DNA of 58,347 bases from an uncultured bacterium. Its GTDB lineage: Bacteria; Hydrothermota; Tepidihabitantia; Tepidihabitantales; JBDRVQ01. The translations under genes were made by a program, and so were the position numbers. Shown here one piece after another: positions 1-58,347 of this stretch. The notes under the pieces are model-generated. The model saw nothing but the letters and a program-made list of their open reading frames with translations, was not told where the DNA came from and did not search any database. Within the stretch, counting starts at the first letter, position 1. Each line of letters opens with the position of its first letter. Where the stretch lies: the NCBI GenBank assembly GCA_964425275.1, contig CAYRLZ010000060.1, forward strand, positions 1 to 58,347. Reading direction: 5' to 3'.

Positions 1-2694
1 GAAATCCTTAAAACCGCCTCTCCCACGGATATGATTACGGTAATCGTCCGAACCAAAGAGCAAGCCGACCTTACCCTTTTGCCTCCTACTGCCACTTATG
101 ATGAAAAACTTGAATACCTGAAATTCGTTGCCGAAAGGGCGCAGCGAGATATTCTTGCCTATCTCAAAACCGTGAAGGCGACGGATATTAAAAGTTATTC
201 ACTTGTTTCCGACATCGTCTTAAAGACAACACCGGAGGTGATTAAGAAATTAGCCGAAAGGGAAGATGTTGATTTTATTACCGATGACTTTGTGGTAAAG
301 ATTCACGACCACTGGCCAGGCGAGCAAGTTGCGAGGGATGCGACCGATGCCCCGGAGTGGAATATTACTAAGGTGAGTGCGGATGCCTGCTGGGCGGACG
401 GCTATACCGGACAAGGTGTTGTTGTCTCCAACCTTGACACCGGGGTTGATGTCTCCCATCCGGCATTTGGCAACCGGTGGCGCTCAACCGATGGTTGGTT
501 TGATGGTGTCAACGGTCGGACAACTCCCTACGATGACAATGGGCACGGCACCCATACGATGGGAACGATTACCGGTGGTGATGGCTTGGGTCCTTTTACT
601 AATGATATCGGGGTTGCCCCGGGCGCGACCTTCATTGCGGCCAAGGGGTTTAACTCCAGTGGCTCTGGTCAAGCCACCTGGATAATTGCTTGTTTTAACT
701 GGCTTGCCCAGACCGGTCGCCCCAATGTTGTTTCTAATTCCTGGGGAGGTTCCCGCACCACCACTACCTGGTGGCAATATATTGTTAATTTAAGAAACCT
801 AGGGATTGTTGTTGTGGTTTCAATTGGCAACTCTGGTCCTAATGGGTCAACTTCTAACTCACCCGGGAATTTCCCAATAGTGATTGGTGTCGGAGCAACC
901 GATGCCGCTGATAACATCGCCAGTTACTCCAGTCGTGGACCGGCTCCTAACCAAGACCCCTGGAATAACCCAGCTAACTGGCCAAGACCTGACTGGAATT
1001 TAATAAATCCGGCAATATCGGCCCCTGGTTCTGGTGTCCGCTCCGCGGCTCCGGGTGGCGGTTATGCCAGTATGAGCGGCACTTCTATGGCTTGCCCCCA
1101 TGTTGCTGGCGCGGTTGCCTTGATGCTGGAAAAACGGGCTAATATCAGCCCGGATGAGGCATTCAATCTCATTACCGATAATTGTGACCGTCCTTCTCAG
1201 GGTGGGACCTATCCCAACAATAACTATGGCTGGGGAAGATTGAACTGTAAAAAAGTTCTGGATGCAATGGTTCCGGCCAATCGCCCGAATATTCTCCTCT
1301 CCCGAACCGACATAACTGGTGACCCAAATAATAACCACCGCCTTGACCCGGGTGAGACCGGAAATCTTATAACCTATCTCAGAAATACATCAGCCGTTCC
1401 GGCAACCAATTTAAGGGGAATTTTAAGGACTACTGACCCTTATCTGACAATCTCTGATTCTACGGCTAATTATGGAAATGTTGGTGGTCAGGACAGCACC
1501 AATAACTTAACTGACCCCTATGTTTTGACCGCGAGTAGTTCCACACCACCTGGTTATACCGCAAACCTTTCCCTTTACTTAGTTTGCGATGAGACATCCT
1601 GGACCAAACCATTCTCCTTAACCATTGGTCAACCCCCACCGCAACCCGGGCAAAAAATCTGGGGACCAAGGCAGGTTTCCGGAACACCGAGCGGGGCTGG
1701 ACTTTATGGGCTTGCCTATAATCCAACCAATGACCGGATATATGTCTGCCACTTCCGAGCCCGAACCATCTTTATTTATTCCTCTGATTCTTTGCTTACC
1801 TCCTTTGGCACTATCCCAACACCAAACAATGAGACCGCCTGCACTGATATAAAATACTGTGCCTATGACAATACCTTCTGGGTTGCCTCTAATCAGACGA
1901 AACGGGTTTATAAAATATCCGCTACGGGAACGGTTCTTCGGCAATTTGCCAATCCGGCAAACGACTATCCTACTGGACTTTGTTGGGACGAAAACGAAGG
2001 TCTTCTCTATCTGGCTGACCGAAGGGCAGTTGGTGTTCAGCCTGGTTATATCTATGTCGTTGATACCTTGGGCACTCAAATCCGGCGGATGACTATTCCT
2101 TTGAGCGCCAATGTTGGTCCGCGTGGTTTGGCATTAGAAGTGTCAACCGGCAATCCTGACCGACCAACCCTTTGTCACCTCTATACCTCTTTTAATGCCG
2201 CGGGTAATGCAGTTGATAGTGTTGGCGTCTATGAGTTAAAGCGGGATGATATCTCAATCTTGCAGCGCTTTCTTATCACTGAAAGGTATAATGCCCGAGG
2301 TGTTGAATATGACCCAAGGGATGCCAGCCTCTGGGTGACGATAATGGAAATGGCCGCGGGAGGTCCTAATAACTACATCATAAAATATACTGGCTTCCAT
2401 GAGCAGACCGGTGTTGAAGAGCCGAAATTACCGCTCAGAGATATATCGGGTGTGCGTTGTTTTCCCAATCCCTTCAACAAATCCCTAACCATCTCCTATC
2501 AGTTAAAGAAGTCATCGGATGTTCGGGTATCAATCCACGATGTTACTGGGAGAATGCTTACCTGCCTCCAGAAAGGCAAACTGAATTCAGGAATCTATCA
2601 TCACACCTGGAATGGGGAGAATGTCTCCGGTATCTACTTTGTGAATATCCGCACGAATCAGGAGAACCTCTGGTATAAGGTAATCAAATTCTAA
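1..2694 (+). CDS. Secreted subtilisin-like (S8) serine protease with a beta-propeller-like region and a T9SS C-terminal sorting domain. The 5' end probably runs off the window.
   Basis: ORF 31..2694. The frame stays open back to nt 1, and there is no signal peptide at the first in-window Met. Triad motifs DTGVD, HGTHTMGT and GTSMACPHVAG are present. The N-terminal segment looks like a propeptide. The C-terminus (FPNPFNKSLTISY...SGIYFVNI) matches the T9SS type A CTD pattern. Confidence 0.85.
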   Translation, partial: EILKTASPTDMITVIVRTKEQADLTLLPPTATYDEKLEYLKFVAERAQRDILAYLKTVKATDIKSYSLVSDIVLKTTPEVIKKLAEREDVDFITDDFVVKIHDHWPGEQVARDATDAPEWNITKVSADACWADGYTGQGVVVSNLDTGVDVSHPAFGNRWRSTDGWFDGVNGRTTPYDDNGHGTHTMGTITGGDGLGPFTNDIGVAPGATFIAAKGFNSSGSGQATWIIACFNWLAQTGRPNVVSNSWGGSRTTTTWWQYIVNLRNLGIVVVVSIGNSGPNGSTSNSPGNFPIVIGVGATDAADNIASYSSRGPAPNQDPWNNPANWPRPDWNLINPAISAPGSGVRSAAPGGGYASMSGTSMACPHVAGAVALMLEKRANISPDEAFNLITDNCDRPSQGGTYPNNNYGWGRLNCKKVLDAMVPANRPNILLSRTDITGDPNNNHRLDPGETGNLITYLRNTSAVPATNLRGILRTTDPYLTISDSTANYGNVGGQDSTNNLTDPYVLTASSSTPPGYTANLSLYLVCDETSWTKPFSLTIGQPPPQPGQKIWGPRQVSGTPSGAGLYGLAYNPTNDRIYVCHFRARTIFIYSSDSLLTSFGTIPTPNNETACTDIKYCAYDNTFWVASNQTKRVYKISATGTVLRQFANPANDYPTGLCWDENEGLLYLADRRAVGVQPGYIYVVDTLGTQIRRMTIPLSANVGPRGLALEVSTGNPDRPTLCHLYTSFNAAGNAVDSVGVYELKRDDISILQRFLITERYNARGVEYDPRDASLWVTIMEMAAGGPNNYIIKYTGFHEQTGVEEPKLPLRDISGVRCFPNPFNKSLTISYQLKKSSDVRVSIHDVTGRMLTCLQKGKLNSGIYHHTWNGENVSGIYFVNIRTNQENLWYKVIKF

Positions 2695-2714
2695 AAAGAG
2701 GAGAAAAATAAGAA

Positions 2715-2745
2715 GGCGGGAGAGATTTCTCCCGCCTTTTCTTTT
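2715..2745 (+). terminator. Rho-independent terminator, possibly bidirectional
   Basis: GGCGGGAGA (2715-2723), loop GATT, TCTCCCGCC (2728-2736), then TTTTCTTTT. An A-rich run lies on the other side. Confidence 0.7.
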
Positions 2746-2760
2746 ACTTGTGTAAGGCTA

Positions 2761-2928
2761 AGAAGGAGATTTAGAGGAGGACACAGAAAGAGGCACAGGG
2801 AGGGGAAGAAAGAACCTAACAGGGAGCCGGTCAGGAGGAGATAGAGAAGGGGGCTGAGAAAGGAGAAGAGAGGATAAGGAGATAGGGAAAAGGATTAGGG
2901 AAGGGATAGAGAAAGAGACAGGGTAAGA
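2761..2928 (-). repeat. Degenerate distal part of array A1. The 12-nt lattice fades into a polypyrimidine (minus strand) / polypurine (plus strand) tract.
   Basis: The plus strand is almost pure A/G. In-register 12-mers GATAGGGAAAAG, GATTAGGGAAGG, GATAGAGAAAGA and GACAGGGTAAGA lie at 2881-2928. There are many AGGAG/GGA motifs. Confidence 0.7.
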
Positions 2929-3144
2929 GACCGATAATAGCACTCCCAATAGGACGTTTTATAGGACCAAGAATAGCATCACCAATAGCATCCGGAATAG
3001 GACGGAGAATAGGAAAGGGAATAGAACACTCAGTAGGAAAGAGAATAGGATTCCCAATAGGTAAGAGAATAGAATCCTGAATAGAACCCCAAATAGGAAA
3101 GAGAATAGGGATTAGAATAGGACATTTAATACCATCCCGAATAG
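2929..3144 (-). repeat. Array A1: 18 phased 12-nt units with core CTATT (AATAG on the plus strand)
   Basis: Every plus-strand 12-mer from 2929 to 3144 ends in AATAG, with variants AATAC, AGTAG and TATAG. The strand given is the head-first orientation and is inferred. Confidence 0.9.
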
Positions 3145-3207
3145 CACCCCCTATACGACCCCCTATCTTTAAGGGAAAATCCCCTAAGTTTTGGATATTC
3201 AATCACT
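3145..3207 (-). other. A1 head: G-rich 12-mers AAGATAGGGGGT and CGTATAGGGGGT plus a conserved upstream block
   Basis: The minus-strand reading is AGTGATTGAATATCCAAAACTTAGGGGATTTTCCCTTAAAGATAGGGGGTCGTATAGGGGGT. It is homologous to the heads of A2, A3 and A4. Confidence 0.6.
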
Positions 3208-3282
3208 TAATACAAAAAATCGGGCTTAAAAAATATTACTGTCAGTAATATTTTCCTGGTATTCCCTTATGAACTCTTTGGA

Positions 3283-3314
3283 TAAAAAAACGCCCCACCA
3301 AAAAGATGGTGCGT
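3283..3314 (-). terminator. Rho-independent terminator of the Kelch-repeat gene
   Basis: The minus strand reads ACGCACCATCTTTTTGGTGGGGCGT followed by T7. It lies 17 nt after the stop at 3331. Confidence 0.6.
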
Positions 3315-3330
3315 CTCCTTTTCAGTCAGG

Positions 3331-4908
3331 TTATTTTATAACCACAAGTTTCTTATCTTCTTTATAGCCTTTGGTCTTAAACCGCAAGAGATAGATTCCC
3401 GCTGGTAGTCTTCTAATAGTAAATAGACCTTTATTCGTCTTTGCTGAATAGATAACTTCACCTAAGATATTGTAGATTTTTAAGGTCGCCATCTCATTCT
3501 TCGGCCAATTGTAATAAACAGTTGTGAAGCCTCTTGTTGGGTTGGAGTTAATCCGGATAGAAGTCGGGCGACTTAATTCCTGATGAGTTCCGGTATTGGG
3601 CAGTGAGGCAAGTAGAGTCGTCGTTCCGATATATTTATAGATAACATTGGTATTATTCCCCTTAATTGCGTAGATACTGCCGTCAAATGTGCAGAGCCCA
3701 CCGCCACCTTTCACATATTTCCTCTCGCTTCCCTTGGGAATCGTATCCTTAGGAACCCAGGCATCATTTGCCGGGTCATACATCCAGAACTCTTTTGTAT
3801 TATTGCCTTTGAAGGCATAGATTTTGCCATTCCAGAGGGTCATTGCAGCGCCTTCGCCGACCTTTTTACTTTTTCGGCAATAGGGATGGATAAAGGGCAT
3901 ACTCTCTTTTTTCGACCAGGAATCACCTTCTGGGCAGTATTGGTAGAATTCATTATATTTTCCCCGCAGGGCATAGATATAACTTCCATCCGAGACTAAA
4001 CAACTGCCGTCACCGTAACCTCTATCGGTTCCGACAATTTCTCGCGCATCTTTTCTTTTTTCCCAACTGTCGCCGGCGATATTAAACCGATAGAATTCCT
4101 TGGTCTTTGAGCCTTTCAAGAGATAGACAAAACCGTTCTGATAAGCGATGCCGGTTCCACCCTTCAATCCCTTTATCCCTGGGACACTGTCTAACTCCTG
4201 CCAGACAGCCGTTGCCCGGTTATAGCGCCAGAATTCCTTGGTTCCAGTTCCTGGGACAATATAAATATTGGTTAAGCCGTCGTCGGTAATACCCGAGCCT
4301 TTCCTTAGGCCGAGTTTATTTTTAATCGGAATGCTGTCAATCCAGAGTGGTGTGGTTCCTGGGAGGTAGGAATAAAAACTCTTTGTATTGTTCCCTTTTA
4401 TGATATAGATTTTGTCACCGGCGGTAATACACCCGCCACCTTTAATCTTCTTTCCATCACCAGTGGTTGGCACAGTATCGGAAAGTTTCTGCCAGTCGCT
4501 GACCGGTCGCGGGATATTTGCCACAGTCACCGAATCGGTCTTTTTATCATTATCCGGATTTTCATCTAAGTCAAGGCAGGTTGTGCATCGGGTAGTAAAG
4601 GTGCCGAGTGGTTGCGCTACCCACGGGTCAAAATAGACTGTTGTCTCCCAGTTTCGGTAGAGCGTCTTTTCTACGGTTTTTGTGCAGGAATAGGCATCAC
4701 CAATCTTAAAGATGACATCAAACCAGGCTACCGGGTCGGTCCCGACATTTTTAATTCGGGCGCGGGGGATGATTGTATCACCAAGTGGGACAGTGCCGGT
4801 CGGGGCATAGATTCTTATCGTTGCCACATCAAACTCTTCCTGTGCCTCACTACTTGTCAGTAGTCCTAAAATAATAAGTAGGGCAATTACTCCGAGTTTC
4901 TTTTTCAT
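3331..4908 (-). CDS. Secreted Kelch-repeat (beta-propeller) protein with T9SS CTD
   Basis: The ORF is 3331..4965. The preferred start is ATG 4908 (MKKKLGVIALLIILGLL signal peptide) preceded by AGGAGG. Repeated IY..KGNNTKEFW.Y blades are present. The C-terminal CTD contains LKIYNILGEVIY...AGIYLLRF. Confidence 0.8.
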   Translation of the reverse strand: MKKKLGVIALLIILGLLTSSEAQEEFDVATIRIYAPTGTVPLGDTIIPRARIKNVGTDPVAWFDVIFKIGDAYSCTKTVEKTLYRNWETTVYFDPWVAQPLGTFTTRCTTCLDLDENPDNDKKTDSVTVANIPRPVSDWQKLSDTVPTTGDGKKIKGGGCITAGDKIYIIKGNNTKSFYSYLPGTTPLWIDSIPIKNKLGLRKGSGITDDGLTNIYIVPGTGTKEFWRYNRATAVWQELDSVPGIKGLKGGTGIAYQNGFVYLLKGSKTKEFYRFNIAGDSWEKRKDAREIVGTDRGYGDGSCLVSDGSYIYALRGKYNEFYQYCPEGDSWSKKESMPFIHPYCRKSKKVGEGAAMTLWNGKIYAFKGNNTKEFWMYDPANDAWVPKDTIPKGSERKYVKGGGGLCTFDGSIYAIKGNNTNVIYKYIGTTTLLASLPNTGTHQELSRPTSIRINSNPTRGFTTVYYNWPKNEMATLKIYNILGEVIYSAKTNKGLFTIRRLPAGIYLLRFKTKGYKEDKKLVVIK

Positions 4909-4971
4909 AATTCCTCCTTTAGGATTTGTCCCTAACCAAAAGTCCTTCTTTTTTCTCTTCACCACTTTCTA

Positions 4972-4999
4972 AGCATAGCAGAAATTAGAAAAAAGTCAA
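4972..4999 (-). promoter_or_regulatory. sigma70-type promoter for the Kelch gene (about 60-nt leader with SD)
   Basis: Minus strand: TTGACT, 16 nt, TATGCT. Confidence 0.5.
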
Positions 5000-5048
5000 C
5001 GGTTAAAAAAATTCGGGAAGGCTAATTGGCGGTGGTGTGTTGGCAGTC

Positions 5049-5077
5049 TTGACTTTTGGGAAATAAGAGGGTATAAT
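5049..5077 (+). promoter_or_regulatory. sigma70-type promoter, 9 nt upstream of ATG 5087
   Basis: TTGACT (5049-5054), 17 nt, TATAAT (5072-5077). Confidence 0.6.
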
Positions 5078-5086
5078 ATTAAATAG

Positions 5087-6415
5087 ATGAAAGGAAGGCA
5101 AACAGCCACTTATGGAGGATTGGCGGTCAATAGATTAATCTCAATCTCTTGGTGGCGGGCATTCATAATCGGGCAGTTTTTGGGTATGGTGTCGGGATTT
5201 CCAATGTATAATCTCTATTATGGTAATCTCCATTCCCACACATCTTATTCTGATGGTCGGGGCACCCCCCGTCAGGCCTTTGCCTATGCCCGAGATACCG
5301 CCCGGATTCATATCTTGGCAGTAACCGACCACGGTGAGATGCTTTCCTCCGCCGAATGGGAAGATATTAAGAAACAAGCCGATTCCGCCACGAAGCCTGG
5401 TCAATTTTTAGGGCTGGCCGGGTTTGAATGGACAAGTCGGGATGGACATATCAATATCTTTAATACCTCCGATTACACCTCAGCGCATCAAAACCCAACC
5501 GTTGGTTCAATTTATGAGTGGCTGGCAAATAGGAATAATGCAATAGGCCAATTCAACCATCCGGGCGGTCCTTATCTCTTCAATAACTTCCGGCACAGTT
5601 CTATTGGCGATATTTCTATGACTCTTTTTGAAATTCAGAACCGCCACCAAGCCGAGGTTTATTATGTTGCCTTGGATAGTGGCTGGCGGGTTGGGATTTC
5701 AGCAAATCAGGATAATCACTTTCCGGACTGGGGCAAAGGGCATCAACTGACCGGTATCTGGGCCGAGAGTTTAACGAAGAGTTCAATCATTTCGGCGATT
5801 CAAAATAGACGCACCTTTGGAACTCTGGACAGGGATTTTCAACTCTGGTTCAAGGCAAATGACCAATGGATGGGTTCAACCATCCCTAATGGTGAGGTTC
5901 AATTTGAGGTCTTTGCCTTTGACCCGAGCCTTGCCGATTTCATCCGCCGAATTGATATTATAACGAACAATAATGTTGTATTGGATTCCCTTATTTTAGG
6001 TAATACAAATTATGCTCGGTGGCAGACCCGAACCTACACCAATTCGACGGCGAGGAAATATTTCTTTGTCCGGGTAATTGAGAACGATAGTGATTATATC
6101 CTCTCTTCGCCGATATGGACAAAGGGCGGTGGTATCTTAGAAGATGGCGAATATAAAATTTTCCCCAACCCATTTATTTCATCCATTACCTTTAACTTCA
6201 ATTCCATTCACCAGAGAAGTTTAGACGAGATAAAAATCTATTCAGTGAGTGGAAAGGAGATTAAATCCTTCTTACCAAAGTTACCAGTTCGTTGGGCGGG
6301 TGAGGATAAAGCCGGGAAAAAGGTTCCCGCCGGTGTATATTTTGTGGTTTTTAGGATAGGCAATAGCCAGTGGTGTGAAAAGATTATTCGGTTGAATAAA
6401 CCAATAGTAAAATAG
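5087..6415 (+). CDS. PHP-domain metallophosphoesterase-like protein with T9SS CTD
   Basis: YYGNLHSHTSYSDG and AVTDHGE motifs (PHP fold). C-terminal FPNPFISSITF...AGVYFVVF CTD. Confidence 0.75.
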   Translation: MKGRQTATYGGLAVNRLISISWWRAFIIGQFLGMVSGFPMYNLYYGNLHSHTSYSDGRGTPRQAFAYARDTARIHILAVTDHGEMLSSAEWEDIKKQADSATKPGQFLGLAGFEWTSRDGHINIFNTSDYTSAHQNPTVGSIYEWLANRNNAIGQFNHPGGPYLFNNFRHSSIGDISMTLFEIQNRHQAEVYYVALDSGWRVGISANQDNHFPDWGKGHQLTGIWAESLTKSSIISAIQNRRTFGTLDRDFQLWFKANDQWMGSTIPNGEVQFEVFAFDPSLADFIRRIDIITNNNVVLDSLILGNTNYARWQTRTYTNSTARKYFFVRVIENDSDYILSSPIWTKGGGILEDGEYKIFPNPFISSITFNFNSIHQRSLDEIKIYSVSGKEIKSFLPKLPVRWAGEDKAGKKVPAGVYFVVFRIGNSQWCEKIIRLNKPIVK

Positions 6416-6533
6416 TTAGGAGAGATTTTAATTGCTTTCATCTTCCTCACTAATTTGTCAGGAGTAAGAGTCTTTTTATTCCTTTTTGGGTTAAACCGCA
6501 GGGCATTTGCTTCTTTAGGTAAAGTCGATAGCA

Positions 6534-7010
6534 ATGGCGAAATACTGTTTTCGGCCGGGATGCCAGTTTAATTTTATCCAGGGAGAAAAAATGGGCGCTT
6601 GTTACCAATCGGTTTGGATTGCTGGTTCTTTACTTTTAAGATTTTTTCAGTATATATTATTTATGCTATTACTTACTCCCTTTTTCGTCTTTTTCTCGGA
6701 TACGATGGTGGTTAAAAAGGTAGATACGGTTTGTTATAATGAGATTAAGGATAAGTGGATTGCGGAAGATAAGTTCTGGCACTTCGGGATGAGCGTCGCC
6801 TTAGTTGGCTCGTCCTATCATTTATTTAAGTGCCGGCTCAATGAAGAAAAAAATCGGTCAACTATTTTCTCTCTTGGTGGGACATTCTCACTCGGGATTA
6901 TGAAAGAGTTCTGGGATAGAAGCCGACCCAAGGGGCACTTCAGTTATCGGGATATTGTTGTCAACCTATTAGGAATTGGTGTTGGCTATTTGATTTTTAT
7001 CTATGATTGA
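6534..7010 (+). CDS. Small membrane protein of unknown function
   Basis: ORF with hydrophobic segments and a DKFWHF...KEFWD pattern. The start is uncertain. It overlaps the trmI start by 8 nt. Confidence 0.45.
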   Translation: MAKYCFRPGCQFNFIQGEKMGACYQSVWIAGSLLLRFFQYILFMLLLTPFFVFFSDTMVVKKVDTVCYNEIKDKWIAEDKFWHFGMSVALVGSSYHLFKCRLNEEKNRSTIFSLGGTFSLGIMKEFWDRSRPKGHFSYRDIVVNLLGIGVGYLIFIYD

Positions 7011-7803
7011 AGCCGGCGAACTCGTCCTTTTGTATAATTCGGAGAACACCCAGTATTTATTCACTTTGCCCAAAGAAGGGCAGTTTTCTACGCATAAGGG
7101 GAATATCTCATTTGCCGAGGTGCGGGAGAAAGATTTTGGTGATAAGATTTTAAGTTCAACCCATACCCCTTTCTATATCCTCCGGCCGACCCTAAAAGAT
7201 ATTGAGATGAAGGTGAAGCGAAAGACAACAATCATTTATCCCAAGGATGCCGGCTTTATTATCTTAAACTCTCACATCTTTCCCGGGGCAAAGGTATTAG
7301 AAGTGGGAACTGGGTCTGGTGCCTTCACGATAATCTTAGCCAATTTTGTCCGACCCGATGGTAAGGTCTATTCTTATGAAGTTCGGGAAGAGTTCTTAGA
7401 ACTGGCCAGAGAAAATCTGAAAAAGGCACACCTTTTAGAATATGTGGAACTAATCAAGAGAGATGTGGCAAAAGAAGGGTTAAATCTCCCTTCGGTCGGG
7501 CATAAAGGGGAATGGGGTGATTGTGTGTTCGTTGATGTTCCTTCTCCCTGGGAGTTAGTCAGGGAGTGCCACTCCGTCCTAAAAGGTGGGGCGACCTTTG
7601 CTTCGCTCTCCCCGAATATTGAACAGGTGCAAAAGACGGTAAGGGTCTTAGAACTTGAAGGGTTTGTTAGGATAAAGGTCTTTGAGATATTAGAAAGGGA
7701 GGTTATGGTCAGGCTCTCCGGAACAAGACCAAAGGAGAGGGGAATTGTCCATACCGCTTATTTGGTCTTTGCTCAGAAGGTGAAGAAAGATTGGGCAATT
7801 TAG
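7003..7803 (+). CDS. trmI: tRNA (adenine-N1)-methyltransferase, TrmI/Gcd14 family
   Basis: SAM motif VLEVGTGSGAFT, then VFVDVPSPWE and an N-terminal beta domain typical of TrmI. Confidence 0.8.
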   Translation: MIEAGELVLLYNSENTQYLFTLPKEGQFSTHKGNISFAEVREKDFGDKILSSTHTPFYILRPTLKDIEMKVKRKTTIIYPKDAGFIILNSHIFPGAKVLEVGTGSGAFTIILANFVRPDGKVYSYEVREEFLELARENLKKAHLLEYVELIKRDVAKEGLNLPSVGHKGEWGDCVFVDVPSPWELVRECHSVLKGGATFASLSPNIEQVQKTVRVLELEGFVRIKVFEILEREVMVRLSGTRPKERGIVHTAYLVFAQKVKKDWAI

Positions 7804-7805
7804 TA

Positions 7806-8651
7806 ATGGGGCAATTAAGTAAAAAGACTTTTCTATTTTGTTCTTTTATCGGTTTATTGCTCCTCCTTTTTTGCGCACGGGGGACAAAGAAGAAACTATC
7901 CTTACGGGTTGTTTCCCTTGTGCCTAGTATCACTGAGGTAATATTTGCCTTGGGAAAAGAATCGCTTTTGGTTGGCAATACGATATATTGCGATTATCCA
8001 GAAGGGGCAAAGAAAATCTATAAGGTGGGAGATTTTATCAATCCTTCCTTAGAAAAGATAGTTGCCTTAAGACCGGATATCGTCTTTTTAACCTTGCCCG
8101 CCCAGAAGATTATTCAAGAGAAATTGAACACCTTAAAGATAAAGACCTTTGTCTCCCAGCCAAAAGATTTTGAGACAATGCTTGACGAGATAAAAGAAAT
8201 CGGAAGGCAATTAGGGGCAGAGAAGCGGGCTTGCTCTTTGAGCCATTTTTTGCAAGAAGCAAAGGAGAAGATAAGATTTCCCCCAATTAAGGTCTACATT
8301 GAAATCTCTCCCCAGCCAATAATTTCCATCGGAAAGAAATCTTTTCTCTCGGATATTTTGGAAAAACAAGGATTAAAAAATATATTCTCGGACATAGAAG
8401 AGGAATATCCGATAATAAGGATTGAGGATATTATAAAGAGAGACCCAGAGGTTGTCCTTATCCTCCATCCCTTGTCAAGAAAAGAGGAGGTGAAAAAAAG
8501 GCTCGGGTTGGAAAAGGTAAAGGCGGTGCAGAGTGGGCAGATAATTGATGAGATAAATCCTGACCTCTTATTAAGACCGGGACCGAGGATTATTGAAGGA
8601 TTAAAGATGCTCCACTCAATTTTGAGTTCAAAACCGGGGCATGAGAAATAA
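7806..8651 (+). CDS. ABC transporter periplasmic binding lipoprotein (BtuF / iron-siderophore type)
   Basis: ATG at 7806 (the track ORF starts at TTG 7791). Signal peptide with LLLFC lipobox. RVVSLVPSITEVIFALG is typical of cluster A binding proteins. Confidence 0.75.
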   Translation: MGQLSKKTFLFCSFIGLLLLLFCARGTKKKLSLRVVSLVPSITEVIFALGKESLLVGNTIYCDYPEGAKKIYKVGDFINPSLEKIVALRPDIVFLTLPAQKIIQEKLNTLKIKTFVSQPKDFETMLDEIKEIGRQLGAEKRACSLSHFLQEAKEKIRFPPIKVYIEISPQPIISIGKKSFLSDILEKQGLKNIFSDIEEEYPIIRIEDIIKRDPEVVLILHPLSRKEEVKKRLGLEKVKAVQSGQIIDEINPDLLLRPGPRIIEGLKMLHSILSSKPGHEK

Positions 8652-9564
8652 CCCCTCTTTACTCCTCTTTCCTTTAATCGCGATTATTTTTTTATCCCTC
8701 TCCTTAGGACCGGGGGGCGTGAGGGGGGAGATAATTTTTAAGATAAGACTGCCTCGGGTTCTTTTAGGGATTTTTGCCGGCGGGGTCTTATCATTTGTTG
8801 GCGGTGTCTTACAGGGTCTTTTAGAAAATCCGCTCTGCGACCCTTATATCCTGGGTATCGCCTCGGGCGCAACATTTGGCGTTAGTCTTTCCCTCCTCTT
8901 CGGTCACGTCTCCTATTTTTTCATTCCACCTTTTGCCTTTGCCTTTTCGCTTCTCTCCCTCTTTTTTGTTTATACCCTGGCGCAGGTTTCGGGTCGGATT
9001 CAGAAGTTATCCCTTATCCTTTCCGGAGTTCTCATCAGTTTCCTCTTTTCCTCCCTCTCCATTTTGGCGATGACTTTCAGTAAACAGCCCTTGGCACAAA
9101 TTATCTATCTCATTATGGGAAATCTATCGGTTTTATTTTCTCCTTTAACCCTAATGAGTTTTTTGATTGTTTTTATCATTAGTCTCATCTTGCTTTATTT
9201 CCTTTTCTCCTATGCCCAGGAGCTTAATATTTTGTCTACGGGGGAAGAAGCGGCAATCAGTGTTGGTATTGATACCGAGCGACTGGTCCGAATGGTCTTT
9301 ATTATCAGTTCCCTTTTGACTGGTTTTGTCGTCTCTTTTGTTGGCAGTATAAGTTTTGTTGGACTAGTGGTTCCCCATATTGCCCGGGCTCTTTATGGAT
9401 ACGACCATCGGAAAATTCTTCCGGCCTCCTTCCTTTTAGGTTCATCTCTCCTTTTAATTTCGGATATCTTTGCCCGCACGACCGCACCGGTGGAATTACC
9501 TTTAAGTGTCGTCACGGCACTTTTTGGTGTGCCATTTTTCTTTTATCGGTTAAGAAGGTTATAA
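8641..9564 (+). CDS. FecCD/BtuC-family ABC permease
   Basis: Polytopic membrane protein with the conserved FecCD-like C-terminal part (VGLVVPHIAR, LPLSVVTALFGVPFF). Confidence 0.85.
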   Translation: MRNNPSLLLFPLIAIIFLSLSLGPGGVRGEIIFKIRLPRVLLGIFAGGVLSFVGGVLQGLLENPLCDPYILGIASGATFGVSLSLLFGHVSYFFIPPFAFAFSLLSLFFVYTLAQVSGRIQKLSLILSGVLISFLFSSLSILAMTFSKQPLAQIIYLIMGNLSVLFSPLTLMSFLIVFIISLILLYFLFSYAQELNILSTGEEAAISVGIDTERLVRMVFIISSLLTGFVVSFVGSISFVGLVVPHIARALYGYDHRKILPASFLLGSSLLLISDIFARTTAPVELPLSVVTALFGVPFFFYRLRRL

Positions 9565-9585
9565 GCCCAATGATATTCTTTGATT

Positions 9586-10368
9586 ATGGACGCTATTCTT
9601 CTTAAAGAGCTAAGTTTCGGCTATACCAAAGAGAATCTATTTCAGAATTTTTCTCTGAGTATCCCGGAGGGTGATTTTTTGGGTATAATTGGACCAAATG
9701 GCTCAGGCAAGACGACTTTATTAAAGTTAATTGCTGGCCTATTAAAATCTACGAGCGGGCAGGTATTGGTTTTCGGAGAGGACCTTTTTCATCGGAAACC
9801 AAAAGAAAGAGGACGGTTGATTGGTTATATGCCCCAGGAGAGTCACTTCTTATGGAATTTTAAGGTAAAGGAGGTCGTTCTGATGGGTCGGTATCCCTAT
9901 CATAGAAGATTTGAGCGGGAGAAGCGAGAGGATTTTGAGATTGCCGATTTAGCGATGAGATTGACCAATATTATTGATTTGAAAGACCGGGGAATAAATA
10001 ATATCTCAACCGGTGAAAGACAGAGGGCGGTTTTGGCTAGGGTTTTATGCCAGAACCCTAAGATTTTACTCTTAGATGAGGTAACCTCTCATTTAGATAT
10101 TGGTCAGGCGATTGAGATTTTGAGAATCTTACGACACCTCAATACCACTTATAAAATTACCTGTCTCTTTTCGTCCCACGATATAAATTTAGCGGCAATG
10201 GTTGCCAAACGGATTTTACTCCTCGCAAAAGGACAGGTGATTGCCTGTGACCGACCGGATAAGGTTATTCTACCGGAACTATTAGAGAAGGTTTATAGCA
10301 TCCGGCCATTAATCACCACTCACCCTAAATTAAATATCCCTTGGGTTATCCTTAATCTCCGGGAATGA
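9586..10368 (+). CDS. ABC transporter ATP-binding protein (FecE/BtuD type)
   Basis: Walker A GPNGSGKTTLLK, signature STGERQR, Walker B ILLLDE. ATG at 9586. Confidence 0.85.
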   Translation: MDAILLKELSFGYTKENLFQNFSLSIPEGDFLGIIGPNGSGKTTLLKLIAGLLKSTSGQVLVFGEDLFHRKPKERGRLIGYMPQESHFLWNFKVKEVVLMGRYPYHRRFEREKREDFEIADLAMRLTNIIDLKDRGINNISTGERQRAVLARVLCQNPKILLLDEVTSHLDIGQAIEILRILRHLNTTYKITCLFSSHDINLAAMVAKRILLLAKGQVIACDRPDKVILPELLEKVYSIRPLITTHPKLNIPWVILNLRE

Positions 10369-10411
10369 AGTATTTATCTGTCGTCTCATATTTTTATTAT
10401 TCACCCAGGTT

Positions 10412-11599
10412 TTAAAACCTTGTCATTAAGAACACCCAGACTAAACCAATCAGTCCGACGAGGAGAACCGATGGGATAAGTTTTTTATACACGGCACGGG
10501 AATCGGCATTAAAATACTCTTTGGTCAAAAGGAGACAGAAGTGAACTGGTGATAAGAGGACCCCCATATACCCAGCGATATAAAAGATAAGTATGTAAAA
10601 AAGTTTATGGACGAGGGGAATGATACTCATTATTAATGGCAGGGAAAGTCCAACATAAGCCTGGTTTATCCCGGTGGCAAAACCAGTGAGGAAGGGGATA
10701 GTGGTCGCTATCAATATAATAAAGATTGTTTCTAATTTATCAATCTCAGGAAATGAGACACTTTTTATAAATATCTCCTTAAATAAAAATATTAGGAAGA
10801 CAATTAGCAGGATTTTTGCCGAGAAGCCCTTTAGGGTAATTCGTCTCTTTTTATAGATGATGATGAATATTAAGATAAGGGTGGTCAACAAAAGGGCAAT
10901 GAAGGCATCAATTCCAACAATTATCAAAATGGTAATCAAGGCGATGGGCAGAAATGAAAAGAGAAGTTGGAGGTGATTTATTCTTTCGGCGTTTGTGATA
11001 TCGGTAATCATTCGGCTCTCGTCCCGGAGAAAAAAGAGTCCAATGAAAATTGAAATAATGGTGAGGGGAAATAGATAGACCATTAGGGTCTTTATCGGAA
11101 TCCCGGATATTGCCGAAGTGAGTATTAGACCAGGATAAAGTGGCCAGAAGAATTCCCAGATATGTCGGAACCAGTAATTGATATAGGTCTTGGTTACCTC
11201 AGAGATATTTTCCTTCTTTAACTGTATCTCAACCAACGGTGCCGAGAGTAGTGCCCCACCGGGCATTGGCACAAGTCCGATTATTACCGGAGCTAAAAGG
11301 ACAGCGTATCTACGCTTTTTAATCTTAACCAATTCTTTCTCCATCAGATTTAGTAAAGATGAACTCGCCATTAAGCAAGAGAAGATAAGAGAGAGGAATA
11401 CAATACCAATGACCCGCCAGGTATCCCAACTGACGACGGTTTGATAGAAGATATTGAGGAATTCTCTAAGACTTACCCCAAAGAGAATAACCGAAATTAA
11501 ATTTGCGACCAAGAGGACAATCGTCAGGTCTAATTTCCGAAGCATCAAGAGAAGAACCAAAGCAAAGAGGAGGGTTAGTCTCAAGAATACTAACTGCAC
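10412..11599 (-). CDS. Polytopic membrane protein, putative permease
   Basis: 395-aa ORF that is hydrophobic throughout (10 or more predicted TM segments). GTG start at 11599, with an alternative ATG at 11545. Confidence 0.55.
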   Translation of the reverse strand: MQLVFLRLTLLFALVLLLMLRKLDLTIVLLVANLISVILFGVSLREFLNIFYQTVVSWDTWRVIGIVFLSLIFSCLMASSSLLNLMEKELVKIKKRRYAVLLAPVIIGLVPMPGGALLSAPLVEIQLKKENISEVTKTYINYWFRHIWEFFWPLYPGLILTSAISGIPIKTLMVYLFPLTIISIFIGLFFLRDESRMITDITNAERINHLQLLFSFLPIALITILIIVGIDAFIALLLTTLILIFIIIYKKRRITLKGFSAKILLIVFLIFLFKEIFIKSVSFPEIDKLETIFIILIATTIPFLTGFATGINQAYVGLSLPLIMSIIPLVHKLFYILIFYIAGYMGVLLSPVHFCLLLTKEYFNADSRAVYKKLIPSVLLVGLIGLVWVFLMTRF

Positions 11600-11608
11600 A
11601 ATTGGGTC

Positions 11609-12016
11609 TTATAATCTAAGACTTCGAAAATAGTCCCGCAAAATTTTCTTGTGGTCAAAGGCGATTTCTTTTGGGAGGGTGTCTTTGGTAAAGAGCCCCG
11701 TTGCCTGGGCATCGCTTTTTGCCTTTAACTTTCCTTTGCCTTTGCCTGTAAAGACAACCGAGACACAATGGCCTCTCGGGTCTCTTTTTGGTTCAGAATA
11801 GACATGGAACTGTCTCAAATTTCCAATAGTTAATCCGGTTTCCTCTTTTGCCTCTCTTCTGGCGGCCATTTCTACGGTCTCGCCATATTCAACAAATCCG
11901 CCCGGTAAGGCCCAGCCAAAGGGTGGATTCTTTCTCTTGATTAAAACGATTGCGCCTTTATATTCAATAATTATATCAACCGCCAATTTTGGCGAACGAA
12001 ATTTATTATCTAACAT
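11609..12016 (-). CDS. NUDIX hydrolase
   Basis: Nudix box [24 protein letters not shown]. Confidence 0.85.
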
Positions 12017-12019
12017 ATT

Positions 12020-12859
12020 TCAATAATTACTTAGGCACTCGGCCAATGCCTCGCGCCAGTGGCGCAGTTCTTTACCAAATATTTTTTTGTAGCGATTATT
12101 CGCCAGGACCGAAAATTTGGGGCGCGGGGCTGGTCTTTTTAATTCTTCGGTCGTAATTGGGTGAACCTCCTTTTTTATCCCTAGTATCTTAACTATCTCT
12201 TTGGCTAATTGGAACCAGGAAGCGGCGCCGGAGTTTATTAGATGATAAATACCAAAGTGCTCACTGGAAATTAAATTGCTTATTGGTTCGCATAAGTCCT
12301 TGGTGTAAGTTGGCGAACCAATCTGGTCATCCACCACCCTTAATTCTTCTCCCTTTTCTATCTTTTCCTTTAACTGATTGACAAAATTCTTTCCCTCCCG
12401 ACTGTAAAGCCAAGCGGTCCGGACAATGAAATATCTTTTTAATTCTTGGGCAATTGCCCTCTCACCTAAATATTTTGTCCAGCCGTAGTAGTTGATTGGA
12501 TTTGGCGCATCATCCTCGGAGTAAGGGCTTCCCTTTTTGCCATCAAAGACATAATCGGTACTTAAATAAAGAAATTTACAGCCGATTTCTTTTGCCCCGA
12601 AGACCAGATTAAGTGTTCCGCGAAAATTTATTTCATAAGTCTTTTCTTTTTTCATCTCACCTTGGTCAACATCGGTGAAGGCGGCGAGGTGAATAAGGCA
12701 ATCCGGCCTTTCGCTTTTAATTCCTTGAAGGATAATTTTTCTTTTAGTGATATCCATTTCTGGGACGTCCCATTCAATTACTTCTAATTTCTTCGCCCTT
12801 AAATAAGGAGTGAGTTGGCGACCAAGCATTCCCCGGGCACCGGTGACAATTATCTTCAT
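12020..12859 (-). CDS. rfbD: dTDP-4-dehydrorhamnose reductase-like NAD(P)-dependent reductase
   Basis: N-terminal MKIIVTGARGMLG Rossmann motif. The length and the STDYVFDG block are typical of RfbD. Confidence 0.75.
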   Translation of the reverse strand: MKIIVTGARGMLGRQLTPYLRAKKLEVIEWDVPEMDITKRKIILQGIKSERPDCLIHLAAFTDVDQGEMKKEKTYEINFRGTLNLVFGAKEIGCKFLYLSTDYVFDGKKGSPYSEDDAPNPINYYGWTKYLGERAIAQELKRYFIVRTAWLYSREGKNFVNQLKEKIEKGEELRVVDDQIGSPTYTKDLCEPISNLISSEHFGIYHLINSGAASWFQLAKEIVKILGIKKEVHPITTEELKRPAPRPKFSVLANNRYKKIFGKELRHWREALAECLSNY

Positions 12860-12869
12860 TATGGATTTT

Positions 12870-14165
12870 TTAGAAAAGTTTACCCGGGAAACCAGGCAGG
12901 CCCTTAAATTGTTTCAAATGCTTTGTCATCTCTTTGAGCATCTTCATCTCTTTCAGGAGGCGGTTGACTTCCTCAACCGTTGTGCCGCTGCCTTCGGCGA
13001 TCCTTCTTCTTCTTGAGCCATCAATTAGTTCGGGATTTTCTCTCTCCTCTTTGGTCATAGAAAGAATAATTGCCTCCATCCGTTTTAACACTTTTTCATC
13101 CACATCCATCCCTTTCATTCCCGGCATCATTGCCATAAATTTAGAGAGAGAGCCCAGTTTTTTAATTGCCCTTAACTGGGTAAGGATGTCTTCAAGGTTA
13201 AATTTACCTTTAAGAAATTTTTCCGCCATCTTTTTCTGGTCTTCTACTTTCAATTCGGTCTCTACCTTTTCCGCCAGGGATTTTAGGTCGCCCATCCCTA
13301 AAATTCGGCTGGCAATCCGGTCGGGATGGAACTCCTCCAATTCTTCAATCTTTTCTCCGACTCCGACAAAATAGATGGGTACGCCCGTCACCATCCTCAC
13401 CGAAAGGCAGGCACCACCCCGGGCATCACCGTCCAGTTTTGTTATTATACACCCATTGATGCCCAGCCGTTCATTAAATTCCTTTGCCTGATTCACCGCA
13501 TCTTGTCCTACCATCGCATCCACGACCAATAGAATATAATGGGGTTTTATTTTATCTTTTAGCGCTTTTAATTCCGCCATCAATTCTTCATCAATATGGA
13601 GCCGACCGGCGGTATCCAAAATGATAAGATTATTCTTTCGTTCTTGGCTAAATTGCAGCGCCTCCTGAGCGGTTTTTATCGCTGTCTCACTGACCGGAAA
13701 GAAATCAACTTTGCTCCTTTGGGCAAGTAGCGCCAATTGCTCCGAGGCCGCCGGTCGCTTTGGGTCACAGGCGACAAGAAGGGGATTTTTGTTCTTAAAG
13801 CGGAAAGCTAATTTGGCAGCGGTGGTCGTTTTACCAGTTCCCTGTAAACCAACCAGGGCGATGATTAGCGGTTGTGCCTTAAATTCCAGTTTTGCTGGCC
13901 TCTCACCTAAAAGATGCACCATCTCCTTGTATAAGACGACCCTCAATAACTCGCCAGGTCTTATCGCCTCGGTTATCTTCTCTTTGGCTAAACTTCCTTC
14001 TAAACTCTTAATGAATTCACCAACCACCTTATGGTTAACATCAGCGTCTAAAAGCAGTAGCCTCATCTCCCGGAGAAAGGAACTTATCTCCCTGGGGGTT
14101 AACTTACCGTAGCCCAAAAGTTTCCTCTGGATCTTTAGTAATTTATCGGATATTATATCAAACAT
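12870..14165 (-). CDS. ffh: Signal recognition particle protein Ffh
   Basis: GLQGTGKTTTAAKLA, DTAGR and a Met-rich M domain (MMPGMKGM). Confidence 0.95.
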   Translation of the reverse strand: MFDIISDKLLKIQRKLLGYGKLTPREISSFLREMRLLLLDADVNHKVVGEFIKSLEGSLAKEKITEAIRPGELLRVVLYKEMVHLLGERPAKLEFKAQPLIIALVGLQGTGKTTTAAKLAFRFKNKNPLLVACDPKRPAASEQLALLAQRSKVDFFPVSETAIKTAQEALQFSQERKNNLIILDTAGRLHIDEELMAELKALKDKIKPHYILLVVDAMVGQDAVNQAKEFNERLGINGCIITKLDGDARGGACLSVRMVTGVPIYFVGVGEKIEELEEFHPDRIASRILGMGDLKSLAEKVETELKVEDQKKMAEKFLKGKFNLEDILTQLRAIKKLGSLSKFMAMMPGMKGMDVDEKVLKRMEAIILSMTKEERENPELIDGSRRRRIAEGSGTTVEEVNRLLKEMKMLKEMTKHLKQFKGLPGFPGKLF

Positions 14166-14797
14166 TTTAATCCGGCTATTGTTTTCTTATAATCCGAAGA
14201 AGAAAAGAGGAAGGTGCCAACGATTATCATATCAACCCCAACCGCGCGCAAAAGTGGAGTATTTTCATAATTGACACCACCGTCAACCGATATTATTAGT
14301 GGACGATTTACCTTCTGGATTATCGCCTTCAATTTCTTTATCTTGGGAATCACCTCCGGGAGGAATTTCTGACCACCAAAACCCGGATGAACGCTCATTA
14401 CTAAAATGTCTTCAATCTCTTCCAAATAAGGCAGAACCTTCTTATAAGAGGTCTTGGGATTAAGCGCGATTCCGCAGCATTTCTTTTCTTTATGGACAAG
14501 ATTGATGCAATGCCTTACCTTTTTGGTTGCCTCGAGATGAAAGATTATTCCTTCGGAATCGGGAAGGAAGTTCTTAATCATCTTCTCCGGCTCTTTGACC
14601 ATCAGATGGGTAATGATTGGTTTGGTGGCTATCTTTTTCAGACATTTCAGGATTGGTATTCCAAAACTAAGATTCGGCACAAAATGTCCATCCATTACAT
14701 CTAAGTGGAAGCAATCAATTCCCGCCGCTTCCGCTTTTTTAATCTCTTCGGCCAAATAGAGAAAATTACAGTTAAGAATTGATGCTGCGATCTTCAT
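14153..14797 (-). CDS. rpe: Ribulose-phosphate 3-epimerase
   Basis: HLDVMDGHFVPNLSFG and SVHPGFGGQKF motifs. Confidence 0.9.
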   Translation of the reverse strand: MKIAASILNCNFLYLAEEIKKAEAAGIDCFHLDVMDGHFVPNLSFGIPILKCLKKIATKPIITHLMVKEPEKMIKNFLPDSEGIIFHLEATKKVRHCINLVHKEKKCCGIALNPKTSYKKVLPYLEEIEDILVMSVHPGFGGQKFLPEVIPKIKKLKAIIQKVNRPLIISVDGGVNYENTPLLRAVGVDMIIVGTFLFSSSDYKKTIAGLKCLI

Positions 14798-15498
14798 CGC
14801 CGCCGCCCCAAGATGACCATCACCTTTTCACCTTTTTTGATGTTTAGCCCTTCTTCGGGATACTGAAAGATGACCTTCCCGGCGGCCTCTTCGCTCTCTT
14901 GTTCCCTTACTTCATCTAACACTAAGGAGAGACTTTCCACCACCTTTTTAACCTCGGGAAGCGAAAGTCCAATAAGGGTCGGCATCGTGACGAAACCTTC
15001 TTTCTGAGTAAAGAGAATTCTGACCAACTTTCCTTTTTCAATTATCGTTCCCGGCGGCGGCAGGACGGAAAGGATTTCTCCTTCTTTTTCACCGTATACA
15101 GTCTCTATCCGGCCGGTTAATCCCGAGATGGTGAGGATTGACAAAAAATCTTCTATCGTCTTCCCTTGAAAACTGGGGACGATAGTTTTACCTCGTCCCT
15201 TACTTAATGTCAAGTCAACGATTTTTCCCTTTTTTACCGCAACTCCCGGCATCGGGCTTTGGGCGATTACTACCCCTTCCGAATATTGAGGGCTAAAGGC
15301 CAATTCTTTAATCCGCGCCGCTAAACCAACTTTTTTTAATTGGCTTTCAGCCATCAGTTGCGAAAGTCCAATTAGGTTGGGAACTAAAACTGTCCTTGGG
15401 ATTTTTGTCAAGATTGGCATCAGGATAAAGTTTAAGAATAGAAGGGCCGTGATAAAACCAACAAAGCCGCCTAAGAAGAAGACAATAATCTTTCTCAT
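14794..15498 (-). CDS. Membrane-anchored protein with three PASTA-like repeats
   Basis: N-terminal TM segment. Three roughly 65-aa repeats begin VPNLIGL, VPSFQGK and MPTLIGL. Confidence 0.6.
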   Translation of the reverse strand: MRKIIVFFLGGFVGFITALLFLNFILMPILTKIPRTVLVPNLIGLSQLMAESQLKKVGLAARIKELAFSPQYSEGVVIAQSPMPGVAVKKGKIVDLTLSKGRGKTIVPSFQGKTIEDFLSILTISGLTGRIETVYGEKEGEILSVLPPPGTIIEKGKLVRILFTQKEGFVTMPTLIGLSLPEVKKVVESLSLVLDEVREQESEEAAGKVIFQYPEEGLNIKKGEKVMVILGRRR

Positions 15499-16424
15499 TA
15501 GTCGATTGTAAATTTTTCTTTGGGTTTTGGTTTGTAGCCATTTAAGAAGTCTCTCCCAGAAATTGCCTTCTTACCCGCGATTTTTAATTCCTTAATTTTC
15601 AAAAGACCGTCTTTTGCCGAAACTAAAAGTTCGCCATCTTGTTCAACGATTTCGCCGGGGGTGCGGGGTGGATAGGATGTAAGTTCCGATTTTAATAAAA
15701 GGACCTTCTTCCCGCGGAAAAATGTGTAGGCTGTGGGTCGGGGAGAAAAGGCGCGAATTTTATTATGAACTACCACCTTCTTCTCTTGCCAGTTGACCGC
15801 GCGCTCGTCCTTTTTTATTGCCGGGGCGTAGGTAGCAAATTCGGGATTTTGAGGAATTGGTTTTACCTCACCCCGGGTAAGCAACCGTAAGGTTTCACTA
15901 AGGAGTTCAGCGCCGAAAAGAAAAAGTCGTTCTTTTAATTCTCCGTAGGTCTCATTTTCTGAAATCGCCGTCTCTTTTTGGAGAATTATTGGTCCAGCAT
16001 CAATCTCTTCGGTCATAAAGAAGGTCGTAACACCAGTTAGTGTCTCTCCGGCAAGAAGTGCTCTTTGAATTGGCGCTGCCCCACGATATTTAGGCAAAAG
16101 CGAAGGGTGAAGATTAATAAATCCCTTAGGGAAGAGATGCAGGAGGAGAGGTTTAATGAAATGGCGGTAAGAGACCAAAACGGCACAATCAATATTCTCT
16201 CTTCTAATCTGGTCGCTTACTTCAAAAGAGTTGGGGTCTTTCGGGTCAAAGACTTTTATCCCCCTTTTCTGGGCAAAGACTTTAAGGGGTGAAGGCTCTA
16301 ATTTTAAGCCTCTCCCTTTTGGTCGGTCGGGATTAGTGACCACGGCGGCTATCCTAAATTCGCCAGTGAGACGCTCAAGAATCGACACAGCCTGATTGTC
16401 ACCGGAGAAGAATATAACCTTCAC
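15498..16424 (-). CDS. fmt: Methionyl-tRNA formyltransferase
   Basis: GTG start overlapping the def stop. INLHPSLLPKYRGAAPIQ motif. Confidence 0.9.
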   Translation of the reverse strand: MKVIFFSGDNQAVSILERLTGEFRIAAVVTNPDRPKGRGLKLEPSPLKVFAQKRGIKVFDPKDPNSFEVSDQIRRENIDCAVLVSYRHFIKPLLLHLFPKGFINLHPSLLPKYRGAAPIQRALLAGETLTGVTTFFMTEEIDAGPIILQKETAISENETYGELKERLFLFGAELLSETLRLLTRGEVKPIPQNPEFATYAPAIKKDERAVNWQEKKVVVHNKIRAFSPRPTAYTFFRGKKVLLLKSELTSYPPRTPGEIVEQDGELLVSAKDGLLKIKELKIAGKKAISGRDFLNGYKPKPKEKFTID

Positions 16425-16930
16425 TTTGTCTTTTGTTTTATTTCTTCCAGTTTCTTTTCAATGAATTGGCGACGGACTTTACTTAAATAATCAATGAGCA
16501 GTTTTCCATCCAGATGGTCAATTTCATGCTTACAAGCCCGAGCCAAAAGTCCATTGAATTCAAACTCTTTCTTTTCTCCGTTCTCGTCCATTCCTTCAAT
16601 TATTATCCTGGCCGGTCTTTTAATGACTTCACTTATCCCGGGTAGAGAAAGACAGCCCTCTTCTCTTTCTCTGATTCCTTCCTCTTTTATTATCCGGGGA
16701 TTAAGGACGACAATAAATTTTTCCCCGGCGGTTTCTTTAAGCCGAAGGACAAAAAGCCGTTTTTCACTACCCACTTGGTTTCCCGCTAATCCTAAGGCAT
16801 CATAATGTTCAACCGTTTCTTTCATATCGGAGATTAAGTTTCTAATTTCTTCATCAATCTCTCCGATTTCTTTGGTTGCCCGTAAAAGAATTGGGTCAGG
16901 AAAAAGTTTGATCTTTCGCACCCTTCCCAT
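16421..16930 (-). CDS. def: Peptide deformylase
   Basis: GLAGNQVG, EGCLSLPG and HEIDHLDG motifs. Confidence 0.95.
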   Translation of the reverse strand: MGRVRKIKLFPDPILLRATKEIGEIDEEIRNLISDMKETVEHYDALGLAGNQVGSEKRLFVLRLKETAGEKFIVVLNPRIIKEEGIREREEGCLSLPGISEVIKRPARIIIEGMDENGEKKEFEFNGLLARACKHEIDHLDGKLLIDYLSKVRRQFIEKKLEEIKQKTK

Positions 16931-16975
16931 ATAGGCTGGACGCTTTACGCTTGCCGGTCAGTCCTCTCGTGTCGA

Positions 16976-17308
16976 TTACCCTTGTTTGCGGTAGGCGATA
17001 GCCCCTTTTTCTATTTCCATTTTGGTATTTTCATCTATTTTGATAATAAATGTCGTCTCCTTAACTTCCGAGATAACGCCGTGGATGCCCGTTGTTGTCA
17101 CAACCCGGTCGCCTTTTTTGATTTGGGAAATCATCGCTTGGTGTCTCTTCTGTCTTCGTTGTTGGGGTAGGAACATCAGGAAATAGATGACCAGAATTAT
17201 CAGGATAAGAGGTAGTAAAGAGCCGAGCGGATTTCTCGCCGGCGGTTCGGTCTGGGCATAACCGAAAGTAAAAATTACTAAGAGCGTCAATAGCAAAAAT
17301 GTCTTCAT
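16976..17308 (-). CDS. yajC: Preprotein translocase subunit YajC
   Basis: 110 aa, with FLPQQRRQKRHQAMISQIKKGDRVVTTTGIHG typical of YajC. SD GGAGGAC. Confidence 0.85.
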   Translation of the reverse strand: MKTFLLLTLLVIFTFGYAQTEPPARNPLGSLLPLILIILVIYFLMFLPQQRRQKRHQAMISQIKKGDRVVTTTGIHGVISEVKETTFIIKIDENTKMEIEKGAIAYRKQG

Positions 17309-17326
17309 ATGTCCTCCAATAAAAGT

Positions 17327-17902
17327 TTAGACCTGATACAATCGATTTTTTAATATATACTGATAGACTTTTTCGGGCAAGAGATAGCGAACCGATATTC
17401 CACTTTTTATTCTTCGCCTTATCTCTTTGCCACTAATTTCAACCTGGGTGACATCCAAGACCAATGCCCGGGGAAATTTCCTCTGCCGGGCTTCATTAAA
17501 TTTTACTCCAGCCCTACGCATCACGCATATCTTGGCTAACTTAAAAAGTTCGTCGGGTTTTTCCCAATTGCTCAGTTCCAAAAACTGGTCAGTGCCAATA
17601 ATTAAAAAGAGGTTGTCCTTGGGATAGAATCTTTTCAATTCCCTTAGTGTATCAATGGTAAACGATTTACCACCTCGCTCTTTCTCAATTTCTGAAATCT
17701 CAAAATAAGGATTATCTTTTATACTCATCTTCACCATTAGCAAACGTTCCTGATAAGGGGCAAATCTCTTTTTATGGGGTGGATTGAACGTCGGTATAAA
17801 AAACACTTTATCCAGTTTCAGTTTCTGCCGGACCTCTTCGGCAACAATTAAATGACCAATATGAATTGGATTAAATGTCCCGCCAAAGATGCCAATCCGC
17901 AT
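17327..17902 (-). CDS. nadD: Nicotinate-nucleotide adenylyltransferase
   Basis: GGTFNPIHIGH motif. Confidence 0.9.
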   Translation of the reverse strand: MRIGIFGGTFNPIHIGHLIVAEEVRQKLKLDKVFFIPTFNPPHKKRFAPYQERLLMVKMSIKDNPYFEISEIEKERGGKSFTIDTLRELKRFYPKDNLFLIIGTDQFLELSNWEKPDELFKLAKICVMRRAGVKFNEARQRKFPRALVLDVTQVEISGKEIRRRIKSGISVRYLLPEKVYQYILKNRLYQV

Positions 17903-17911
17903 AAGGGCAAT

Positions 17912-18724
17912 TCACATTAGCCGGAGGAGTCTTTTTATCTTTTCTTTAATCTTTTCATCAATCGGCTTCTGAAGTAAATCCTCAAAGATTTCTCGGGCTT
18001 CTTCTTTATTGCCATTTTTTAGGCAAATCTGGCCCAAAAGATAACTGGCCGCCATCGCCGTCGCCGTCTCAGGAAATTCTTTAGCGACATATTCAAAGTA
18101 GGTCTTGGCCGATACCAATTCTCCGGCCTGGTAGTACAAAAACCCGGCATCAAATTCTTTCTTGGCTAAGCGGTTATGAATTTCTATGAGGAGGCTATCC
18201 ATTTTAGAAAGAAAAGGGGAGTCAGGGTAGCGGTCCTTAAAATTGAGAATGAATTCCTTAGCCGTTAGAATTTCATTTTGGTCAAAGGTTTTTTTAGGAA
18301 TGGTGAAAATTACCGCGCAGACATATTTATAACTGGCTTCTTCCTGATATTTACTAACCGGGAAGTTTTTTAGGAAAAAGTCATACTCTTCCTTTGCCAA
18401 AAGATACTCTTTGCTTTTGAAATAACTCTCTGCCAAATAGAACTGGGCGTCTTCTACATAAATACTTCCCGGATGCTTGAAGATTATTTCATTGAAACTC
18501 CTTTTGGCTTCTTTATAATTTCCTTGATTTAGGTATTCTATCCCATTTTTTAGTAGCATCTCGGGTGGCATCGGTGGTTTCGTCAGCGGTCTTCGGGCAC
18601 AGCTCAGAGAGATGATGGCTGCCGCATTTATTAGCCAAAGAAGAAGTCTAATAATAGAATACAATTTACTTAATGGACTATTCTGGGTCATTTGATAGCG
18701 GCAATTTCCCCAAGCAATCTTCAC
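17912..18724 (-). CDS. TPR-repeat outer-membrane assembly lipoprotein, BamD/YfiO-like
   Basis: TPR-like repeats. The size and the position next to housekeeping genes fit. The start is either GTG 18724 or ATG 18691. Confidence 0.55.
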   Translation of the reverse strand: MKIAWGNCRYQMTQNSPLSKLYSIIRLLLWLINAAAIISLSCARRPLTKPPMPPEMLLKNGIEYLNQGNYKEAKRSFNEIIFKHPGSIYVEDAQFYLAESYFKSKEYLLAKEEYDFFLKNFPVSKYQEEASYKYVCAVIFTIPKKTFDQNEILTAKEFILNFKDRYPDSPFLSKMDSLLIEIHNRLAKKEFDAGFLYYQAGELVSAKTYFEYVAKEFPETATAMAASYLLGQICLKNGNKEEAREIFEDLLQKPIDEKIKEKIKRLLRLM

Positions 18725-19533
18725 AGATTTCCGATTACTTCTCTAATGAGGGTGGTCAATTTTGGCTCGGTCTCCCGAGCAATCTGAAGGATTTCTTTTA
18801 GGTCTACTGGTTTCATAGCATCCGGTAATCCCATATCGGTGACGACCGAAAGACCTAATACCTTAATACCAACCTGCCGGGCGACAATCACCTCTGGGAC
18901 AGTTGACATCCCTACTAAATCAGCCCCGAATAATCGGAAAAGACGATACTCAGCAGCGGTCTCCAAGTTCGGACCAGGCACGGCGATATATACTCCTTTA
19001 CGGACAGGAATCTTTAGCTCCAAGGCGGTCTTTTCGGTAAGGGCGATAAGTTCTGGGGCATAGCATTGATACATATCAGGGAAGCGCGGACCAAAATCTG
19101 GATCGGTGAGACCACGCAGTGGATTATCCGGCTGAAAATTTATGTGGTCAGTGATAATGACAATATCTCCGGGTCGGAAGAGTGAATTTAGACCACCAGC
19201 GGCATTGGAGACAATCATAATCTTGACTCCTAATTTTTTCATCAGGCGCACCGGTAGGGTAATCTCGGCCATTGAGTATCCTTCATAATAATGGAAACGT
19301 CCCAGAAAGGCGACGACCGCTCGCTTTTTTATATAACCAAAAATGAGGCTCCCTTCGTGGCTGGCCACCGTTGGTTTTGGGAAGTGGGGGATTTCGCGGT
19401 AAGGGATAATTTTAACCTTCTCAATCTCTTTTACTAACTTTCCGAGGCCAGTGCCAAGGATTATTCCAATCTTAGGCTTAAAATCAGTCTTGGCTCTAAT
19501 CTTTTCAAAACCTTCTTCAATCCAATTTTTCAT
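18721..19533 (-). CDS. Purine nucleoside phosphorylase (PNP/MTAP family)
   Basis: 270 aa, with GTGLGKL, NAAGGLN and GMSTVPEV blocks. Confidence 0.85.
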   Translation of the reverse strand: MKNWIEEGFEKIRAKTDFKPKIGIILGTGLGKLVKEIEKVKIIPYREIPHFPKPTVASHEGSLIFGYIKKRAVVAFLGRFHYYEGYSMAEITLPVRLMKKLGVKIMIVSNAAGGLNSLFRPGDIVIITDHINFQPDNPLRGLTDPDFGPRFPDMYQCYAPELIALTEKTALELKIPVRKGVYIAVPGPNLETAAEYRLFRLFGADLVGMSTVPEVIVARQVGIKVLGLSVVTDMGLPDAMKPVDLKEILQIARETEPKLTTLIREVIGNL

Positions 19534-19572
19534 CTTAAATTCTACTTAATATTTGACCGAAGTCAAGATATG

Positions 19573-22500
19573 TTAACGCGATGGGCAGTGCCTTGGATGC
19601 GTTTCTTCTCTTTTCATTTTTGACATCCAAGATTGATTATTAGTTATCTCGTTTAAGGAATGGACATCAAAGGATTGGGTCTTGGCAAACTTTATTGCCG
19701 AAATCTCTGCCCAGGCGGAATTCAAGACGGTAATAAAAGGTATATTCAATTCTACTGCTAAACGACGCATCAGATAGCCGTCGCGTTTGGCACTGTAGGT
19801 CATAGTTGGGGTATTGATAATGAGGTCAATCTTCTTCTGGCGCATTAAATCTAAGGCATTGGGTGATTTATGTTCGCTGATGCGATAGACCGTCTTAACC
19901 GGAATCCCATTCTCTCGCAGAAATTCAGCGGTCCCTCGGGTAGCAACAATCTTAAAATTGAGGGCAATGAGTTCTTGGGCAAGAGGCACTACCTTTTCCT
20001 TGTCTTCATCCCGCACCGTTAGGTAAACGGTTCCTTCTTTGGCAAATTTATTGTCGGAGAGACAGGCTTTGTAATAGGCGCCACCAAAACTCTTATCAAT
20101 CGCCATCGCCTCACCAGTTGACTTCATCTCCGGTCCTAAGATTGGGTCCACCCCGGGCAATTTGGGAAAAGGAAAGACCGGTGCCTTAATTGAGAAAAAA
20201 CGGTTATTGGTTGACCGGCGATAGTCACCCAAGATTTTGAATTCTCTCAGGGGGCGCCCTAAAATAACTTTTGTGGCAATCTTGGCTAAGGGGATGCCAA
20301 TTGTCTTTGAGACATAAGGGATGGTTCTTGATGCTCGGGGATTTGCCTCCAGGACAAAAACCTCCCCGTCTTTGACGGCCAGTTGAATATTTATCAACCC
20401 CTTGGTATTTAAGGCCCGGGCAATCTTTTTCGTTAGGTTGTTGATTTTCTTAAGCACATCGCCCGAGAGAGAAAAGGGTGGTATGACACAGTAGGAATCC
20501 CCAGAGTGGACGCCAGCCTGTTCAATATGTTCCATTATCCCGGCAATAAATACATCTTGACCATCAGCCAGGGCATCAATATCAACCTCGGTGGCATTGG
20601 CGATATATTTATCAACTAAGACCGGGCATTCCTTAGAAACCCTTACCGCCTTTTGGATGTATTTCTCTAATTCTTCTTCTTCATAGACAATCTCCATTGC
20701 TCGACCGCCCAATACATAACTGGGACGCACCAAGACGGGATAACCAATCTCCTGGGCAATCTTCTTGACTTCTTCAAAATTAAATCCGGTGGCAAACAGC
20801 GGCTGCGGGATACCAAGTTCGCGCAAAAGACTGGAGAATAGTTTACGGTCCTCCGCCCGGTTGATGTCTTCGGGTTGGGTGCCAAGGATTTTGGTCTTTA
20901 ATTTCTGCTCTTTGATAATCCGGGCGAGCGGCATGGCCAGATTAACCGAGGTCTGACCACCAAATTGGAGGATGATACCATAAGGATTTTCTTCGTTAAT
21001 CACCGCTAAGACATCCTCCAGGGTGAGCGGTTCAAAATAGAGTCGGGTGGAGATGTCAAAATCGGTTGAGACTGTCTCCGGATTATTGTTCATCATTATC
21101 GCCTCCATCCCTTCCTCCTTTAAGGCGAGACTGGCATGGACGCAACAGTAGTCAAATTCTATTCCCTGACCGATGCAGATTGGTCCGGAGCCGATAACCA
21201 AGACCCGTTTCTTATTTTGTCTCCTGGGCGCTGATTTATTTCTCTGGGGTGAATTGGTTAAATAGGTTGAATAATAGTAAGGGGTAAAGGCCGCGAATTC
21301 ACCAGCACAGGTGTCAACGATGTTGAATCCCGGATGAAGGTCAAGTGATTGTCGGCGGCTCCTTATCTCCTCCGGAGATTGCTTTGTGATTTGGGCTAAA
21401 TAGTCATCACTGAATCCTAATTTTTTTGCTTTAACTAATAATTCCTCGGTTAGTCCCTCTTTTTTAATTCGCTTCTCAACCGCGACGATATTTTCAATCT
21501 TACTGATGAAGAATTTATCAACCCTTGATAATTGATTTATCTTGGTTTTTGCATAACCGCGCCGCAAAGCCTCGGCAATAGCGAAAATGAATTTGTCGGT
21601 CGGTTCTTCCAGTTCTTTAATCAGTTCATACTCTTTTAAGTTGACTTCTGGTTCCAGCCCGGTTTTGTCAATCTCTAACGACCGAATTGCCTTCAAGAGT
21701 GCCTCTTCAATGGTTGAGCCAATCGCCATCACCTCACCGGTTGATTTCATCTGGGTGCCGATTCTTCTATCAGCTGTTGGAAACTTGTCAAAGGGCCAGC
21801 GGGGAATTTTTACGACAACATAGTCCAGGGCCGGTTCAAAGGCCGCCGAAGTTTTTTTGGTTATGGCATTAGGTATTTCGTCTAAGGTTAGACCAACGGC
21901 AATCTTGGCGGAGACCCGGGCGATTGGATAACCGGTGGCCTTGGAGGCTAAAGCGGAAGAGCGGGATACCCTCGGATTAACCTCAATCACTCGGTATTCC
22001 CATTTTTTGGGATTCACCGCAAACTGGATATTGCAACCACCAGCGATGCCGAGGGCACGGATAATTTTGAGCGAGGCATCCCGCAGGGTTTGATTTTCTT
22101 TGTCGGTCAAGGTCTGAGCCGGAGCGACAACGATACTATCGCCGGTATGAACCCCCATTGGGTTAATATTCTCCATGGAACAAACAATGATACAATTATC
22201 CCGGTCATCCCGAATAACTTCGTATTCAAATTCTTTCCAACCGAGGACACTTTCTTCAATCAAGACCTGGTTGATTGGTGATTGGCTTAGACCCGAGTGG
22301 GCAATTTCGTGCAACTCATCCCAGTTGTTGGCGATACCCGAGCCGGTGCCACCTAAGGTGTAAGCCGGTCGGACTAAGACTGGGAAAGGTATATCCTTTA
22401 ATGCCTGGCGAATCTCAGAGAGGTTGTGACAGGCAATACTCTTTGGAATCGGTTCGGAAATCTTCTGCATTAGCGAACGAAATAATGCGCGATTTTCCGC

Positions 22501-22875
22501 CATCTCAATTGACTGAAAGGTTGAGCCTAAAAGTTCAACCTGGAACTTTTCTAAGACCCCGGCCCGGCTTAATTGATAAGCAAGGTTAAGGGCGGTTTGA
22601 CCGCCAAATCCAGCTAAAATCCCTTGTGGTCTTTCCTTCTCAATAATTTTTGTGATTGATTCAAGGGTGAGTGGTTCAATATATACAATATCGGCTGTTT
22701 CAAAATCGGTCTGAATGGTCGCGGGATTAGAATTGACGATAATCGTCTTATATCCTTCTTCTCTTAATGAACGACTGGCTTGGGAGCCAGAGAAGTCAAA
22801 TTCGGCTGCTTGCCCAATAACAATCGGACCAGAACCGATGATCAGTAATTTTTTGAGGTCGGTCCGTTTAGGCAT
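19573..22875 (-). CDS. carB: Carbamoyl-phosphate synthase large subunit
   Basis: Start taken at ATG 22875 (MPKRTDLKKLLIIGSGPIVIGQA); the track ORF begins at an upstream TTG. Duplicated ATP-grasp halves. Confidence 0.95.
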   Translation of the reverse strand: MPKRTDLKKLLIIGSGPIVIGQAAEFDFSGSQASRSLREEGYKTIIVNSNPATIQTDFETADIVYIEPLTLESITKIIEKERPQGILAGFGGQTALNLAYQLSRAGVLEKFQVELLGSTFQSIEMAENRALFRSLMQKISEPIPKSIACHNLSEIRQALKDIPFPVLVRPAYTLGGTGSGIANNWDELHEIAHSGLSQSPINQVLIEESVLGWKEFEYEVIRDDRDNCIIVCSMENINPMGVHTGDSIVVAPAQTLTDKENQTLRDASLKIIRALGIAGGCNIQFAVNPKKWEYRVIEVNPRVSRSSALASKATGYPIARVSAKIAVGLTLDEIPNAITKKTSAAFEPALDYVVVKIPRWPFDKFPTADRRIGTQMKSTGEVMAIGSTIEEALLKAIRSLEIDKTGLEPEVNLKEYELIKELEEPTDKFIFAIAEALRRGYAKTKINQLSRVDKFFISKIENIVAVEKRIKKEGLTEELLVKAKKLGFSDDYLAQITKQSPEEIRSRRQSLDLHPGFNIVDTCAGEFAAFTPYYYSTYLTNSPQRNKSAPRRQNKKRVLVIGSGPICIGQGIEFDYCCVHASLALKEEGMEAIMMNNNPETVSTDFDISTRLYFEPLTLEDVLAVINEENPYGIILQFGGQTSVNLAMPLARIIKEQKLKTKILGTQPEDINRAEDRKLFSSLLRELGIPQPLFATGFNFEEVKKIAQEIGYPVLVRPSYVLGGRAMEIVYEEEELEKYIQKAVRVSKECPVLVDKYIANATEVDIDALADGQDVFIAGIMEHIEQAGVHSGDSYCVIPPFSLSGDVLKKINNLTKKIARALNTKGLINIQLAVKDGEVFVLEANPRASRTIPYVSKTIGIPLAKIATKVILGRPLREFKILGDYRRSTNNRFFSIKAPVFPFPKLPGVDPILGPEMKSTGEAMAIDKSFGGAYYKACLSDNKFAKEGTVYLTVRDEDKEKVVPLAQELIALNFKIVATRGTAEFLRENGIPVKTVYRISEHKSPNALDLMRQKKIDLIINTPTMTYSAKRDGYLMRRLAVELNIPFITVLNSAWAEISAIKFAKTQSFDVHSLNEITNNQSWMSKMKREETHPRHCPSR

Positions 22876-22905
22876 CTGATACGACTTTTTTATCAAGCAT
22901 AATCA

Positions 22906-23979
22906 TTAGGTCATTTCAATGAATCGTTGGAAAAGAAAAGTGGTATCATTAGGTCCGGGAGAACCTTCGGGATGAAATTGGACGGAGATTATTGGTAAAA
23001 CCCGATGGACCATCCCTTCAACCGTTCCATCATTAACATTGACCCAATTAAATTCAATCTCTTTAATATTTGACGACCGGGTGAGGGCATAGCCATGATT
23101 CTGAGAGGTAATAAATACCTTATTATTCTCTAAACTTTTTACCGGATGATTTACCCCCCGGTGCCCAAACTTCAACTTATAAGTCCTGAGACCCAGGGCA
23201 AGACCAAGAATCTGATGACCGAGACAGATGCCGAATATTGGATAGAGACCCAATAATTTCTTTACCGTTTGAACAGTGGTTGAGAGAATCTCCGGGTGAG
23301 CGGGATTACCCGGACCATTAGAGATAACGATACCTGAGGGATTTATTTTTCTGATTGTTTCAAAGGTAATGTTGTAGGGGGCTTGAATGACCGAAGAGAA
23401 TTTTAGCAGGTTGGTAATGATACTTTTTTTACACCCACAGTCGATCAAAAGAATTTTTTTCTTGTGGTGATTACGGTGGAAGATAATTTTTGGGCAGGAG
23501 ACCTTCCTCACCAAATTTTCGGTATCGGGATAGGGTAGTTTTTTAATCCGCTCTAAGATTTCCCGCCGGTTAAGTGACTTTTTAGTATTGGCGAGGATTG
23601 CCTTCATTGTTCCGTAATATCTTATCTTTAAGGTCAATGCCCTTGTGTCAATACCGCCGATACCCGGGATGCCCGCGGTGGTTAGATATTTAATAAGATT
23701 CTTCCGCCGGTAGGAAGAAAATGCCGGCTCTTTAGTAACCAGCCCCTGAATCTGAATCTTTGGGGACTCGCCCGATTTGGGTGAGAAACCATAATTACCG
23801 ATGAGGGGATAAGTCATTATCAGAATCTGACCGGCATAGGAGGGGTCGGTAAATGCCTCTTCATAGCCGGTCATTGCGGTATTGAAGACAATCTCACCAA
23901 AGACTTCTTTTTCAGCACCAAAGCCAATCCCTTCAATGAAGGTTCCATCTTCCAGAGCGAGGACCCCTTTTGAAACCAT
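22906..23979 (-). CDS. carA: Carbamoyl-phosphate synthase small (glutaminase) subunit
   Basis: GICLGHQ catalytic Cys motif and FHPEGSPGP. Confidence 0.95.
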   Translation of the reverse strand: MVSKGVLALEDGTFIEGIGFGAEKEVFGEIVFNTAMTGYEEAFTDPSYAGQILIMTYPLIGNYGFSPKSGESPKIQIQGLVTKEPAFSSYRRKNLIKYLTTAGIPGIGGIDTRALTLKIRYYGTMKAILANTKKSLNRREILERIKKLPYPDTENLVRKVSCPKIIFHRNHHKKKILLIDCGCKKSIITNLLKFSSVIQAPYNITFETIRKINPSGIVISNGPGNPAHPEILSTTVQTVKKLLGLYPIFGICLGHQILGLALGLRTYKLKFGHRGVNHPVKSLENNKVFITSQNHGYALTRSSNIKEIEFNWVNVNDGTVEGMVHRVLPIISVQFHPEGSPGPNDTTFLFQRFIEMT

Positions 23980-23988
23980 TGGAAATTT

Positions 23989-24016
23989 ATTCTAACGGAA
24001 AAATTTTAATTGTCAA
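23989..24016 (-). promoter_or_regulatory. sigma70-type promoter 9 nt upstream of the carA ATG
   Basis: Minus strand: TTGACA, 16 nt, TAGAAT. There is no SD in the gap. Confidence 0.55.
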
Positions 24017-24061
24017 GAAAGGGCAATGCTCAATGACAAACCTTCTATCGGCAAACACTAA

Positions 24062-25051
24062 TTAAGAGCCCCGACCGCCGAAGAAAACGTAGAGTTGGAA
24101 ATAAGGTCCACTGGGGTTGAAATCAGGTCCGATATTTAAGTCTTCACCGCTTTCATATTTCCAAGAAGATTTGATGGGCAAGAGGATATATCCGCTTTTT
24201 AGACTGAGACCGACAGAAGATATTGGGAAGTCAAAAGATAGAGCCGGTGCTAAGGCTATTCCGCCGGTCGTAACTTTCGCTCCAAAGTTTGGATTTTTAA
24301 GTAGTGAATCAAAACTCGTTGGTGGTATCCGGTTTGGTTTTAGGTGAAAGGTAAACCCACCGCCACCAATCCCTAAGAGAATCCGGGGATTGAAGAATTT
24401 TGTAGAAATGGGAACGAATCCGGCTTCAAAGAATCCGACACCAAAGTTAGCATCAATTACTAAACTTTCACTGGCCACCGTTTGCAAACCCCCGAAGCCG
24501 AAACCACCAATACTCACCTTCCGTATCTGTCCCCAGCCACCACCGCTAAAGTTGAAGAAGTTTTTACTAAGTTGGGATTTGAAATTATAACGGGATAAGA
24601 CGGTATTCACTTTATCAAAATTGAATATCATAAGTGTTGGACCAAAACCACCAAACCCCATGCCCTTAAACTTGGCTCTCATTCTATATGTATGTTTTCT
24701 TTCCGGTTCTAACTCAAATCTCTTTTCTTCACTGCCCCGTAAAACCTTAATCGTAACTCTTTCTTCCGTTTCTTTCCAACAGAGGATTTCTCTAATTGCC
24801 CTTGTATCCTTTACCGGTTTTCCGGCAATCTCTAATACCAAATCACCGGGGAGGATACCGGCCTTTTCCGCTGGGCTATTTTTGATTATTTCTTTAATTA
24901 TGACACCGGTTTCATCTTCGCCAAAACGGATGCCGAGATAAGGAGTACCACAAGGAGAGTGCTTTCTTGAAGGGCACGTTGGACAAGATTTCTCTCCTTC
25001 ATGCGCCCAAAGTAGTCCTGCTAAAAGAATTAAAGGTAAAAGTCTTTTCAT
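24062..25051 (-). CDS. Secreted PDZ-domain protein with a Gly-rich beta-rich C-terminal region
   Basis: Start taken at ATG 25051 (MKRLLPLILLAGLLWA) after GGAGGAGAT. PDZ-like GVIIKEIIKNSPAEKAGILPGDLVLEIAG. Confidence 0.65.
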   Translation of the reverse strand: MKRLLPLILLAGLLWAHEGEKSCPTCPSRKHSPCGTPYLGIRFGEDETGVIIKEIIKNSPAEKAGILPGDLVLEIAGKPVKDTRAIREILCWKETEERVTIKVLRGSEEKRFELEPERKHTYRMRAKFKGMGFGGFGPTLMIFNFDKVNTVLSRYNFKSQLSKNFFNFSGGGWGQIRKVSIGGFGFGGLQTVASESLVIDANFGVGFFEAGFVPISTKFFNPRILLGIGGGGFTFHLKPNRIPPTSFDSLLKNPNFGAKVTTGGIALAPALSFDFPISSVGLSLKSGYILLPIKSSWKYESGEDLNIGPDFNPSGPYFQLYVFFGGRGS

Positions 25052-25348
25052 ATCTCCTCCATTACCCTTCATTATCAATGAATATCTGTGATTGTCAAGA
25101 AGGATGCAATGTATCGATTCTATTCCCAATGTTAGCGAAGGTTATATTCAGTATCCCTTTGGCAAAGAGGGTAATTTAGCGAAAGGAAATAACCGAGAAG
25201 AGGTATTTGTCGTCTTTTCAGCTTAAAGGATAATACTCTTTCACTTTTGAGTTTTCTTCATTCCCCTTTTATCTGAGGAGTAGCCCAGAAAGAGTGGCGA
25301 TTGGGAAGTTGGCATAAAAGTTGCTATTTTAAGTTGGAACGATACCCC

Positions 25349-25377
25349 TTGACAATGGGTTAAAAATTTGGTATAAT
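25349..25377 (+). promoter_or_regulatory. Consensus sigma70-type promoter 13 nt upstream of ATG 25391
   Basis: TTGACA, 17 nt, TATAAT with TGn extension. Confidence 0.65.
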
Positions 25378-25390
25378 ATCTTTTAGAGAT

Positions 25391-26344
25391 ATGGGGAGAG
25401 ACCCAAAGTTGTTGAAGTTTTTGGACCTAATTTTAGATGGGGGATTTTCGGATATCCGACCGGTCTTTGACCCAAAAACCGAAAAACTGGTCCGTTATCC
25501 GGAGATTGAGCAGGCCTTAGAAAAGAATGCGGCTTTTGTCTCCCGACTCATTGAAGACCTAATTCGGCTCGGCTATTTAAAACGGTCATTCCTTTCTAAG
25601 ATGGTAATCTGTCCGGTCTGCAATTCCCCAGATTTGAGGTATCAAACATTCTGTCATAAGTGTGACTCCCCTTATATTGTAAAAATAAAGATGTTAGAAC
25701 ACCTCTTCTGTAATTATGTAGGAAAAGAGGAAGAGTTCCAGAATGGCCAGCGGCTAATCTGTCCCAAATGTCAAAAGGAACTCTTTATTATTGGTGATGA
25801 TTACAATAGCCCGGGATATAATTATCGGTGTTGTGAGTGTGGGGCAATCAGTCCAACCCCAAAAGAGAAATGGTTCTGTCCCAAGTGCGAAAATTTAATT
25901 GAGCGAGAAGAATTGAAAGATGTTATCCTGTTTTCCTATAAGGTAAACCGCCAGGAGATAGAAAGGCTCCGCAGGGAACGATTGCCGCGGGAAAGGATTA
26001 TAAATATCTTAAAGAAAGATGGCTATGAAGTTGAGGAGAATACGAGGCAAGTCGGTCGCTCCGGCGCCGAACATGAGATAGATATCCTGGCAACCAAATA
26101 TTCTGGGTCAACAACTCATCGGTTAGTGATTGGGTTTTCGATAAATGAGACCGAGATTGATTCCGAAGATGTGATAAAACTTTATGCCAAGGGTTATGAT
26201 GTAAATGCCCAGGATGTAATCTTGGTGGCAATTCCGAAACTATCCCCGGATGCCGAGAATTTTGCCCGACACTATCGGATAAAGGTATTTGAAGAGAAGG
26301 ACTTGGAAAGGTTGGAAGAGGAATTTGCTAGCGCCACCCAATAA
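25391..26344 (+). CDS. wHTH-like / multi-zinc-ribbon / PD-(D/E)xK-like nuclease-fold protein
   Basis: CxxC pairs: CPVC..CHKC, CPKC..CCEC, CPKC. C-terminal GRSGAEHEIDILA...VIGFS block resembles Mrr-type restriction-endonuclease folds. Confidence 0.6.
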   Translation: MGRDPKLLKFLDLILDGGFSDIRPVFDPKTEKLVRYPEIEQALEKNAAFVSRLIEDLIRLGYLKRSFLSKMVICPVCNSPDLRYQTFCHKCDSPYIVKIKMLEHLFCNYVGKEEEFQNGQRLICPKCQKELFIIGDDYNSPGYNYRCCECGAISPTPKEKWFCPKCENLIEREELKDVILFSYKVNRQEIERLRRERLPRERIINILKKDGYEVEENTRQVGRSGAEHEIDILATKYSGSTTHRLVIGFSINETEIDSEDVIKLYAKGYDVNAQDVILVAIPKLSPDAENFARHYRIKVFEEKDLERLEEEFASATQ

Positions 26345-26792
26345 AAAAATTTACCTCCCCTTAGTAATCATCTTTTTCTTCGCCGTTGACCAGTTAACGA
26401 AGTATCTGGCAAGGACAAATTTAGAAAGGGTTGGTGATGTGTCGGTGATTGGCAATCTTCTTCGGTTACACCTCGTCTACAATTATCACGGGGTATTCGG
26501 GTTCTCCTTTGGTGACGGTATCATCCTCCGCTATCTCTTGCCAATTGTCGGCATTGCTTTTATCATTCTGTTAAGTCTAAGGGCAAAATCCGGTTTTTCG
26601 TTATTCATTTATGGTTTAATCTTAGGTGGCGCCCTGGGTAATATTTTTGACCGGGTCGTCTTCGGCCGGGTCACTGATTTTATTGATATGGGGATTGGGC
26701 GATGGCGTTGGTGGACTTACAATTTAGCCGATGCCTTTATCGTCATCGGTATCTTTCTTTTACTCTTCTTTCCCGAAAGGAGAAAAGAATGA
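26289..26792 (+). CDS. lspA: Lipoprotein signal peptidase II
   Basis: VDQLTK, GNIFDR and YNLADAFI motifs. There is no ATG; the start is TTG 26289 or TTG 26325. Confidence 0.85.
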   Translation: MKRRTWKGWKRNLLAPPNKKIYLPLVIIFFFAVDQLTKYLARTNLERVGDVSVIGNLLRLHLVYNYHGVFGFSFGDGIILRYLLPIVGIAFIILLSLRAKSGFSLFIYGLILGGALGNIFDRVVFGRVTDFIDMGIGRWRWWTYNLADAFIVIGIFLLLFFPERRKE

Positions 26793-27961
26793 AAAGGGTC
26801 TATCTTGATTATAACTCCTCCACACCTCTGGATAAGAGGGTGAAGGAGGCAATGGAAGAATTTTTGGGTGAGAAATTTGGTAATCCGTCTAATCTCCATT
26901 CCTTTGGTCGGGAGACCCGGGAGGGGATTGAGCAGGCAAGGAAAAGAGTGGCGGAGTTCCTTTCGGCTTCACCGGATGAAATCTTCTTCACCTCCGGGGG
27001 AACCGAAGCCAATAATTGGGCAATTAAAGGACTGGCATTTCGGGCATTAGAGGAAGGGAAAAATAAGCGACACATTATTACGACCAGTATTGAACACCAT
27101 TCAATTCTTCATACCACAGAATTCTTAGAGAAACTTGGTTTTCAGGTCACTTATCTACCACCGGACCGATACGGTATGATTTCACCCTCGGCGGTGAAAG
27201 AGGCAATAAGGGATGATACCTTATTAGTCTCCATAATGCACAGCAACAATGAGATTGGGACAATCCAACCAATCAAGGAGATTGCCCAGATAACTCGTTC
27301 GTTTGGTGTTTATCTTCATACCGATGCCGTGGCCTCGGCAGGGAAGGTAGATTTAAGTGTGAAGGAAATGGGGGTTGATTTACTAACAATCTCGGGGCAT
27401 AAGATTCACGGTCCAAAAGGTGTTGGGGTATTGTATATCAAAAGGGGGCAAAAGATGGAAAATCTGATTCACGGCGGTAGCCATGAACAAGGTTTCCGTT
27501 CCGGGACTGAAAATCTCTACGGGATTGTTGGCTTAGGCAAAGCCTGTGAAATCGCGAAGAAGGAGATGAAAGAACAAGGGGAAAGGATAAAGGGATTAAG
27601 GGATTATCTGGAGTCTGAGATAAGAAAGAGGATTCCGGAGGTAATCTTTAATGGACACCCCGAGCAACGAATTGGTAATACAACCAGTGTCTCAATTGGC
27701 TATATTGAAGGCGAGGCGCTCTTAATGAATTTAGATATGGAGGGGATTGCTGTCTCTTCGGGTTCGGCTTGCTCGGCCGGTGAGGTCTCCCATGTGATCA
27801 AGGCGATTGGCTTGCCACCAGAGTTTATAAACTCAACAATAAGATTTAGTCTCGGAAGAGAGAATACAAAGGAGGAGATTGATTTTGTGGTTGCCGTCTT
27901 AGAAAGGGTGGTGAAGCGACTGCGCGCTATATCGCCACTCTGGAAGAAGCGAGGTAATTGA
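26789..27961 (+). CDS. iscS: Cysteine desulfurase (IscS/NifS family)
   Basis: ATG 26789 overlaps the lspA stop. SGHKIHGPKGVG (PLP Lys) and SSGSACS (active Cys). Confidence 0.9.
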   Translation: MKRVYLDYNSSTPLDKRVKEAMEEFLGEKFGNPSNLHSFGRETREGIEQARKRVAEFLSASPDEIFFTSGGTEANNWAIKGLAFRALEEGKNKRHIITTSIEHHSILHTTEFLEKLGFQVTYLPPDRYGMISPSAVKEAIRDDTLLVSIMHSNNEIGTIQPIKEIAQITRSFGVYLHTDAVASAGKVDLSVKEMGVDLLTISGHKIHGPKGVGVLYIKRGQKMENLIHGGSHEQGFRSGTENLYGIVGLGKACEIAKKEMKEQGERIKGLRDYLESEIRKRIPEVIFNGHPEQRIGNTTSVSIGYIEGEALLMNLDMEGIAVSSGSACSAGEVSHVIKAIGLPPEFINSTIRFSLGRENTKEEIDFVVAVLERVVKRLRAISPLWKKRGN

Positions 27962-28431
27962 TGGAAGAGATAAAAGAAGAATCAATATTAAGGGTTTTGG
28001 AAACCTTATCATCAATGCCAGTGGAAGAGGCCGGGGAGCTAATTCTGAAGATGGAAGAGGAACAACCAGGTATGGTAAACTACCTCCTCCAATCATCGGG
28101 CGAATTAAATTATGCGGAGCAAGAGATTCTTCTTTATTTGGGGATGGTTATCTGGCTGGTTATGGCCAAGGGTGAGAAGGAATTTCCCCAAATTACTCAG
28201 GAGGAATTAGAGCAAAGTTTGGAGGATAATTTTAAGGCGATTAGGAACATCCCTCTGGAGAAAGAAAAGATTGAAGACTGGACGATTAAGATGCTTGAGA
28301 CCTATCCCCAGCCCGCGGTTTTAGCCTTCGTTTTAGATACCTTGGTTGGAGAGGAGCGGATAAGAGAAGAAAATAAAGGGCAGATTTTTGTTCACCTTAA
28401 GGCGTTGATTGACCGATTTGATAAGGAATAA
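27961..28431 (+). CDS. Acidic hypothetical protein
   Basis: ORF coupled to the iscS stop (TGATG). No recognisable motif. Confidence 0.5.
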   Translation: MEEIKEESILRVLETLSSMPVEEAGELILKMEEEQPGMVNYLLQSSGELNYAEQEILLYLGMVIWLVMAKGEKEFPQITQEELEQSLEDNFKAIRNIPLEKEKIEDWTIKMLETYPQPAVLAFVLDTLVGEERIREENKGQIFVHLKALIDRFDKE

Positions 28432-28434
28432 CCT

Positions 28435-29361
28435 TTATTGCCCCAAAGCGAACATTTCTTTTATTGTCTTAAAAGATTCCTTAACGAACCAAGGGAATTT
28501 CCCATAAGAGGCATACCAGGTTTTTAACCATTCTCTTGTCTCTTTATCACCGGGATTACCACTACCAATTGTCATTCCGGCAATCTGATATTTAGGATTT
28601 CTCTTTATTTCTTCAATTACCTTCTCTCGGAATCTTTTGGATACGATGGCGGCCGTCTTTACCTCCAGATATTTCTCATCAGCATTTTTTTCAATAATAA
28701 CCTCGGTTCCTTTCTTTTTGAGTAAATCCAAGTCCCTTCGGAATAACGCACCGATTTGGTAATCATCAAGGACGAGGCGAAGATTTTCGATTCGGGTATT
28801 ATTTTTTAGTAAGCGGTTGATAATCTTCTGATAACCGCGGTCAATTAGGCGATTGAGATTATATTTATCAATCTGGCGGGGTTGGAGTTCTTGGTTGATA
28901 TAGATAAATCCCTTTTCTTTAAGTTTAATCAGTTTCTCAAAGATTCTATCCCAGTAGGCAAAACTCCGCTTCTTTTTCGTATCAGCTGGTCCGATGATTG
29001 AGTCAATACTTGGGAAAATCTCAGCCGGGAATAGGACCCCGGTCAGAATGGTTGGTCCGATAATCTCTCCCTTACCCGTTTCATCAAGTCCAAGAAGAAA
29101 GTCCTTTGTTGGTAAGATATATTTCGGACCAGCAATGGCCGCGATTTTTGACCAGATGGTAATGACCTTTGAGTCATTAGAGGGGGGGGAATAGAGGGTT
29201 CCTTTTTTATAATAGATTAAAGTCGCATCAAAGAATTTAACCCGCCACACTTCATAAGGGTTTTTTATTGCCTCTTCCCACCCTCCTTTTTTAAGGAGAT
29301 AATTTTTAATCCTCTCGGCGATTGCCCCTTTAACTTTCTGCCAGGTTCTTCCGCTATGCAT
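28435..29361 (-). CDS. rnhC: Ribonuclease HIII-like
   Basis: GLDETGKGEIIGP (the DE.GKG motif of RNase HII/HIII), about 300 aa, with an extra N-terminal domain. Confidence 0.7.
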   Translation of the reverse strand: MHSGRTWQKVKGAIAERIKNYLLKKGGWEEAIKNPYEVWRVKFFDATLIYYKKGTLYSPPSNDSKVITIWSKIAAIAGPKYILPTKDFLLGLDETGKGEIIGPTILTGVLFPAEIFPSIDSIIGPADTKKKRSFAYWDRIFEKLIKLKEKGFIYINQELQPRQIDKYNLNRLIDRGYQKIINRLLKNNTRIENLRLVLDDYQIGALFRRDLDLLKKKGTEVIIEKNADEKYLEVKTAAIVSKRFREKVIEEIKRNPKYQIAGMTIGSGNPGDKETREWLKTWYASYGKFPWFVKESFKTIKEMFALGQ

Positions 29362-29374
29362 ATTTTATTTTTCA

Positions 29375-29403
29375 ATTATAGGGAGAGAATTGATAGCCGT
29401 CAA
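29375..29403 (-). promoter_or_regulatory. sigma70-type promoter 13 nt upstream of the rnhC ATG
   Basis: Minus strand: TTGACG, 17 nt, TATAAT. Confidence 0.6.
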
Positions 29404-29636
29404 CTATAATATACGATGCCTGGAGTTTCCCCAAAAATTAGAGGTAAATTTAAGTAAGTCTTTGGTATTTCGAAAGATAAGAAAATCATTCTCTTGTTTT
29501 TAGAGGGAAGCTCCTTCCCCAAAATTTATGCCAAAACCGTATTTCCGTCCCTTTTTGTATTAAAATTTAGTGAAACACTTTGAGCGGATTTTTACTCTAT
29601 ATTTAGATATGAGAAAAAGGCTAATTTTATTAAGTA

Positions 29637-29808
29637 TTGTTAAATCAATAACTTATATTTTTTGGCAATTTATATCGGGAGGTAAAAATGAAAGGATTAA
29701 ACTGACACCTAAGGCGTAAAGCGTAGAGCGTTAAACGTATAGCGTATTTTCTAATTCGCACCGCAGGGGATTTTTCTTTTTGGAAAGGGGGGAGTGCTAC
29801 AGGGGGTG
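29637..29808 (+). other. A2 leader/head
   Basis: TTGTTAAATCAATAACTTATATTTTTTGG (29637-29665). Five GCGTA-like heptads (29713-29746). GGGGATTTTTCTTTTTGGAAAGGGGGGAGTGCTACAGGGGGT (29766-29808) is homologous to the A1 head. Confidence 0.55.
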
Positions 29809-30024
29809 CTATTCGGGATGGTATTAAATGCCCTATTTTCTACCCTATTCTCTTGCCTATTCGGAATTCTATTCGGTAGCCTATTCTCTTGCCTATTGGT
29901 AATTCTATTCTTTATCCTATTGAGCGTTCTATTCCCTTTCCTATTAGGAGTTCTATTCTCGGTCCTATTGGGGATGCTATTGTGAGTTCTATTCTCTTTC
30001 CTATTCTATGTTCTATTCTTGGAG
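29809..30024 (+). repeat. Array A2: 18 phased 12-nt units with core CTATT
   Basis: CTATT (once GTATT) occurs at 29809 + 12n for n = 0..17. Collinear with A1. Confidence 0.9.
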
Positions 30025-30071
30025 AAGTAGAGAATTTAATTCTGATTTATTTTATTATGGATAATTGAAGA

Positions 30072-31100
30072 TTAAGGTAATTTATCGCCCGCCAGTTGCC
30101 CACAGCCGGCTAAAATATCAGTTCCCCGACTTTTTCTAACCGTTATGATGTAGGGGAATATCTGGTAAAGAAGACCAGCAAATCGTTCTATTTCTCTTTT
30201 GGTCGGCGCCTTAAAATCACATCCGGGAAAAGGATTAAAGGGAATGAGATTTATCTTGCTCGGGATTCCTTTTAAGGTCTTTGCCAAAAGCCGAGCATCG
30301 GCTTCACTATCGTTCAAACCTTTAATTAAGACATACTCAAATGTCACCCGCTTCTTTTTCTGTTTGACATAATAATGTAGGGACTTCATCAACTCCGCGA
30401 TTGGGTATTTTTCATTTATCGGGATAAGAAAGCTACGGATTTCGTCTCTTGGTGAATTTAGTGAGACCGCTAACTTCACATTCTCTGGAGAATCGGCTAA
30501 CTCGTAAATCTTGTCAATGATGCCTACCGTGGAGATAGTTATCTTTCGTTGACCAATCTTAAACCCGAAATTGGAACTTAAAATCTTAACCGCCTTTATC
30601 ACTTCGTCTAAGTTTAGGAGTGGTTCGCCCATTCCCATAAAGACGATATTGGTCACCTTACCGACTATTTTTTTTATCATCAGTACCTGTTCGCTAATCT
30701 CATAAAATTTAAGGTTTCTTTTGAAACCAATTCTCGCGGTATAACATAATTTACAGCCCAAGGGACAGCCGACCTGGGAAGAGAGGCAGACGGTTTTTCG
30801 GTCCTCTTCGGGGATAAAGACCGATTCGATCTTATGACCGTCAGGAAGGGAAAAGAGAAATTTTTGGGTTTTGTCTTTTCCCTCAACTCTGCTCTCTAAT
30901 CTTAAAACCGGGATAGCAAAGTTATCTTTCAGAAATCTTCGCTTATTTTGAGCGATGTCGGTCATCGCCGAAAAATCTTCGGCGCCCTTTTGCCAGAGCC
31001 AGAGAAATATCTGGTTAGCCAAATAGGGTTTATAACCCCAGTCTCTTACCGCGGCTCGGAGTTCTTCCAGGGTAAAGGATTTAATTAACTTCTTGGCCAC
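30072..31100 (-). CDS. rlmN: 23S rRNA/tRNA (adenine-C2)-methyltransferase RlmN (radical SAM)
   Basis: CPLGCKLC radical-SAM cluster motif and MGMGEPL. GTG start. Confidence 0.9.
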   Translation of the reverse strand: MAKKLIKSFTLEELRAAVRDWGYKPYLANQIFLWLWQKGAEDFSAMTDIAQNKRRFLKDNFAIPVLRLESRVEGKDKTQKFLFSLPDGHKIESVFIPEEDRKTVCLSSQVGCPLGCKLCYTARIGFKRNLKFYEISEQVLMIKKIVGKVTNIVFMGMGEPLLNLDEVIKAVKILSSNFGFKIGQRKITISTVGIIDKIYELADSPENVKLAVSLNSPRDEIRSFLIPINEKYPIAELMKSLHYYVKQKKKRVTFEYVLIKGLNDSEADARLLAKTLKGIPSKINLIPFNPFPGCDFKAPTKREIERFAGLLYQIFPYIITVRKSRGTDILAGCGQLAGDKLP

Positions 31101-31109
31101 TAAGAGTTT

Positions 31110-32285
31110 CTATTCCTCACGGGTGGCAAAGTTGAGCACTAACCCTAATAGGATAAAGTTGGCTAAGAGAGAAGAACCACCATAGGAGATAAAGGGTAAG
31201 GTGATACCGGTCACCGGCAGGATTCCTAAGACCATACTGATATTTACGGTGATATGATAGAGAAAGAGCCCTAAGGCACCGGCAATGATGAGAAGGGTTG
31301 TCTCATCTCGGATTAACCGGATGAGTTGCAAGAGATTGTGGATAAAGAAGAGAAATAAACTGATTAAGATGAGTGAACCGAAAAGCCCAAATTCTTCGCC
31401 GATGGTGGTAAAGATAAAATCGGTATGCCGATTGGGGATAAATTCCAAGCGCGCCATCTTTCCTTTAAGATAGCCCTTGCCGAATAAAAGACCGGAGCCA
31501 ATTGCGACCTTTGATTGAAAGGTACTCCAACCAATTCCTTTGGTGTCAAAGGAAGGGGAGAGGAAGCCTAAAATCCGCGCCTTTTGATAGTCTTTTAAGC
31601 ACTTAAAGAAAAGGGGGGTGAAAAGACCAAAGAGGGAGTTGATGCCTAAACTAATCAGAAATTGGGAGAGGTTGGCCTTTAAGTAGAGAATGAGGCAGAG
31701 AAAAGAGAAATAGATTATCCAACTGATAAAGGATAGCCCAAAAAGGAGAGAAAAGAGCGGGGAGAAGAGGAGGAAGATTTCAAAGGGACGAATCCCCTTA
31801 AAATAAAGGACAGCGGCAAAGATGGCAAAAAAGGAGAGGGAAGAACCCAGGTCCGGTTGGGTTAAGACTAAAGAAAAAGGCAAAAGGATAATTAAGGCCG
31901 GGGTGAAGAGTGAGGAAAAGGAGAAGGAAAACTTCTTTTTATCTTTGACCACCCGGGCTAAAAAGAGAATGGTGAAGACCTTAGCTAATTCCGAAGGCTG
32001 GAGGCTTAATTGACCGATTGTTATCCACCTCTTCACCTCACCTTGGTTTAAGAGAAGAGTAATTAAAAGTAAAAGGATAGAAAGGATATAAAGAAGCGGA
32101 GAGAGACTAATGAGAATCCTCTTTTCCGTCCGATAGGCAAAGAAAAAAATTGGCAAGGCGATAAGTAGCCAGAGGAGTTGGCGAAAGAGATAGGTCCGAC
32201 CACTGGCACTATAAATCGCTAAAAGGCCAATGCCGGTTAAGAGGAGGGCTAAAAGGAAGATAGTTCTAAATCTCGTCCGACGCAT
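31110..32285 (-). CDS. rodA: Rod shape-determining SEDS protein RodA
   Basis: FtsW/RodA/SpoVE-type polytopic protein located directly downstream of mrdA. Confidence 0.9.
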   Translation of the reverse strand: MRRTRFRTIFLLALLLTGIGLLAIYSASGRTYLFRQLLWLLIALPIFFFAYRTEKRILISLSPLLYILSILLLLITLLLNQGEVKRWITIGQLSLQPSELAKVFTILFLARVVKDKKKFSFSFSSLFTPALIILLPFSLVLTQPDLGSSLSFFAIFAAVLYFKGIRPFEIFLLFSPLFSLLFGLSFISWIIYFSFLCLILYLKANLSQFLISLGINSLFGLFTPLFFKCLKDYQKARILGFLSPSFDTKGIGWSTFQSKVAIGSGLLFGKGYLKGKMARLEFIPNRHTDFIFTTIGEEFGLFGSLILISLFLFFIHNLLQLIRLIRDETTLLIIAGALGLFLYHITVNISMVLGILPVTGITLPFISYGGSSLLANFILLGLVLNFATREE

Positions 32286-32305
32286 AACTGATTCAAGGCG
32301 AGAGA

Positions 32306-34069
32306 TTAATCTAAGTTAAAATAACGGCGGAATATTCTTTGGGCAATTGGTGCGGCATAGGTGCCACCGGCTCCGACATTTTCAATTAAGACCAAGACAA
32401 CTAGGGTTGGATTTCCTTTTGGTCCGTAACCACAGAACCAGGCATGGTCAGGTCCAGCCGGATTTTGCGCGGTTCCAGTTTTACCGCAAATCGTAATCTC
32501 TGGAATAAAAGCCGCCTGACCGGTTCCCCGCTCCACACCAAAGTATAACCCATCTTCAATAACCCTGAGATATTCCTGAGGAAGCGATATCTGCCTTTTT
32601 TGGGGATAATAGATATAGGTTGTATCATTACCGTTTGGCACCGGTCGGAAATTAGGCAGTGAGTCCAAAAACGGTGGGTGGTAAATTCGGGAGGGGAATT
32701 TTATTGAGTCAACAAGATGGGGTTGATAAATCTCGCCCGAACGAGCAATTGCACAATAGAAAAGGACTAATTGCAGTGGTGTGACTAAAATCTCTCCCTG
32801 ACCAATTGATAGATTTAAGACAATCCCCTTGGGGTATTTCCCCGAAAATTTTTTCTGCAGATATTCTGGAGTTGGGAGATTCCCTCCGCTTTCTTCTGGG
32901 AGGTCAATGCCGGTCTTTTTCCCAAAAGGAAATTCCTGAGCCATTTGGACAATCGCCTCTAAACCAGTAGCCAGCCCGGCCTGATAGAAATAGGTATTGC
33001 AGGATTGGGCAATGGCGTCAACCAGATTTAGGCTACCGTGGCTAGTCCAGCAACGAAAATATCTATTGCCAAATTTATAACTACCAGCACAGGGTTGAAA
33101 GCGACGATTTTTGTCTAAAACCCCCTTTTTCATTCCCGCCAGCGCCACCAGTGGCTTAAAGGTAGAACCCGGTGGGAATTGGGCCTGGGTTGCCCGATTA
33201 AAGAAAGGCTTTAAGGGATTATTTTTTACCACTTCCCACTTCTCTTTCAAGAGGGGAAAAAGAAAGAGGTTAGGGTCAAAATGAGGTTTGGAATAGAGGA
33301 GGACGACCCGGCCATCATTGGGGTTCAGGGCAATACAACAGCCTTTTTTATAATTGGCAAATAACGATTCGCAAAGAAGAAAGAGGTCAAGGTCTAAACT
33401 GAGATAAAGGTCACAGCCGGCAATTGGTCTAATCTCTTTCACCTCCGGTAGATTGCCAATTTCCCTCCCCCGGGCATCCACCTCCACCAGCCGCATACCG
33501 TCCTTACCCTTTAGGCATTTTTCGTATTCCTTTTCTATACCTTGCTTTCCCAAAAAATCATCAATCCGATAGGTGGTATCTCTTTCTAATTCTTCTCGGG
33601 TAATTTTATTTAAGAAGCCCAGGGGATGAGAAAGAATTGGGTAGGGGTAATAGCGCAAGGGCTTCACATCCAAACTTATCCCACGCCGCGAGATTAACCG
33701 TTCTTCAATTGTTAGGACTTTTTCCTTTGGGAGGTTGGAGATTATTTCAACCGGTGTCCAGGAGTTATTTCCGGAAATTGAATTAAAATCAATTGGCAAG
33801 AGATGTTGTAATTCCCGGAGGGCGATGGAATCAACCTCGCGGGGGATAATGGAAAGTGAGAAGGAAGGTTTCACATCGGCAACGATTCGCCCCCGGCGGT
33901 CAAATATTCTTCCCCGGGGCGCCTTCAAATATTGCCGCCGAATACTCTGAAAGTTAGAAAAACGATGGTATCTTGGACCAGCGATTACCTGGAGATAGGT
34001 GAGTCGGATGGTAAATAAGAGAGATAGCCCAAGGGAGAGATAAAAGAATGTCTTTAACCGCTTGGTCAT
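32306..34069 (-). CDS. mrdA: Penicillin-binding protein 2 (elongation transpeptidase)
   Basis: STFKP active-site motif (PPGSTFKPL), an SxN motif and KTGTA. Confidence 0.9.
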   Translation of the reverse strand: MTKRLKTFFYLSLGLSLLFTIRLTYLQVIAGPRYHRFSNFQSIRRQYLKAPRGRIFDRRGRIVADVKPSFSLSIIPREVDSIALRELQHLLPIDFNSISGNNSWTPVEIISNLPKEKVLTIEERLISRRGISLDVKPLRYYPYPILSHPLGFLNKITREELERDTTYRIDDFLGKQGIEKEYEKCLKGKDGMRLVEVDARGREIGNLPEVKEIRPIAGCDLYLSLDLDLFLLCESLFANYKKGCCIALNPNDGRVVLLYSKPHFDPNLFLFPLLKEKWEVVKNNPLKPFFNRATQAQFPPGSTFKPLVALAGMKKGVLDKNRRFQPCAGSYKFGNRYFRCWTSHGSLNLVDAIAQSCNTYFYQAGLATGLEAIVQMAQEFPFGKKTGIDLPEESGGNLPTPEYLQKKFSGKYPKGIVLNLSIGQGEILVTPLQLVLFYCAIARSGEIYQPHLVDSIKFPSRIYHPPFLDSLPNFRPVPNGNDTTYIYYPQKRQISLPQEYLRVIEDGLYFGVERGTGQAAFIPEITICGKTGTAQNPAGPDHAWFCGYGPKGNPTLVVLVLIENVGAGGTYAAPIAQRIFRRYFNLD

Positions 34070-34518
34070 GGGGCAAAGAAGGTACGGTGGGTGATTTTTC
34101 TTATCAGTTTCGTAAAGGGGATTGCCAAGATAAGGGTGAGAACCAATTTTATAAGATGGAAGCCACCCAAAAGACCTTTTAAGAGTAAAGAGAAAAAGAG
34201 GATTAAAAGAAGATAGAAATAAGAAGGGATTAGGTAGTTTTTTAAAGAACTTAAAGCAAAAGATAATAGGGTGAAAAAGAGAGAATAGCGACCAAAAAAT
34301 GAAGGTAGGAGATGGTCAGATAAGAACCCCAAAAAGAAACCAAGTAAAGAGGCAATCAAGGGTGAAAAGGTCAGGGAGGATAAGATGAGAAAGATGAGAG
34401 AGAATTCTGGGCAATAGAAAGGAAAGATAGTTTCTATAGTAAAAAAGAGATAAAGCAGAATAAAGGTAAGAATGAGATAGAGAGGAGAGATTTCCTTTTT
34501 CTCTATGTCCCGAAGCAT
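34066..34518 (-). CDS. mreD: Rod shape-determining protein MreD
   Basis: Small polytopic membrane protein between mreC and mrdA. Confidence 0.7.
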   Translation of the reverse strand: MLRDIEKKEISPLYLILTFILLYLFFTIETIFPFYCPEFSLIFLILSSLTFSPLIASLLGFFLGFLSDHLLPSFFGRYSLFFTLLSFALSSLKNYLIPSYFYLLLILFFSLLLKGLLGGFHLIKLVLTLILAIPFTKLIRKITHRTFFAP

Positions 34519-34534
34519 TGAATTGGAAAGTCCC

Positions 34535-35386
34535 TTATTTGATCTTTATGACATCGGGGATTTTTAGTTCCAGTTCTTTGATAATTCTTTCCATCTCGGT
34601 TTTCTCCAATGCCTTTTCCTTTCTCTCGGTCTTGGTGATTAGATAGACCGCATCAATTTTTAATAGGTCAACCACTGGTTGAATATCAACATCTAAGAAG
34701 AGTTCCTTGGTTGGGGTGATTTTTTTAATTAGGCCAACGATTAGACCCTTGGGGAATATTCCCCCTTCGCCGGCGGTTAATAAAGTATCACCAACTTTAA
34801 GGTCACAGTCCGAAGGGATATAGGCAAGTTTTATATCTTTGCCCGAGGCGGAGATGAGACCAAGGTAGCGAGTTCGCCAATTTAAGGTAGCAATTTTTAG
34901 ATAGGGGGAATGAAAGGTTTCAACGACCGAGAAGTGATCACCAGCCTTTATCACCTTACCCACAATCCCTTCGGGGACAACCGCTGGCTGATTTTCGTAG
35001 ACGCTGTCTCTTTTGCCTTTGTCAATGAGTAAAAAGCAACGTAAAGAGTGGTCGCGCCCGATTATATTAGCCCGCACCAAGGAGGCCGGGGAGGGTAATT
35101 CATATTCGGTCTTTTCCCATAGGGGAAACGAATCGGGAGTATTCGCCCTTTCTTTTAGGGCATTCCGGAGGTAGGCGATTTGGATATTTAGGGCGGTGAG
35201 TTTTTTTTCTAACTCGTCTCGTTTATCTTTTAATTCTCGGAGATAGAGGAGTCTACTTTTTATAGAGGAGGGCACAAAGAGGACAAATTTTTGGGTGAAG
35301 GAACTAAATTGGAGTTTCGTATTTTGGGGAAGAAAGAAGAGAACGGCCGCGATAATGATGAGGATAGAAGGAGACCATCTTCTCAT
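34535..35386 (-). CDS. mreC: Rod shape-determining protein MreC
   Basis: N-terminal TM segment, a coiled coil, and beta domains with the GIVGKV / GIFPKGL pattern. Confidence 0.85.
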   Translation of the reverse strand: MRRWSPSILIIIAAVLFFLPQNTKLQFSSFTQKFVLFVPSSIKSRLLYLRELKDKRDELEKKLTALNIQIAYLRNALKERANTPDSFPLWEKTEYELPSPASLVRANIIGRDHSLRCFLLIDKGKRDSVYENQPAVVPEGIVGKVIKAGDHFSVVETFHSPYLKIATLNWRTRYLGLISASGKDIKLAYIPSDCDLKVGDTLLTAGEGGIFPKGLIVGLIKKITPTKELFLDVDIQPVVDLLKIDAVYLITKTERKEKALEKTEMERIIKELELKIPDVIKIK

Positions 35387-35417
35387 TTACATTTTACGCC
35401 TCGGGCGTCAGGCATCA

Positions 35418-36458
35418 TTATTCGGTGGTTGGTAAGAATAATTTAGCGTATCTTCGGATGTCCTCTAAGATCTTCCCCGCGCCCAGGACAACACAGTCTA
35501 CTGGATTCTGGGGGATATGAACCGCAAGACCGGTCTCTTCGGAGATGAGGGTATCAATCCCTTTCAATAAAGAACCACCGCCGGCCATATAGATACCCCG
35601 GTCAACGATATCCGCGGCCAGTTCCGGTGGTGTTCTCTCTAAGGCTTGTCTTATTGCGTCAATTATTAAAGAGATTGGTTCTTCTAAGGCCTCTCTGATT
35701 TTGGAGGCGGTGACCTTTATCGTCTTGGGGATTCCGGAGACTAAGTCCCGCCCCTTTACCTCGCATTGTTCATCTTCACCGGTGGCGTAGGCCGAGGCAA
35801 TTTTAATCTTAACCATCTCCGCCATCTGTTCGCCAATTATTAAGTTGTAATTCTTCTTCACATAGTTGATAATTGCCTCATCCATTTCATCACCCGCCAC
35901 CCTTATGGAGATGGCGTTGACGATGCCAGAAAGGGCGATGACAGCAATTTCGGTTGTCCCGCCACCGATGTCAATTATCATACTGCCGGTTGGGTCTTCA
36001 ACGGGTAGTCCGACGCCCAGGGCCGCAGCAATCGGTTCCGAGACGAGATAAATCTCTCGGGCACCACAGGCCTCTACCGAATCCCGAACCGCGCGCTTTT
36101 CGACTCCGGTAATTCCGGAGGGCACGCAGATAACAACCCTGGGTCGCACAAACATCCGTTTCTTTTGAACCTTTTGGATAAAATAATGGAGCATCACCTC
36201 AACTAGTGCAAAGTCAGCAATCACCCCATCTTTCATTGGTCTAATTGCCCGCATCCCTTCCGGGGTTCTACCGAGCATCTTCTTTGCTTCCAATCCGACC
36301 GCGACCGGTTTGTGGTCTCGTTCTTCAATGGCGACGATTGATGGCTCGCGCAGGAGAATTCCCTTTTCCTTCACATAGATGAGGGTAGAGGAAGTGCCCA
36401 GGTCAATTGCCAGGTCATTAGAAAACCTTTCCTTAATATCTTTAAATAGTCCAAGCAT
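35418..36458 (-). CDS. mreB: Actin-like rod shape protein MreB
   Basis: DLGTSSTLIY, DIGGGTTE and other actin-fold motifs. Confidence 0.95.
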   Translation of the reverse strand: MLGLFKDIKERFSNDLAIDLGTSSTLIYVKEKGILLREPSIVAIEERDHKPVAVGLEAKKMLGRTPEGMRAIRPMKDGVIADFALVEVMLHYFIQKVQKKRMFVRPRVVICVPSGITGVEKRAVRDSVEACGAREIYLVSEPIAAALGVGLPVEDPTGSMIIDIGGGTTEIAVIALSGIVNAISIRVAGDEMDEAIINYVKKNYNLIIGEQMAEMVKIKIASAYATGEDEQCEVKGRDLVSGIPKTIKVTASKIREALEEPISLIIDAIRQALERTPPELAADIVDRGIYMAGGGSLLKGIDTLISEETGLAVHIPQNPVDCVVLGAGKILEDIRRYAKLFLPTTE

Positions 36459-36464
36459 TAGAAT

Positions 36465-36492
36465 AGAATAAGATAAATTTTTGATTTGTCAA
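36465..36492 (-). promoter_or_regulatory. Candidate promoter 6 nt upstream of the mreB ATG
   Basis: Minus strand: TTGACA, 16 nt, TATTCT. Confidence 0.45.
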
Positions 36493-36509
36493 CTACCCAA
36501 AAAGGTCGT

Positions 36510-36557
36510 GGTCAATATGTTCCTGAACGCTTTTAGAAGACTCTAAAATCTCCTCTT
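36510..36557 (-). promoter_or_regulatory. Conserved element R1 containing the perfect palindrome TTTTAGA-AGAC-TCTAAAA (36531-36548)
   Basis: About 80% identical by hand alignment to 40451-40497. Sits upstream of the mreB promoter. Confidence 0.45.
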
Positions 36558-36575
36558 CCGTAACTAAATAAAATA

Positions 36576-36906
36576 TTAGGGGCGGAAATAGAATTCGTAA
36601 TCATCAGTCTGATGAGACCTCTCGACGAAGGGATTATCTTTTGGATGCCCTTTGCGGATAATCTTTCTTTCTACTCAACATAATTATAGACCAAAAATGG
36701 GCAAGCCTTCTTTTTCCAAAACCCGTTTCTTTGGAGATTTTCTAAAAGTGTCGGCCGGGCAAATTCTTATTAAGGTCTCCTTTTTGACGGTAAGATAAGG
36801 TTTTAAGATAAAAACCGCCATAACTTGCTGCCTCCTTAATTTGCGTAAAGAATGTTTTACTCTTAATCTTCATTTTAACCGATTGCCAATTGGCACTCCA
36901 TACCAT
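36576..36906 (-). pseudogene. Decayed DDE (rve/integrase-core) transposase remnant
   Basis: Minus-strand fragments lie in different frames. One is MVWSANWQSVKMKIKSKTFFTQIKEAASYGGFYL (W-Q-x-D-like core start). The other is KGHPKDNPFVERSHQTDDYEFY (the P..NG.VERSH..D.EEFY signature). Stops and frameshifts lie between them. Confidence 0.45.
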
Positions 36907-36967
36907 CTTTATCTTATCCAAGATTTTATTGTAATCAAAGCATCATTATAGCCAAATGAAAAAGAAC

Positions 36968-36995
36968 TTGACAAGCGGTTTTATTCTATTATAGT
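36968..36995 (+). promoter_or_regulatory. sigma70-type promoter of tRNA-Leu
   Basis: TTGACA, 16 nt, TATAGT, ending 8 nt before the mature tRNA 5' end. Confidence 0.6.
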
Positions 36996-37003
36996 GAGAG
37001 TAA

Positions 37004-37087
37004 GCCGAGGTGGCGGAATTGGCAGACGCGCTAGGCTCAGGACTTAGTGGGTTTCCACCCGTAGGGGTTCAAATCCCCTCCTCGGCA
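37004..37087 (+). tRNA. tRNA-Leu (anticodon CAG), type II with a long variable arm; CCA not encoded
   Basis: Hand-folded cloverleaf. Acceptor GCCGAGG/CCTCGGC. Anticodon stem CTAGG/CTTAG with loop CTCAGGA. 15-nt variable arm. T arm AGGGG-TTCAAAT-CCCCT. Confidence 0.9.
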
Positions 37088-37105
37088 GTCCGACGGCTAT
37101 AAGAT

Positions 37106-38071
37106 ATGCCTTTGCCTCATCCGTTGAATTTAGCCCAGAAGCCAACACCAATTCAGAGAATAGAATTCCATAATCTTTTCCTCCATATTAAGCGCGATGA
37201 TTTGACCGGTTTAATCACCTCGGGCAATAAGATAAGAAAGTTAGAATTTTTAATGAGCGACGCCTTAAATAAAAAGGCGCAGGTGATAATTACCTGCGGC
37301 AATATCCAGTCAAATCATGTTCGGGCAACTTTATATGTGGCAAATCTCTTAGGATTAAAAGGGGTAGCAATCCTTAAAGGCAAGCGGCCAGAAATCCCAG
37401 AGGGAAATACCTTCTTGGATTATCTCTTTACCGACGAAGTCTATTTCTTAAACGAAAGAGAATATGAGAGGCGCGAAGAATTGGCAAAGGCAATCGGCGA
37501 AGATTATAAAAAGAAAGGTCTTAATGCCTATTTCATTCCCACGGGCGGCTCCAATGGTATTGGTGCCCTCGGTTATCTAGGGGCGATGGAGGAGATGGTC
37601 GGTTATATAAAAGAGAATGGGATAGATGCTATCTTCTGTGCGGTCGGTTCGGGCGGAACTTATGCCGGACTGCTCATTGGTAAATATTCTTTTGATATCG
37701 CGGCACCAATCTATGGAATTCTCGTTGATGAAACCCGGGAGTATTTTTTGGCCAAGGTAAAGAATATAATTAAGGAAACCGAGATTATCTTAGAAAAGAG
37801 GTTAGATATTAGGGAAGAAGATATGGTTTTCATTGAGGGCTATAAAGGCGCTGGTTATGCGATTCCTTATAAAGAAGAGGTTGCGATTATCTGGGAACTG
37901 GCCAGGAAGGGTATCCTTTTAGACCCGGTCTATACGGGAAAGGCCTTTTATGGAATGATTAAAGAGAAGAATAATTTAGGTTATCATAATCCATTATTCA
38001 TCCATACCGGCGGGATATTTTCGCTTTTCGGGTTTAAGGAAGAAATTCTAAGATACAAACCATTAGGTTAA
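37106..38071 (+). CDS. PLP-dependent D-cysteine desulfhydrase / ACC deaminase family enzyme
   Basis: SGNKIRKLEF (PLP-Lys motif of this family) and the GGSNGIG / GSGGT glycine loops. Confidence 0.8.
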   Translation: MPLPHPLNLAQKPTPIQRIEFHNLFLHIKRDDLTGLITSGNKIRKLEFLMSDALNKKAQVIITCGNIQSNHVRATLYVANLLGLKGVAILKGKRPEIPEGNTFLDYLFTDEVYFLNEREYERREELAKAIGEDYKKKGLNAYFIPTGGSNGIGALGYLGAMEEMVGYIKENGIDAIFCAVGSGGTYAGLLIGKYSFDIAAPIYGILVDETREYFLAKVKNIIKETEIILEKRLDIREEDMVFIEGYKGAGYAIPYKEEVAIIWELARKGILLDPVYTGKAFYGMIKEKNNLGYHNPLFIHTGGIFSLFGFKEEILRYKPLG

Positions 38072-38083
38072 TTCTAACGGAGT

Positions 38084-39121
38084 TCAATTATCGCCTCTTA
38101 TTAAGCGGACAAACTCCTTAACTAATCGGCCCGCCTTCTCTTTTTTAATTATTTTGCCCTTCTGGAATATGACCCCACTGTTTCGGCCGCAGGCGATGCC
38201 ATAATCGGCTTGGGAGGCCTCACCTGGTCCATTCACCTCACAGCCCATCACGGCAATCCGTAAATACCTCTTTAAGTCCTTTAACTCCCGCTTAACTTCC
38301 TTAGCCACTTTAATTAAATTAACCTCACACCGGCCACAAGTTGGGCAGGAGATAAAGATTGGTTTTATTTGGCGTAATCCTAATCCTTGCAGAATCTCAT
38401 AAGCGGCATCTACCTCCAGAACCGAATCACCGGTTAAGGAGACGCGCATCGTGTCGCCGATTCCCTCTAAGAGAAGCGGGGCTAAGGAGAGGGCACTTCT
38501 TATTCCGCCTTCAAAAGGGAGCCCGGCCTCGGTTAAGCCCAGGTGAAGGGGGTAGGGATATTTCTCTGAGATTTTCCGATTGATTTCTATCAATTCCTGT
38601 GGGATGGTGGTCTTTGCCGAGATGACGATTAAGGAGAAATGGTTTTTTTCAAATTGGTTTACCACCTTATCTAATAGAGAAAAGAGTTTATCATGATAAG
38701 AACTGGTGCGGAAGGAACCGGTGTTTAAACCAATCCTTATCGGGATTTCCTTATCCCTTGCGAGCCGACATATTTCTCGCCACTTCCATTCTTCTTTTAT
38801 ATTGGCGGGGTTAATTCTTATTTTGTCAAGACCTCTTTTTATTCCTTCAATTGCCAATTGATAATTAAAATGGATATCGCCAACTAAAGGAAGAGTAGTT
38901 TTTGCCTTTATTTTTGGGATTGCCTCTAAGTCCTCTTCATCTTTTATTGCCAGTCGGCAGATTTCGCAATTGGCCAGTTCCAATCGCTTTATCTCTTTAA
39001 CTACCTTTAACCAGTTCGCGGTTTTTGATTTGGTCATTGATTGCACACGGATTGGGTTAAAATTGCCAATTTTTATCCGGCCGATTTTAATCTCCTTGGT
39101 CGGGCGACGTTTGCTCTTCAT
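38084..39121 (-). CDS. ispG: 4-hydroxy-3-methylbut-2-en-1-yl diphosphate synthase
   Basis: Start taken at ATG 39121 (MKSKRRPTKEIKIG), which removes the overlap with murA. The CPTCGRC and GCEVNGPGE cluster motifs are present. Confidence 0.9.
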   Translation of the reverse strand: MKSKRRPTKEIKIGRIKIGNFNPIRVQSMTKSKTANWLKVVKEIKRLELANCEICRLAIKDEEDLEAIPKIKAKTTLPLVGDIHFNYQLAIEGIKRGLDKIRINPANIKEEWKWREICRLARDKEIPIRIGLNTGSFRTSSYHDKLFSLLDKVVNQFEKNHFSLIVISAKTTIPQELIEINRKISEKYPYPLHLGLTEAGLPFEGGIRSALSLAPLLLEGIGDTMRVSLTGDSVLEVDAAYEILQGLGLRQIKPIFISCPTCGRCEVNLIKVAKEVKRELKDLKRYLRIAVMGCEVNGPGEASQADYGIACGRNSGVIFQKGKIIKKEKAGRLVKEFVRLIRGDN

Positions 39122-39122
39122 T

Positions 39123-40385
39123 TTATTCTCTAACCCGTTGGATATTGGCACCGAGGGAATTTAATTTTTCTTCCAGGTTTTCATAACCGCGGTCTAAATG
39201 ATAGATCCGAGAGATGACTGTCTCCCCTTTTGCCGCAAGACCGGCAATGACCAAACAGGCACTGGCCCTTAAATCAGAAGCCATAACCGGTGCCCCGGAC
39301 AATTTTGCCACGCCATCAATTATTGCGGTATTGTCGGTTATGGTAATCTTTGCTCCGAACCGCTGCAGTTCAACCGCGTGCATCAGGCGGTCCTCAAATA
39401 TCGTCTCGGTTATCACACTCCGCCCTTGGGCCGTAGTTAAAAGCGCCATAACCTGGGCCTGCATATCGGTCGGGAAACCGGGATAAGGGGCAGTAGTAAT
39501 GGTCGTCGGTTTAAGTTCCTGGGATACGGCCACCCTGATTTTATCTTTATCTTCTTCTACCTTGACACCGCATTCTCTTAATTTCACCAGGACCGTGGTT
39601 AAGTGCTCCGGGAGGCAATTTTCAATCTCAATCTCTCCCTTGGTTATTGCTGCGGCACAGGCAAAGGTTCCGGCTTCAATCCGGTCGGGAATTGGCTGAT
39701 ATTCCACACCTTCCAATCTTTTACTGCCAGTGACTTCTATCCTGAGTGTCCCGGCACCACTTATCTTTGCCCCCATCTTATTTAAGAAATTTGCCAGGTC
39801 AACAATCTCCGGCTCACAGGCGGCACCATAGATTACCGTCTTGCCACAGGCCAAGGTTGCCGCCATTAGACAATTGGCGGTAGCACCGACCGAAGTCCCC
39901 TTGGCTCCTTCTAAGCATAGTTCCGCGCCCATTAACTGACGGGTCTCACTAATCACATAACCACCTTCTACCTTAATATCGGCACCTAAGGCTTGTAGCC
40001 CCTTTAAATGCAAATCTACTGGACGGGGACCAATGGCACAGCCACCAGGTAAAGAGACCTTTGCCCTTTTATACTTTGCTAAAAGTGGTCCTAAAACAAA
40101 AAAACTGGCCCGCATCTGGCGCACGATTTCATAACCAGCGCAGAGGTTATCTATCTTAGAGGCATCAATGATTAGGTCTTTATTTTCTCTCCTAATTTTT
40201 ACCCCGAGGGAGGTGAGGAGATTAATCATTGTTTTCACATCAACCAGATTGGGAACATTGCGCAGGCGGACCGGTGAATCGGCAAGGAGTGATGCCGCCA
40301 TTAATGGCAAAATAGAATTCTTGGCGGTAGAGACTCGGACCTTTCCCTTTAACCGGGTTTCTCCTTTAATAACAAACTTATCCAT
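39123..40385 (-). CDS. murA: UDP-N-acetylglucosamine 1-carboxyvinyltransferase
   Basis: MDKFVIKGETRLKGKVRVSTAKNS at the N-terminus, the PGGCAIG active-site Cys loop, and 420 aa. Confidence 0.95.
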   Translation of the reverse strand: MDKFVIKGETRLKGKVRVSTAKNSILPLMAASLLADSPVRLRNVPNLVDVKTMINLLTSLGVKIRRENKDLIIDASKIDNLCAGYEIVRQMRASFFVLGPLLAKYKRAKVSLPGGCAIGPRPVDLHLKGLQALGADIKVEGGYVISETRQLMGAELCLEGAKGTSVGATANCLMAATLACGKTVIYGAACEPEIVDLANFLNKMGAKISGAGTLRIEVTGSKRLEGVEYQPIPDRIEAGTFACAAAITKGEIEIENCLPEHLTTVLVKLRECGVKVEEDKDKIRVAVSQELKPTTITTAPYPGFPTDMQAQVMALLTTAQGRSVITETIFEDRLMHAVELQRFGAKITITDNTAIIDGVAKLSGAPVMASDLRASACLVIAGLAAKGETVISRIYHLDRGYENLEEKLNSLGANIQRVRE

Positions 40386-40450
40386 CCCCTATTTTCATAA
40401 AAAAATAAGATTAGTCAAGGAAGGGGGGTAGATTATTCACCGGCGGTCAT

Positions 40451-40497
40451 AGTCAATATCTCCCTTGCGGTTTTTAGAAGACTCTAAAACTCCTCTT
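40451..40497 (-). promoter_or_regulatory. Conserved element R2, second copy of the TTTTAGA-AGAC-TCTAAAA palindrome (40472-40489)
   Basis: Paralogue of 36510-36557. Lies upstream of a weak candidate murA promoter (minus strand: TTGACT = rc 40413-40418, 16 nt, GAAAAT). Confidence 0.45.
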
Positions 40498-40643
40498 TGG
40501 ATCGCCCAATCACCAAGCAAAGACCTTTAATGCCTCGTAATGCCTCGCGGAAATCACCACCAGAAAGCCCCTGCTTTCTTTAGAGGTTTAAGGTATAAAA
40601 TCATATTTTATGCCCCTGTGCCGGTTTTTATCACAAAAACCTG

Positions 40644-40835
40644 ATTTTCAATTAGACTTGGAATTAGAAAGAGAATTAGAGAGAGAATTACTAACCCAAT
40701 TAGTTAAAGAATTAGTCTGACAATTAGACACTTAATTACCCTTTCGGTTTGGCAGAGGATTAGTTAGAGAATTAGACAGTAAATTAGGCATTCAATTAGG
40801 CTGGGGATTACGTAAAGAATTAGATAATAAATTAG
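40644..40835 (-). repeat. Array A3: 16 phased 12-nt units with core CTAATT (AATTAG on the plus strand)
   Basis: ATTAG/ATTAC occurs on the plus strand at 40651 + 12n. One unit lacks the core (CAAACCGAAAGG). Confidence 0.9.
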
Positions 40836-40911
40836 ACCCAAAAGGCAACCCAGAGGGCTACCCCCTATCTTTCTTAAAAAATCAAATAAGTTATGTTAAA
40901 TCAAAGACTTA
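40836..40911 (-). other. A3 head: conserved block plus AAGATAGGGGGT, AGCCCTCTGGGT and TGCCTTTTGGGT
   Basis: About 90% identical by hand alignment to 50376-50450. Confidence 0.6.
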
Positions 40912-41005
40912 GGAGTAAAAATCGGACCTTGAAAACTATAACTATTGTTATAGAACTTTTGTTCGGGTCGTAATTAATATGTTTCCCTTGTGGTATGTGG
41001 ATATC

Positions 41006-41034
41006 TTGACAAGGGGAAAAATTTCCTCTATTAT
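41006..41034 (+). promoter_or_regulatory. sigma70-type promoter 6 nt upstream of ATG 41041
   Basis: TTGACA, 17 nt, TATTAT. Confidence 0.6.
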
Positions 41035-41040
41035 ATTTTT

Positions 41041-41544
41041 ATGAAAATCCCCAAACTTATTTATCTTTTTTTCTTTGCCCTGGTATTTGTCTCGGCGCAG
41101 AAGATTGAGACAAAGAGAGCAAAAAATTTCACCCTACCTAATATTGAGAAACAAAGGGTTACCCTTGACTCCTGCCTAAAGAAAGGTCCGGTCTTCATCA
41201 GTTTCTGGGCACTTTGGTGCAAACTCTGTATTGACGAACTGGATGCCTTTAAGGCCGTCTATGAGGAATTTGAGACCTTAGGACTTCAGGTCTTGGCGAT
41301 TTCCGAAGATGGTCCGCAAGCGACCGGAAAGATAAAGCCTTTTATCACTAATAGAAAGTGGCGCTATAATGTCCTCTTAGACCCAACGAATAAGGTGAAA
41401 AACTTATATGCGGTTAAGACAATGCCGACCAGTTTTTTGATTGATAAAAGTGGCCATATTGTCTATCAGCATACCGGATACAAAAAAGGCGATGAGAACA
41501 AAATAAGAGAAAAAATAAAGGCAATGTTTGAAAAGACTGAATGA
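41041..41544 (+). CDS. Secreted TlpA/AhpC-like thioredoxin-fold thiol:disulfide oxidoreductase
   Basis: Start at ATG 41041 (signal peptide MKIPKLIYLFFFALVFVSA). WALWCKLC redox motif. Confidence 0.8.
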   Translation: MKIPKLIYLFFFALVFVSAQKIETKRAKNFTLPNIEKQRVTLDSCLKKGPVFISFWALWCKLCIDELDAFKAVYEEFETLGLQVLAISEDGPQATGKIKPFITNRKWRYNVLLDPTNKVKNLYAVKTMPTSFLIDKSGHIVYQHTGYKKGDENKIREKIKAMFEKTE

Positions 41545-43022
41545 AGATTGGCTTAAAAAATTCCCATTTACTCTTTGCCTTTTTTTCCTTAGCGCCTTTT
41601 CTCTTTGCTCAGGAAGAATCACTTCCGGTTGTTGAGCCACCCGTTGGCTTAAATATATCTGGTTCAACCAAAACCGAATACTGGTTCTGGCTCGGAAAAG
41701 ATAGTCTAACTCGTAAAACCGAGCATTTTGAGACGAATACCTCACTCATTATTAATTACGAAAATTTTAATCTTATGGGAAATCTCTTTCTCTACGAACC
41801 TTCCCGTCCTAAGAACCCCTTACGATTGCTCGGCGGGAGTTTTGCCTACCGGACCCCTTCAATAGAACTCACCTTGGGTGATTTCTATTCCCTTTTCGGC
41901 CGAGGACTCTGTCTCCGCTCCTATTACGATGAGAATTTTCGTTATGACAAAAGACTTTTTGGCTTTCTCGCCTGGGGTGAGTTTAAGGGGCAGGAAATCC
42001 GGATCCTATCGGCTCGTCCCCAAAATATTATCTTCCGCGAAAATACCTATTCCTTGGAAAACGATACTACGGATTTATTGAGAGGGGTTGAGTTTAGTTC
42101 TTCTTTAATTCCCTATTTAGAATTGAGCGGACGTTATGTCCGTCTCAATAAGGAAAAAGACCTAACCCCCCAGGCATTTACTGAAATCTTTGGTCCGGGT
42201 CTTTTGCTTAATTACAAATCTCTTGAGTTCTATTATGAATATGCCCACAAGTTGCAGACCCGGGAGATAGTTGGCGGTCGTAAAAAAGGAAAGGGGCATT
42301 ACTTAACCCTCTCTTTTTCTTCGGCGCTCTTTGGCATTCTCTTAGAATATGAGGATTATGATTCAATTGACCTCGGGGGAACCGGATTCCGATATAATGA
42401 CCCACCGACACCAATCAAGAAAGGGATTTCCATCAATCGGGGAACCGATGAACGGGGCTTTGGCATAAATCTCCATTCATCGCTATCCTCTCTAAGATTA
42501 GAGGGAAACTATGCCTGGTTTTATACCCACAAAAAAGATAAGGGGATAAGGGAGATTCTGGGAAAGGCCGAGGTGGATTTCTTTAACCAATTTACACCGG
42601 TATTTACCTTTGAGCATCTAAAGACCACAGGGATTGAGGAAGGGAGTGTCTTCCGTCAAGAATGGAAGCCAGGGGTAGAGGTTAGTTTTAATCTGGGGGA
42701 GAAAAATTTTAAACTGGAAGGAAATGTAAATTTTGTCCGGGAAGGCAATACTTCTTACCAGGAAAGACAGTATTCTTTGTCGAGTGATGTCTTGCCAATT
42801 CTCTCTCTCAGTTTTTCCTCAGAAGAGGCAACCAAGGGAGTAAAGCGGTATGATTATCAAAAAAGATGGTTAATCGCTGAAGGCACTTTAACCTTAACCG
42901 ATAATTTATCTTTAAGGTTGCGCCTCGGACAAGAAAAGGGTGGGCTGGTCTGTTCCGGTGGTGTCTGTCGCTATGAACCGCCATTCTTTGGAATAAAGTC
43001 AGTTTTATTGATGCGCTTTTAG
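41541..43022 (+). CDS. Putative outer-membrane beta-barrel protein, function unknown
   Basis: Signal peptide, alternating beta-strand pattern, and a C-terminal aromatic residue (...LLMRF). Confidence 0.5.
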   Translation: MKIGLKNSHLLFAFFSLAPFLFAQEESLPVVEPPVGLNISGSTKTEYWFWLGKDSLTRKTEHFETNTSLIINYENFNLMGNLFLYEPSRPKNPLRLLGGSFAYRTPSIELTLGDFYSLFGRGLCLRSYYDENFRYDKRLFGFLAWGEFKGQEIRILSARPQNIIFRENTYSLENDTTDLLRGVEFSSSLIPYLELSGRYVRLNKEKDLTPQAFTEIFGPGLLLNYKSLEFYYEYAHKLQTREIVGGRKKGKGHYLTLSFSSALFGILLEYEDYDSIDLGGTGFRYNDPPTPIKKGISINRGTDERGFGINLHSSLSSLRLEGNYAWFYTHKKDKGIREILGKAEVDFFNQFTPVFTFEHLKTTGIEEGSVFRQEWKPGVEVSFNLGEKNFKLEGNVNFVREGNTSYQERQYSLSSDVLPILSLSFSSEEATKGVKRYDYQKRWLIAEGTLTLTDNLSLRLRLGQEKGGLVCSGGVCRYEPPFFGIKSVLLMRF

Positions 43023-43024
43023 AA

Positions 43025-43162
43025 ATGAGGCGGTGGCAATTTTTAATTTTTCTTTCCTTAGGAGTGTTATTACTGGCACTTGGCCTTTTTTCTTCTGGTT
43101 TTATTGAGGTTTTTAAGGCGGGTTCTCTGCTCTGTCTCTCCTGTATGGGACTTGGATTATGA
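43025..43162 (+). CDS. Possible 45-aa membrane micro-protein with a CLSC motif
   Basis: Not in the supplied track (under 60 aa). The ATG is 3 nt after the previous stop. The stop overlaps the next ATG (ATGA at 43159-43162). Sequence: MRRWQFLIFLSLGVLLLALGLFSSGFIEVFKAGSLLCLSCMGLGL. Confidence 0.35.
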   Translation: MRRWQFLIFLSLGVLLLALGLFSSGFIEVFKAGSLLCLSCMGLGL

Positions 43163-44097
43163 GGCGACATCGCTTTGGACAGATTATCTCTTTAATCCTT
43201 CTCAACTTATATATTTGGGGATTTTTTCAAAAGAATCTCATCTACACCGGGATTTTTAAGGGCTTTTTGCAACCAATCTTACACTGCTGGAGCACACCGA
43301 CGACACTTTTTTCCTGTCCGCTGGGTGCCTTTCAACACTTTATTACCCTTCATCTTCTACCACTTTATCCATTGGGTCTTATTATTTTAGTTGCCGCTTT
43401 TATTGGTCGAATGCCCTGCGGTTGGGTTTGTCCCTTTGGGCTCTTGCAGGATATTCTCTATAAAATTCGCCTTTTTCGGTGGCGACTGCCGACCTCGGTA
43501 AATCTCTTCGGTCTAATCTTGGGGATAATTGCCGGCTACTTTGCGGGTCGCTATAAATTTGATTTAGGAATTTTTGTTGGGTTGCCCTTAGCAGTCTTCT
43601 TAGGATTCATTCTGGGCAAACTTCCAATAAAATTCCCAACAAATTATCTGAAATATCTCTTCCTTTTGGTATTTGCTATCCTCCTTGCCTATTACACGAC
43701 CGAACCCTGGTTTTGCAAAATTTGTCCAGCCGGAACCTTAGAAGCGGGCATCCCTTTGGTTCTCTGGGACCCAGAAAACTATTTGAAGGCAATGGTTGGT
43801 TCTTTCTTCTATTTTAAGGTCTTTATTTTAGGATTTCTTCTAATCAATTTTTTAGCACTAAAAAGACCATTCTGTCGGGCGATGTGTCCGGTCGGGGCAA
43901 TCTATTCCCTTAGCAATCGGGTGAGCCTTTTCCATTTGGAAAAGAAAGAAATTGATTGTCGGGGATGTTCTCTTTGTGAGAAGGTATGTCCAATGGCTAT
44001 CCCGGTAAAGAAGATCCCGAAAGATTTGGATTGTATCCGTTGTTTAGAGTGTTATTATCGCTGTCCGAGAAAGTCAATCGTGATAAAGTGGGGATAG
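43159..44097 (+). CDS. Polytopic 4Fe-4S ferredoxin-type membrane protein (NapH/MauN-like)
   Basis: CPFG-type motifs in TM loops. C-terminal CRGCSLCEKVCP and CIRCLECYYRCP. Confidence 0.75.
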   Translation: MRRHRFGQIISLILLNLYIWGFFQKNLIYTGIFKGFLQPILHCWSTPTTLFSCPLGAFQHFITLHLLPLYPLGLIILVAAFIGRMPCGWVCPFGLLQDILYKIRLFRWRLPTSVNLFGLILGIIAGYFAGRYKFDLGIFVGLPLAVFLGFILGKLPIKFPTNYLKYLFLLVFAILLAYYTTEPWFCKICPAGTLEAGIPLVLWDPENYLKAMVGSFFYFKVFILGFLLINFLALKRPFCRAMCPVGAIYSLSNRVSLFHLEKKEIDCRGCSLCEKVCPMAIPVKKIPKDLDCIRCLECYYRCPRKSIVIKWG

Positions 44098-44113
44098 TTG
44101 GGTTTTAAGGAAT

Positions 44114-45013
44114 ATGTTGGGGTATGGTGGCCGCTCTTCTTTGGGGATAAAACCGAAGTGGTTAAAAACTCATTTACCCGGCGGTAAAGATTACTCTTTG
44201 GTTATAAGAACTTTAAGGGAATTAAATCTTCATACAGTCTGTGAAGAGTCCCGCTGTCCTAATCTTGGCAAGTGCTTTGGACGCCGGACGGCGACAATTA
44301 TGATTTTAGGAAAGGTTTGCACCCGGCACTGCCATTTCTGTTCGGTAAGACCAGGAAATCCCGAAAGGGTTGATGAAAAAGAACCAGAGAAGGTAGCCCA
44401 GGCCATAAAAAAATTGGGGCTAAAATATGTCGTCATCACTTCGGTTACGCGCGATGACTTAGAAGATGGTGGGGCCGGGCAATTTGCCGAAACGATAAAG
44501 GCAATCAAGAGGGTTGATGCCGAATGCCGGGTGGAGGTGCTAATTCCTGACTTTAAGGGCATTGAAGAGAGGATAGAAAAGGTCATCTCAGCTAATCCCG
44601 AGGTGATTGGACATAACATAGAAACGACAAGGGCATTGACGCCCGTCATCAGGGATAAACGGGCAAGTTATGACCTATCCCTTACCGTTTTGCGTTATAT
44701 CAACCAAAGGGCACCAGGAATAATTAAAAAGAGCGGATTGATGGTCGGTTTGGGTGAGACGGAAAGAGAAGTTATCTCAGCCTTAGAAGATTTAAGAGAA
44801 TGCGACGTAGATATTGTTACGATTGGTCAATACCTACCACCTACAAGATTTAATCCGCCGGTGAAGAAATTCTACAACGAGGCGGAGTTCAATTCCCTAA
44901 CCAAAATTGGAAAGGCGATTGGTTTTAAGGAAATTCTTGCCGGTCCTTTGGTCCGGAGTTCTTACCAAGCGGAAGAGATATTTAAGGCAATCATTAATTC
45001 TAAATCCCACTGA
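44114..45013 (+). CDS. lipA: Lipoyl synthase
   Basis: CEESRCPNLGKC and CTRHCHFC cluster motifs. Confidence 0.95.
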   Translation: MLGYGGRSSLGIKPKWLKTHLPGGKDYSLVIRTLRELNLHTVCEESRCPNLGKCFGRRTATIMILGKVCTRHCHFCSVRPGNPERVDEKEPEKVAQAIKKLGLKYVVITSVTRDDLEDGGAGQFAETIKAIKRVDAECRVEVLIPDFKGIEERIEKVISANPEVIGHNIETTRALTPVIRDKRASYDLSLTVLRYINQRAPGIIKKSGLMVGLGETEREVISALEDLRECDVDIVTIGQYLPPTRFNPPVKKFYNEAEFNSLTKIGKAIGFKEILAGPLVRSSYQAEEIFKAIINSKSH

Positions 45014-45047
45014 CTATTTTCTTAGCGAATGTCTAGCGTCAAAGATA

Positions 45048-45076
45048 TTGACAAAACTCTGGTGTTCTTGTATTAT
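45048..45076 (+). promoter_or_regulatory. sigma70-type promoter 8 nt upstream of ATG 45085
   Basis: TTGACA, 17 nt, TATTAT. Confidence 0.55.
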
Positions 45077-45084
45077 AACTTTTA

Positions 45085-46380
45085 ATGAGCAAAGAAGAAG
45101 AGGTTTTAGTTGGTGATTTAAGGGGTTTAATTCTGATACAGGGCGTTATCCTAAGCGTCCTTTTTTTTATTCCCGGAATTCTTCTTCACCTTTCTTTCCC
45201 TTATTTAATTAGTCTTTATTTAATATTCTTCCTTTTCAGTTATCTCTCGGGCGTCTTTGATACGCAATTTCCGCCGTTTTACGGTCTTAATCTAAGAACT
45301 CAGGTCTTATTCTTTTTGGCAATTGGAATCTCATTCTTGATTAAGAAGACCTTCACCTTAAATACCACTTTGCCTCTGCCTTTCTGGGTTATCTTTTGGT
45401 TTTATCTTGCGCTTTTTGAACCTGGGCTTTCTTTAATTTTTAGTCGGAAGAGAAAAATTCCGGTGCTTTTAGTTTGGGATAAGAAAACCAATCCAAAACC
45501 GAAGGTTTTGCCTGAATGTGATTTTTCCTCTCAGGAGATAATTATGGTTGAAGATTTGGCGAATTACTTAAATAAAGCTGCTGACCCCTTGGGTCGGATA
45601 AAAAAATTCCCGGCGGTAGTTATTTATAGTAAAAAAATTTCCGCTTCGCAAATTAGAGATTTGGCCAAGAGGTATCTTAGTGATTTTTACCTCTTGAAAT
45701 CTTTTAGCCTCACCAACTATTTCCTGGGGCAGAGGATGAGGCGAATAACTTCTCTTTCTCGGCTCAGTCTCTCTCTCCGTCTGAAACGGATTATTGATAT
45801 AATTCTCAGTCTTTTATTACTCACTCTCTTCTCACCCCTGCTTTTATTTTTTGCCCTCTGCATAAAATTAGATAGCCCGGGTTCGGTTTTCTATCGGCAT
45901 AAACGAATCGGACGGAATGGCCGGAGTTTCTATCTATTAAAGTTTCGCACGATGTTTCAGGATGCGGATAAGCGATTGGCGAGTGTCTTGGCCGCTAATC
46001 CCCGATTAAGAGAGGAGTTTCAACAGATTTACAAATTAAAAAATGACCCCCGGGTAACGGCCATCGGTCGCGTTTTCCGTCATTACAGTCTGGATGAAAT
46101 CCCGCAGCTAATTAATGTCCTCAAAGGCGAGATGAGTTTAGTTGGGCCGCGACCGATTGTTGAGGAGGAGATTGGCTATTATCAAAATGCCTCAATCTTA
46201 CCGTTTAAGTTTTTTCCCGGGGTAACTGGGCTCTGGCAGATTTCCGGAAGGACCGATACCACTTATGAAAAACGAGTAAGATTGGCGGAAAAATATTGTC
46301 AAGAGTGGAACCTTTGGCGTGATATTAAGATTCTCTTTAAGACGATTCCGGCGGTTCTTTCTAAAAAAGGCGCCTATTAA
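45085..46380 (+). CDS. Polyprenyl-phosphate glycosyl-1-phosphate transferase (bacterial sugar transferase family)
   Basis: N-terminal TM region. C-terminal KRIIDI...[13 protein letters not shown]...KFRTM...DPRVT...[21 protein letters not shown]. Confidence 0.85.
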
Positions 46381-46391
46381 ATATTTTAGCG

Positions 46392-47588
46392 ATGCGACGG
46401 ATAAAACTTGGTAAGCGATTTATCATTATCTACTTTGTGTTTGGTTCCTGTCTTTTGGCAATTTTCTGGTTTTTCTTCTCCGCCCAGCTGCTAAAAAGAT
46501 TAGCGGAGGAGACTGAGGTCCGCTCCCGAATTTTTGCCAAGTATATGTCCCGAATCACAGAGGCGATGGAGGCCAGTTCCACGGAATTGGATATAATCTT
46601 TGAAGAGGTGATTAAGAAGATTGACTTTCCCTTAATGCTCACCGATGACCAGGGCAATATTGTGAGTTACCGGAATTTGGGCAAAAATCTCTCGCTCAAG
46701 GATTTACAGAGGATAAAAGAACGATTGGGGCGAAGGCAAAAGCCAATCCCCCTTACCTTTGTTAGCGAAGAAGGCGAGCAGTTTTTGGGTGAGATATATT
46801 ATGGGCAATCAAAGACCGCCCAGTTTGTTTCACTTTTTCCTTATCTCCAGATTTTCTTTCTCGTCGTCTTTCTACTAATTGGCGGGTGGGCAATCGTCGT
46901 TTATAAAAGACGGGAAGAAGAGAAGTTGTGGACATTTTTAGCCAAGGAGACCGCGCACCAATTGGCGACCCCCCTCTCTTCTTTTTCCGGCTGGCTGGTA
47001 AATCTCCAGTCCACTAATCCGCAAATTGTCAAGGAGATGGAGGCGGATATTGAACGAATGAGCCGGGTATTAGAAAGATTCTCCCGCATCGGACAGACAC
47101 CTAAATTATCCCCCTGTTCAATCAAAGAGGTGATTGAAGAGACCTATCATTTTATCCAACGAAGAACACCCCAGAATATCAATATGGTTCTCAATATTAA
47201 GGAGGATGCCTCACTTCTCCTGGATGAAGTCTTATTATCCTGGAGTTTAGAGAATCTCTTAAAAAATAGTATTGATGCCATCGGCCAAAAACCCGGGGCG
47301 ATTATCTTAAACGCCCAAAAGGAGCCGGGCGGCCGATATTATAAAATTTCTATAACCGATACCGGTGAAGGAATATCCCACAAGAAAAAGAAGGAGATAT
47401 TTTCCCCAGGGATAACAACTAAGAAATATGGCTGGGGTGTTGGTTTGCCCCTGGCGAAAAGAATTGTTGAGGAATACCATAAAGGAAAATTGGTTTTGGT
47501 TGAATCAAAAAAGGGGAAGACAATTTTTTCTATCCTTTTACCCTTAGGAGGTATTGAACGGAAAAATTATGCGGGTCCTCTGGATTGA
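46392..47588 (+). CDS. Membrane sensor histidine kinase (PorY-like by context)
   Basis: Two TM segments flank an approximately 110-aa loop. H box ETAHQLATPL, N box LKNSIDA, G boxes DTGEG and GWGVGL. Confidence 0.85.
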   Translation: MRRIKLGKRFIIIYFVFGSCLLAIFWFFFSAQLLKRLAEETEVRSRIFAKYMSRITEAMEASSTELDIIFEEVIKKIDFPLMLTDDQGNIVSYRNLGKNLSLKDLQRIKERLGRRQKPIPLTFVSEEGEQFLGEIYYGQSKTAQFVSLFPYLQIFFLVVFLLIGGWAIVVYKRREEEKLWTFLAKETAHQLATPLSSFSGWLVNLQSTNPQIVKEMEADIERMSRVLERFSRIGQTPKLSPCSIKEVIEETYHFIQRRTPQNINMVLNIKEDASLLLDEVLLSWSLENLLKNSIDAIGQKPGAIILNAQKEPGGRYYKISITDTGEGISHKKKKEIFSPGITTKKYGWGVGLPLAKRIVEEYHKGKLVLVESKKGKTIFSILLPLGGIERKNYAGPLD

Positions 47589-49080
47589 TGATGAGATTGA
47601 ATTACTGAACCCCTATATCTATCTCTTAAAGGAGAGGGGCTACGAGGTGGATACGGCGGCTAATGGTCCGGATGGCTTGCGGCTCGTTACGACCAAAGGC
47701 TATGATTTGATATTCGTTGACCAGATGATGCCCGGGGTAGAAGGCCTGGCGGTGGTGGAGGCAATTAAAGGCTTTGACCCTTCCGCGGTGATTGTGATGG
47801 TGACAAAATTGGGTGAAGAGGAACTGATGGAGGAGGCTTATTCTAAATTAGTGGACGATTTCATCGTCAAGCCTTTCTCTCCTCATCAGATAATCTCGGT
47901 GGTGAAGCGATTATTAGAGAAGAGAAAGATTATTACTGAAAAGTTGACCCGAGACTATCTTGCGTTCCTGCGGGAGGAGAGGAATTTTAATTCCTTTACC
48001 GAATGGCGTGATTATTACCTCCGATTGATCCGTTGGCGATTTCTCATTGAAAGATTTGGCGAAGAGAGTTTAAAAGAGACCCTAGGTGATATTCAGCGAC
48101 AGGCGAATGATGACTTTGCTTGCTTTGTGGAGGAGATTTATCCCTCCTGGTTGGAGGGAAAAGAAGAGCCACCGCTTTTATCCCATAAGGTCTTTGGTAA
48201 TCTTTTGGCACCTTATCTTCGAGAAAAACCGTTATACTTCTTTATCTTTGATTCAATGCGGCTTGACCAGTGGTATCTTTTAGTTCCCCTCCTAAAAGAA
48301 TACTTCAATATCCGACAATTTTACTATCTATCAATCTTACCTTCGGCGACGCCCTATTCCCGCAATGCCTTGCTCTCCGGACTTTTGCCCTTAGAAATTC
48401 ATACCCGATATCCTAATCTCTGGGTTTTTGATGAGATGGGACAGAACCGTTACGAGAAAGAACTCCTCGCCAAACTTTTGGCCCAAGAGAAAATTGGTGG
48501 CCCTTGGTTTTATTTGAAGGCGACGAAGAGTGAAGATATTGAAGAACAGAGGGGAATGCTCTTACGGAAGGATGTCCGATTTGCCTGTATCGTAGTAAAT
48601 TTTCTTGACTTTCTTCTCCATGCGGCCAGACCGGCTAAGCCGCTGGAGGATATTTTGGAAAACGAAAGTTCTTTCTTACAACTGACCCGAACCTGGTTTG
48701 CCAATTCACCCTTCTTTGAATTTATCAAGGAATTGGCGAATCAGGACTGCCGGGTGATAATTACTACTGACCATGGTTTCATCAAGGTCAAAAGACCAAC
48801 CATCATCTTTGGTGATATGGAAATATCATCCAATCTCCGATACAAACATGGCTCGGCTTTAAGGACAGAGGGGCGAAATGCCCTGCTCGTTTTTCCGGAG
48901 AGGCTTGGATTACCCAAGGCCAGCCCAGATGAGAAGATGGCGATTGCCAAATCCGATTTTTATTTCATCTACCCGACAAAACCGACTCAATACGAAAGGA
49001 CCTATAAATTTACCTACCAGCACGGTGGTATATCTCTGGAGGAGATGATTCTGCCTTTGGGGATCTTAGAGAAGCGGTGA
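47569..49080 (+). CDS. porX: Response regulator with CheY receiver and PglZ/alkaline-phosphatase-superfamily domain (PorX-like)
   Basis: Start at ATG 47569 (MRVLWIDDE). Receiver Asp in IFVDQMMPG. C-terminal PglZ-like blocks (FFIFDSMRLDQW, ITTDHGF). Confidence 0.75.
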   Translation: MRVLWIDDEIELLNPYIYLLKERGYEVDTAANGPDGLRLVTTKGYDLIFVDQMMPGVEGLAVVEAIKGFDPSAVIVMVTKLGEEELMEEAYSKLVDDFIVKPFSPHQIISVVKRLLEKRKIITEKLTRDYLAFLREERNFNSFTEWRDYYLRLIRWRFLIERFGEESLKETLGDIQRQANDDFACFVEEIYPSWLEGKEEPPLLSHKVFGNLLAPYLREKPLYFFIFDSMRLDQWYLLVPLLKEYFNIRQFYYLSILPSATPYSRNALLSGLLPLEIHTRYPNLWVFDEMGQNRYEKELLAKLLAQEKIGGPWFYLKATKSEDIEEQRGMLLRKDVRFACIVVNFLDFLLHAARPAKPLEDILENESSFLQLTRTWFANSPFFEFIKELANQDCRVIITTDHGFIKVKRPTIIFGDMEISSNLRYKHGSALRTEGRNALLVFPERLGLPKASPDEKMAIAKSDFYFIYPTKPTQYERTYKFTYQHGGISLEEMILPLGILEKR

Positions 49081-50129
49081 TGCGTTTTATTGAATTGCCA
49101 TTGATGTCTTTGGAGATGAAGCCCGGGCTGGTTCGTTTTACCACACCGCTGATTATCGAACCGAAGGGTCTAAAATCCCTGGCGGAAGATTTCTTTAATC
49201 TATTTAAGGAGAAGATTTATCCCGAGGCAAAAAAACTTGGCGCGCCCAAGAAGGAGGCAAATGCCGATACCTTCCCTATCTATTTAACCAATCGGGAAAT
49301 TGCCTACCTAAATTTTGTCTATGATATCGACCACACCCGATTATCCTTTGAGACCCCTAAAAAAGAACTCACCGAGCCTTTATTCCGGCTTTTGCGGGAA
49401 CAGCGAATAATCAAACCGGACTTAGAGTATATTCGGGAGAAGGTCTTCGGTGGACTACGGGAGGTGGTGGCCGCTTTACTCTGGCAGGTCGGGGCGATAA
49501 AGGTTAGTCTCGGTGATATCAGACCATTCTTTAAGGTTGACGAGCGGAAAAACCAGAGCCCAATTTATATTGATGTGAAGTGCTTGCCTAACTTTCCTCT
49601 GGTCTTTGATTTTTTAATCAGCCAGTCGGCCTTAATCCTCCAACACTACGATTTTGACCTCATCTGTGGGATTGAAGCCGGCAGTATCGCCTTTGCCACT
49701 GCCCTGGCTCAGAAGTTTAACCGACCAAGTTTCTTTGCCCGTCGGGAGCGACGTTACCCTGAGGCATCACTCTTGGAAGGGATAAAAGACCACGAGATTT
49801 TTAAGAAAAAGGTTTTGCTCTTTGATGATACGATTGTTAAGGGCTGGACAAAGCGGCGCGTGGTTGAAGCCCTGCGGCAAAAGGGGGCAATCTGTGAATA
49901 TACCTTTGTCATCTTTGACCGTCTGCAAGGAGGGAAGGAAGACCTTTTGGCCTTAGACTGTCAGTTACTCTCTTTAACCGACCGTGATGCCCTCCTTTCC
50001 AAAAGGATTCCGAAGGCCATCACTTTACTTACAGAAATGGAATATAAGGAAATTCTGGAATACTTCGCTGACCCAAAGAAGTGGCATAATAAAAAAGGTT
50101 TCCCTTATTTTGAGTTGAAACCAAAGTAA
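49077..50129 (+). CDS. Type I phosphoribosyltransferase (orotate-PRTase-like) with an unassigned N-terminal extension of about 125 aa
   Basis: PRPP motif VLLFDDTIVKGWT. PyrE-like SPIYIDVKCL block. The start overlaps the porX-like stop (ATGA-type overlap: ATG 49077-49079, TGA 49078-49080). Confidence 0.7.
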   Translation: MMRFIELPLMSLEMKPGLVRFTTPLIIEPKGLKSLAEDFFNLFKEKIYPEAKKLGAPKKEANADTFPIYLTNREIAYLNFVYDIDHTRLSFETPKKELTEPLFRLLREQRIIKPDLEYIREKVFGGLREVVAALLWQVGAIKVSLGDIRPFFKVDERKNQSPIYIDVKCLPNFPLVFDFLISQSALILQHYDFDLICGIEAGSIAFATALAQKFNRPSFFARRERRYPEASLLEGIKDHEIFKKKVLLFDDTIVKGWTKRRVVEALRQKGAICEYTFVIFDRLQGGKEDLLALDCQLLSLTDRDALLSKRIPKAITLLTEMEYKEILEYFADPKKWHNKKGFPYFELKPK

Positions 50130-50159
50130 AAAATTAAACACTTATCTCTTTACTTCCTC

Positions 50160-50375
50160 CTAATCAATTAGGTAGAGAATTAGACTCGGAATTAGACTAT
50201 CAATTAGACCGAGAATTAGACAGAGGATTAGCCACAGGAGTACTTCTTCCATTAGTTAGAGAATTAGGATGGCGATTAGACACTTAATTAGCCTTTCGGT
50301 TAGAAAAAGAATTAGTTAGAGAATTAGCCGCTCAATTAGTATCTGGATTAGGCGGAGAATTACACCGAGAATTAA
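50160..50375 (-). repeat. Array A4: 18 phased 12-nt units with core CTAATT
   Basis: ATTAG or a variant occurs on the plus strand at 50167 + 12n. It contains the same core-less unit CTAACCGAAAGG followed by CTAATTAAGTGT as A3. Confidence 0.9.
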
Positions 50376-50450
50376 ACCCGGAAGGCGACCCAGAGGGCAA
50401 CCCCCTATCTTTTTAAAAAATCCCATAAGTTCTGTTAAATCAAAGGCTTA
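50376..50450 (-). other. A4 head: conserved block plus AAGATAGGGGGT, TGCCCTCTGGGT and CGCCTTCCGGGT
   Basis: See the A3 head. The minus-strand reading is TAAGCCTTTGATTTAACAGAACTTATGGGATTTTTTAAAAAGATAGGGGGTTGCCCTCTGGGTCGCCTTCCGGGT. Confidence 0.6.
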
Positions 50451-50471
50451 TACCAAAAAAGGGTATTTGGA

Positions 50472-50507
50472 AACCGGAAGTATATTTCTGGAAGTATACT
50501 TCTGGTT
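50472..50507 (-). terminator. Long hairpin between the lnt-C25 gene and the A4 head; possible terminator
   Basis: AACCGGAAGTATA / TATACTTCTGGTT arms (one G-T pair) with a 10-nt loop. On the minus strand a T6 run follows only after 12 nt, so this is not canonical. Confidence 0.3.
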
Positions 50508-50685
50508 AATTTTGCAACAGGTGATAATTTACTGGCTATAAATTTGGCTCTTCATAACTTCCCGGGAGGAGACCTTTGAAAAAGGCCTGATGATAGCGAT
50601 AAAAGCAAGATGGACATATCGTTAATAGAGGGGTTAAGACTTTTTCACTGTTGACAAAATCTCTTTCCGGGTAATCTTGGGTGGG

Positions 50686-53600
50686 TTATTTTATCAAAAT
50701 CACCTTTCGGGAGATAGAGAAATCCTTGGTCTGTAAAGAGAAGAAATAGATACCGGGTGGTAGGCTTCTTTTTCTCTGGTCTTTGCCATCCCATGTTGCC
50801 GTATAAATGCCCGGCTCTTTCACACCCCTGGTTATTGGCCGAACCAAACGACCGGTAATATCATAGATGTTTAATGATAGCCACTGTCGGTTGGGGATTT
50901 GGTACCGGATATTTGTCCTTTGCCGAAATGGATTGGAGTAAGTCAAACTGAATAACGGGCTTTCATAGGGGAGATAATTAGGTGCGGTCACGGTTATGAT
51001 GATTTCGTCCCTTTCTTCTCCGTTGATTGGGAATTTTATCTGCCCATCTTTATCGGTAGTGCCGTAATAGTAGAAATCCGGTGAGAGGGGTTTTGTTAGA
51101 CAGACCAATGCCTTTGGGATTGGTTGGCCGGTGATACTATCCTTTACCTCAACGACAAAAATCTGGGAACCCAAAAATTTATGAGAAACAACCATCGGTT
51201 TTGGGACCTTGGTCCAGATATTCAGTTCCGGGTCACCTAAAAGGCTCCACTCCCGATAGAAATATTCGTTAGCGTCTCCGGAATAGGGAGGAGAGGCGAT
51301 GCTATCCTTGCCTCTTAGAAATGCCTTCCCCAAAATTAAATTATCATTAACCATAACCGTCCGGAGGAAGGTTCGGACGAACCGACCGCGCCAGCGGCCA
51401 AAGCCGCCACCGAGCTGGGTTCCGAAAAAGGCCACGGCACCCTTTAAGTCTTCTCCTCCCCCTTTCACCCGCAGCCACCGCTCACCAACCGTGTTTTCAC
51501 TCTTAAAGATTGTATGGCAGGAACCAGAGATAATTATTGGCAATTTATAACCATTCTGTAACCTTTCGTCCTCCGGCTCAACCGTGAAGGGATAGGCCCA
51601 GTTGCCTGAGGCATGCCCCCGATAGAGAACGAGACTGCTTCCTTCATTTAAGGAGGCGATTATATCATCGGCATCGTCATATCCTTGATGACCAAAGAGT
51701 GTGTCGTTAAAGATTGTGTCAACCTTTGAATAGCGGAGACGGAGGATTGAATCATCATAAGGGAACTCCTCGCTATAAATTGGGTTAGCCGGTCGGCCGC
51801 CAAAGTCCCACATAAATATCAGCGTCGCCCTTTTATACCAGAGGGTATCTTCTCTTTTTGGGAAGCGCTCATAGGTTAAAATCTTTTGCACCATCGTCTG
51901 ACATTCGTCAACATTCCGACAGGGAAGTCGTCCGACCGGTATCTCCGCCCGGTAATCGCCTTCCATATCACCATAAAAATTGTCGCCCAATAAGAGTTGG
52001 TAAGAGTAATAAAGGGAGTCCCCGGGTGGGATATAATTTTTATCCCCAACCAGAAGGAGATACTCCGGACCGATAGATTTTATAATCCTCTTTATTGAAT
52101 CCGGCGAGGCACGATAAGGAACCTTTACAATCTCGGCCTTTACCCCTTTCTTGGTCTTCCACTCTTTTAATGGCTGGAGGGCATCAAAAAACTTCTCATT
52201 AGTGATTATAAGATAACGGCAATCAGTAGCGCCATTGACGATTACCGCACTAAATACAAAAATTAAAAGTCCAACCGACTTCCTCCGATGCAAGCTACCG
52301 CCGGCCATTCTCAGAATGAGAATGATTATTGAAAGATAGATAAACCAATCACCAAATCGCAAATAGAAAGTAGAGGGTAATGGTTTCGGAAGATTTCCGT
52401 AAAGAACCATTTCGGTAAAGAGGGGGGTCTTTTTAATCACCTCACCATAAGGAGAGACGATTAAAGAAATTCCATTATTCGCCGAGCGCAGAAGTGGTTT
52501 CCCCAATTCCACACTCCTCATTACCGCTAACTCGCAATGCTGATAAGGTCCGGGTGTCTTACCAAACCAACCGTCATTGGTAATATTTACCAGAAGGTCG
52601 GCTCCCCTTAAAACAAATTCCCGGGTTAAATCCGGAAAAATTGACTCAAAACAGATAAGGCAACTGGCTTTAGCCAAAGGGGTGGAAAAGACGGTGAATT
52701 CCTTTCCTGGGGTAAAATTTCCCATATCCGCGGTAGCAAAGGGCTTAAAAATTGGGAACTTGTCAATGTAAGGAATCCTTTCGGAGAAAGGGACCGGATG
52801 AATCTTCTTATAAATTCCGGTAATGCCATTTTCCGGGTCAATCAAAACCGCGCCGTTAAAGTAAGCGTTATCCTCATAGATTGGTGTTCCGATTAAGATA
52901 TAGACCCCGTAAGTCTGGCTAATTCTTAAAAACTCATCTTTTAGCCAAATCTCTTTGGTCAAATCAAATAAGGAGGCGGTCTCCGGATAGATTAAAAGGA
53001 AAGGCTTTTCTTTTATCGCCTCTTGAGTCAATTGGAGTAAAGAGCGGATATTCTCTTCTATCGTGCTTCTATCCCCCTTCTCATTCGGGCTGACATTGGG
53101 CTGAATGATTGCCACCTTAAAATTATTCTCTACCCCTTTCATTCGCAAAAGACCATAGGAAAGAGGAATGAGAAAGGTGAGGATTAAAGTTATCGCCCAT
53201 CTTTTCTTTCTGGTAAAGAGTAATTGATAGATTATAAGATTTAAAAAAACGACAAAGGCGGAAAGACCATAGACACCGGTGATGGAGGCGAATTGGATTA
53301 AGGGCAAATAAGGGGTCTGGGTATAACCCAAAAGACCCCAGGGAAAGCCAATCTCTGACTTTGTGCGGATAAACTCAAGGAGTGCCCAGAGCAAAGGGGC
53401 GATAAATAATCCGAACTTCTTCACCCCCAAACCAAAGACCAATCCGTAGAGACCAAAATAACCAAAGAGGACGAAAACTCCAAGGTAGAGAAGAAATTTC
53501 GTCTTCTCCAAAACCGGCACGACCAAAAAATAAAGCCACCAGAGATGAAAAAGGGCAAAGAGGAAAAAGAAGAGGAAGGAATAAAAGAGTGCCTTTTTGA

Positions 53601-53733
53601 GCGATGACTTTGTAATCAAATAAAAGAGCGGGACTAAGGAGAAGTAGGCGAGGAAGCGGAAGGGAAAAGGGGAAAAGGCAAGGTTTAAGGCGAAGGGCGA
53701 GAGAAAGAAAAGAACTTTCCCAAACTTACCCAT
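50686..53733 (-). CDS. lnt: In-frame fusion of apolipoprotein N-acyltransferase (Lnt), C25 gingipain-like cysteine peptidase and T9SS CTD
   Basis: Residues 1-475 hold 8 TM segments and a CN-hydrolase domain (IYPETA, CLICFES, NITNDGWF). From Met476 (nt 52308) there is a signal-peptide-like segment, then C25 blocks (YLLLVGD..IP, VGRLP, YRGHASGNW, IIISGSCHT). The C-terminal CTD contains NIYDITGRLV...PGIYFFSL. Confidence 0.8.
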   Translation of the reverse strand: MGKFGKVLFFLSPFALNLAFSPFPFRFLAYFSLVPLFYLITKSSLKKALFYSFLFFFLFALFHLWWLYFLVVPVLEKTKFLLYLGVFVLFGYFGLYGLVFGLGVKKFGLFIAPLLWALLEFIRTKSEIGFPWGLLGYTQTPYLPLIQFASITGVYGLSAFVVFLNLIIYQLLFTRKKRWAITLILTFLIPLSYGLLRMKGVENNFKVAIIQPNVSPNEKGDRSTIEENIRSLLQLTQEAIKEKPFLLIYPETASLFDLTKEIWLKDEFLRISQTYGVYILIGTPIYEDNAYFNGAVLIDPENGITGIYKKIHPVPFSERIPYIDKFPIFKPFATADMGNFTPGKEFTVFSTPLAKASCLICFESIFPDLTREFVLRGADLLVNITNDGWFGKTPGPYQHCELAVMRSVELGKPLLRSANNGISLIVSPYGEVIKKTPLFTEMVLYGNLPKPLPSTFYLRFGDWFIYLSIIILILRMAGGSLHRRKSVGLLIFVFSAVIVNGATDCRYLIITNEKFFDALQPLKEWKTKKGVKAEIVKVPYRASPDSIKRIIKSIGPEYLLLVGDKNYIPPGDSLYYSYQLLLGDNFYGDMEGDYRAEIPVGRLPCRNVDECQTMVQKILTYERFPKREDTLWYKRATLIFMWDFGGRPANPIYSEEFPYDDSILRLRYSKVDTIFNDTLFGHQGYDDADDIIASLNEGSSLVLYRGHASGNWAYPFTVEPEDERLQNGYKLPIIISGSCHTIFKSENTVGERWLRVKGGGEDLKGAVAFFGTQLGGGFGRWRGRFVRTFLRTVMVNDNLILGKAFLRGKDSIASPPYSGDANEYFYREWSLLGDPELNIWTKVPKPMVVSHKFLGSQIFVVEVKDSITGQPIPKALVCLTKPLSPDFYYYGTTDKDGQIKFPINGEERDEIIITVTAPNYLPYESPLFSLTYSNPFRQRTNIRYQIPNRQWLSLNIYDITGRLVRPITRGVKEPGIYTATWDGKDQRKRSLPPGIYFFSLQTKDFSISRKVILIK

Positions 53734-53781
53734 CTTTAATTATAACAGAAAATTGAGAAAAAGGAAGAGAAAATTTCCTTC

Positions 53782-53943
53782 TTAAAAATTTTTGCCTTTT
53801 TCACCATAATATTCCTTTATCTTTTGGGTCAAGCCGTTTGCTAATTCTTTATAAGGAGTGGCTTGTTGAGTCTTAAAATATCTAATCAGAAGTTTTAAGG
53901 TAGAGCCATCTCGGAACACTGCTTTTATGCTCCTTCTTCCCAT
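53782..53943 (-). CDS. Possible 53-codon ORF overlapping the 3' end of the candidate endonuclease gene
   Basis: Not in the track (under 60 aa). Sequence: MGRRSIKAVFRDGSTLKLLIRYFKTQQATPYKELANGLTQKIKEYYGEKGKNF. No SD seen. Confidence 0.2.
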   Translation of the reverse strand: MGRRSIKAVFRDGSTLKLLIRYFKTQQATPYKELANGLTQKIKEYYGEKGKNF

Positions 53944-54665
53944 AACTTCTCGTTATCCAAAATTTTCCTCCAAGTTCTTAATTCTAAATCTTTCACTTCT
54001 TCAAAACTTTTTTCCGGTGTCGCGTCAAAATTAATTTCTGGTAAGCCTGGTAAATTTTCTTTCCACTTTTTAAACCAAGAGAGGATATTATTCCATATCT
54101 CAGGATGCTTTAAATATTTAAATAATTCTTCGCCATAAAAAAGATGGAGTTTAACGCCGTAGAATTTTTCGAGTCTTTTAAGTTGCTGAAGATAATAATT
54201 TTCATTTTTAGAAAGGCCGGGGTCTATAAAATACATAAAACCTACTAATTGTGAGCCGTGTCTTTTATGTAAAATTTCAATCTTCGTTTCAAAATTAGAT
54301 ATCTGCCCTTGCTTTTTAGTAGAATCATGGTCGTCTCTTACCTTTTGCTCAACGAAATAATATATGCGTCCATCCGTAAAATACTGGTCTAATGCTAATG
54401 TTTCGCCACTTTCGTTTACTATACTTTTAGATAAAATTCTAAAGCCAAGGGATTTCAGGATTTCTTCTATTATTTCTTCAAGGGCGTCTCCCATTCGTAT
54501 TTCATGAGATTGAAGAAGGTGTTGTAAAATTTTTGCTCCTGGTTTTGTTGGTCTAAATAAACCGATAAAACGTTCTGGGTTCTCCGCAATTCGCCGCAAA
54601 AGTTCTTTTTTCTCACCTTCAAATATATGTTTGTTCAAAATCGAAGAAAATGCCTTGTAATTCAT
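53925..54665 (-). CDS. Candidate type II restriction endonuclease (PD-(D/E)xK-like)
   Basis: Contains D93...E106-x-K108 (LALDQYF...YYFVEQKVRDD). It is the last gene of a methyltransferase operon. Confidence 0.45.
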   Translation of the reverse strand: MNYKAFSSILNKHIFEGEKKELLRRIAENPERFIGLFRPTKPGAKILQHLLQSHEIRMGDALEEIIEEILKSLGFRILSKSIVNESGETLALDQYFTDGRIYYFVEQKVRDDHDSTKKQGQISNFETKIEILHKRHGSQLVGFMYFIDPGLSKNENYYLQQLKRLEKFYGVKLHLFYGEELFKYLKHPEIWNNILSWFKKWKENLPGLPEINFDATPEKSFEEVKDLELRTWRKILDNEKLWEEGA

Positions 54666-54694
54666 TCGTTCCTCCTGACTTCACATAGTCTTAA

Positions 54695-55168
54695 TCACTT
54701 CTTATATTTTTCAATGTAATACTCCTCTGAGTAAGATGGCAAATCCTCCTTAGAAATAATTTCAAACTCAATCTTATTCTCATGAAGAAATTTAGTTATG
54801 CTTAGTAAAGGGAGATCTAAAAAATAAATTTTATTTACGTCGCTATACTCAAATTTTACATTCTTACCTCTCCATTCCGCTTCCCAGAAGGGCATGTCAT
54901 AAAAATCTTGGCTATTTTCTTCCACATCGTACCGATAAGGATAAATTTTGTTTTTCTCCATTAAGCGTCTTGCCGATAATTCAATTATTACATCACCGTA
55001 GAAAGAAAGATAATCGCTCAAAATATCCGAAAAGCTAATAGTATCTTCGTCATAGCCACTTATTCGCCTTCCTTTTGGAGTAAAAACTTTTTCTTCCAGT
55101 ATAGCAATAAGGTTACTTAGAGATGTTGCGTGATATAAATACTTTGGGAAATTGCCTCCTTTTTTCAT
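54695..55168 (-). CDS. Unknown 157-aa protein inserted between the methyltransferase and the candidate endonuclease
   Basis: The start overlaps the MTase stop (ATGA). N-terminal LYHATSLSNLIAILEE and central WEAEWR motifs. Confidence 0.6.
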   Translation of the reverse strand: MKKGGNFPKYLYHATSLSNLIAILEEKVFTPKGRRISGYDEDTISFSDILSDYLSFYGDVIIELSARRLMEKNKIYPYRYDVEENSQDFYDMPFWEAEWRGKNVKFEYSDVNKIYFLDLPLLSITKFLHENKIEFEIISKEDLPSYSEEYYIEKYKK

Positions 55169-56121
55169 TCAACCACCTCTAAGTTTAGATAATTGTTTAT
55201 GTATTTTTTACCTGTAAATGATAAGTCAAGTATCTTTAATGAACATTTAAACCTTTGTTCTATGCCTTTTACATACTTCGGATTGACTTCGATCATAACG
55301 AAATCCCTTTTTAATGCCTGTGCCACATATCCAGTTGTTCCTGTCCCCGCTACAGGGTCCAAAACCAAATCTCCTTCCTTGGTCGATACCAAAATCACTC
55401 TCCTAAGAAGTTCTATCGGTTTTTGTGTAGAGTGTAGCTTTTTCCCACTTTCATCTTTTAGTCTTTCATCACCCCAGCAGAGAGGTAAAACCCAAACATT
55501 TGCACCAACTTTTCCGATGCCAAACCTTTTGGCGTATTCTTTATTAAAAGTGTATCCCTTAACATGTTTATCCTTTACCGCCCAAATTAAGGTCTCGGTA
55601 GCATTTGTGAACCTCACACCTAACCAATTGGGCATTGGGTTGGTCTTTACCCAAATCACATCGTTGAGAATCCAATAGCCTAAATCTTGCATAATTTTCC
55701 CAATTCTAAAAATGCTGTGGTAAGTAGCAATAACCCAAATTGTAGCAGTTTTTTTCATTACTCTTTTTACCTCCGTGAGCAATTTTTTGATAAATTCATC
55801 GTATTCTTGAAAAGAGGAAAATTTATCCCATTCGTCATTTACCCCTTCAACAACAGTTTTTACCTTCCACCGTCTTAATTCTTTATTTGGTAACTGCAAA
55901 AAATAAGGCGGGTCAATAAAAACCATGTCAAAGACCTCGTCTTCTATTCTTGGGAGAACCTGGAAGGTGTCGCCTAAGATAACTTTATTTCTGATTTCGT
56001 CAATTTTATAAATAGCCTTCCGGTCATTATCCTTTACCAATATCCTCCTACCTTTTCTTTGGCGTCTTTCGTATTTAAACAGAATTTCCTGTTTGGTTTT
56101 AGATTTATCTTTTTCTCCCAT
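55165..56121 (-). CDS. Beta-class N6-adenine (or N4-cytosine) DNA methyltransferase, CcrM/M.HinfI-like
   Basis: FIDPPYF first, then IWVIATYHSIFRIG, NDVIWVKTNPMPN, FTNATETLIWA, HSTQKP and DPVAGTGTTG. This circularly permuted motif order is that of beta-class enzymes. Confidence 0.9.
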   Translation of the reverse strand: MGEKDKSKTKQEILFKYERRQRKGRRILVKDNDRKAIYKIDEIRNKVILGDTFQVLPRIEDEVFDMVFIDPPYFLQLPNKELRRWKVKTVVEGVNDEWDKFSSFQEYDEFIKKLLTEVKRVMKKTATIWVIATYHSIFRIGKIMQDLGYWILNDVIWVKTNPMPNWLGVRFTNATETLIWAVKDKHVKGYTFNKEYAKRFGIGKVGANVWVLPLCWGDERLKDESGKKLHSTQKPIELLRRVILVSTKEGDLVLDPVAGTGTTGYVAQALKRDFVMIEVNPKYVKGIEQRFKCSLKILDLSFTGKKYINNYLNLEVVE

Positions 56122-56126
56122 ATTGC

Positions 56127-56753
56127 CTACCTACTTTTCCTAATGACCCGATTGCCGACAATCGCTAACTTTCCTTCGCAGAAGAGTTTTATCGCCTCCT
56201 TATAAGCCAAATGCTCTTCTTTTAATACCCGCTCCGCTAAACTCTCAACCGTATCGTCGTCCTTCACCTCCACCACCCTTTGGAGAATGATCGGTCCGCC
56301 GTCAACATCCTCGGTGACAAAATGGACCGAACAGCCGGAAAACTTTGCCCCGGAAGCCAGAACCGCCTCGTGGACATTTTCGCCATATAAACCCTTAAAT
56401 GCCGGCAAGAGTGCCGGATGGATATTCATTATCCGACCGCGATAGTGATTGACGAAGTAAGGGGAGAGGACGCGCATAAAACCCGCTAAGCAGACCAAAT
56501 CTACCCGCCTTTTATCTAATTCTTCAATCAGTGCCCTTTCAAATTCCTCACGGCTGGAAAATGCCTTATGCGAGATAAAAAGGGCCGGGATATTATGCCT
56601 TCTTGCCCTTTCTAAGGCGTAGGCATCCTTCTTATTACTGATGACGACAACCACCTCAGCCGGAATCTCTTTTCTTTCACAGGCATTAATGATTGCCTGT
56701 AAGTTCGTTCCCCCTCCGGAAACCAAAACACCAACCCTTTTCTTTTCGGCCAT
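56127..56753 (-). CDS. purN: Phosphoribosylglycinamide formyltransferase
   Basis: VLVSGGGTNLQAII, INIHPALLP and the active-site Asp region. Confidence 0.95.
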   Translation of the reverse strand: MAEKKRVGVLVSGGGTNLQAIINACERKEIPAEVVVVISNKKDAYALERARRHNIPALFISHKAFSSREEFERALIEELDKRRVDLVCLAGFMRVLSPYFVNHYRGRIMNIHPALLPAFKGLYGENVHEAVLASGAKFSGCSVHFVTEDVDGGPIILQRVVEVKDDDTVESLAERVLKEEHLAYKEAIKLFCEGKLAIVGNRVIRKSR

Positions 56754-56758
56754 AACTT

Positions 56759-56786
56759 ATGATATTAAAAAAAACTTGGCTGTCAA
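56759..56786 (-). promoter_or_regulatory. sigma70-type promoter 5 nt upstream of the purN ATG
   Basis: Minus strand: TTGACA, 16 nt, TATCAT. Confidence 0.55.
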
Positions 56787-56789
56787 CTG

Positions 56790-56817
56790 TTGACTTTTTT
56801 TGAATTTTTGGTATAAT
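56790..56817 (+). promoter_or_regulatory. Divergent sigma70-type promoter; its -35 box lies 3 bp from the purN -35 box
   Basis: TTGACT, 16 nt, TATAAT with TGn extension. Confidence 0.6.
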
Positions 56818-57036
56818 ATTATTCCTAAGGAACGAAAAGTTGCCTTAGGAAAATATAAATAAAACTGGTGGTCGAGAAGGTGGTCCAAATCAGATTAGGT
56901 AATGAGAAGAGCAAATTGCCAAAAGAAAGGTAGCGGTGCCACCGTTACCTTATTACAAATATCGGCCTTTGCTCATCGCTGTCATCATTTGCAAAGAGGT
57001 TCTCTTTTTATGGCAGAAGAATCTGCCAAGGAGGGA

Positions 57037-58347
57037 ATGATGTCAAGGATTAAATTTCCCATTTTTATCTTAATCTTAGCCAGTATTGCGCTAGCGCAAA
57101 ACTGGGTTTACGGACCTGTTCATCCGGTTGGAAGACACCGATGGGATGCCGAATACTTTCCAACGACGAATAAGGTCTACTTCTTCCCGGGAAGAATTTC
57201 TACTACCTACTATAACGAAATCTATAGTTATGACCCAGTTACGCAGGCCTATTCCGGCGTTCTTAATAGTCTGCCAATAGCCATTGCCAACTATGATATC
57301 TGCTTGCTCCGTGATGATTATGACCTACCAGCCGGCGACACCTATGGACTTTATTGCATTGCCGGGAGTATCTCCGGTGGATATACGAATGCGGTTCAAG
57401 TTTACTACCCGGTTACTAATCAGACAAGGATAATAACAACTGACCCTTATGGACTTGCTTATGGTGCTGTTACGGCGGTGGTCTGTGACAATAAAATCTA
57501 TGCCTTCGGTGGCTTTGCTGGTGGTCCTCCGACGAACCAGGGATGGGTTTATGACCCCAGTGCACCTCCCGGCACACGCTGGACGCCTCTACCCAATCTG
57601 CCCTTAGCCCGATGCTATATGATGGGTGCGGTCGTTGATAGTTTTGTCTATGCACTGGGTGGTGATACATCTGACGGTGTGTCTTTGTATCCTCGGAGTG
57701 AATGCTGGAGGCTTAATACCCGGAATCTCGGAGAAGGCTGGCAGGCAATCACTCCTCTCCCTTATCCGACCGATCAATCAAGGGCTTTCGGTTTTAGTAG
57801 CCGAAGTCCTTATGGCTTTGAAAAATGCATCATCGTTGCCGGCCGCGGGTATTGGCCATCTGAATCAAACGAGAGTTTCATCTACAATACCCAAACTAAT
57901 GTCTGGACAACATTTCCTAATCTAATTCAGGCACGACGCAACCACGCTGGGGCATTCATACCCGGAACCCAAAATAGTAACGGTATCCCCGGAATCTGGG
58001 TTTGGGGTGGAAGGCAGGGAAGTGACCTTACCTGCTTAACTCAGTCCGAATACTATCAACTAAGATATACGGTGCGGGATGTCGGTGTGACAAAGATTAT
58101 AGAGCCAACCGGGATGAAAGAATTGAACACCCTGGTTATTCCGGCTTGCTCGGTCTATAACTTTGGCAATACCACTGAGAGTTATACAGTTCGGATGAAG
58201 ATTGGGATACACTATGACAGCACAGTCAGTGTCTCGGGTCACGCTCCCGGAGAGTATCTTTATATTACATTTCCGGAATGGATTGCTGGTCCGGTGGGAA
58301 CACGGACGGTCTCCTGTTCAACCGAACTTGACGGTGATATTGACCAA
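57037..58347 (+). CDS. Secreted Kelch-like beta-propeller protein followed by CARDB-like domain(s); the 3' end runs off the window
   Basis: Not in the track because it has no stop in the window. It is open for 437 codons from ATG 57037 after AAGGAGGG. Signal peptide MMSRIKFPIFILILASIALA. Repeated IYAFGG / VYALGG blades. DVGVTKIIEP...VYNFGN is CARDB-like. Confidence 0.75.
   Translation, partial: MMSRIKFPIFILILASIALAQNWVYGPVHPVGRHRWDAEYFPTTNKVYFFPGRISTTYYNEIYSYDPVTQAYSGVLNSLPIAIANYDICLLRDDYDLPAGDTYGLYCIAGSISGGYTNAVQVYYPVTNQTRIITTDPYGLAYGAVTAVVCDNKIYAFGGFAGGPPTNQGWVYDPSAPPGTRWTPLPNLPLARCYMMGAVVDSFVYALGGDTSDGVSLYPRSECWRLNTRNLGEGWQAITPLPYPTDQSRAFGFSSRSPYGFEKCIIVAGRGYWPSESNESFIYNTQTNVWTTFPNLIQARRNHAGAFIPGTQNSNGIPGIWVWGGRQGSDLTCLTQSEYYQLRYTVRDVGVTKIIEPTGMKELNTLVIPACSVYNFGNTTESYTVRMKIGIHYDSTVSVSGHAPGEYLYITFPEWIAGPVGTRTVSCSTELDGDIDQ

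Follow-up and report, generated by a model that had tools for sequence, protein, structure and literature searches.

The region at positions 50376-50450 (minus strand) is the junction of a conserved head with an array of 12-nt units, A4. It belongs to one of four period-12 arrays (A1 to A4) found in the window, the term used here for the whole stretch of DNA that was analysed (58 kb; 58,347 nt). The arrays have 18, 18, 16 and 18 units respectively, a count that takes in units with a (C)TATT or CTAATT core as well as one-off degenerate copies. The best homologues of the MurA encoded in the window are from candidate division WOR-3. A Pfam scan of window ORFs of at least 90 aa describes a housekeeping chromosome segment (murA, gcpE, mreBCD, the PBP2 gene, rodA, rlmN, rnhB, carAB, ffh, fmt and def) with several T9SS cargo proteins.

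A1 and A4 lie between convergent genes, A2 lies antisense between tandem genes, and A3 is upstream of murA. The genes downstream of the arrays encode a convergent subtilase, RlmN, MurA and a phosphoribosyltransferase, and the genes flanking the four arrays are mutually unrelated. Among window ORFs of at least 90 aa, Pfam finds no cas, Nop/Tas, integrase, reverse transcriptase or partition genes and no obvious RNA-binding protein, and no candidate binding protein is encoded near any copy. This is in keeping with the preliminary description of this DNA, in which the arrays were said to be intergenic and not flanked by cas, integrase or reverse transcriptase genes; a 123-aa ORF called over A1 is spurious. 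The same description allowed that the T9SS and PorX neighbourhood of A1 and A4 may be a coincidence. Coincidence is indeed most likely, given how common T9SS cargo genes are in the window and given the unrelated genes beside the other copies.

Other parts of the window carry features of their own. The 317-aa protein encoded at 25391-26344 has a TackOD1 output domain and an Mrr_cat restriction-endonuclease domain. A 1015-aa ORF at 50686-53733 combines LNT_N and CN_hydrolase (apolipoprotein N-acyltransferase) with Peptidase_C25 and a T9SS C-terminal sorting domain; it represents an unusual fusion unless the ORF call has run two genes together. The block at 53925-56121 is low in GC (35% vs ~43% elsewhere) and holds two ORFs with no Pfam match (246 and 157 aa) beside an N6_N4 DNA methyltransferase, perhaps as a small islet of restriction-modification or defence. 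At 56760-57040 a canonical extended promoter, TTGACT-N17-TATAAT with TG in front, leads into ~230 nt of untranslated leader and then a Kelch-like gene truncated by the contig end. Rfam has no match to this leader, which may be cis-regulatory.

Anatomy of the arrays and their heads

The features of the four elements are as follows.

2711-2740, both directions: strong bidirectional intrinsic terminator that ends A1 and the convergent subtilase gene
2745-2929, minus strand: A1 CT-rich lattice, 82% pyrimidine, period 12 kept, fused straight onto the array
2930-3145, minus strand: A1 body, 18 CTATT units (nCTATTnnnnnn)
3146-3169, minus strand: A1 lead units AAGATAGGGGGT CGTATAGGGGGT (two, G-rich)
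3170-3229, minus strand: A1 head block, profile E=3e-10
3230-3254, unstranded: A1 perfect palindrome with 12-nt arms AAAATATTACTG/CAGTAATATTTT and a T-run
29609-29666, plus strand: A2 head, 5' part (TTAAGTATTGTTAAATCAATAACTTAT...), profile E=0.006
29667-29795, plus strand: insertion that splits the A2 head, with GCGTAnA heptads at 29710-29746 and a second GGGGATTTTT
29796-29807, plus strand: A2 lead unit GCTACAGGGGGT (one)
29808-30023, plus strand: A2 body, 18 nCTATTnnnnnn units (CTATT type)
40644-40835, minus strand: A3 body, 16 CTAATT units
40836-40871, minus strand: A3 lead units AAGATAGGGGGT AGCCCTCTGGGT TGCCTTTTGGGT (three)
40872-40933, minus strand: A3 head block, 88% identity to the A4 head, profile E=8e-9
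50088-50110, minus strand: A4 small hairpin AAGG-GAAA-CCTT followed by T6, downstream of the body, found by eye only
50160-50375, minus strand: A4 body, 18 CTAATTnnnnnn units (CTAATT type)
50376-50411, minus strand: A4 lead units AAGATAGGGGGT TGCCCTCTGGGT CGCCTTCCGGGT (three, in lattice register)
50412-50455, minus strand: A4 head block TAAGCCTTTGATTTAACAGAACTTATGGGATTTTTTAAA, nhmmer match 50472-50416, E=3e-10
50472-50507, unstranded: A4 AT-rich inverted repeat with 17-nt arms and then a T-run, just upstream of the head

Tandem Repeats Finder re-finds the four array sites, with periods of 12, 24, 36, 48 and 60. At lag 12, 832 window positions have a self-identity of at least 0.5 over 96 nt; at lag 24 there are 554 such positions, and at each of the other lags from 5 to 30 no more than one. 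In shuffled sequence (n=50) self-identity peaks at 0.49, so that the arrays are real, far beyond chance. Written as rows of 12 nt from the lead 12-mer, all four arrays stay in register with zero sub-unit indels. Type 1 units have CTATT at lattice positions 2-6 (93-100% of 74 units), with T at position 12 in 71%. Type 2 units have CTAATT at positions 1-6, and ATT at positions 4-6 is thus common to both. The unit counts first proposed, together with the single continuous 12-nt lattice and its ATT at positions 4-6, are reproduced by this row layout and position table.

The cores (CTATT or CTAATT) are 93-100% invariant, and the remaining positions carry ~0.2 bit each, a pattern that indicates selection on a short motif and not on whole units. 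The spacers of A4 show a YYRR pattern that amounts to a higher-order period of 48 nt. The A3 and A4 bodies differ by substitutions and four whole-unit indels only.

The 12-mer AAGATAGGGGGT has three exact matches in the window, all on the minus strand (3158-3169, 40860-40871 and 50400-50411), as had been reported for A1, A3 and A4; A2 carries GCTACAGGGGGT in its place. All four arrays share the block upstream of the 12-mer, and the window has no further copy of it. Between A3 and A4, 67 of 76 head positions (88%) are identical from TAAG to GGGT, close to the ~90% over ~75 nt estimated earlier by eye. The ~100 nt said to be inserted in the A2 head prove to be roughly 100-130 nt; the head so interrupted matches the profile at E=0.006. 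Besides its ~5 GCGTAnA heptads, the insertion contains a 5-codon mini-ORF behind a GGGAGG motif. In the A4 lead, AGGGGG and CCCTCT could pair as a small hairpin near the 5' end.

The nine heads available, drawn from the window and its related loci, give a gap-free alignment of the form TAAG-N2-TTTGATTT-nACA-n-RACTTAT-n-GGATTTT. Matches to the nine-head profile are confined to array heads, in the window and in the related loci searched, and none lies upstream of a protein gene there. One head type, 60 nt long, precedes three kinds of body in nine copies, with its internal spacing fixed.

Relatives outside the window and the pattern of conservation

Family members were found on three other metagenome contigs, in two related MAGs and beneath one NCBI ORF. 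A metagenome scan for six CTATT at period 12 returned at least 120 loci. Nearly all of the loci listed are ordinary repeats with near-identical units, and among the matches listed a fixed core with diverse spacers is seen in L244, L263 and L344 only. Spacer diversity in the family is 0.9-1.0, vs 0.1-0.5 for most ordinary arrays among the at least 120 loci listed. The L244, L263 and L344 arrays are 78-91% identical to A1 and A2, and their flanks are unalignable to the window; the A2 body and the L263 array are 91% identical. In the related MAGs, L362 (MurA 70% identical to that of the window) has a head and a CT-rich body, and L363 (MurA 75% identical) has a head-like block and a CCAATT/CTAATT array cut by the contig end. 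The proposal of a single element family is thereby upheld and extended to head-plus-lattice homologues on other contigs and in related WOR-3 MAGs, so that copies do exist outside the contig first described.

L263 and L344 share a composite layout of a CTATT array, a hairpin with a T-run, a second head and a CT-rich period-12 body. The two are ~85-88% identical across the whole composite, with one 12-nt indel, after which homology stops abruptly. A1 corresponds to both composite bodies fused, minus the intervening terminator and head. The CT-rich module has its own head in L263, L344 and L362, and L263b holds remnants of array ends. Directly upstream of the L263 element, at 3655-4337, a decayed DDE (rve-type) transposase remnant is recognisable by eye from its sequence motifs, and a remnant of a T9SS sorting domain lies downstream of the element at 5461-5709.

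The family is so far restricted to a narrow WOR-3 subclade. No elements occur in ~60 kb of non-redundant WOR-3 loci with 59-64% MurA identity, and none were found in viral contigs, plasmids or phages. A scan of genome contigs for four CTATT gave chance single matches only, among the matches listed, and a degenerate YWATT scan (six units) of viral contigs gave AT-rich repeats only, mostly giant-virus by contig name. L246, with AAGATAGGG and AACTTATG upstream of a CTATTC array, was considered as a relative and rejected: its near-identical units with indels, on a contig with almost no ORFs, make a eukaryotic minisatellite probable. The 19-nt tandem repeat CGACCTTGTCGGATAAAGC, with an N-run inside, that occurs in a WOR-3 MAG at greater distance (L368, 1925-2020) is unrelated to the lattice family. 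Rfam has only a tRNA that reaches its gathering score in the window and nothing credible for the elements.

Within the subclade the elements are frequent. A rough density of ~1 per 15 kb is obtained from six elements in ~90 kb of close relatives. Three independent contigs start or end inside arrays (L244 1-240, L344 7757-7881 and L363 10960-11109), which suggests a copy number high enough to interrupt metagenome assembly. L360 and L361, two further assemblies of the same strain, are 99.98-99.99% identical to the window with no indel in the arrays. Hypervariable unit numbers between near-identical strains had been named beforehand as the mark of plain minisatellite behaviour; copy number is identical in this one strain pair.

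Element sequence is 85-91% identical between contigs with wholly unalignable flanks. Spacers are near-random within an array, yet are conserved unit by unit between homologues. Between homologous arrays, spacer identity is 62-86% at the same position vs 34-39% at different positions, and cores are 97-100% identical. The positional conservation of spacers indicates that whole arrays were duplicated and that no homogenisation is under way. Arrays differ in length only by multiples of 12 nt (A3/A4 four units, A1/L263 one unit, L263/L344 one 12-nt indel). The lack of any sub-unit indel despite 14-38% spacer divergence argues that the register itself is under selection. On the head-first strand, pyrimidines make up 58-67% of the arrays and 80-82% of the CT-rich bodies. 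This asymmetry, constant relative to the head, suggests a function that would be exerted at the level of a single strand.

Non-coding state, candidate transcription signals and interpretation

The type-1 arrays A1, L263 and L244 are open in the frame that reads ATT as Ile. In-frame stops are present in the other arrays of the window, as TAG in A2 and as a conserved TAA in A3 and A4. The arrays have no 3-nt periodicity of variability and no conserved start codon, and translated array queries have no homologues among 5.8 billion or 1.84 billion proteins, P0122 apart. P0122 is a 178-aa ORF on an NCBI contig and the sole related entry among the 1.84 billion representative proteins. It reads through an array end, a terminator, a second head and a CT-rich body and is a clear miscall. 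The full HMMER protein search also returned three unrelated low-complexity proteins. The arrays thus have no conserved ORF, as the preliminary description held. In RNA folding, the minimum free energy equals that of shuffles on both strands (z -0.24 to +0.35), and RNAalifold gives no covariation (covariation term +0.19). Unstructured, non-covarying arrays are as expected for a single-stranded binding platform. Terminal inverted repeats, MITE structure, a transposase and target duplications were not found at the elements.

The genome clearly uses canonical sigma-70 promoters, in contrast to the heads. The tRNA-Leu gene of the same window has the promoter TTGACA-N17-TATAGT, and a sigma-70 consensus promoter is absent at the A1 and A4 heads, in agreement with the earlier remark that the heads lack TTGACA-N17-TATAAT. 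By-eye fits of the head to sigma-70, extended -10, sigma-54, sigma-28, ECF or Bacteroidota -33/-7 promoters are unconvincing. Possible promoters in the head are the ECF-like RACTTA-N16/17-GATAG and TTGATT-N15-GATTTT, the latter with a start ~7 nt on, at AGATAGG. The suggestion that AACTTA could be an ECF-type -35 survives to the extent that the ECF-like pair is possible, although its fit is unconvincing by eye.

Terminator-like hairpins with T-runs lie directly upstream of most heads and often downstream of bodies. The inverted repeat at 50472-50507 is a candidate terminator or insulator for the gene upstream of A4, and the hairpin at 50088-50110, which overlaps the 3' end of the convergent gene, is a weak candidate terminator. 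A scan of the L263 region gives a sole terminator-like site, downstream of the array on the head-first strand. The downstream terminators of L344 and A4 are by-eye candidates, and A2, A3 and L244 have no clear terminator downstream. Some of the upstream hairpins could act in either direction, so that the head-first strand is only the probable transcript. The A1 palindrome is identical to its counterpart in L263 at 25 of 25 positions and marks the 5' limit of homology. This 25-nt palindrome, AAAATATTACTGnCAGTAATATTTT (window 3230-3254, L263 4447-4471), is retained though the arrays are only 78% identical; it could be the operator of a dimeric regulator rather than just a terminator hairpin.

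We regard the elements, with a confidence a little short of even, as lineage-specific non-coding RNA genes that would offer a multimeric binder a single-stranded motif at fixed intervals. A layout of hairpin with T-run, dedicated head at constant distance from the first lattice unit, strand-asymmetric unstructured body and, often, terminator is best explained by untranslated, head-first transcription units. Anatomy, conservation pattern, non-coding and unstructured state and restricted distribution are directly supported by the data. From them we infer that the elements are transcribed, from which strand, that the head serves as promoter and that a binder exists. The elements would be genes of a WOR-3 subclade, probably transcribed head-to-body, in which the conserved head would act as a promoter outside the sigma-70 type and/or as a 5' leader. 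Transcription would yield a pyrimidine-rich RNA of ~250-450 nt, free of structure, that displays 16-19 single-stranded cores of 5-6 nt (CUAUU, CUAAUU or CCAAUU, with a CU-rich, CCCUU-type core as an additional variant) at exact 12-nt spacing. Its most likely mode of action would be to bind a protein, protein oligomer or filament multivalently, each subunit covering ~12 nt. The RNA might then be a sponge or an assembly scaffold, a function that, like the partner itself, is conjectural. The several core flavours are awkward for a single binder and may serve paralogous binders, and ~1 element per 15 kb is denser than expected of a regulatory sponge. The non-coding RNA genes proposed in the preliminary description accordingly keep their support from the hairpin, head, pyrimidine-rich body and terminator and from the lack of a coding signal; the weak point is the head, which fits no known promoter type.

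Other readings of the same features have to be weighed. The arrays could be a double-stranded DNA platform coated by one subunit per 12 bp, in the manner of TubR/tubC or ParR/parC, with a role in chromosome organisation or local regulation. Iterons with 11-12-bp units form known centromere-like arrays, and the strict 12-bp register and the invariant core over 16-19 units would suit such coating. We nevertheless consider it improbable. Against it stand the consistent purine/pyrimidine asymmetry, which is oriented relative to the head and includes an 80-82% pyrimidine variant, the directional terminators, the chromosomal and dispersed position of the copies, with neither partition nor DNA-binding genes close by, and a period of 12 bp, which runs out of phase with the helix. 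The same low probability is given to a selfish or neutral dispersed repeat, that is, a higher-order minisatellite spread by duplication and recombination with no cellular function. The rough density of ~1 per 15 kb, the contigs that break at arrays (L244, L344 and L363), the shuffled modules (the fusion of array and CT-rich body in A1, the array-end remnants in L263b), the 48-nt higher-order periodicity and the sharp end of homology at element edges all point that way. Neutral decay, on the other hand, should hit core and spacer equally, and the cores are 93-100% conserved while the spacers are 14-38% diverged. Zero sub-unit indels, the fixed internal spacing of the head, the missing terminal inverted repeats, transposase and target duplications, and identical copy number in independent assemblies of the same strain also speak against it. 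The spacer diversity of 0.9-1.0 and the identical copy number in L360 and L361, one strain pair, do not fit an ordinary minisatellite.

If the purine-rich strand were the transcript, it would consist of AAUAG(G)/AAUUAG units and GA tracts and could be a GGA or ARN sponge of CsrA or Hfq type. The opposite strand of A1 does have 12 GGA in the array, with further copies in its GA-rich part; reverse transcripts could end at the hairpins with T-runs that lie within or upstream of some heads, and a weak TTGCTA-N16/17-AATAAT points back into the L263 and L344 arrays. The chances of this reading are small all the same: type-2 arrays are not enriched in GGA (3-6 per ~200 nt), reverse promoter-like sites are at chance level in scans, the sole terminator-like site near L263a is on the head-first strand, and the Rfam Csr/Rsm models are unmatched, with one 22-bit partial match at the terminator vs a gathering score of 61. 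Slightly smaller still are those of a role in termination or turnover, as an idealised Rho-loading (rut) site with YC every ~12 nt or as a decoy for a UA-specific endoribonuclease. Rho covers ~12-13 nt per subunit, type 1 has YC at lattice positions 1-2 (Y 79%, C 93%), and the RNA would be unstructured and richer in C than in G; this account leaves the invariant UAUU or UAAUU unexplained, many type-1 spacers are G-rich, and YC occurs in only ~60% of type-2 units. The CT-rich bodies are also unlikely as an anti-Shine-Dalgarno decoy, since only 7 of 50 window genes have an SD-like motif. CRISPR-like or TIGR-like guide-RNA arrays are a very improbable reading and largely refuted. The interspaced look of repeats and spacers and the terminator at the end recall them, and TIGR arrays are also very short (PMC12045711). 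The elements have a single 5-6-nt core and not two alternating 8-12-nt repeats, spacers of 6-7 nt and not 9, no box C/D motifs, spacers conserved between genomes, and no Nop/Tas or cas gene in 58 kb (Pfam, ORFs of at least 90 aa). Least probable of all is a protein-coding repeat of four residues (xIxx), which is refuted for practical purposes: against the open ATT-as-Ile frame of the type-1 arrays A1, L263 and L244 stand the in-frame TAG of A2 and conserved TAA of A3 and A4, the lack of 3-nt periodicity and of a conserved start, and the lack of homologues but P0122, an ORF that runs through a terminator and a head.

The SD-like motif in question (GGAG, GAGG or AGGA, 4-18 nt upstream of the start) was counted at 7 of 50 window genes, and this WOR-3 organism, like Bacteroidota, seems to make little use of Shine-Dalgarno sequences.

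The non-coding RNA reading can be carried further. The elements might be "lattice RNAs", a new class of bacterial non-coding RNA with cores at 12-nt pitch that nucleate or titrate a helical or ring-shaped ribonucleoprotein, a role that would owe nothing to RNA structure. The several core flavours would suit paralogous binders, the promoter module would be dedicated and not of sigma-70 type, and each genome of a WOR-3 subclade would hold tens of copies, perhaps more than 100. In this full form the idea is speculative and we judge it unlikely. If the elements are transcribed, they would be an abundant non-coding RNA family in an uncultured phylum with essentially no known RNA biology, set apart from all curated bacterial RNA families by exact motif spacing, kept register and lack of secondary structure. 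From the strict 12-nt register one would expect a partner of defined footprint, and from the shared head a transcription factor or sigma factor dedicated to it. If they act as DNA, a dispersed family of phased 12-bp arrays in a chromosome is still unusual. The elements break metagenome assemblies and attract spurious ORF calls, and their annotation would improve WOR-3 MAGs.

Comparison with known systems

TIGR arrays have two alternating repeats of 8-12 nt, 9-nt spacers and units of ~36 nt, an adjacent Nop-domain Tas gene, and box D (UG) and box C (CCA) at the repeat edges (PMC12045711). The very short repeat-and-spacer period and the terminator at the end are shared with the elements described here, and a TIGR array is one RNA (PMC12045711). 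Membership is rejected in view of the single 5-6-nt core, the 6-7-nt spacer and the 12-nt unit, with no Nop domain and no box motifs. CRISPR arrays, with repeats of 25-36 nt, spacers of similar size and cas genes, fit neither the lattice nor the genes of the window.

The antitoxin RNAs of type III toxin-antitoxin systems (ToxI, CptI and TenpI) are tandem-repeat non-coding RNAs with a promoter and a terminator, an organisation known for ToxI and proposed here for the elements. ToxI-type RNAs have two to six near-identical repeats of 36-45 nt, form pseudoknots and lie directly upstream of a toxin gene. The 16-19 diverged 12-nt units found here, with no toxin gene, exclude membership. The parC locus of R1 has 11-bp units and tubC of pBtoxis has 12-bp units; these centromeres consist of 7-10 units beside a partition operon, on plasmids or phages, and have no strand bias. 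The likeness is in tandem direct repeats with a period of 11-12 bp (here exactly 12) that could seat one dimer per unit. The elements differ in being chromosomal, dispersed and strand-asymmetric, with a head and a terminator, and ParM/ParR and TubZ/TubR are absent from window ORFs of at least 90 aa, as are plasmid or phage matches to the elements.

STRR, REP/BIME and Correia elements are likewise lineage-specific, dispersed, intergenic, multi-copy and assembly-breaking. The units of cyanobacterial STRR are near-identical heptamers, and REP and MITE sequences are palindromic or have terminal inverted repeats. By contrast, the present elements combine a fixed core, individually conserved spacers and a dedicated head, and membership among MITE or REP sequences is rejected because no inverted repeats flank them.

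The Csr/Rsm RNAs carry GGA mostly in hairpin loops at irregular spacing, whereas the elements would display CUAUU or CUAAUU, single-stranded, on a 12-nt lattice with no hairpins. On the head-first strand there are 0-5 GGA per array, and folding is no better than that of shuffles. The Rfam CsrB, CsrC and Rsm models give only a 22-bit partial CsrC match at the 2711-2740 terminator vs a gathering score of 61, and no csrA is seen within the 58-kb window. Membership is rejected, every tested defining feature being absent. In its general design, an orphan non-coding RNA gene with its own promoter and terminator, reiterated short motifs (8-22 in Csr/Rsm) and several paralogues per genome, the proposed RNA would resemble CsrB, CsrC and RsmX, RsmY and RsmZ, and the Csr/Rsm protein sponges are its closest functional analogy. 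Rfam, the literature, in which we found no description of such elements and no mention of the sample accessions, and these comparisons between classes all agree with the initial impression that the elements match no described RNA family or repeat class. As far as sequence can tell, the anatomy of the family is categorically new, in that no tested Rfam family, repeat class or guide-array type shares it.

Follow-up and report, generated by a model that had tools for sequence, protein, structure and literature searches.

An open reading frame joining apolipoprotein N-acyltransferase to a C25 peptidase in an uncultured bacterium

On the minus strand of a 58,347-nucleotide stretch of DNA from an uncultured bacterium (the window), one open reading frame of 1015 codons plus stop (50686..53733) encodes, in order, a complete apolipoprotein N-acyltransferase (Lnt), a hydrophobic signal-like segment, a C25 peptidase and a type IX secretion system (T9SS) C-terminal domain (CTD). 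This raises the question whether two genes have truly become one at this locus and, if so, how a peptidase translated behind a polytopic membrane enzyme would still be exported. With a probability of roughly 55%, we regard the locus as a genuine, lineage-specific in-frame fusion of two once-separate genes, tolerated because the membrane topology is preserved. The fusion is probably a harmless one-off.

Composition of the fused protein

The in-frame arrangement of Lnt, C25 peptidase and T9SS sorting domain in a single 1015-codon frame had been claimed in an earlier note on this DNA, and was confirmed by the ORF list and by Pfam and NCBIfam matches. The Pfam matches on the fused protein were LNT_N (residues 15-166), CN_hydrolase (206-449), Peptidase_C25 (507-838), and FlgD_ig and Por_Secre_tail (932-1012). 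The AF2 model of the fused chain had a mean pLDDT of 83.9, and the Lnt and C25 domains were both modelled with confidence.

The Lnt part (codons 1-484; 52282..53733, minus strand) holds the LNT_N and CN_hydrolase domains, the triad E251/K310/C361 and the last transmembrane helix, and scored 338.7 bits with the NCBIfam model TIGR00546 (lnt; equivalog cut-off 132.9). When aligned with E. coli Lnt (8q2p_A), E251 corresponds to E267, K310 to K335, and C361, the cysteine of the CLICFES motif that had been pointed out before, to C387. An excerpt of PMC5500888 names Cys387 for E. coli Lnt and places the Lnt termini, the C-terminus included, in the cytoplasm. On this basis the proposed topology is self-consistent, as the signal-like helix would re-export the peptidase. 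The E. coli alignment reaches residue 467, and hydropathy and the AF2 helices fit an eight-helix membrane domain whose C-terminus is not free after the fusion. The eighth helix and the cytoplasmic basic tail occupy codons 459-485 (52279..52359, minus strand), and relatives have a purely hydrophobic run in this helix that is longer by 2-4 residues. In the AF2 model, helix 463-484 is continuous and spans Met476 (52306-52308, minus strand; previously given as nt 52308 with no strand named, which is correct for the minus strand), making it an internal residue of the Lnt tail. Residues 484-502 form a low-confidence coil, as expected of a signal peptide. Two distinct hydrophobic peaks were present, at 459-481 and 484-505, with none beyond 505; the second, separate peak bears out the signal-like segment that had been described at the junction. 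No second lnt was found in the genome to which the window belongs (G000), a MAG of 100 contigs; as the sole lnt lies in the fused ORF, this ORF must be translated.

The peptidase domain (codons 507-838; 51220..52215, minus strand) matched Peptidase_C25 (PF01364) with 148.5 bits (gathering cut-off 23), covering profile positions 1-373 of 374. The proposed His/Cys pair, H707 (YRGHASGNW; 51613-51615, minus strand) and C739 (IIISGSCHT; 51517-51519, minus strand), aligned with the histidine at position 211 and the cysteine at position 244 of the gingipain R chain (1cvr_A), two residues that we take to be catalytic. Catalytic residues are intact in both halves of the fused protein, and both halves look functional. 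Gingipain R (RgpB; PDB 1cvr/4ief) was matched with E values of 3e-14 to 9e-14 and likewise carries a type A sorting domain, whereas the window's protein has no match to the N-terminal pro-domain, a much shorter architecture, low identity and an internal signal peptide. Between the protease and the CTD, Pfam and AF2 indicate an Ig-like beta domain (50932..51150, minus strand), in which a CarboxypepD_reg-like match at 862-934 stayed under the Pfam cut-off. The type A sorting domain itself (codons 932-1012; 50698..50940, minus strand) was recognized by Pfam and NCBIfam; TIGR04183 gave 33.1 bits (cut-off 23), and the sorting-domain model PF18962 gave 21.4, under its cut-off of 27.

Past the junction the frame is open for 540 codons, and the terminal branch of the window's C25 sequence measured 0.29 against a median of 0.32, indicating no acceleration. 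An open downstream frame and a normal branch length are also expected of a very recent, mildly harmful fusion. The T9SS sortase PorU was rejected as an identity for the C25 half, as the fused protein reached 70.1 bits with the PorU model NF033707 (cut-off 420). The machinery for signal removal and T9SS export is represented in G000 by signal peptidase I (132 bits, above cut-off), SprA (408 bits combined, above cut-off) and a full-length PorU-like protein (357 bits, below the cut-off of 420). Many C25 regions of G000 matched the PorU model, and the fused query returned 20 matches in this genome, of which those listed besides the ORF itself fall in the C25/CTD part.

Two-gene ancestry and the former gene boundary

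The gene pair was compared with its counterparts in two genomes (G001 and G002) and one metagenome locus (L013) of the same bacterial family. In all three, lnt and the orthologous C25 gene are separate, with a stop between the two parts, and lie in the same order and orientation with an overlap of 4 nt (ATGA). Compared with the window, aligned identity was 72-87% in Lnt and 64-67% in C25. As in the window, a signal peptide precedes the (R)YLIIT with which the C25 domain starts; the difference is that these pairs consist of two ORFs coupled by the overlap where the window has one. In the window neither the stop nor the start is left at this place, and one frame continues into the other: the conserved motifs FGD and YLII lie 141 nt apart (mod 3 = 0), as against 173, 137 and 146 nt (each mod 3 = 2) in the relatives. 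The fused protein lacks an N-terminal Sec signal peptide; its signal-like segment lies at residues 486-502 of 1015, after Lnt. The orthologous C25 proteins have their signal peptide at the N-terminus, and so does each of three further stand-alone orthologs of 520-530 aa. A contig scan with the ortholog P0088 yielded only four distant loci (22-34% identity) and no context for P0088. As read from these alignments, the two-gene ancestry of the fusion is shown, and the loss of a stop codon, which the earlier note had listed among its alternatives, holds in substance with two genes in 3/3 relatives. Identity to L013 drops within lnt at 52420..52480 (minus strand) from ∼87% at the nucleotide level (93% aa) to ∼50-65%, which marks an approximate recombination breakpoint.

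The position of the former boundary was deduced from the Lnt tails. In the relatives the tail extends 22-25 residues beyond the GD motif and closes in a basic cluster, and HRRK (482-485) lies at an equal distance in the window. The lnt TGA of G001 aligns with AAG (K485) of the window, and the fusion point, where the relatives have their ATGA overlap, can be assigned to codons 482-486 (HRRKS; 52276..52290, minus strand). By this comparison the ancestral gene boundary is at about codon 485, and not at Met476. The junction DNA reads ...ATT CTG AGA ATG GCC GGC GGT AGC TTG CAT CGG AGG AAG TCG GTT..., and the AGA at codon 475 and the out-of-frame cTGAgaATG are present as the earlier note described them. 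Its boundary between R475 and M476 did not stand, since residues 476-484 belong to the Lnt tail both by comparison with the relatives and in the AF2 model. The idea that AGA475 derives from a TGA is contradicted by the absence of a stop at this place in any of the relatives, whose lnt stop falls ∼10 codons further downstream, level with K485, and the out-of-frame TGA does not qualify as a displaced lnt stop, as a TAA in the same frame 12 nt upstream would require a frameshift within 12 nt. Beyond the G001 stop position, ungapped alignments at offsets 0-3 matched at 9-16 of 45 nt, so that only the net frame change, and not the exact indel, can be placed.

Downstream of the basic tail (475-485) follow a 13-residue hydrophobic core and the residues NGA/TD (the slash marking the putative cut). 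The retained signal-peptide core covers codons 486-502 (SVGLLIFVFSAVIVNGA; 52228..52278, minus strand; AF2 pLDDT <50), with a probable signal peptidase I site after A502. As read by eye, two orthologs also have a small-residue site 4-5 residues before (R)YLIIT, namely AFS/D in G002 and TFG/N in L013. Asn at -3 of a signal peptidase site is not the commonest choice.

Instead, translation might start within the fused ORF, at Met476 (ATG) or Leu481 (TTG, 52291-52293), so that most of the peptidase would be a separate pre-protein with its signal peptide at the N-terminus as usual, and the read-through fusion a minor by-product. The ATG at codon 476 is found in the window, and other residues occupy this position in the relatives, so that it could be a compensating new start; further, the 24 nt upstream of it are AT-rich (GC 0.29 vs 0.36 for starts), and 714 of 1094 crude starts of the genome have no clear Shine-Dalgarno motif. 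However, on a crude matrix of start versus internal ATGs, built from crude start calls, the context of ATG476 scored -4.87; 97.7% of putative starts and 80% of internal ATGs scored higher, which argues against the initiation at Met476 that had been suggested before. A scan of 50100-54000 yielded 5 promoter sites (6.5 expected) and 8 terminator sites (5.9 expected), i.e., background level, and no promoter-like site on the minus strand at 52310-52600. Moreover, without the lnt stop, ribosomes translating lnt would have to read through this site and would produce the fusion in any case. We consider internal initiation improbable. The GGAGG of codons 483-484 was rejected as a Shine-Dalgarno sequence, as the sole suitably spaced start-like triplet (TTG) is out of frame and meets a TAA after three codons.

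Support for the junction and its occurrence

A one- or two-base change would be sufficient to join the two frames, and an indel error of 1-2 nt in sequencing or consensus at an ATGA overlap could present two real genes as one. The genome being a MAG, the evidence at contig level and a hole at the junction in the only other sample fit such an error. Against this, a contig of 3323 nt that Logan assembled from run X1, with a word depth of 41.2, was identical to the window over 51300-53300, junction included, with no variant listed. X1 is the probable source sample of the window, and this contig-level comparison is therefore not independent with respect to the sample; it does indicate that the fusion is not specific to one assembler. 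Sample X2 contains related strains and its pieces leave 52037-52371 uncovered, so that the junction rests on one population. A look-up of RNA data sets containing the stretch gave none. There is no long homopolymer at the junction, and no ATG or TGA is left where one would be expected. The tail also differs from that of all relatives at many positions, which speaks against a single-base slip on a two-gene sequence. An artefact thus seems very improbable.

Among 5.8 billion public proteins no other protein combining Lnt and C25 was found; the two domains occurred together only in the window's own protein (87 matches; 1205 candidates of 558-1777 aa). Literature searches found no paper on apolipoprotein N-acyltransferase together with peptidase C25, and none naming WOR-3 among those listed for type IX secretion and C25.

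Export of the peptidase and comparison with known fusions

The ancestor would have had a translationally coupled lnt, followed with an ATGA overlap by the gene for a small secreted C25 peptidase with a T9SS sorting domain. A small insertion (net 3n+1 bases) or deletion (net 3n+2) would have abolished the lnt stop together with the peptidase start and brought the two frames into register, the simplest scenario being a loss of 2 nt in or beside ATGA. Each ribosome on the cell's only lnt would then continue into the peptidase. The eighth helix of Lnt would end in the cytoplasm with the basic tail RMAGGSLHRRK, and the former signal-peptide core SVGLLIFVFSAVIV would pass outward through the membrane just as in its former N-terminal position, so that the peptidase would still reach the periplasm. 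There, signal peptidase I probably cuts after VNGA(502). The released protein would be the usual mature peptidase, ready for export by the T9SS, and one short additional helix would remain at the C-terminus of Lnt. We infer the translocation by an internal signal, its cleavage and the retained activity of both halves from this arrangement. It is possible, and tentatively put forward here, that this organism produces its sole Lnt and a C25 protease secreted by the T9SS as one natural polyprotein, which signal peptidase I splits at an internal, formerly N-terminal signal peptide.

The fusion may also be real and nevertheless a recent, unprocessed lesion, with the peptidase tethered to Lnt in the inner membrane or degraded, its T9SS export lost and the C25 half becoming a pseudogene, while the Lnt half keeps the gene under selection. 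This would agree with the architecture being the sole one found and restricted to one population, and with the many C25 paralogs in G000, among which one copy may be dispensable; the cleavage, moreover, is deduced from sequence. The 540 open codons, the intact catalytic pair and CTD, the normal branch length and the kept signal core with its small-residue site all argue against a lesion, although each is weak if the event was very recent. We regard this explanation as unlikely, and return to the tolerated fusion.

Lnt is also found in one chain with another gene's product in other proteins. The two-domain protein Lnt-Ppm of mycobacteria (Rv2051c/BCG_2070c) is described in an excerpt of PMC3850990, and a Pfam scan of public proteins gave Lnt-TatC (P0011), CorC-Lnt (P0018), YbeY-Lnt (P0060) and HAD-Lnt (P0069). 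In these, the partners are cytoplasmic domains or a polytopic membrane protein and require no extra export step, whereas the partner in the window is a secreted enzyme on the cytoplasmic end of Lnt that would need re-export via its own retained signal segment. A similar layout is known from Bradyrhizobium japonicum, whose FbcH protein, the precursor of cytochrome b and cytochrome c1, was reportedly described by Thony-Meyer and colleagues in 1991 as split at an internal signal peptide. In FbcH, a periplasmic protein reportedly follows a polytopic membrane protein whose C-terminus is cytoplasmic, and removal of the internal signal peptide yields two proteins. The window has the same layout, with a polytopic part ending in the cytoplasm (by homology), a short hydrophobic core and a small-residue site at which cleavage would occur. 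FbcH is conserved and its two products act in one complex, whereas the fusion in the window is a one-off whose halves have no known functional link.

For annotation, the 'Lnt-C25' architecture should be read as a single-lineage event and not as a new bifunctional enzyme family. If made and processed as proposed, the protein would be a rare natural bacterial membrane polyprotein, in which an essential polytopic enzyme and a secreted protease are translated as one chain and split by signal peptidase at an internal signal; beyond this, the locus is a peculiarity of a single uncultured population from a hot spring. It indicates how one small indel can turn two genes that share a 4-nt start/stop overlap into a single fused gene, and why such a change can be neutral if topology is preserved. 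Should the two halves indeed be released from a polyprotein, the locus would be a living snapshot of an ATGA-coupled pair fusing without loss of either function, as the rules of membrane topology chance to be obeyed, and a natural test case for internal signal peptide cleavage in bacteria.

The fused open reading frame and its surroundings

The earlier note had described an apolipoprotein N-acyltransferase (Lnt), a C25 peptidase and a T9SS sorting domain in one frame, and this was borne out by the ORF list, Pfam, NCBIfam and structure alignments. A single frame of 1015 codons occupies 50686..53733 on the reverse strand. Pfam matches were LNT_N (residues 15-166), CN_hydrolase (206-449), Peptidase_C25 (507-838; 148.5 bits, cut-off 23) and C-terminal Ig-like and sorting-domain matches (932-1012). 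With the NCBIfam models the ORF scored 338.7 bits for the lnt equivalog (cut-off 132.9), 33.1 bits for the T9SS type A sorting domain TIGR04183 (cut-off 23) and only 70 bits for PorU (cut-off 420). Structures of E. coli Lnt aligned with the Lnt part up to residue 467, and E251, K310 and C361 corresponded to E267, K335 and C387 of the E. coli enzyme. Gingipain R aligned with the C25 part (E 3e-14 to 9e-14), and the catalytic dyad was recovered as H707 and C739, paired with gingipain R chain positions 211 and 244, which we take to be the catalytic pair. All motifs of the fused protein were intact, and in the AF2 model both enzyme domains were confident (mean pLDDT 83.9). Hydropathy analysis showed adjoining hydrophobic peaks at 459-481 and 484-505, and none further downstream in the fused chain.

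In the gap immediately downstream of the ORF, Tandem Repeats Finder located a 12-nt-period repeat (50163-50231) with units containing AATTAGAC. A convergent gene pair (47554-50129, forward strand) encodes a response-regulator receiver and PglZ-domain protein (47554-49080) and, with a 4-nt overlap, a phosphoribosyltransferase-domain protein of 350 aa (49077-50129). Upstream of lnt, an N6/N4 DNA methylase gene (55165-56121, reverse strand) is followed toward lnt by two ORFs without Pfam match (54695-55168 and 53925-54665, reverse strand), and together these genes (53925-56121) may form a restriction-modification or defence islet.

The two-gene arrangement and the origin of the junction

The whole fused protein matched all 41 related genomes at E <= 0.001, and among these an orthologous C25 gene adjoined lnt only in genomes of the same family. 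The 3' ends and neighbours of lnt were compared, as the earlier note had proposed, and all three relatives with the pair carried separate genes: G002 (L003: 1471..2946 and 2..1474, side by side in separate open frames), G001 (L002: 3..1169 and 1166..1471) and the metagenome locus L013 (1864..3327 and 3324..4892). According to the ORF lists the genes overlap by exactly 4 nt in each, and the overlap is ATGA in every case. The G001 C25 gene is broken by a run of N (L002:1353-1471; X in the translation) with a different frame on either side, which suggests a gap in the scaffold or bases that were withheld, not a biological break. By tblastn, a C25 gene lay directly beside lnt in only 3/91 lnt loci, these same three. 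At two loci of a distant lineage an unrelated C25 gene (28% identity; L054:1215-2597 and L084:4043-5425) lies ~750 nt downstream of lnt, probably by coincidence, because C25 genes are so numerous in these genomes. The ortholog group itself, judged by sequence matches, is limited to this family: three of the 66 genomes of the order (the window's genome, G001 and G002) matched at E <= 1e-120. The genome of the fourth family member, G003, is 77% complete. Three further stand-alone orthologs of 520-530 aa, found in the protein database, have their own N-terminal signal peptides. C25 and T9SS-CTD proteins are greatly expanded in the 1.5-3 Mb genomes of this order; the fused query gave roughly 20 scored matches per genome, and the PorU model gave 38 in the window's genome, most of them in long ORFs, to the C25 core or the CTD.

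The junction DNA matched its earlier description, but the boundary drawn there at Met476 did not hold. The Lnt tail of the relatives extends 22-25 residues beyond the GD motif, with a basic cluster (RRR, RRRR, KLKER) and then a stop. HRRK of the window lies at the same distance, and in an equal-length alignment the TGA stop of G001 falls opposite the AAG codon of K485. Met476 is therefore inside the Lnt tail, and in the AF2 model a single unbroken helix (463-484) runs through it, followed by low-confidence coil (484-502, pLDDT < 50). Production of the peptidase by internal initiation at Met476, raised in the earlier note, is not favoured: although a Shine-Dalgarno motif is missing in most genes of this genome, a crude start matrix gave the Met476 context -4.87, a score exceeded by 97.7% of putative starts and by 80% of internal ATGs.

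Measured from the conserved FGD codons of lnt to the peptidase's YLII codons, the distance in the window is 141 nt (mod 3 = 0); the corresponding values for the relatives are 173, 137 and 146 nt, all with mod 3 = 2. The window therefore carries a net gain of 3n+1 bases or a net loss of 3n+2. The simplest scenario would be a 2-base loss within ATGA, which would remove stop and start together and bring the frames into register. We only infer such a loss, as the divergence of the signal-peptide DNA is too great for the indel to be placed.

Codons 1-430 of the window's lnt are 93% identical to L013 (about 87% at the nucleotide level), and from ~codon 430 through the entire peptidase identity drops to 50-71%. 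The C25 tree grouped L013 with the G002-like sequence (94/99), apart from the window, and the M16 peptidase neighbouring the L013 pair is 77% identical to its counterpart in the window's genome. Together these indicate a recombination breakpoint in lnt near 52420-52480. The fusion point, K485, follows ~45-65 codons further downstream, near the breakpoint without coinciding with it. The genes upstream of lnt differ at L013, where homology with the window begins just 46 nt before the lnt start.

Uniqueness and reproducibility of the fusion

No second protein with Lnt and C25 domains was found in a database of 5.8 billion proteins; 1205 candidates with lengths of 558-1777 aa gave 87 hits, of which the window's own protein was the only one to cover both sides. 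Two public runs contain the stretch: X1, probably the source sample, and X2, from a different study. A Logan contig of X1 (3323 nt, word depth 41.2) was identical to the window over 51300-53300. X2 held an identical strain and a ~94% strain over parts of the stretch, with no piece spanning the junction region (52037-52371). The sequence is reproducible between assemblers, the agreement being within X1. A consensus error is unlikely, since the two assemblies are concordant at the junction and many differences from every two-gene relative surround it. The fusion of a conserved two-gene pair is real and apparently unique.

Proposed route of the fused product and comparison with known fusions

No other lnt was found in the window's genome and no stop precedes the peptidase, so translation of lnt must yield the fused chain. 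In E. coli, Lnt has eight helices, with both termini cytoplasmic (PMC5500888). The basic tail RMAGGSLHRRK should remain on the inner side, and the 13-residue core VGLLIFVFSAVIV should pass outward like a signal peptide, carrying the peptidase to the periplasm. A small-residue site (NGA/TD) sits 4 residues ahead of RYLIIT, and the likely signal-peptide cleavage sites of the orthologs are similarly spaced (AFS/D in G002, TFG/N in L013). The genome encodes signal peptidase I, SprA and a PorU-like protein. The topology, the site and these proteins lead us to expect cleavage and release: a normal mature peptidase would become available to the T9SS, and Lnt would keep a single additional short helix.

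Fusion of Lnt is already known from the two-domain Lnt-Ppm protein of mycobacteria (PMC3850990). Candidate one-chain fusions among public metagenome proteins were Lnt-TatC (P0011, 765 aa), CBS/CorC-Lnt (P0018, 910 aa), YbeY-Lnt in several clusters (P0060, also P0053, P0056, P0059, P0062 and P0063; ~670 aa) and HAD-Lnt (P0069, 735 aa). In all of these the cytoplasmic ends of Lnt are joined to cytoplasmic domains or another membrane protein, whereas the partner in the window is a secreted enzyme, whose passage across the membrane depends on the signal it has kept. The literature search found no publication naming both apolipoprotein N-acyltransferase and peptidase C25. The nearest mechanistic analogue known to us is FbcH, the cytochrome b-c1 precursor of Bradyrhizobium japonicum. 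Neighbour-gene fusion and membrane polyproteins are known kinds of event, and the window fusion is a fresh variant of both.

The fusion is restricted to one uncultured WOR-3-like hot-spring population, whose taxon name is a database label. It may be an unprocessed, mildly harmful lesion. The C25 branch of the window is no longer than those of its orthologs (0.29 vs a median of 0.32), and this and the intact motifs would fit retained function and a very recent event alike. Most likely, the fusion is tolerated through its internal cleavable signal.
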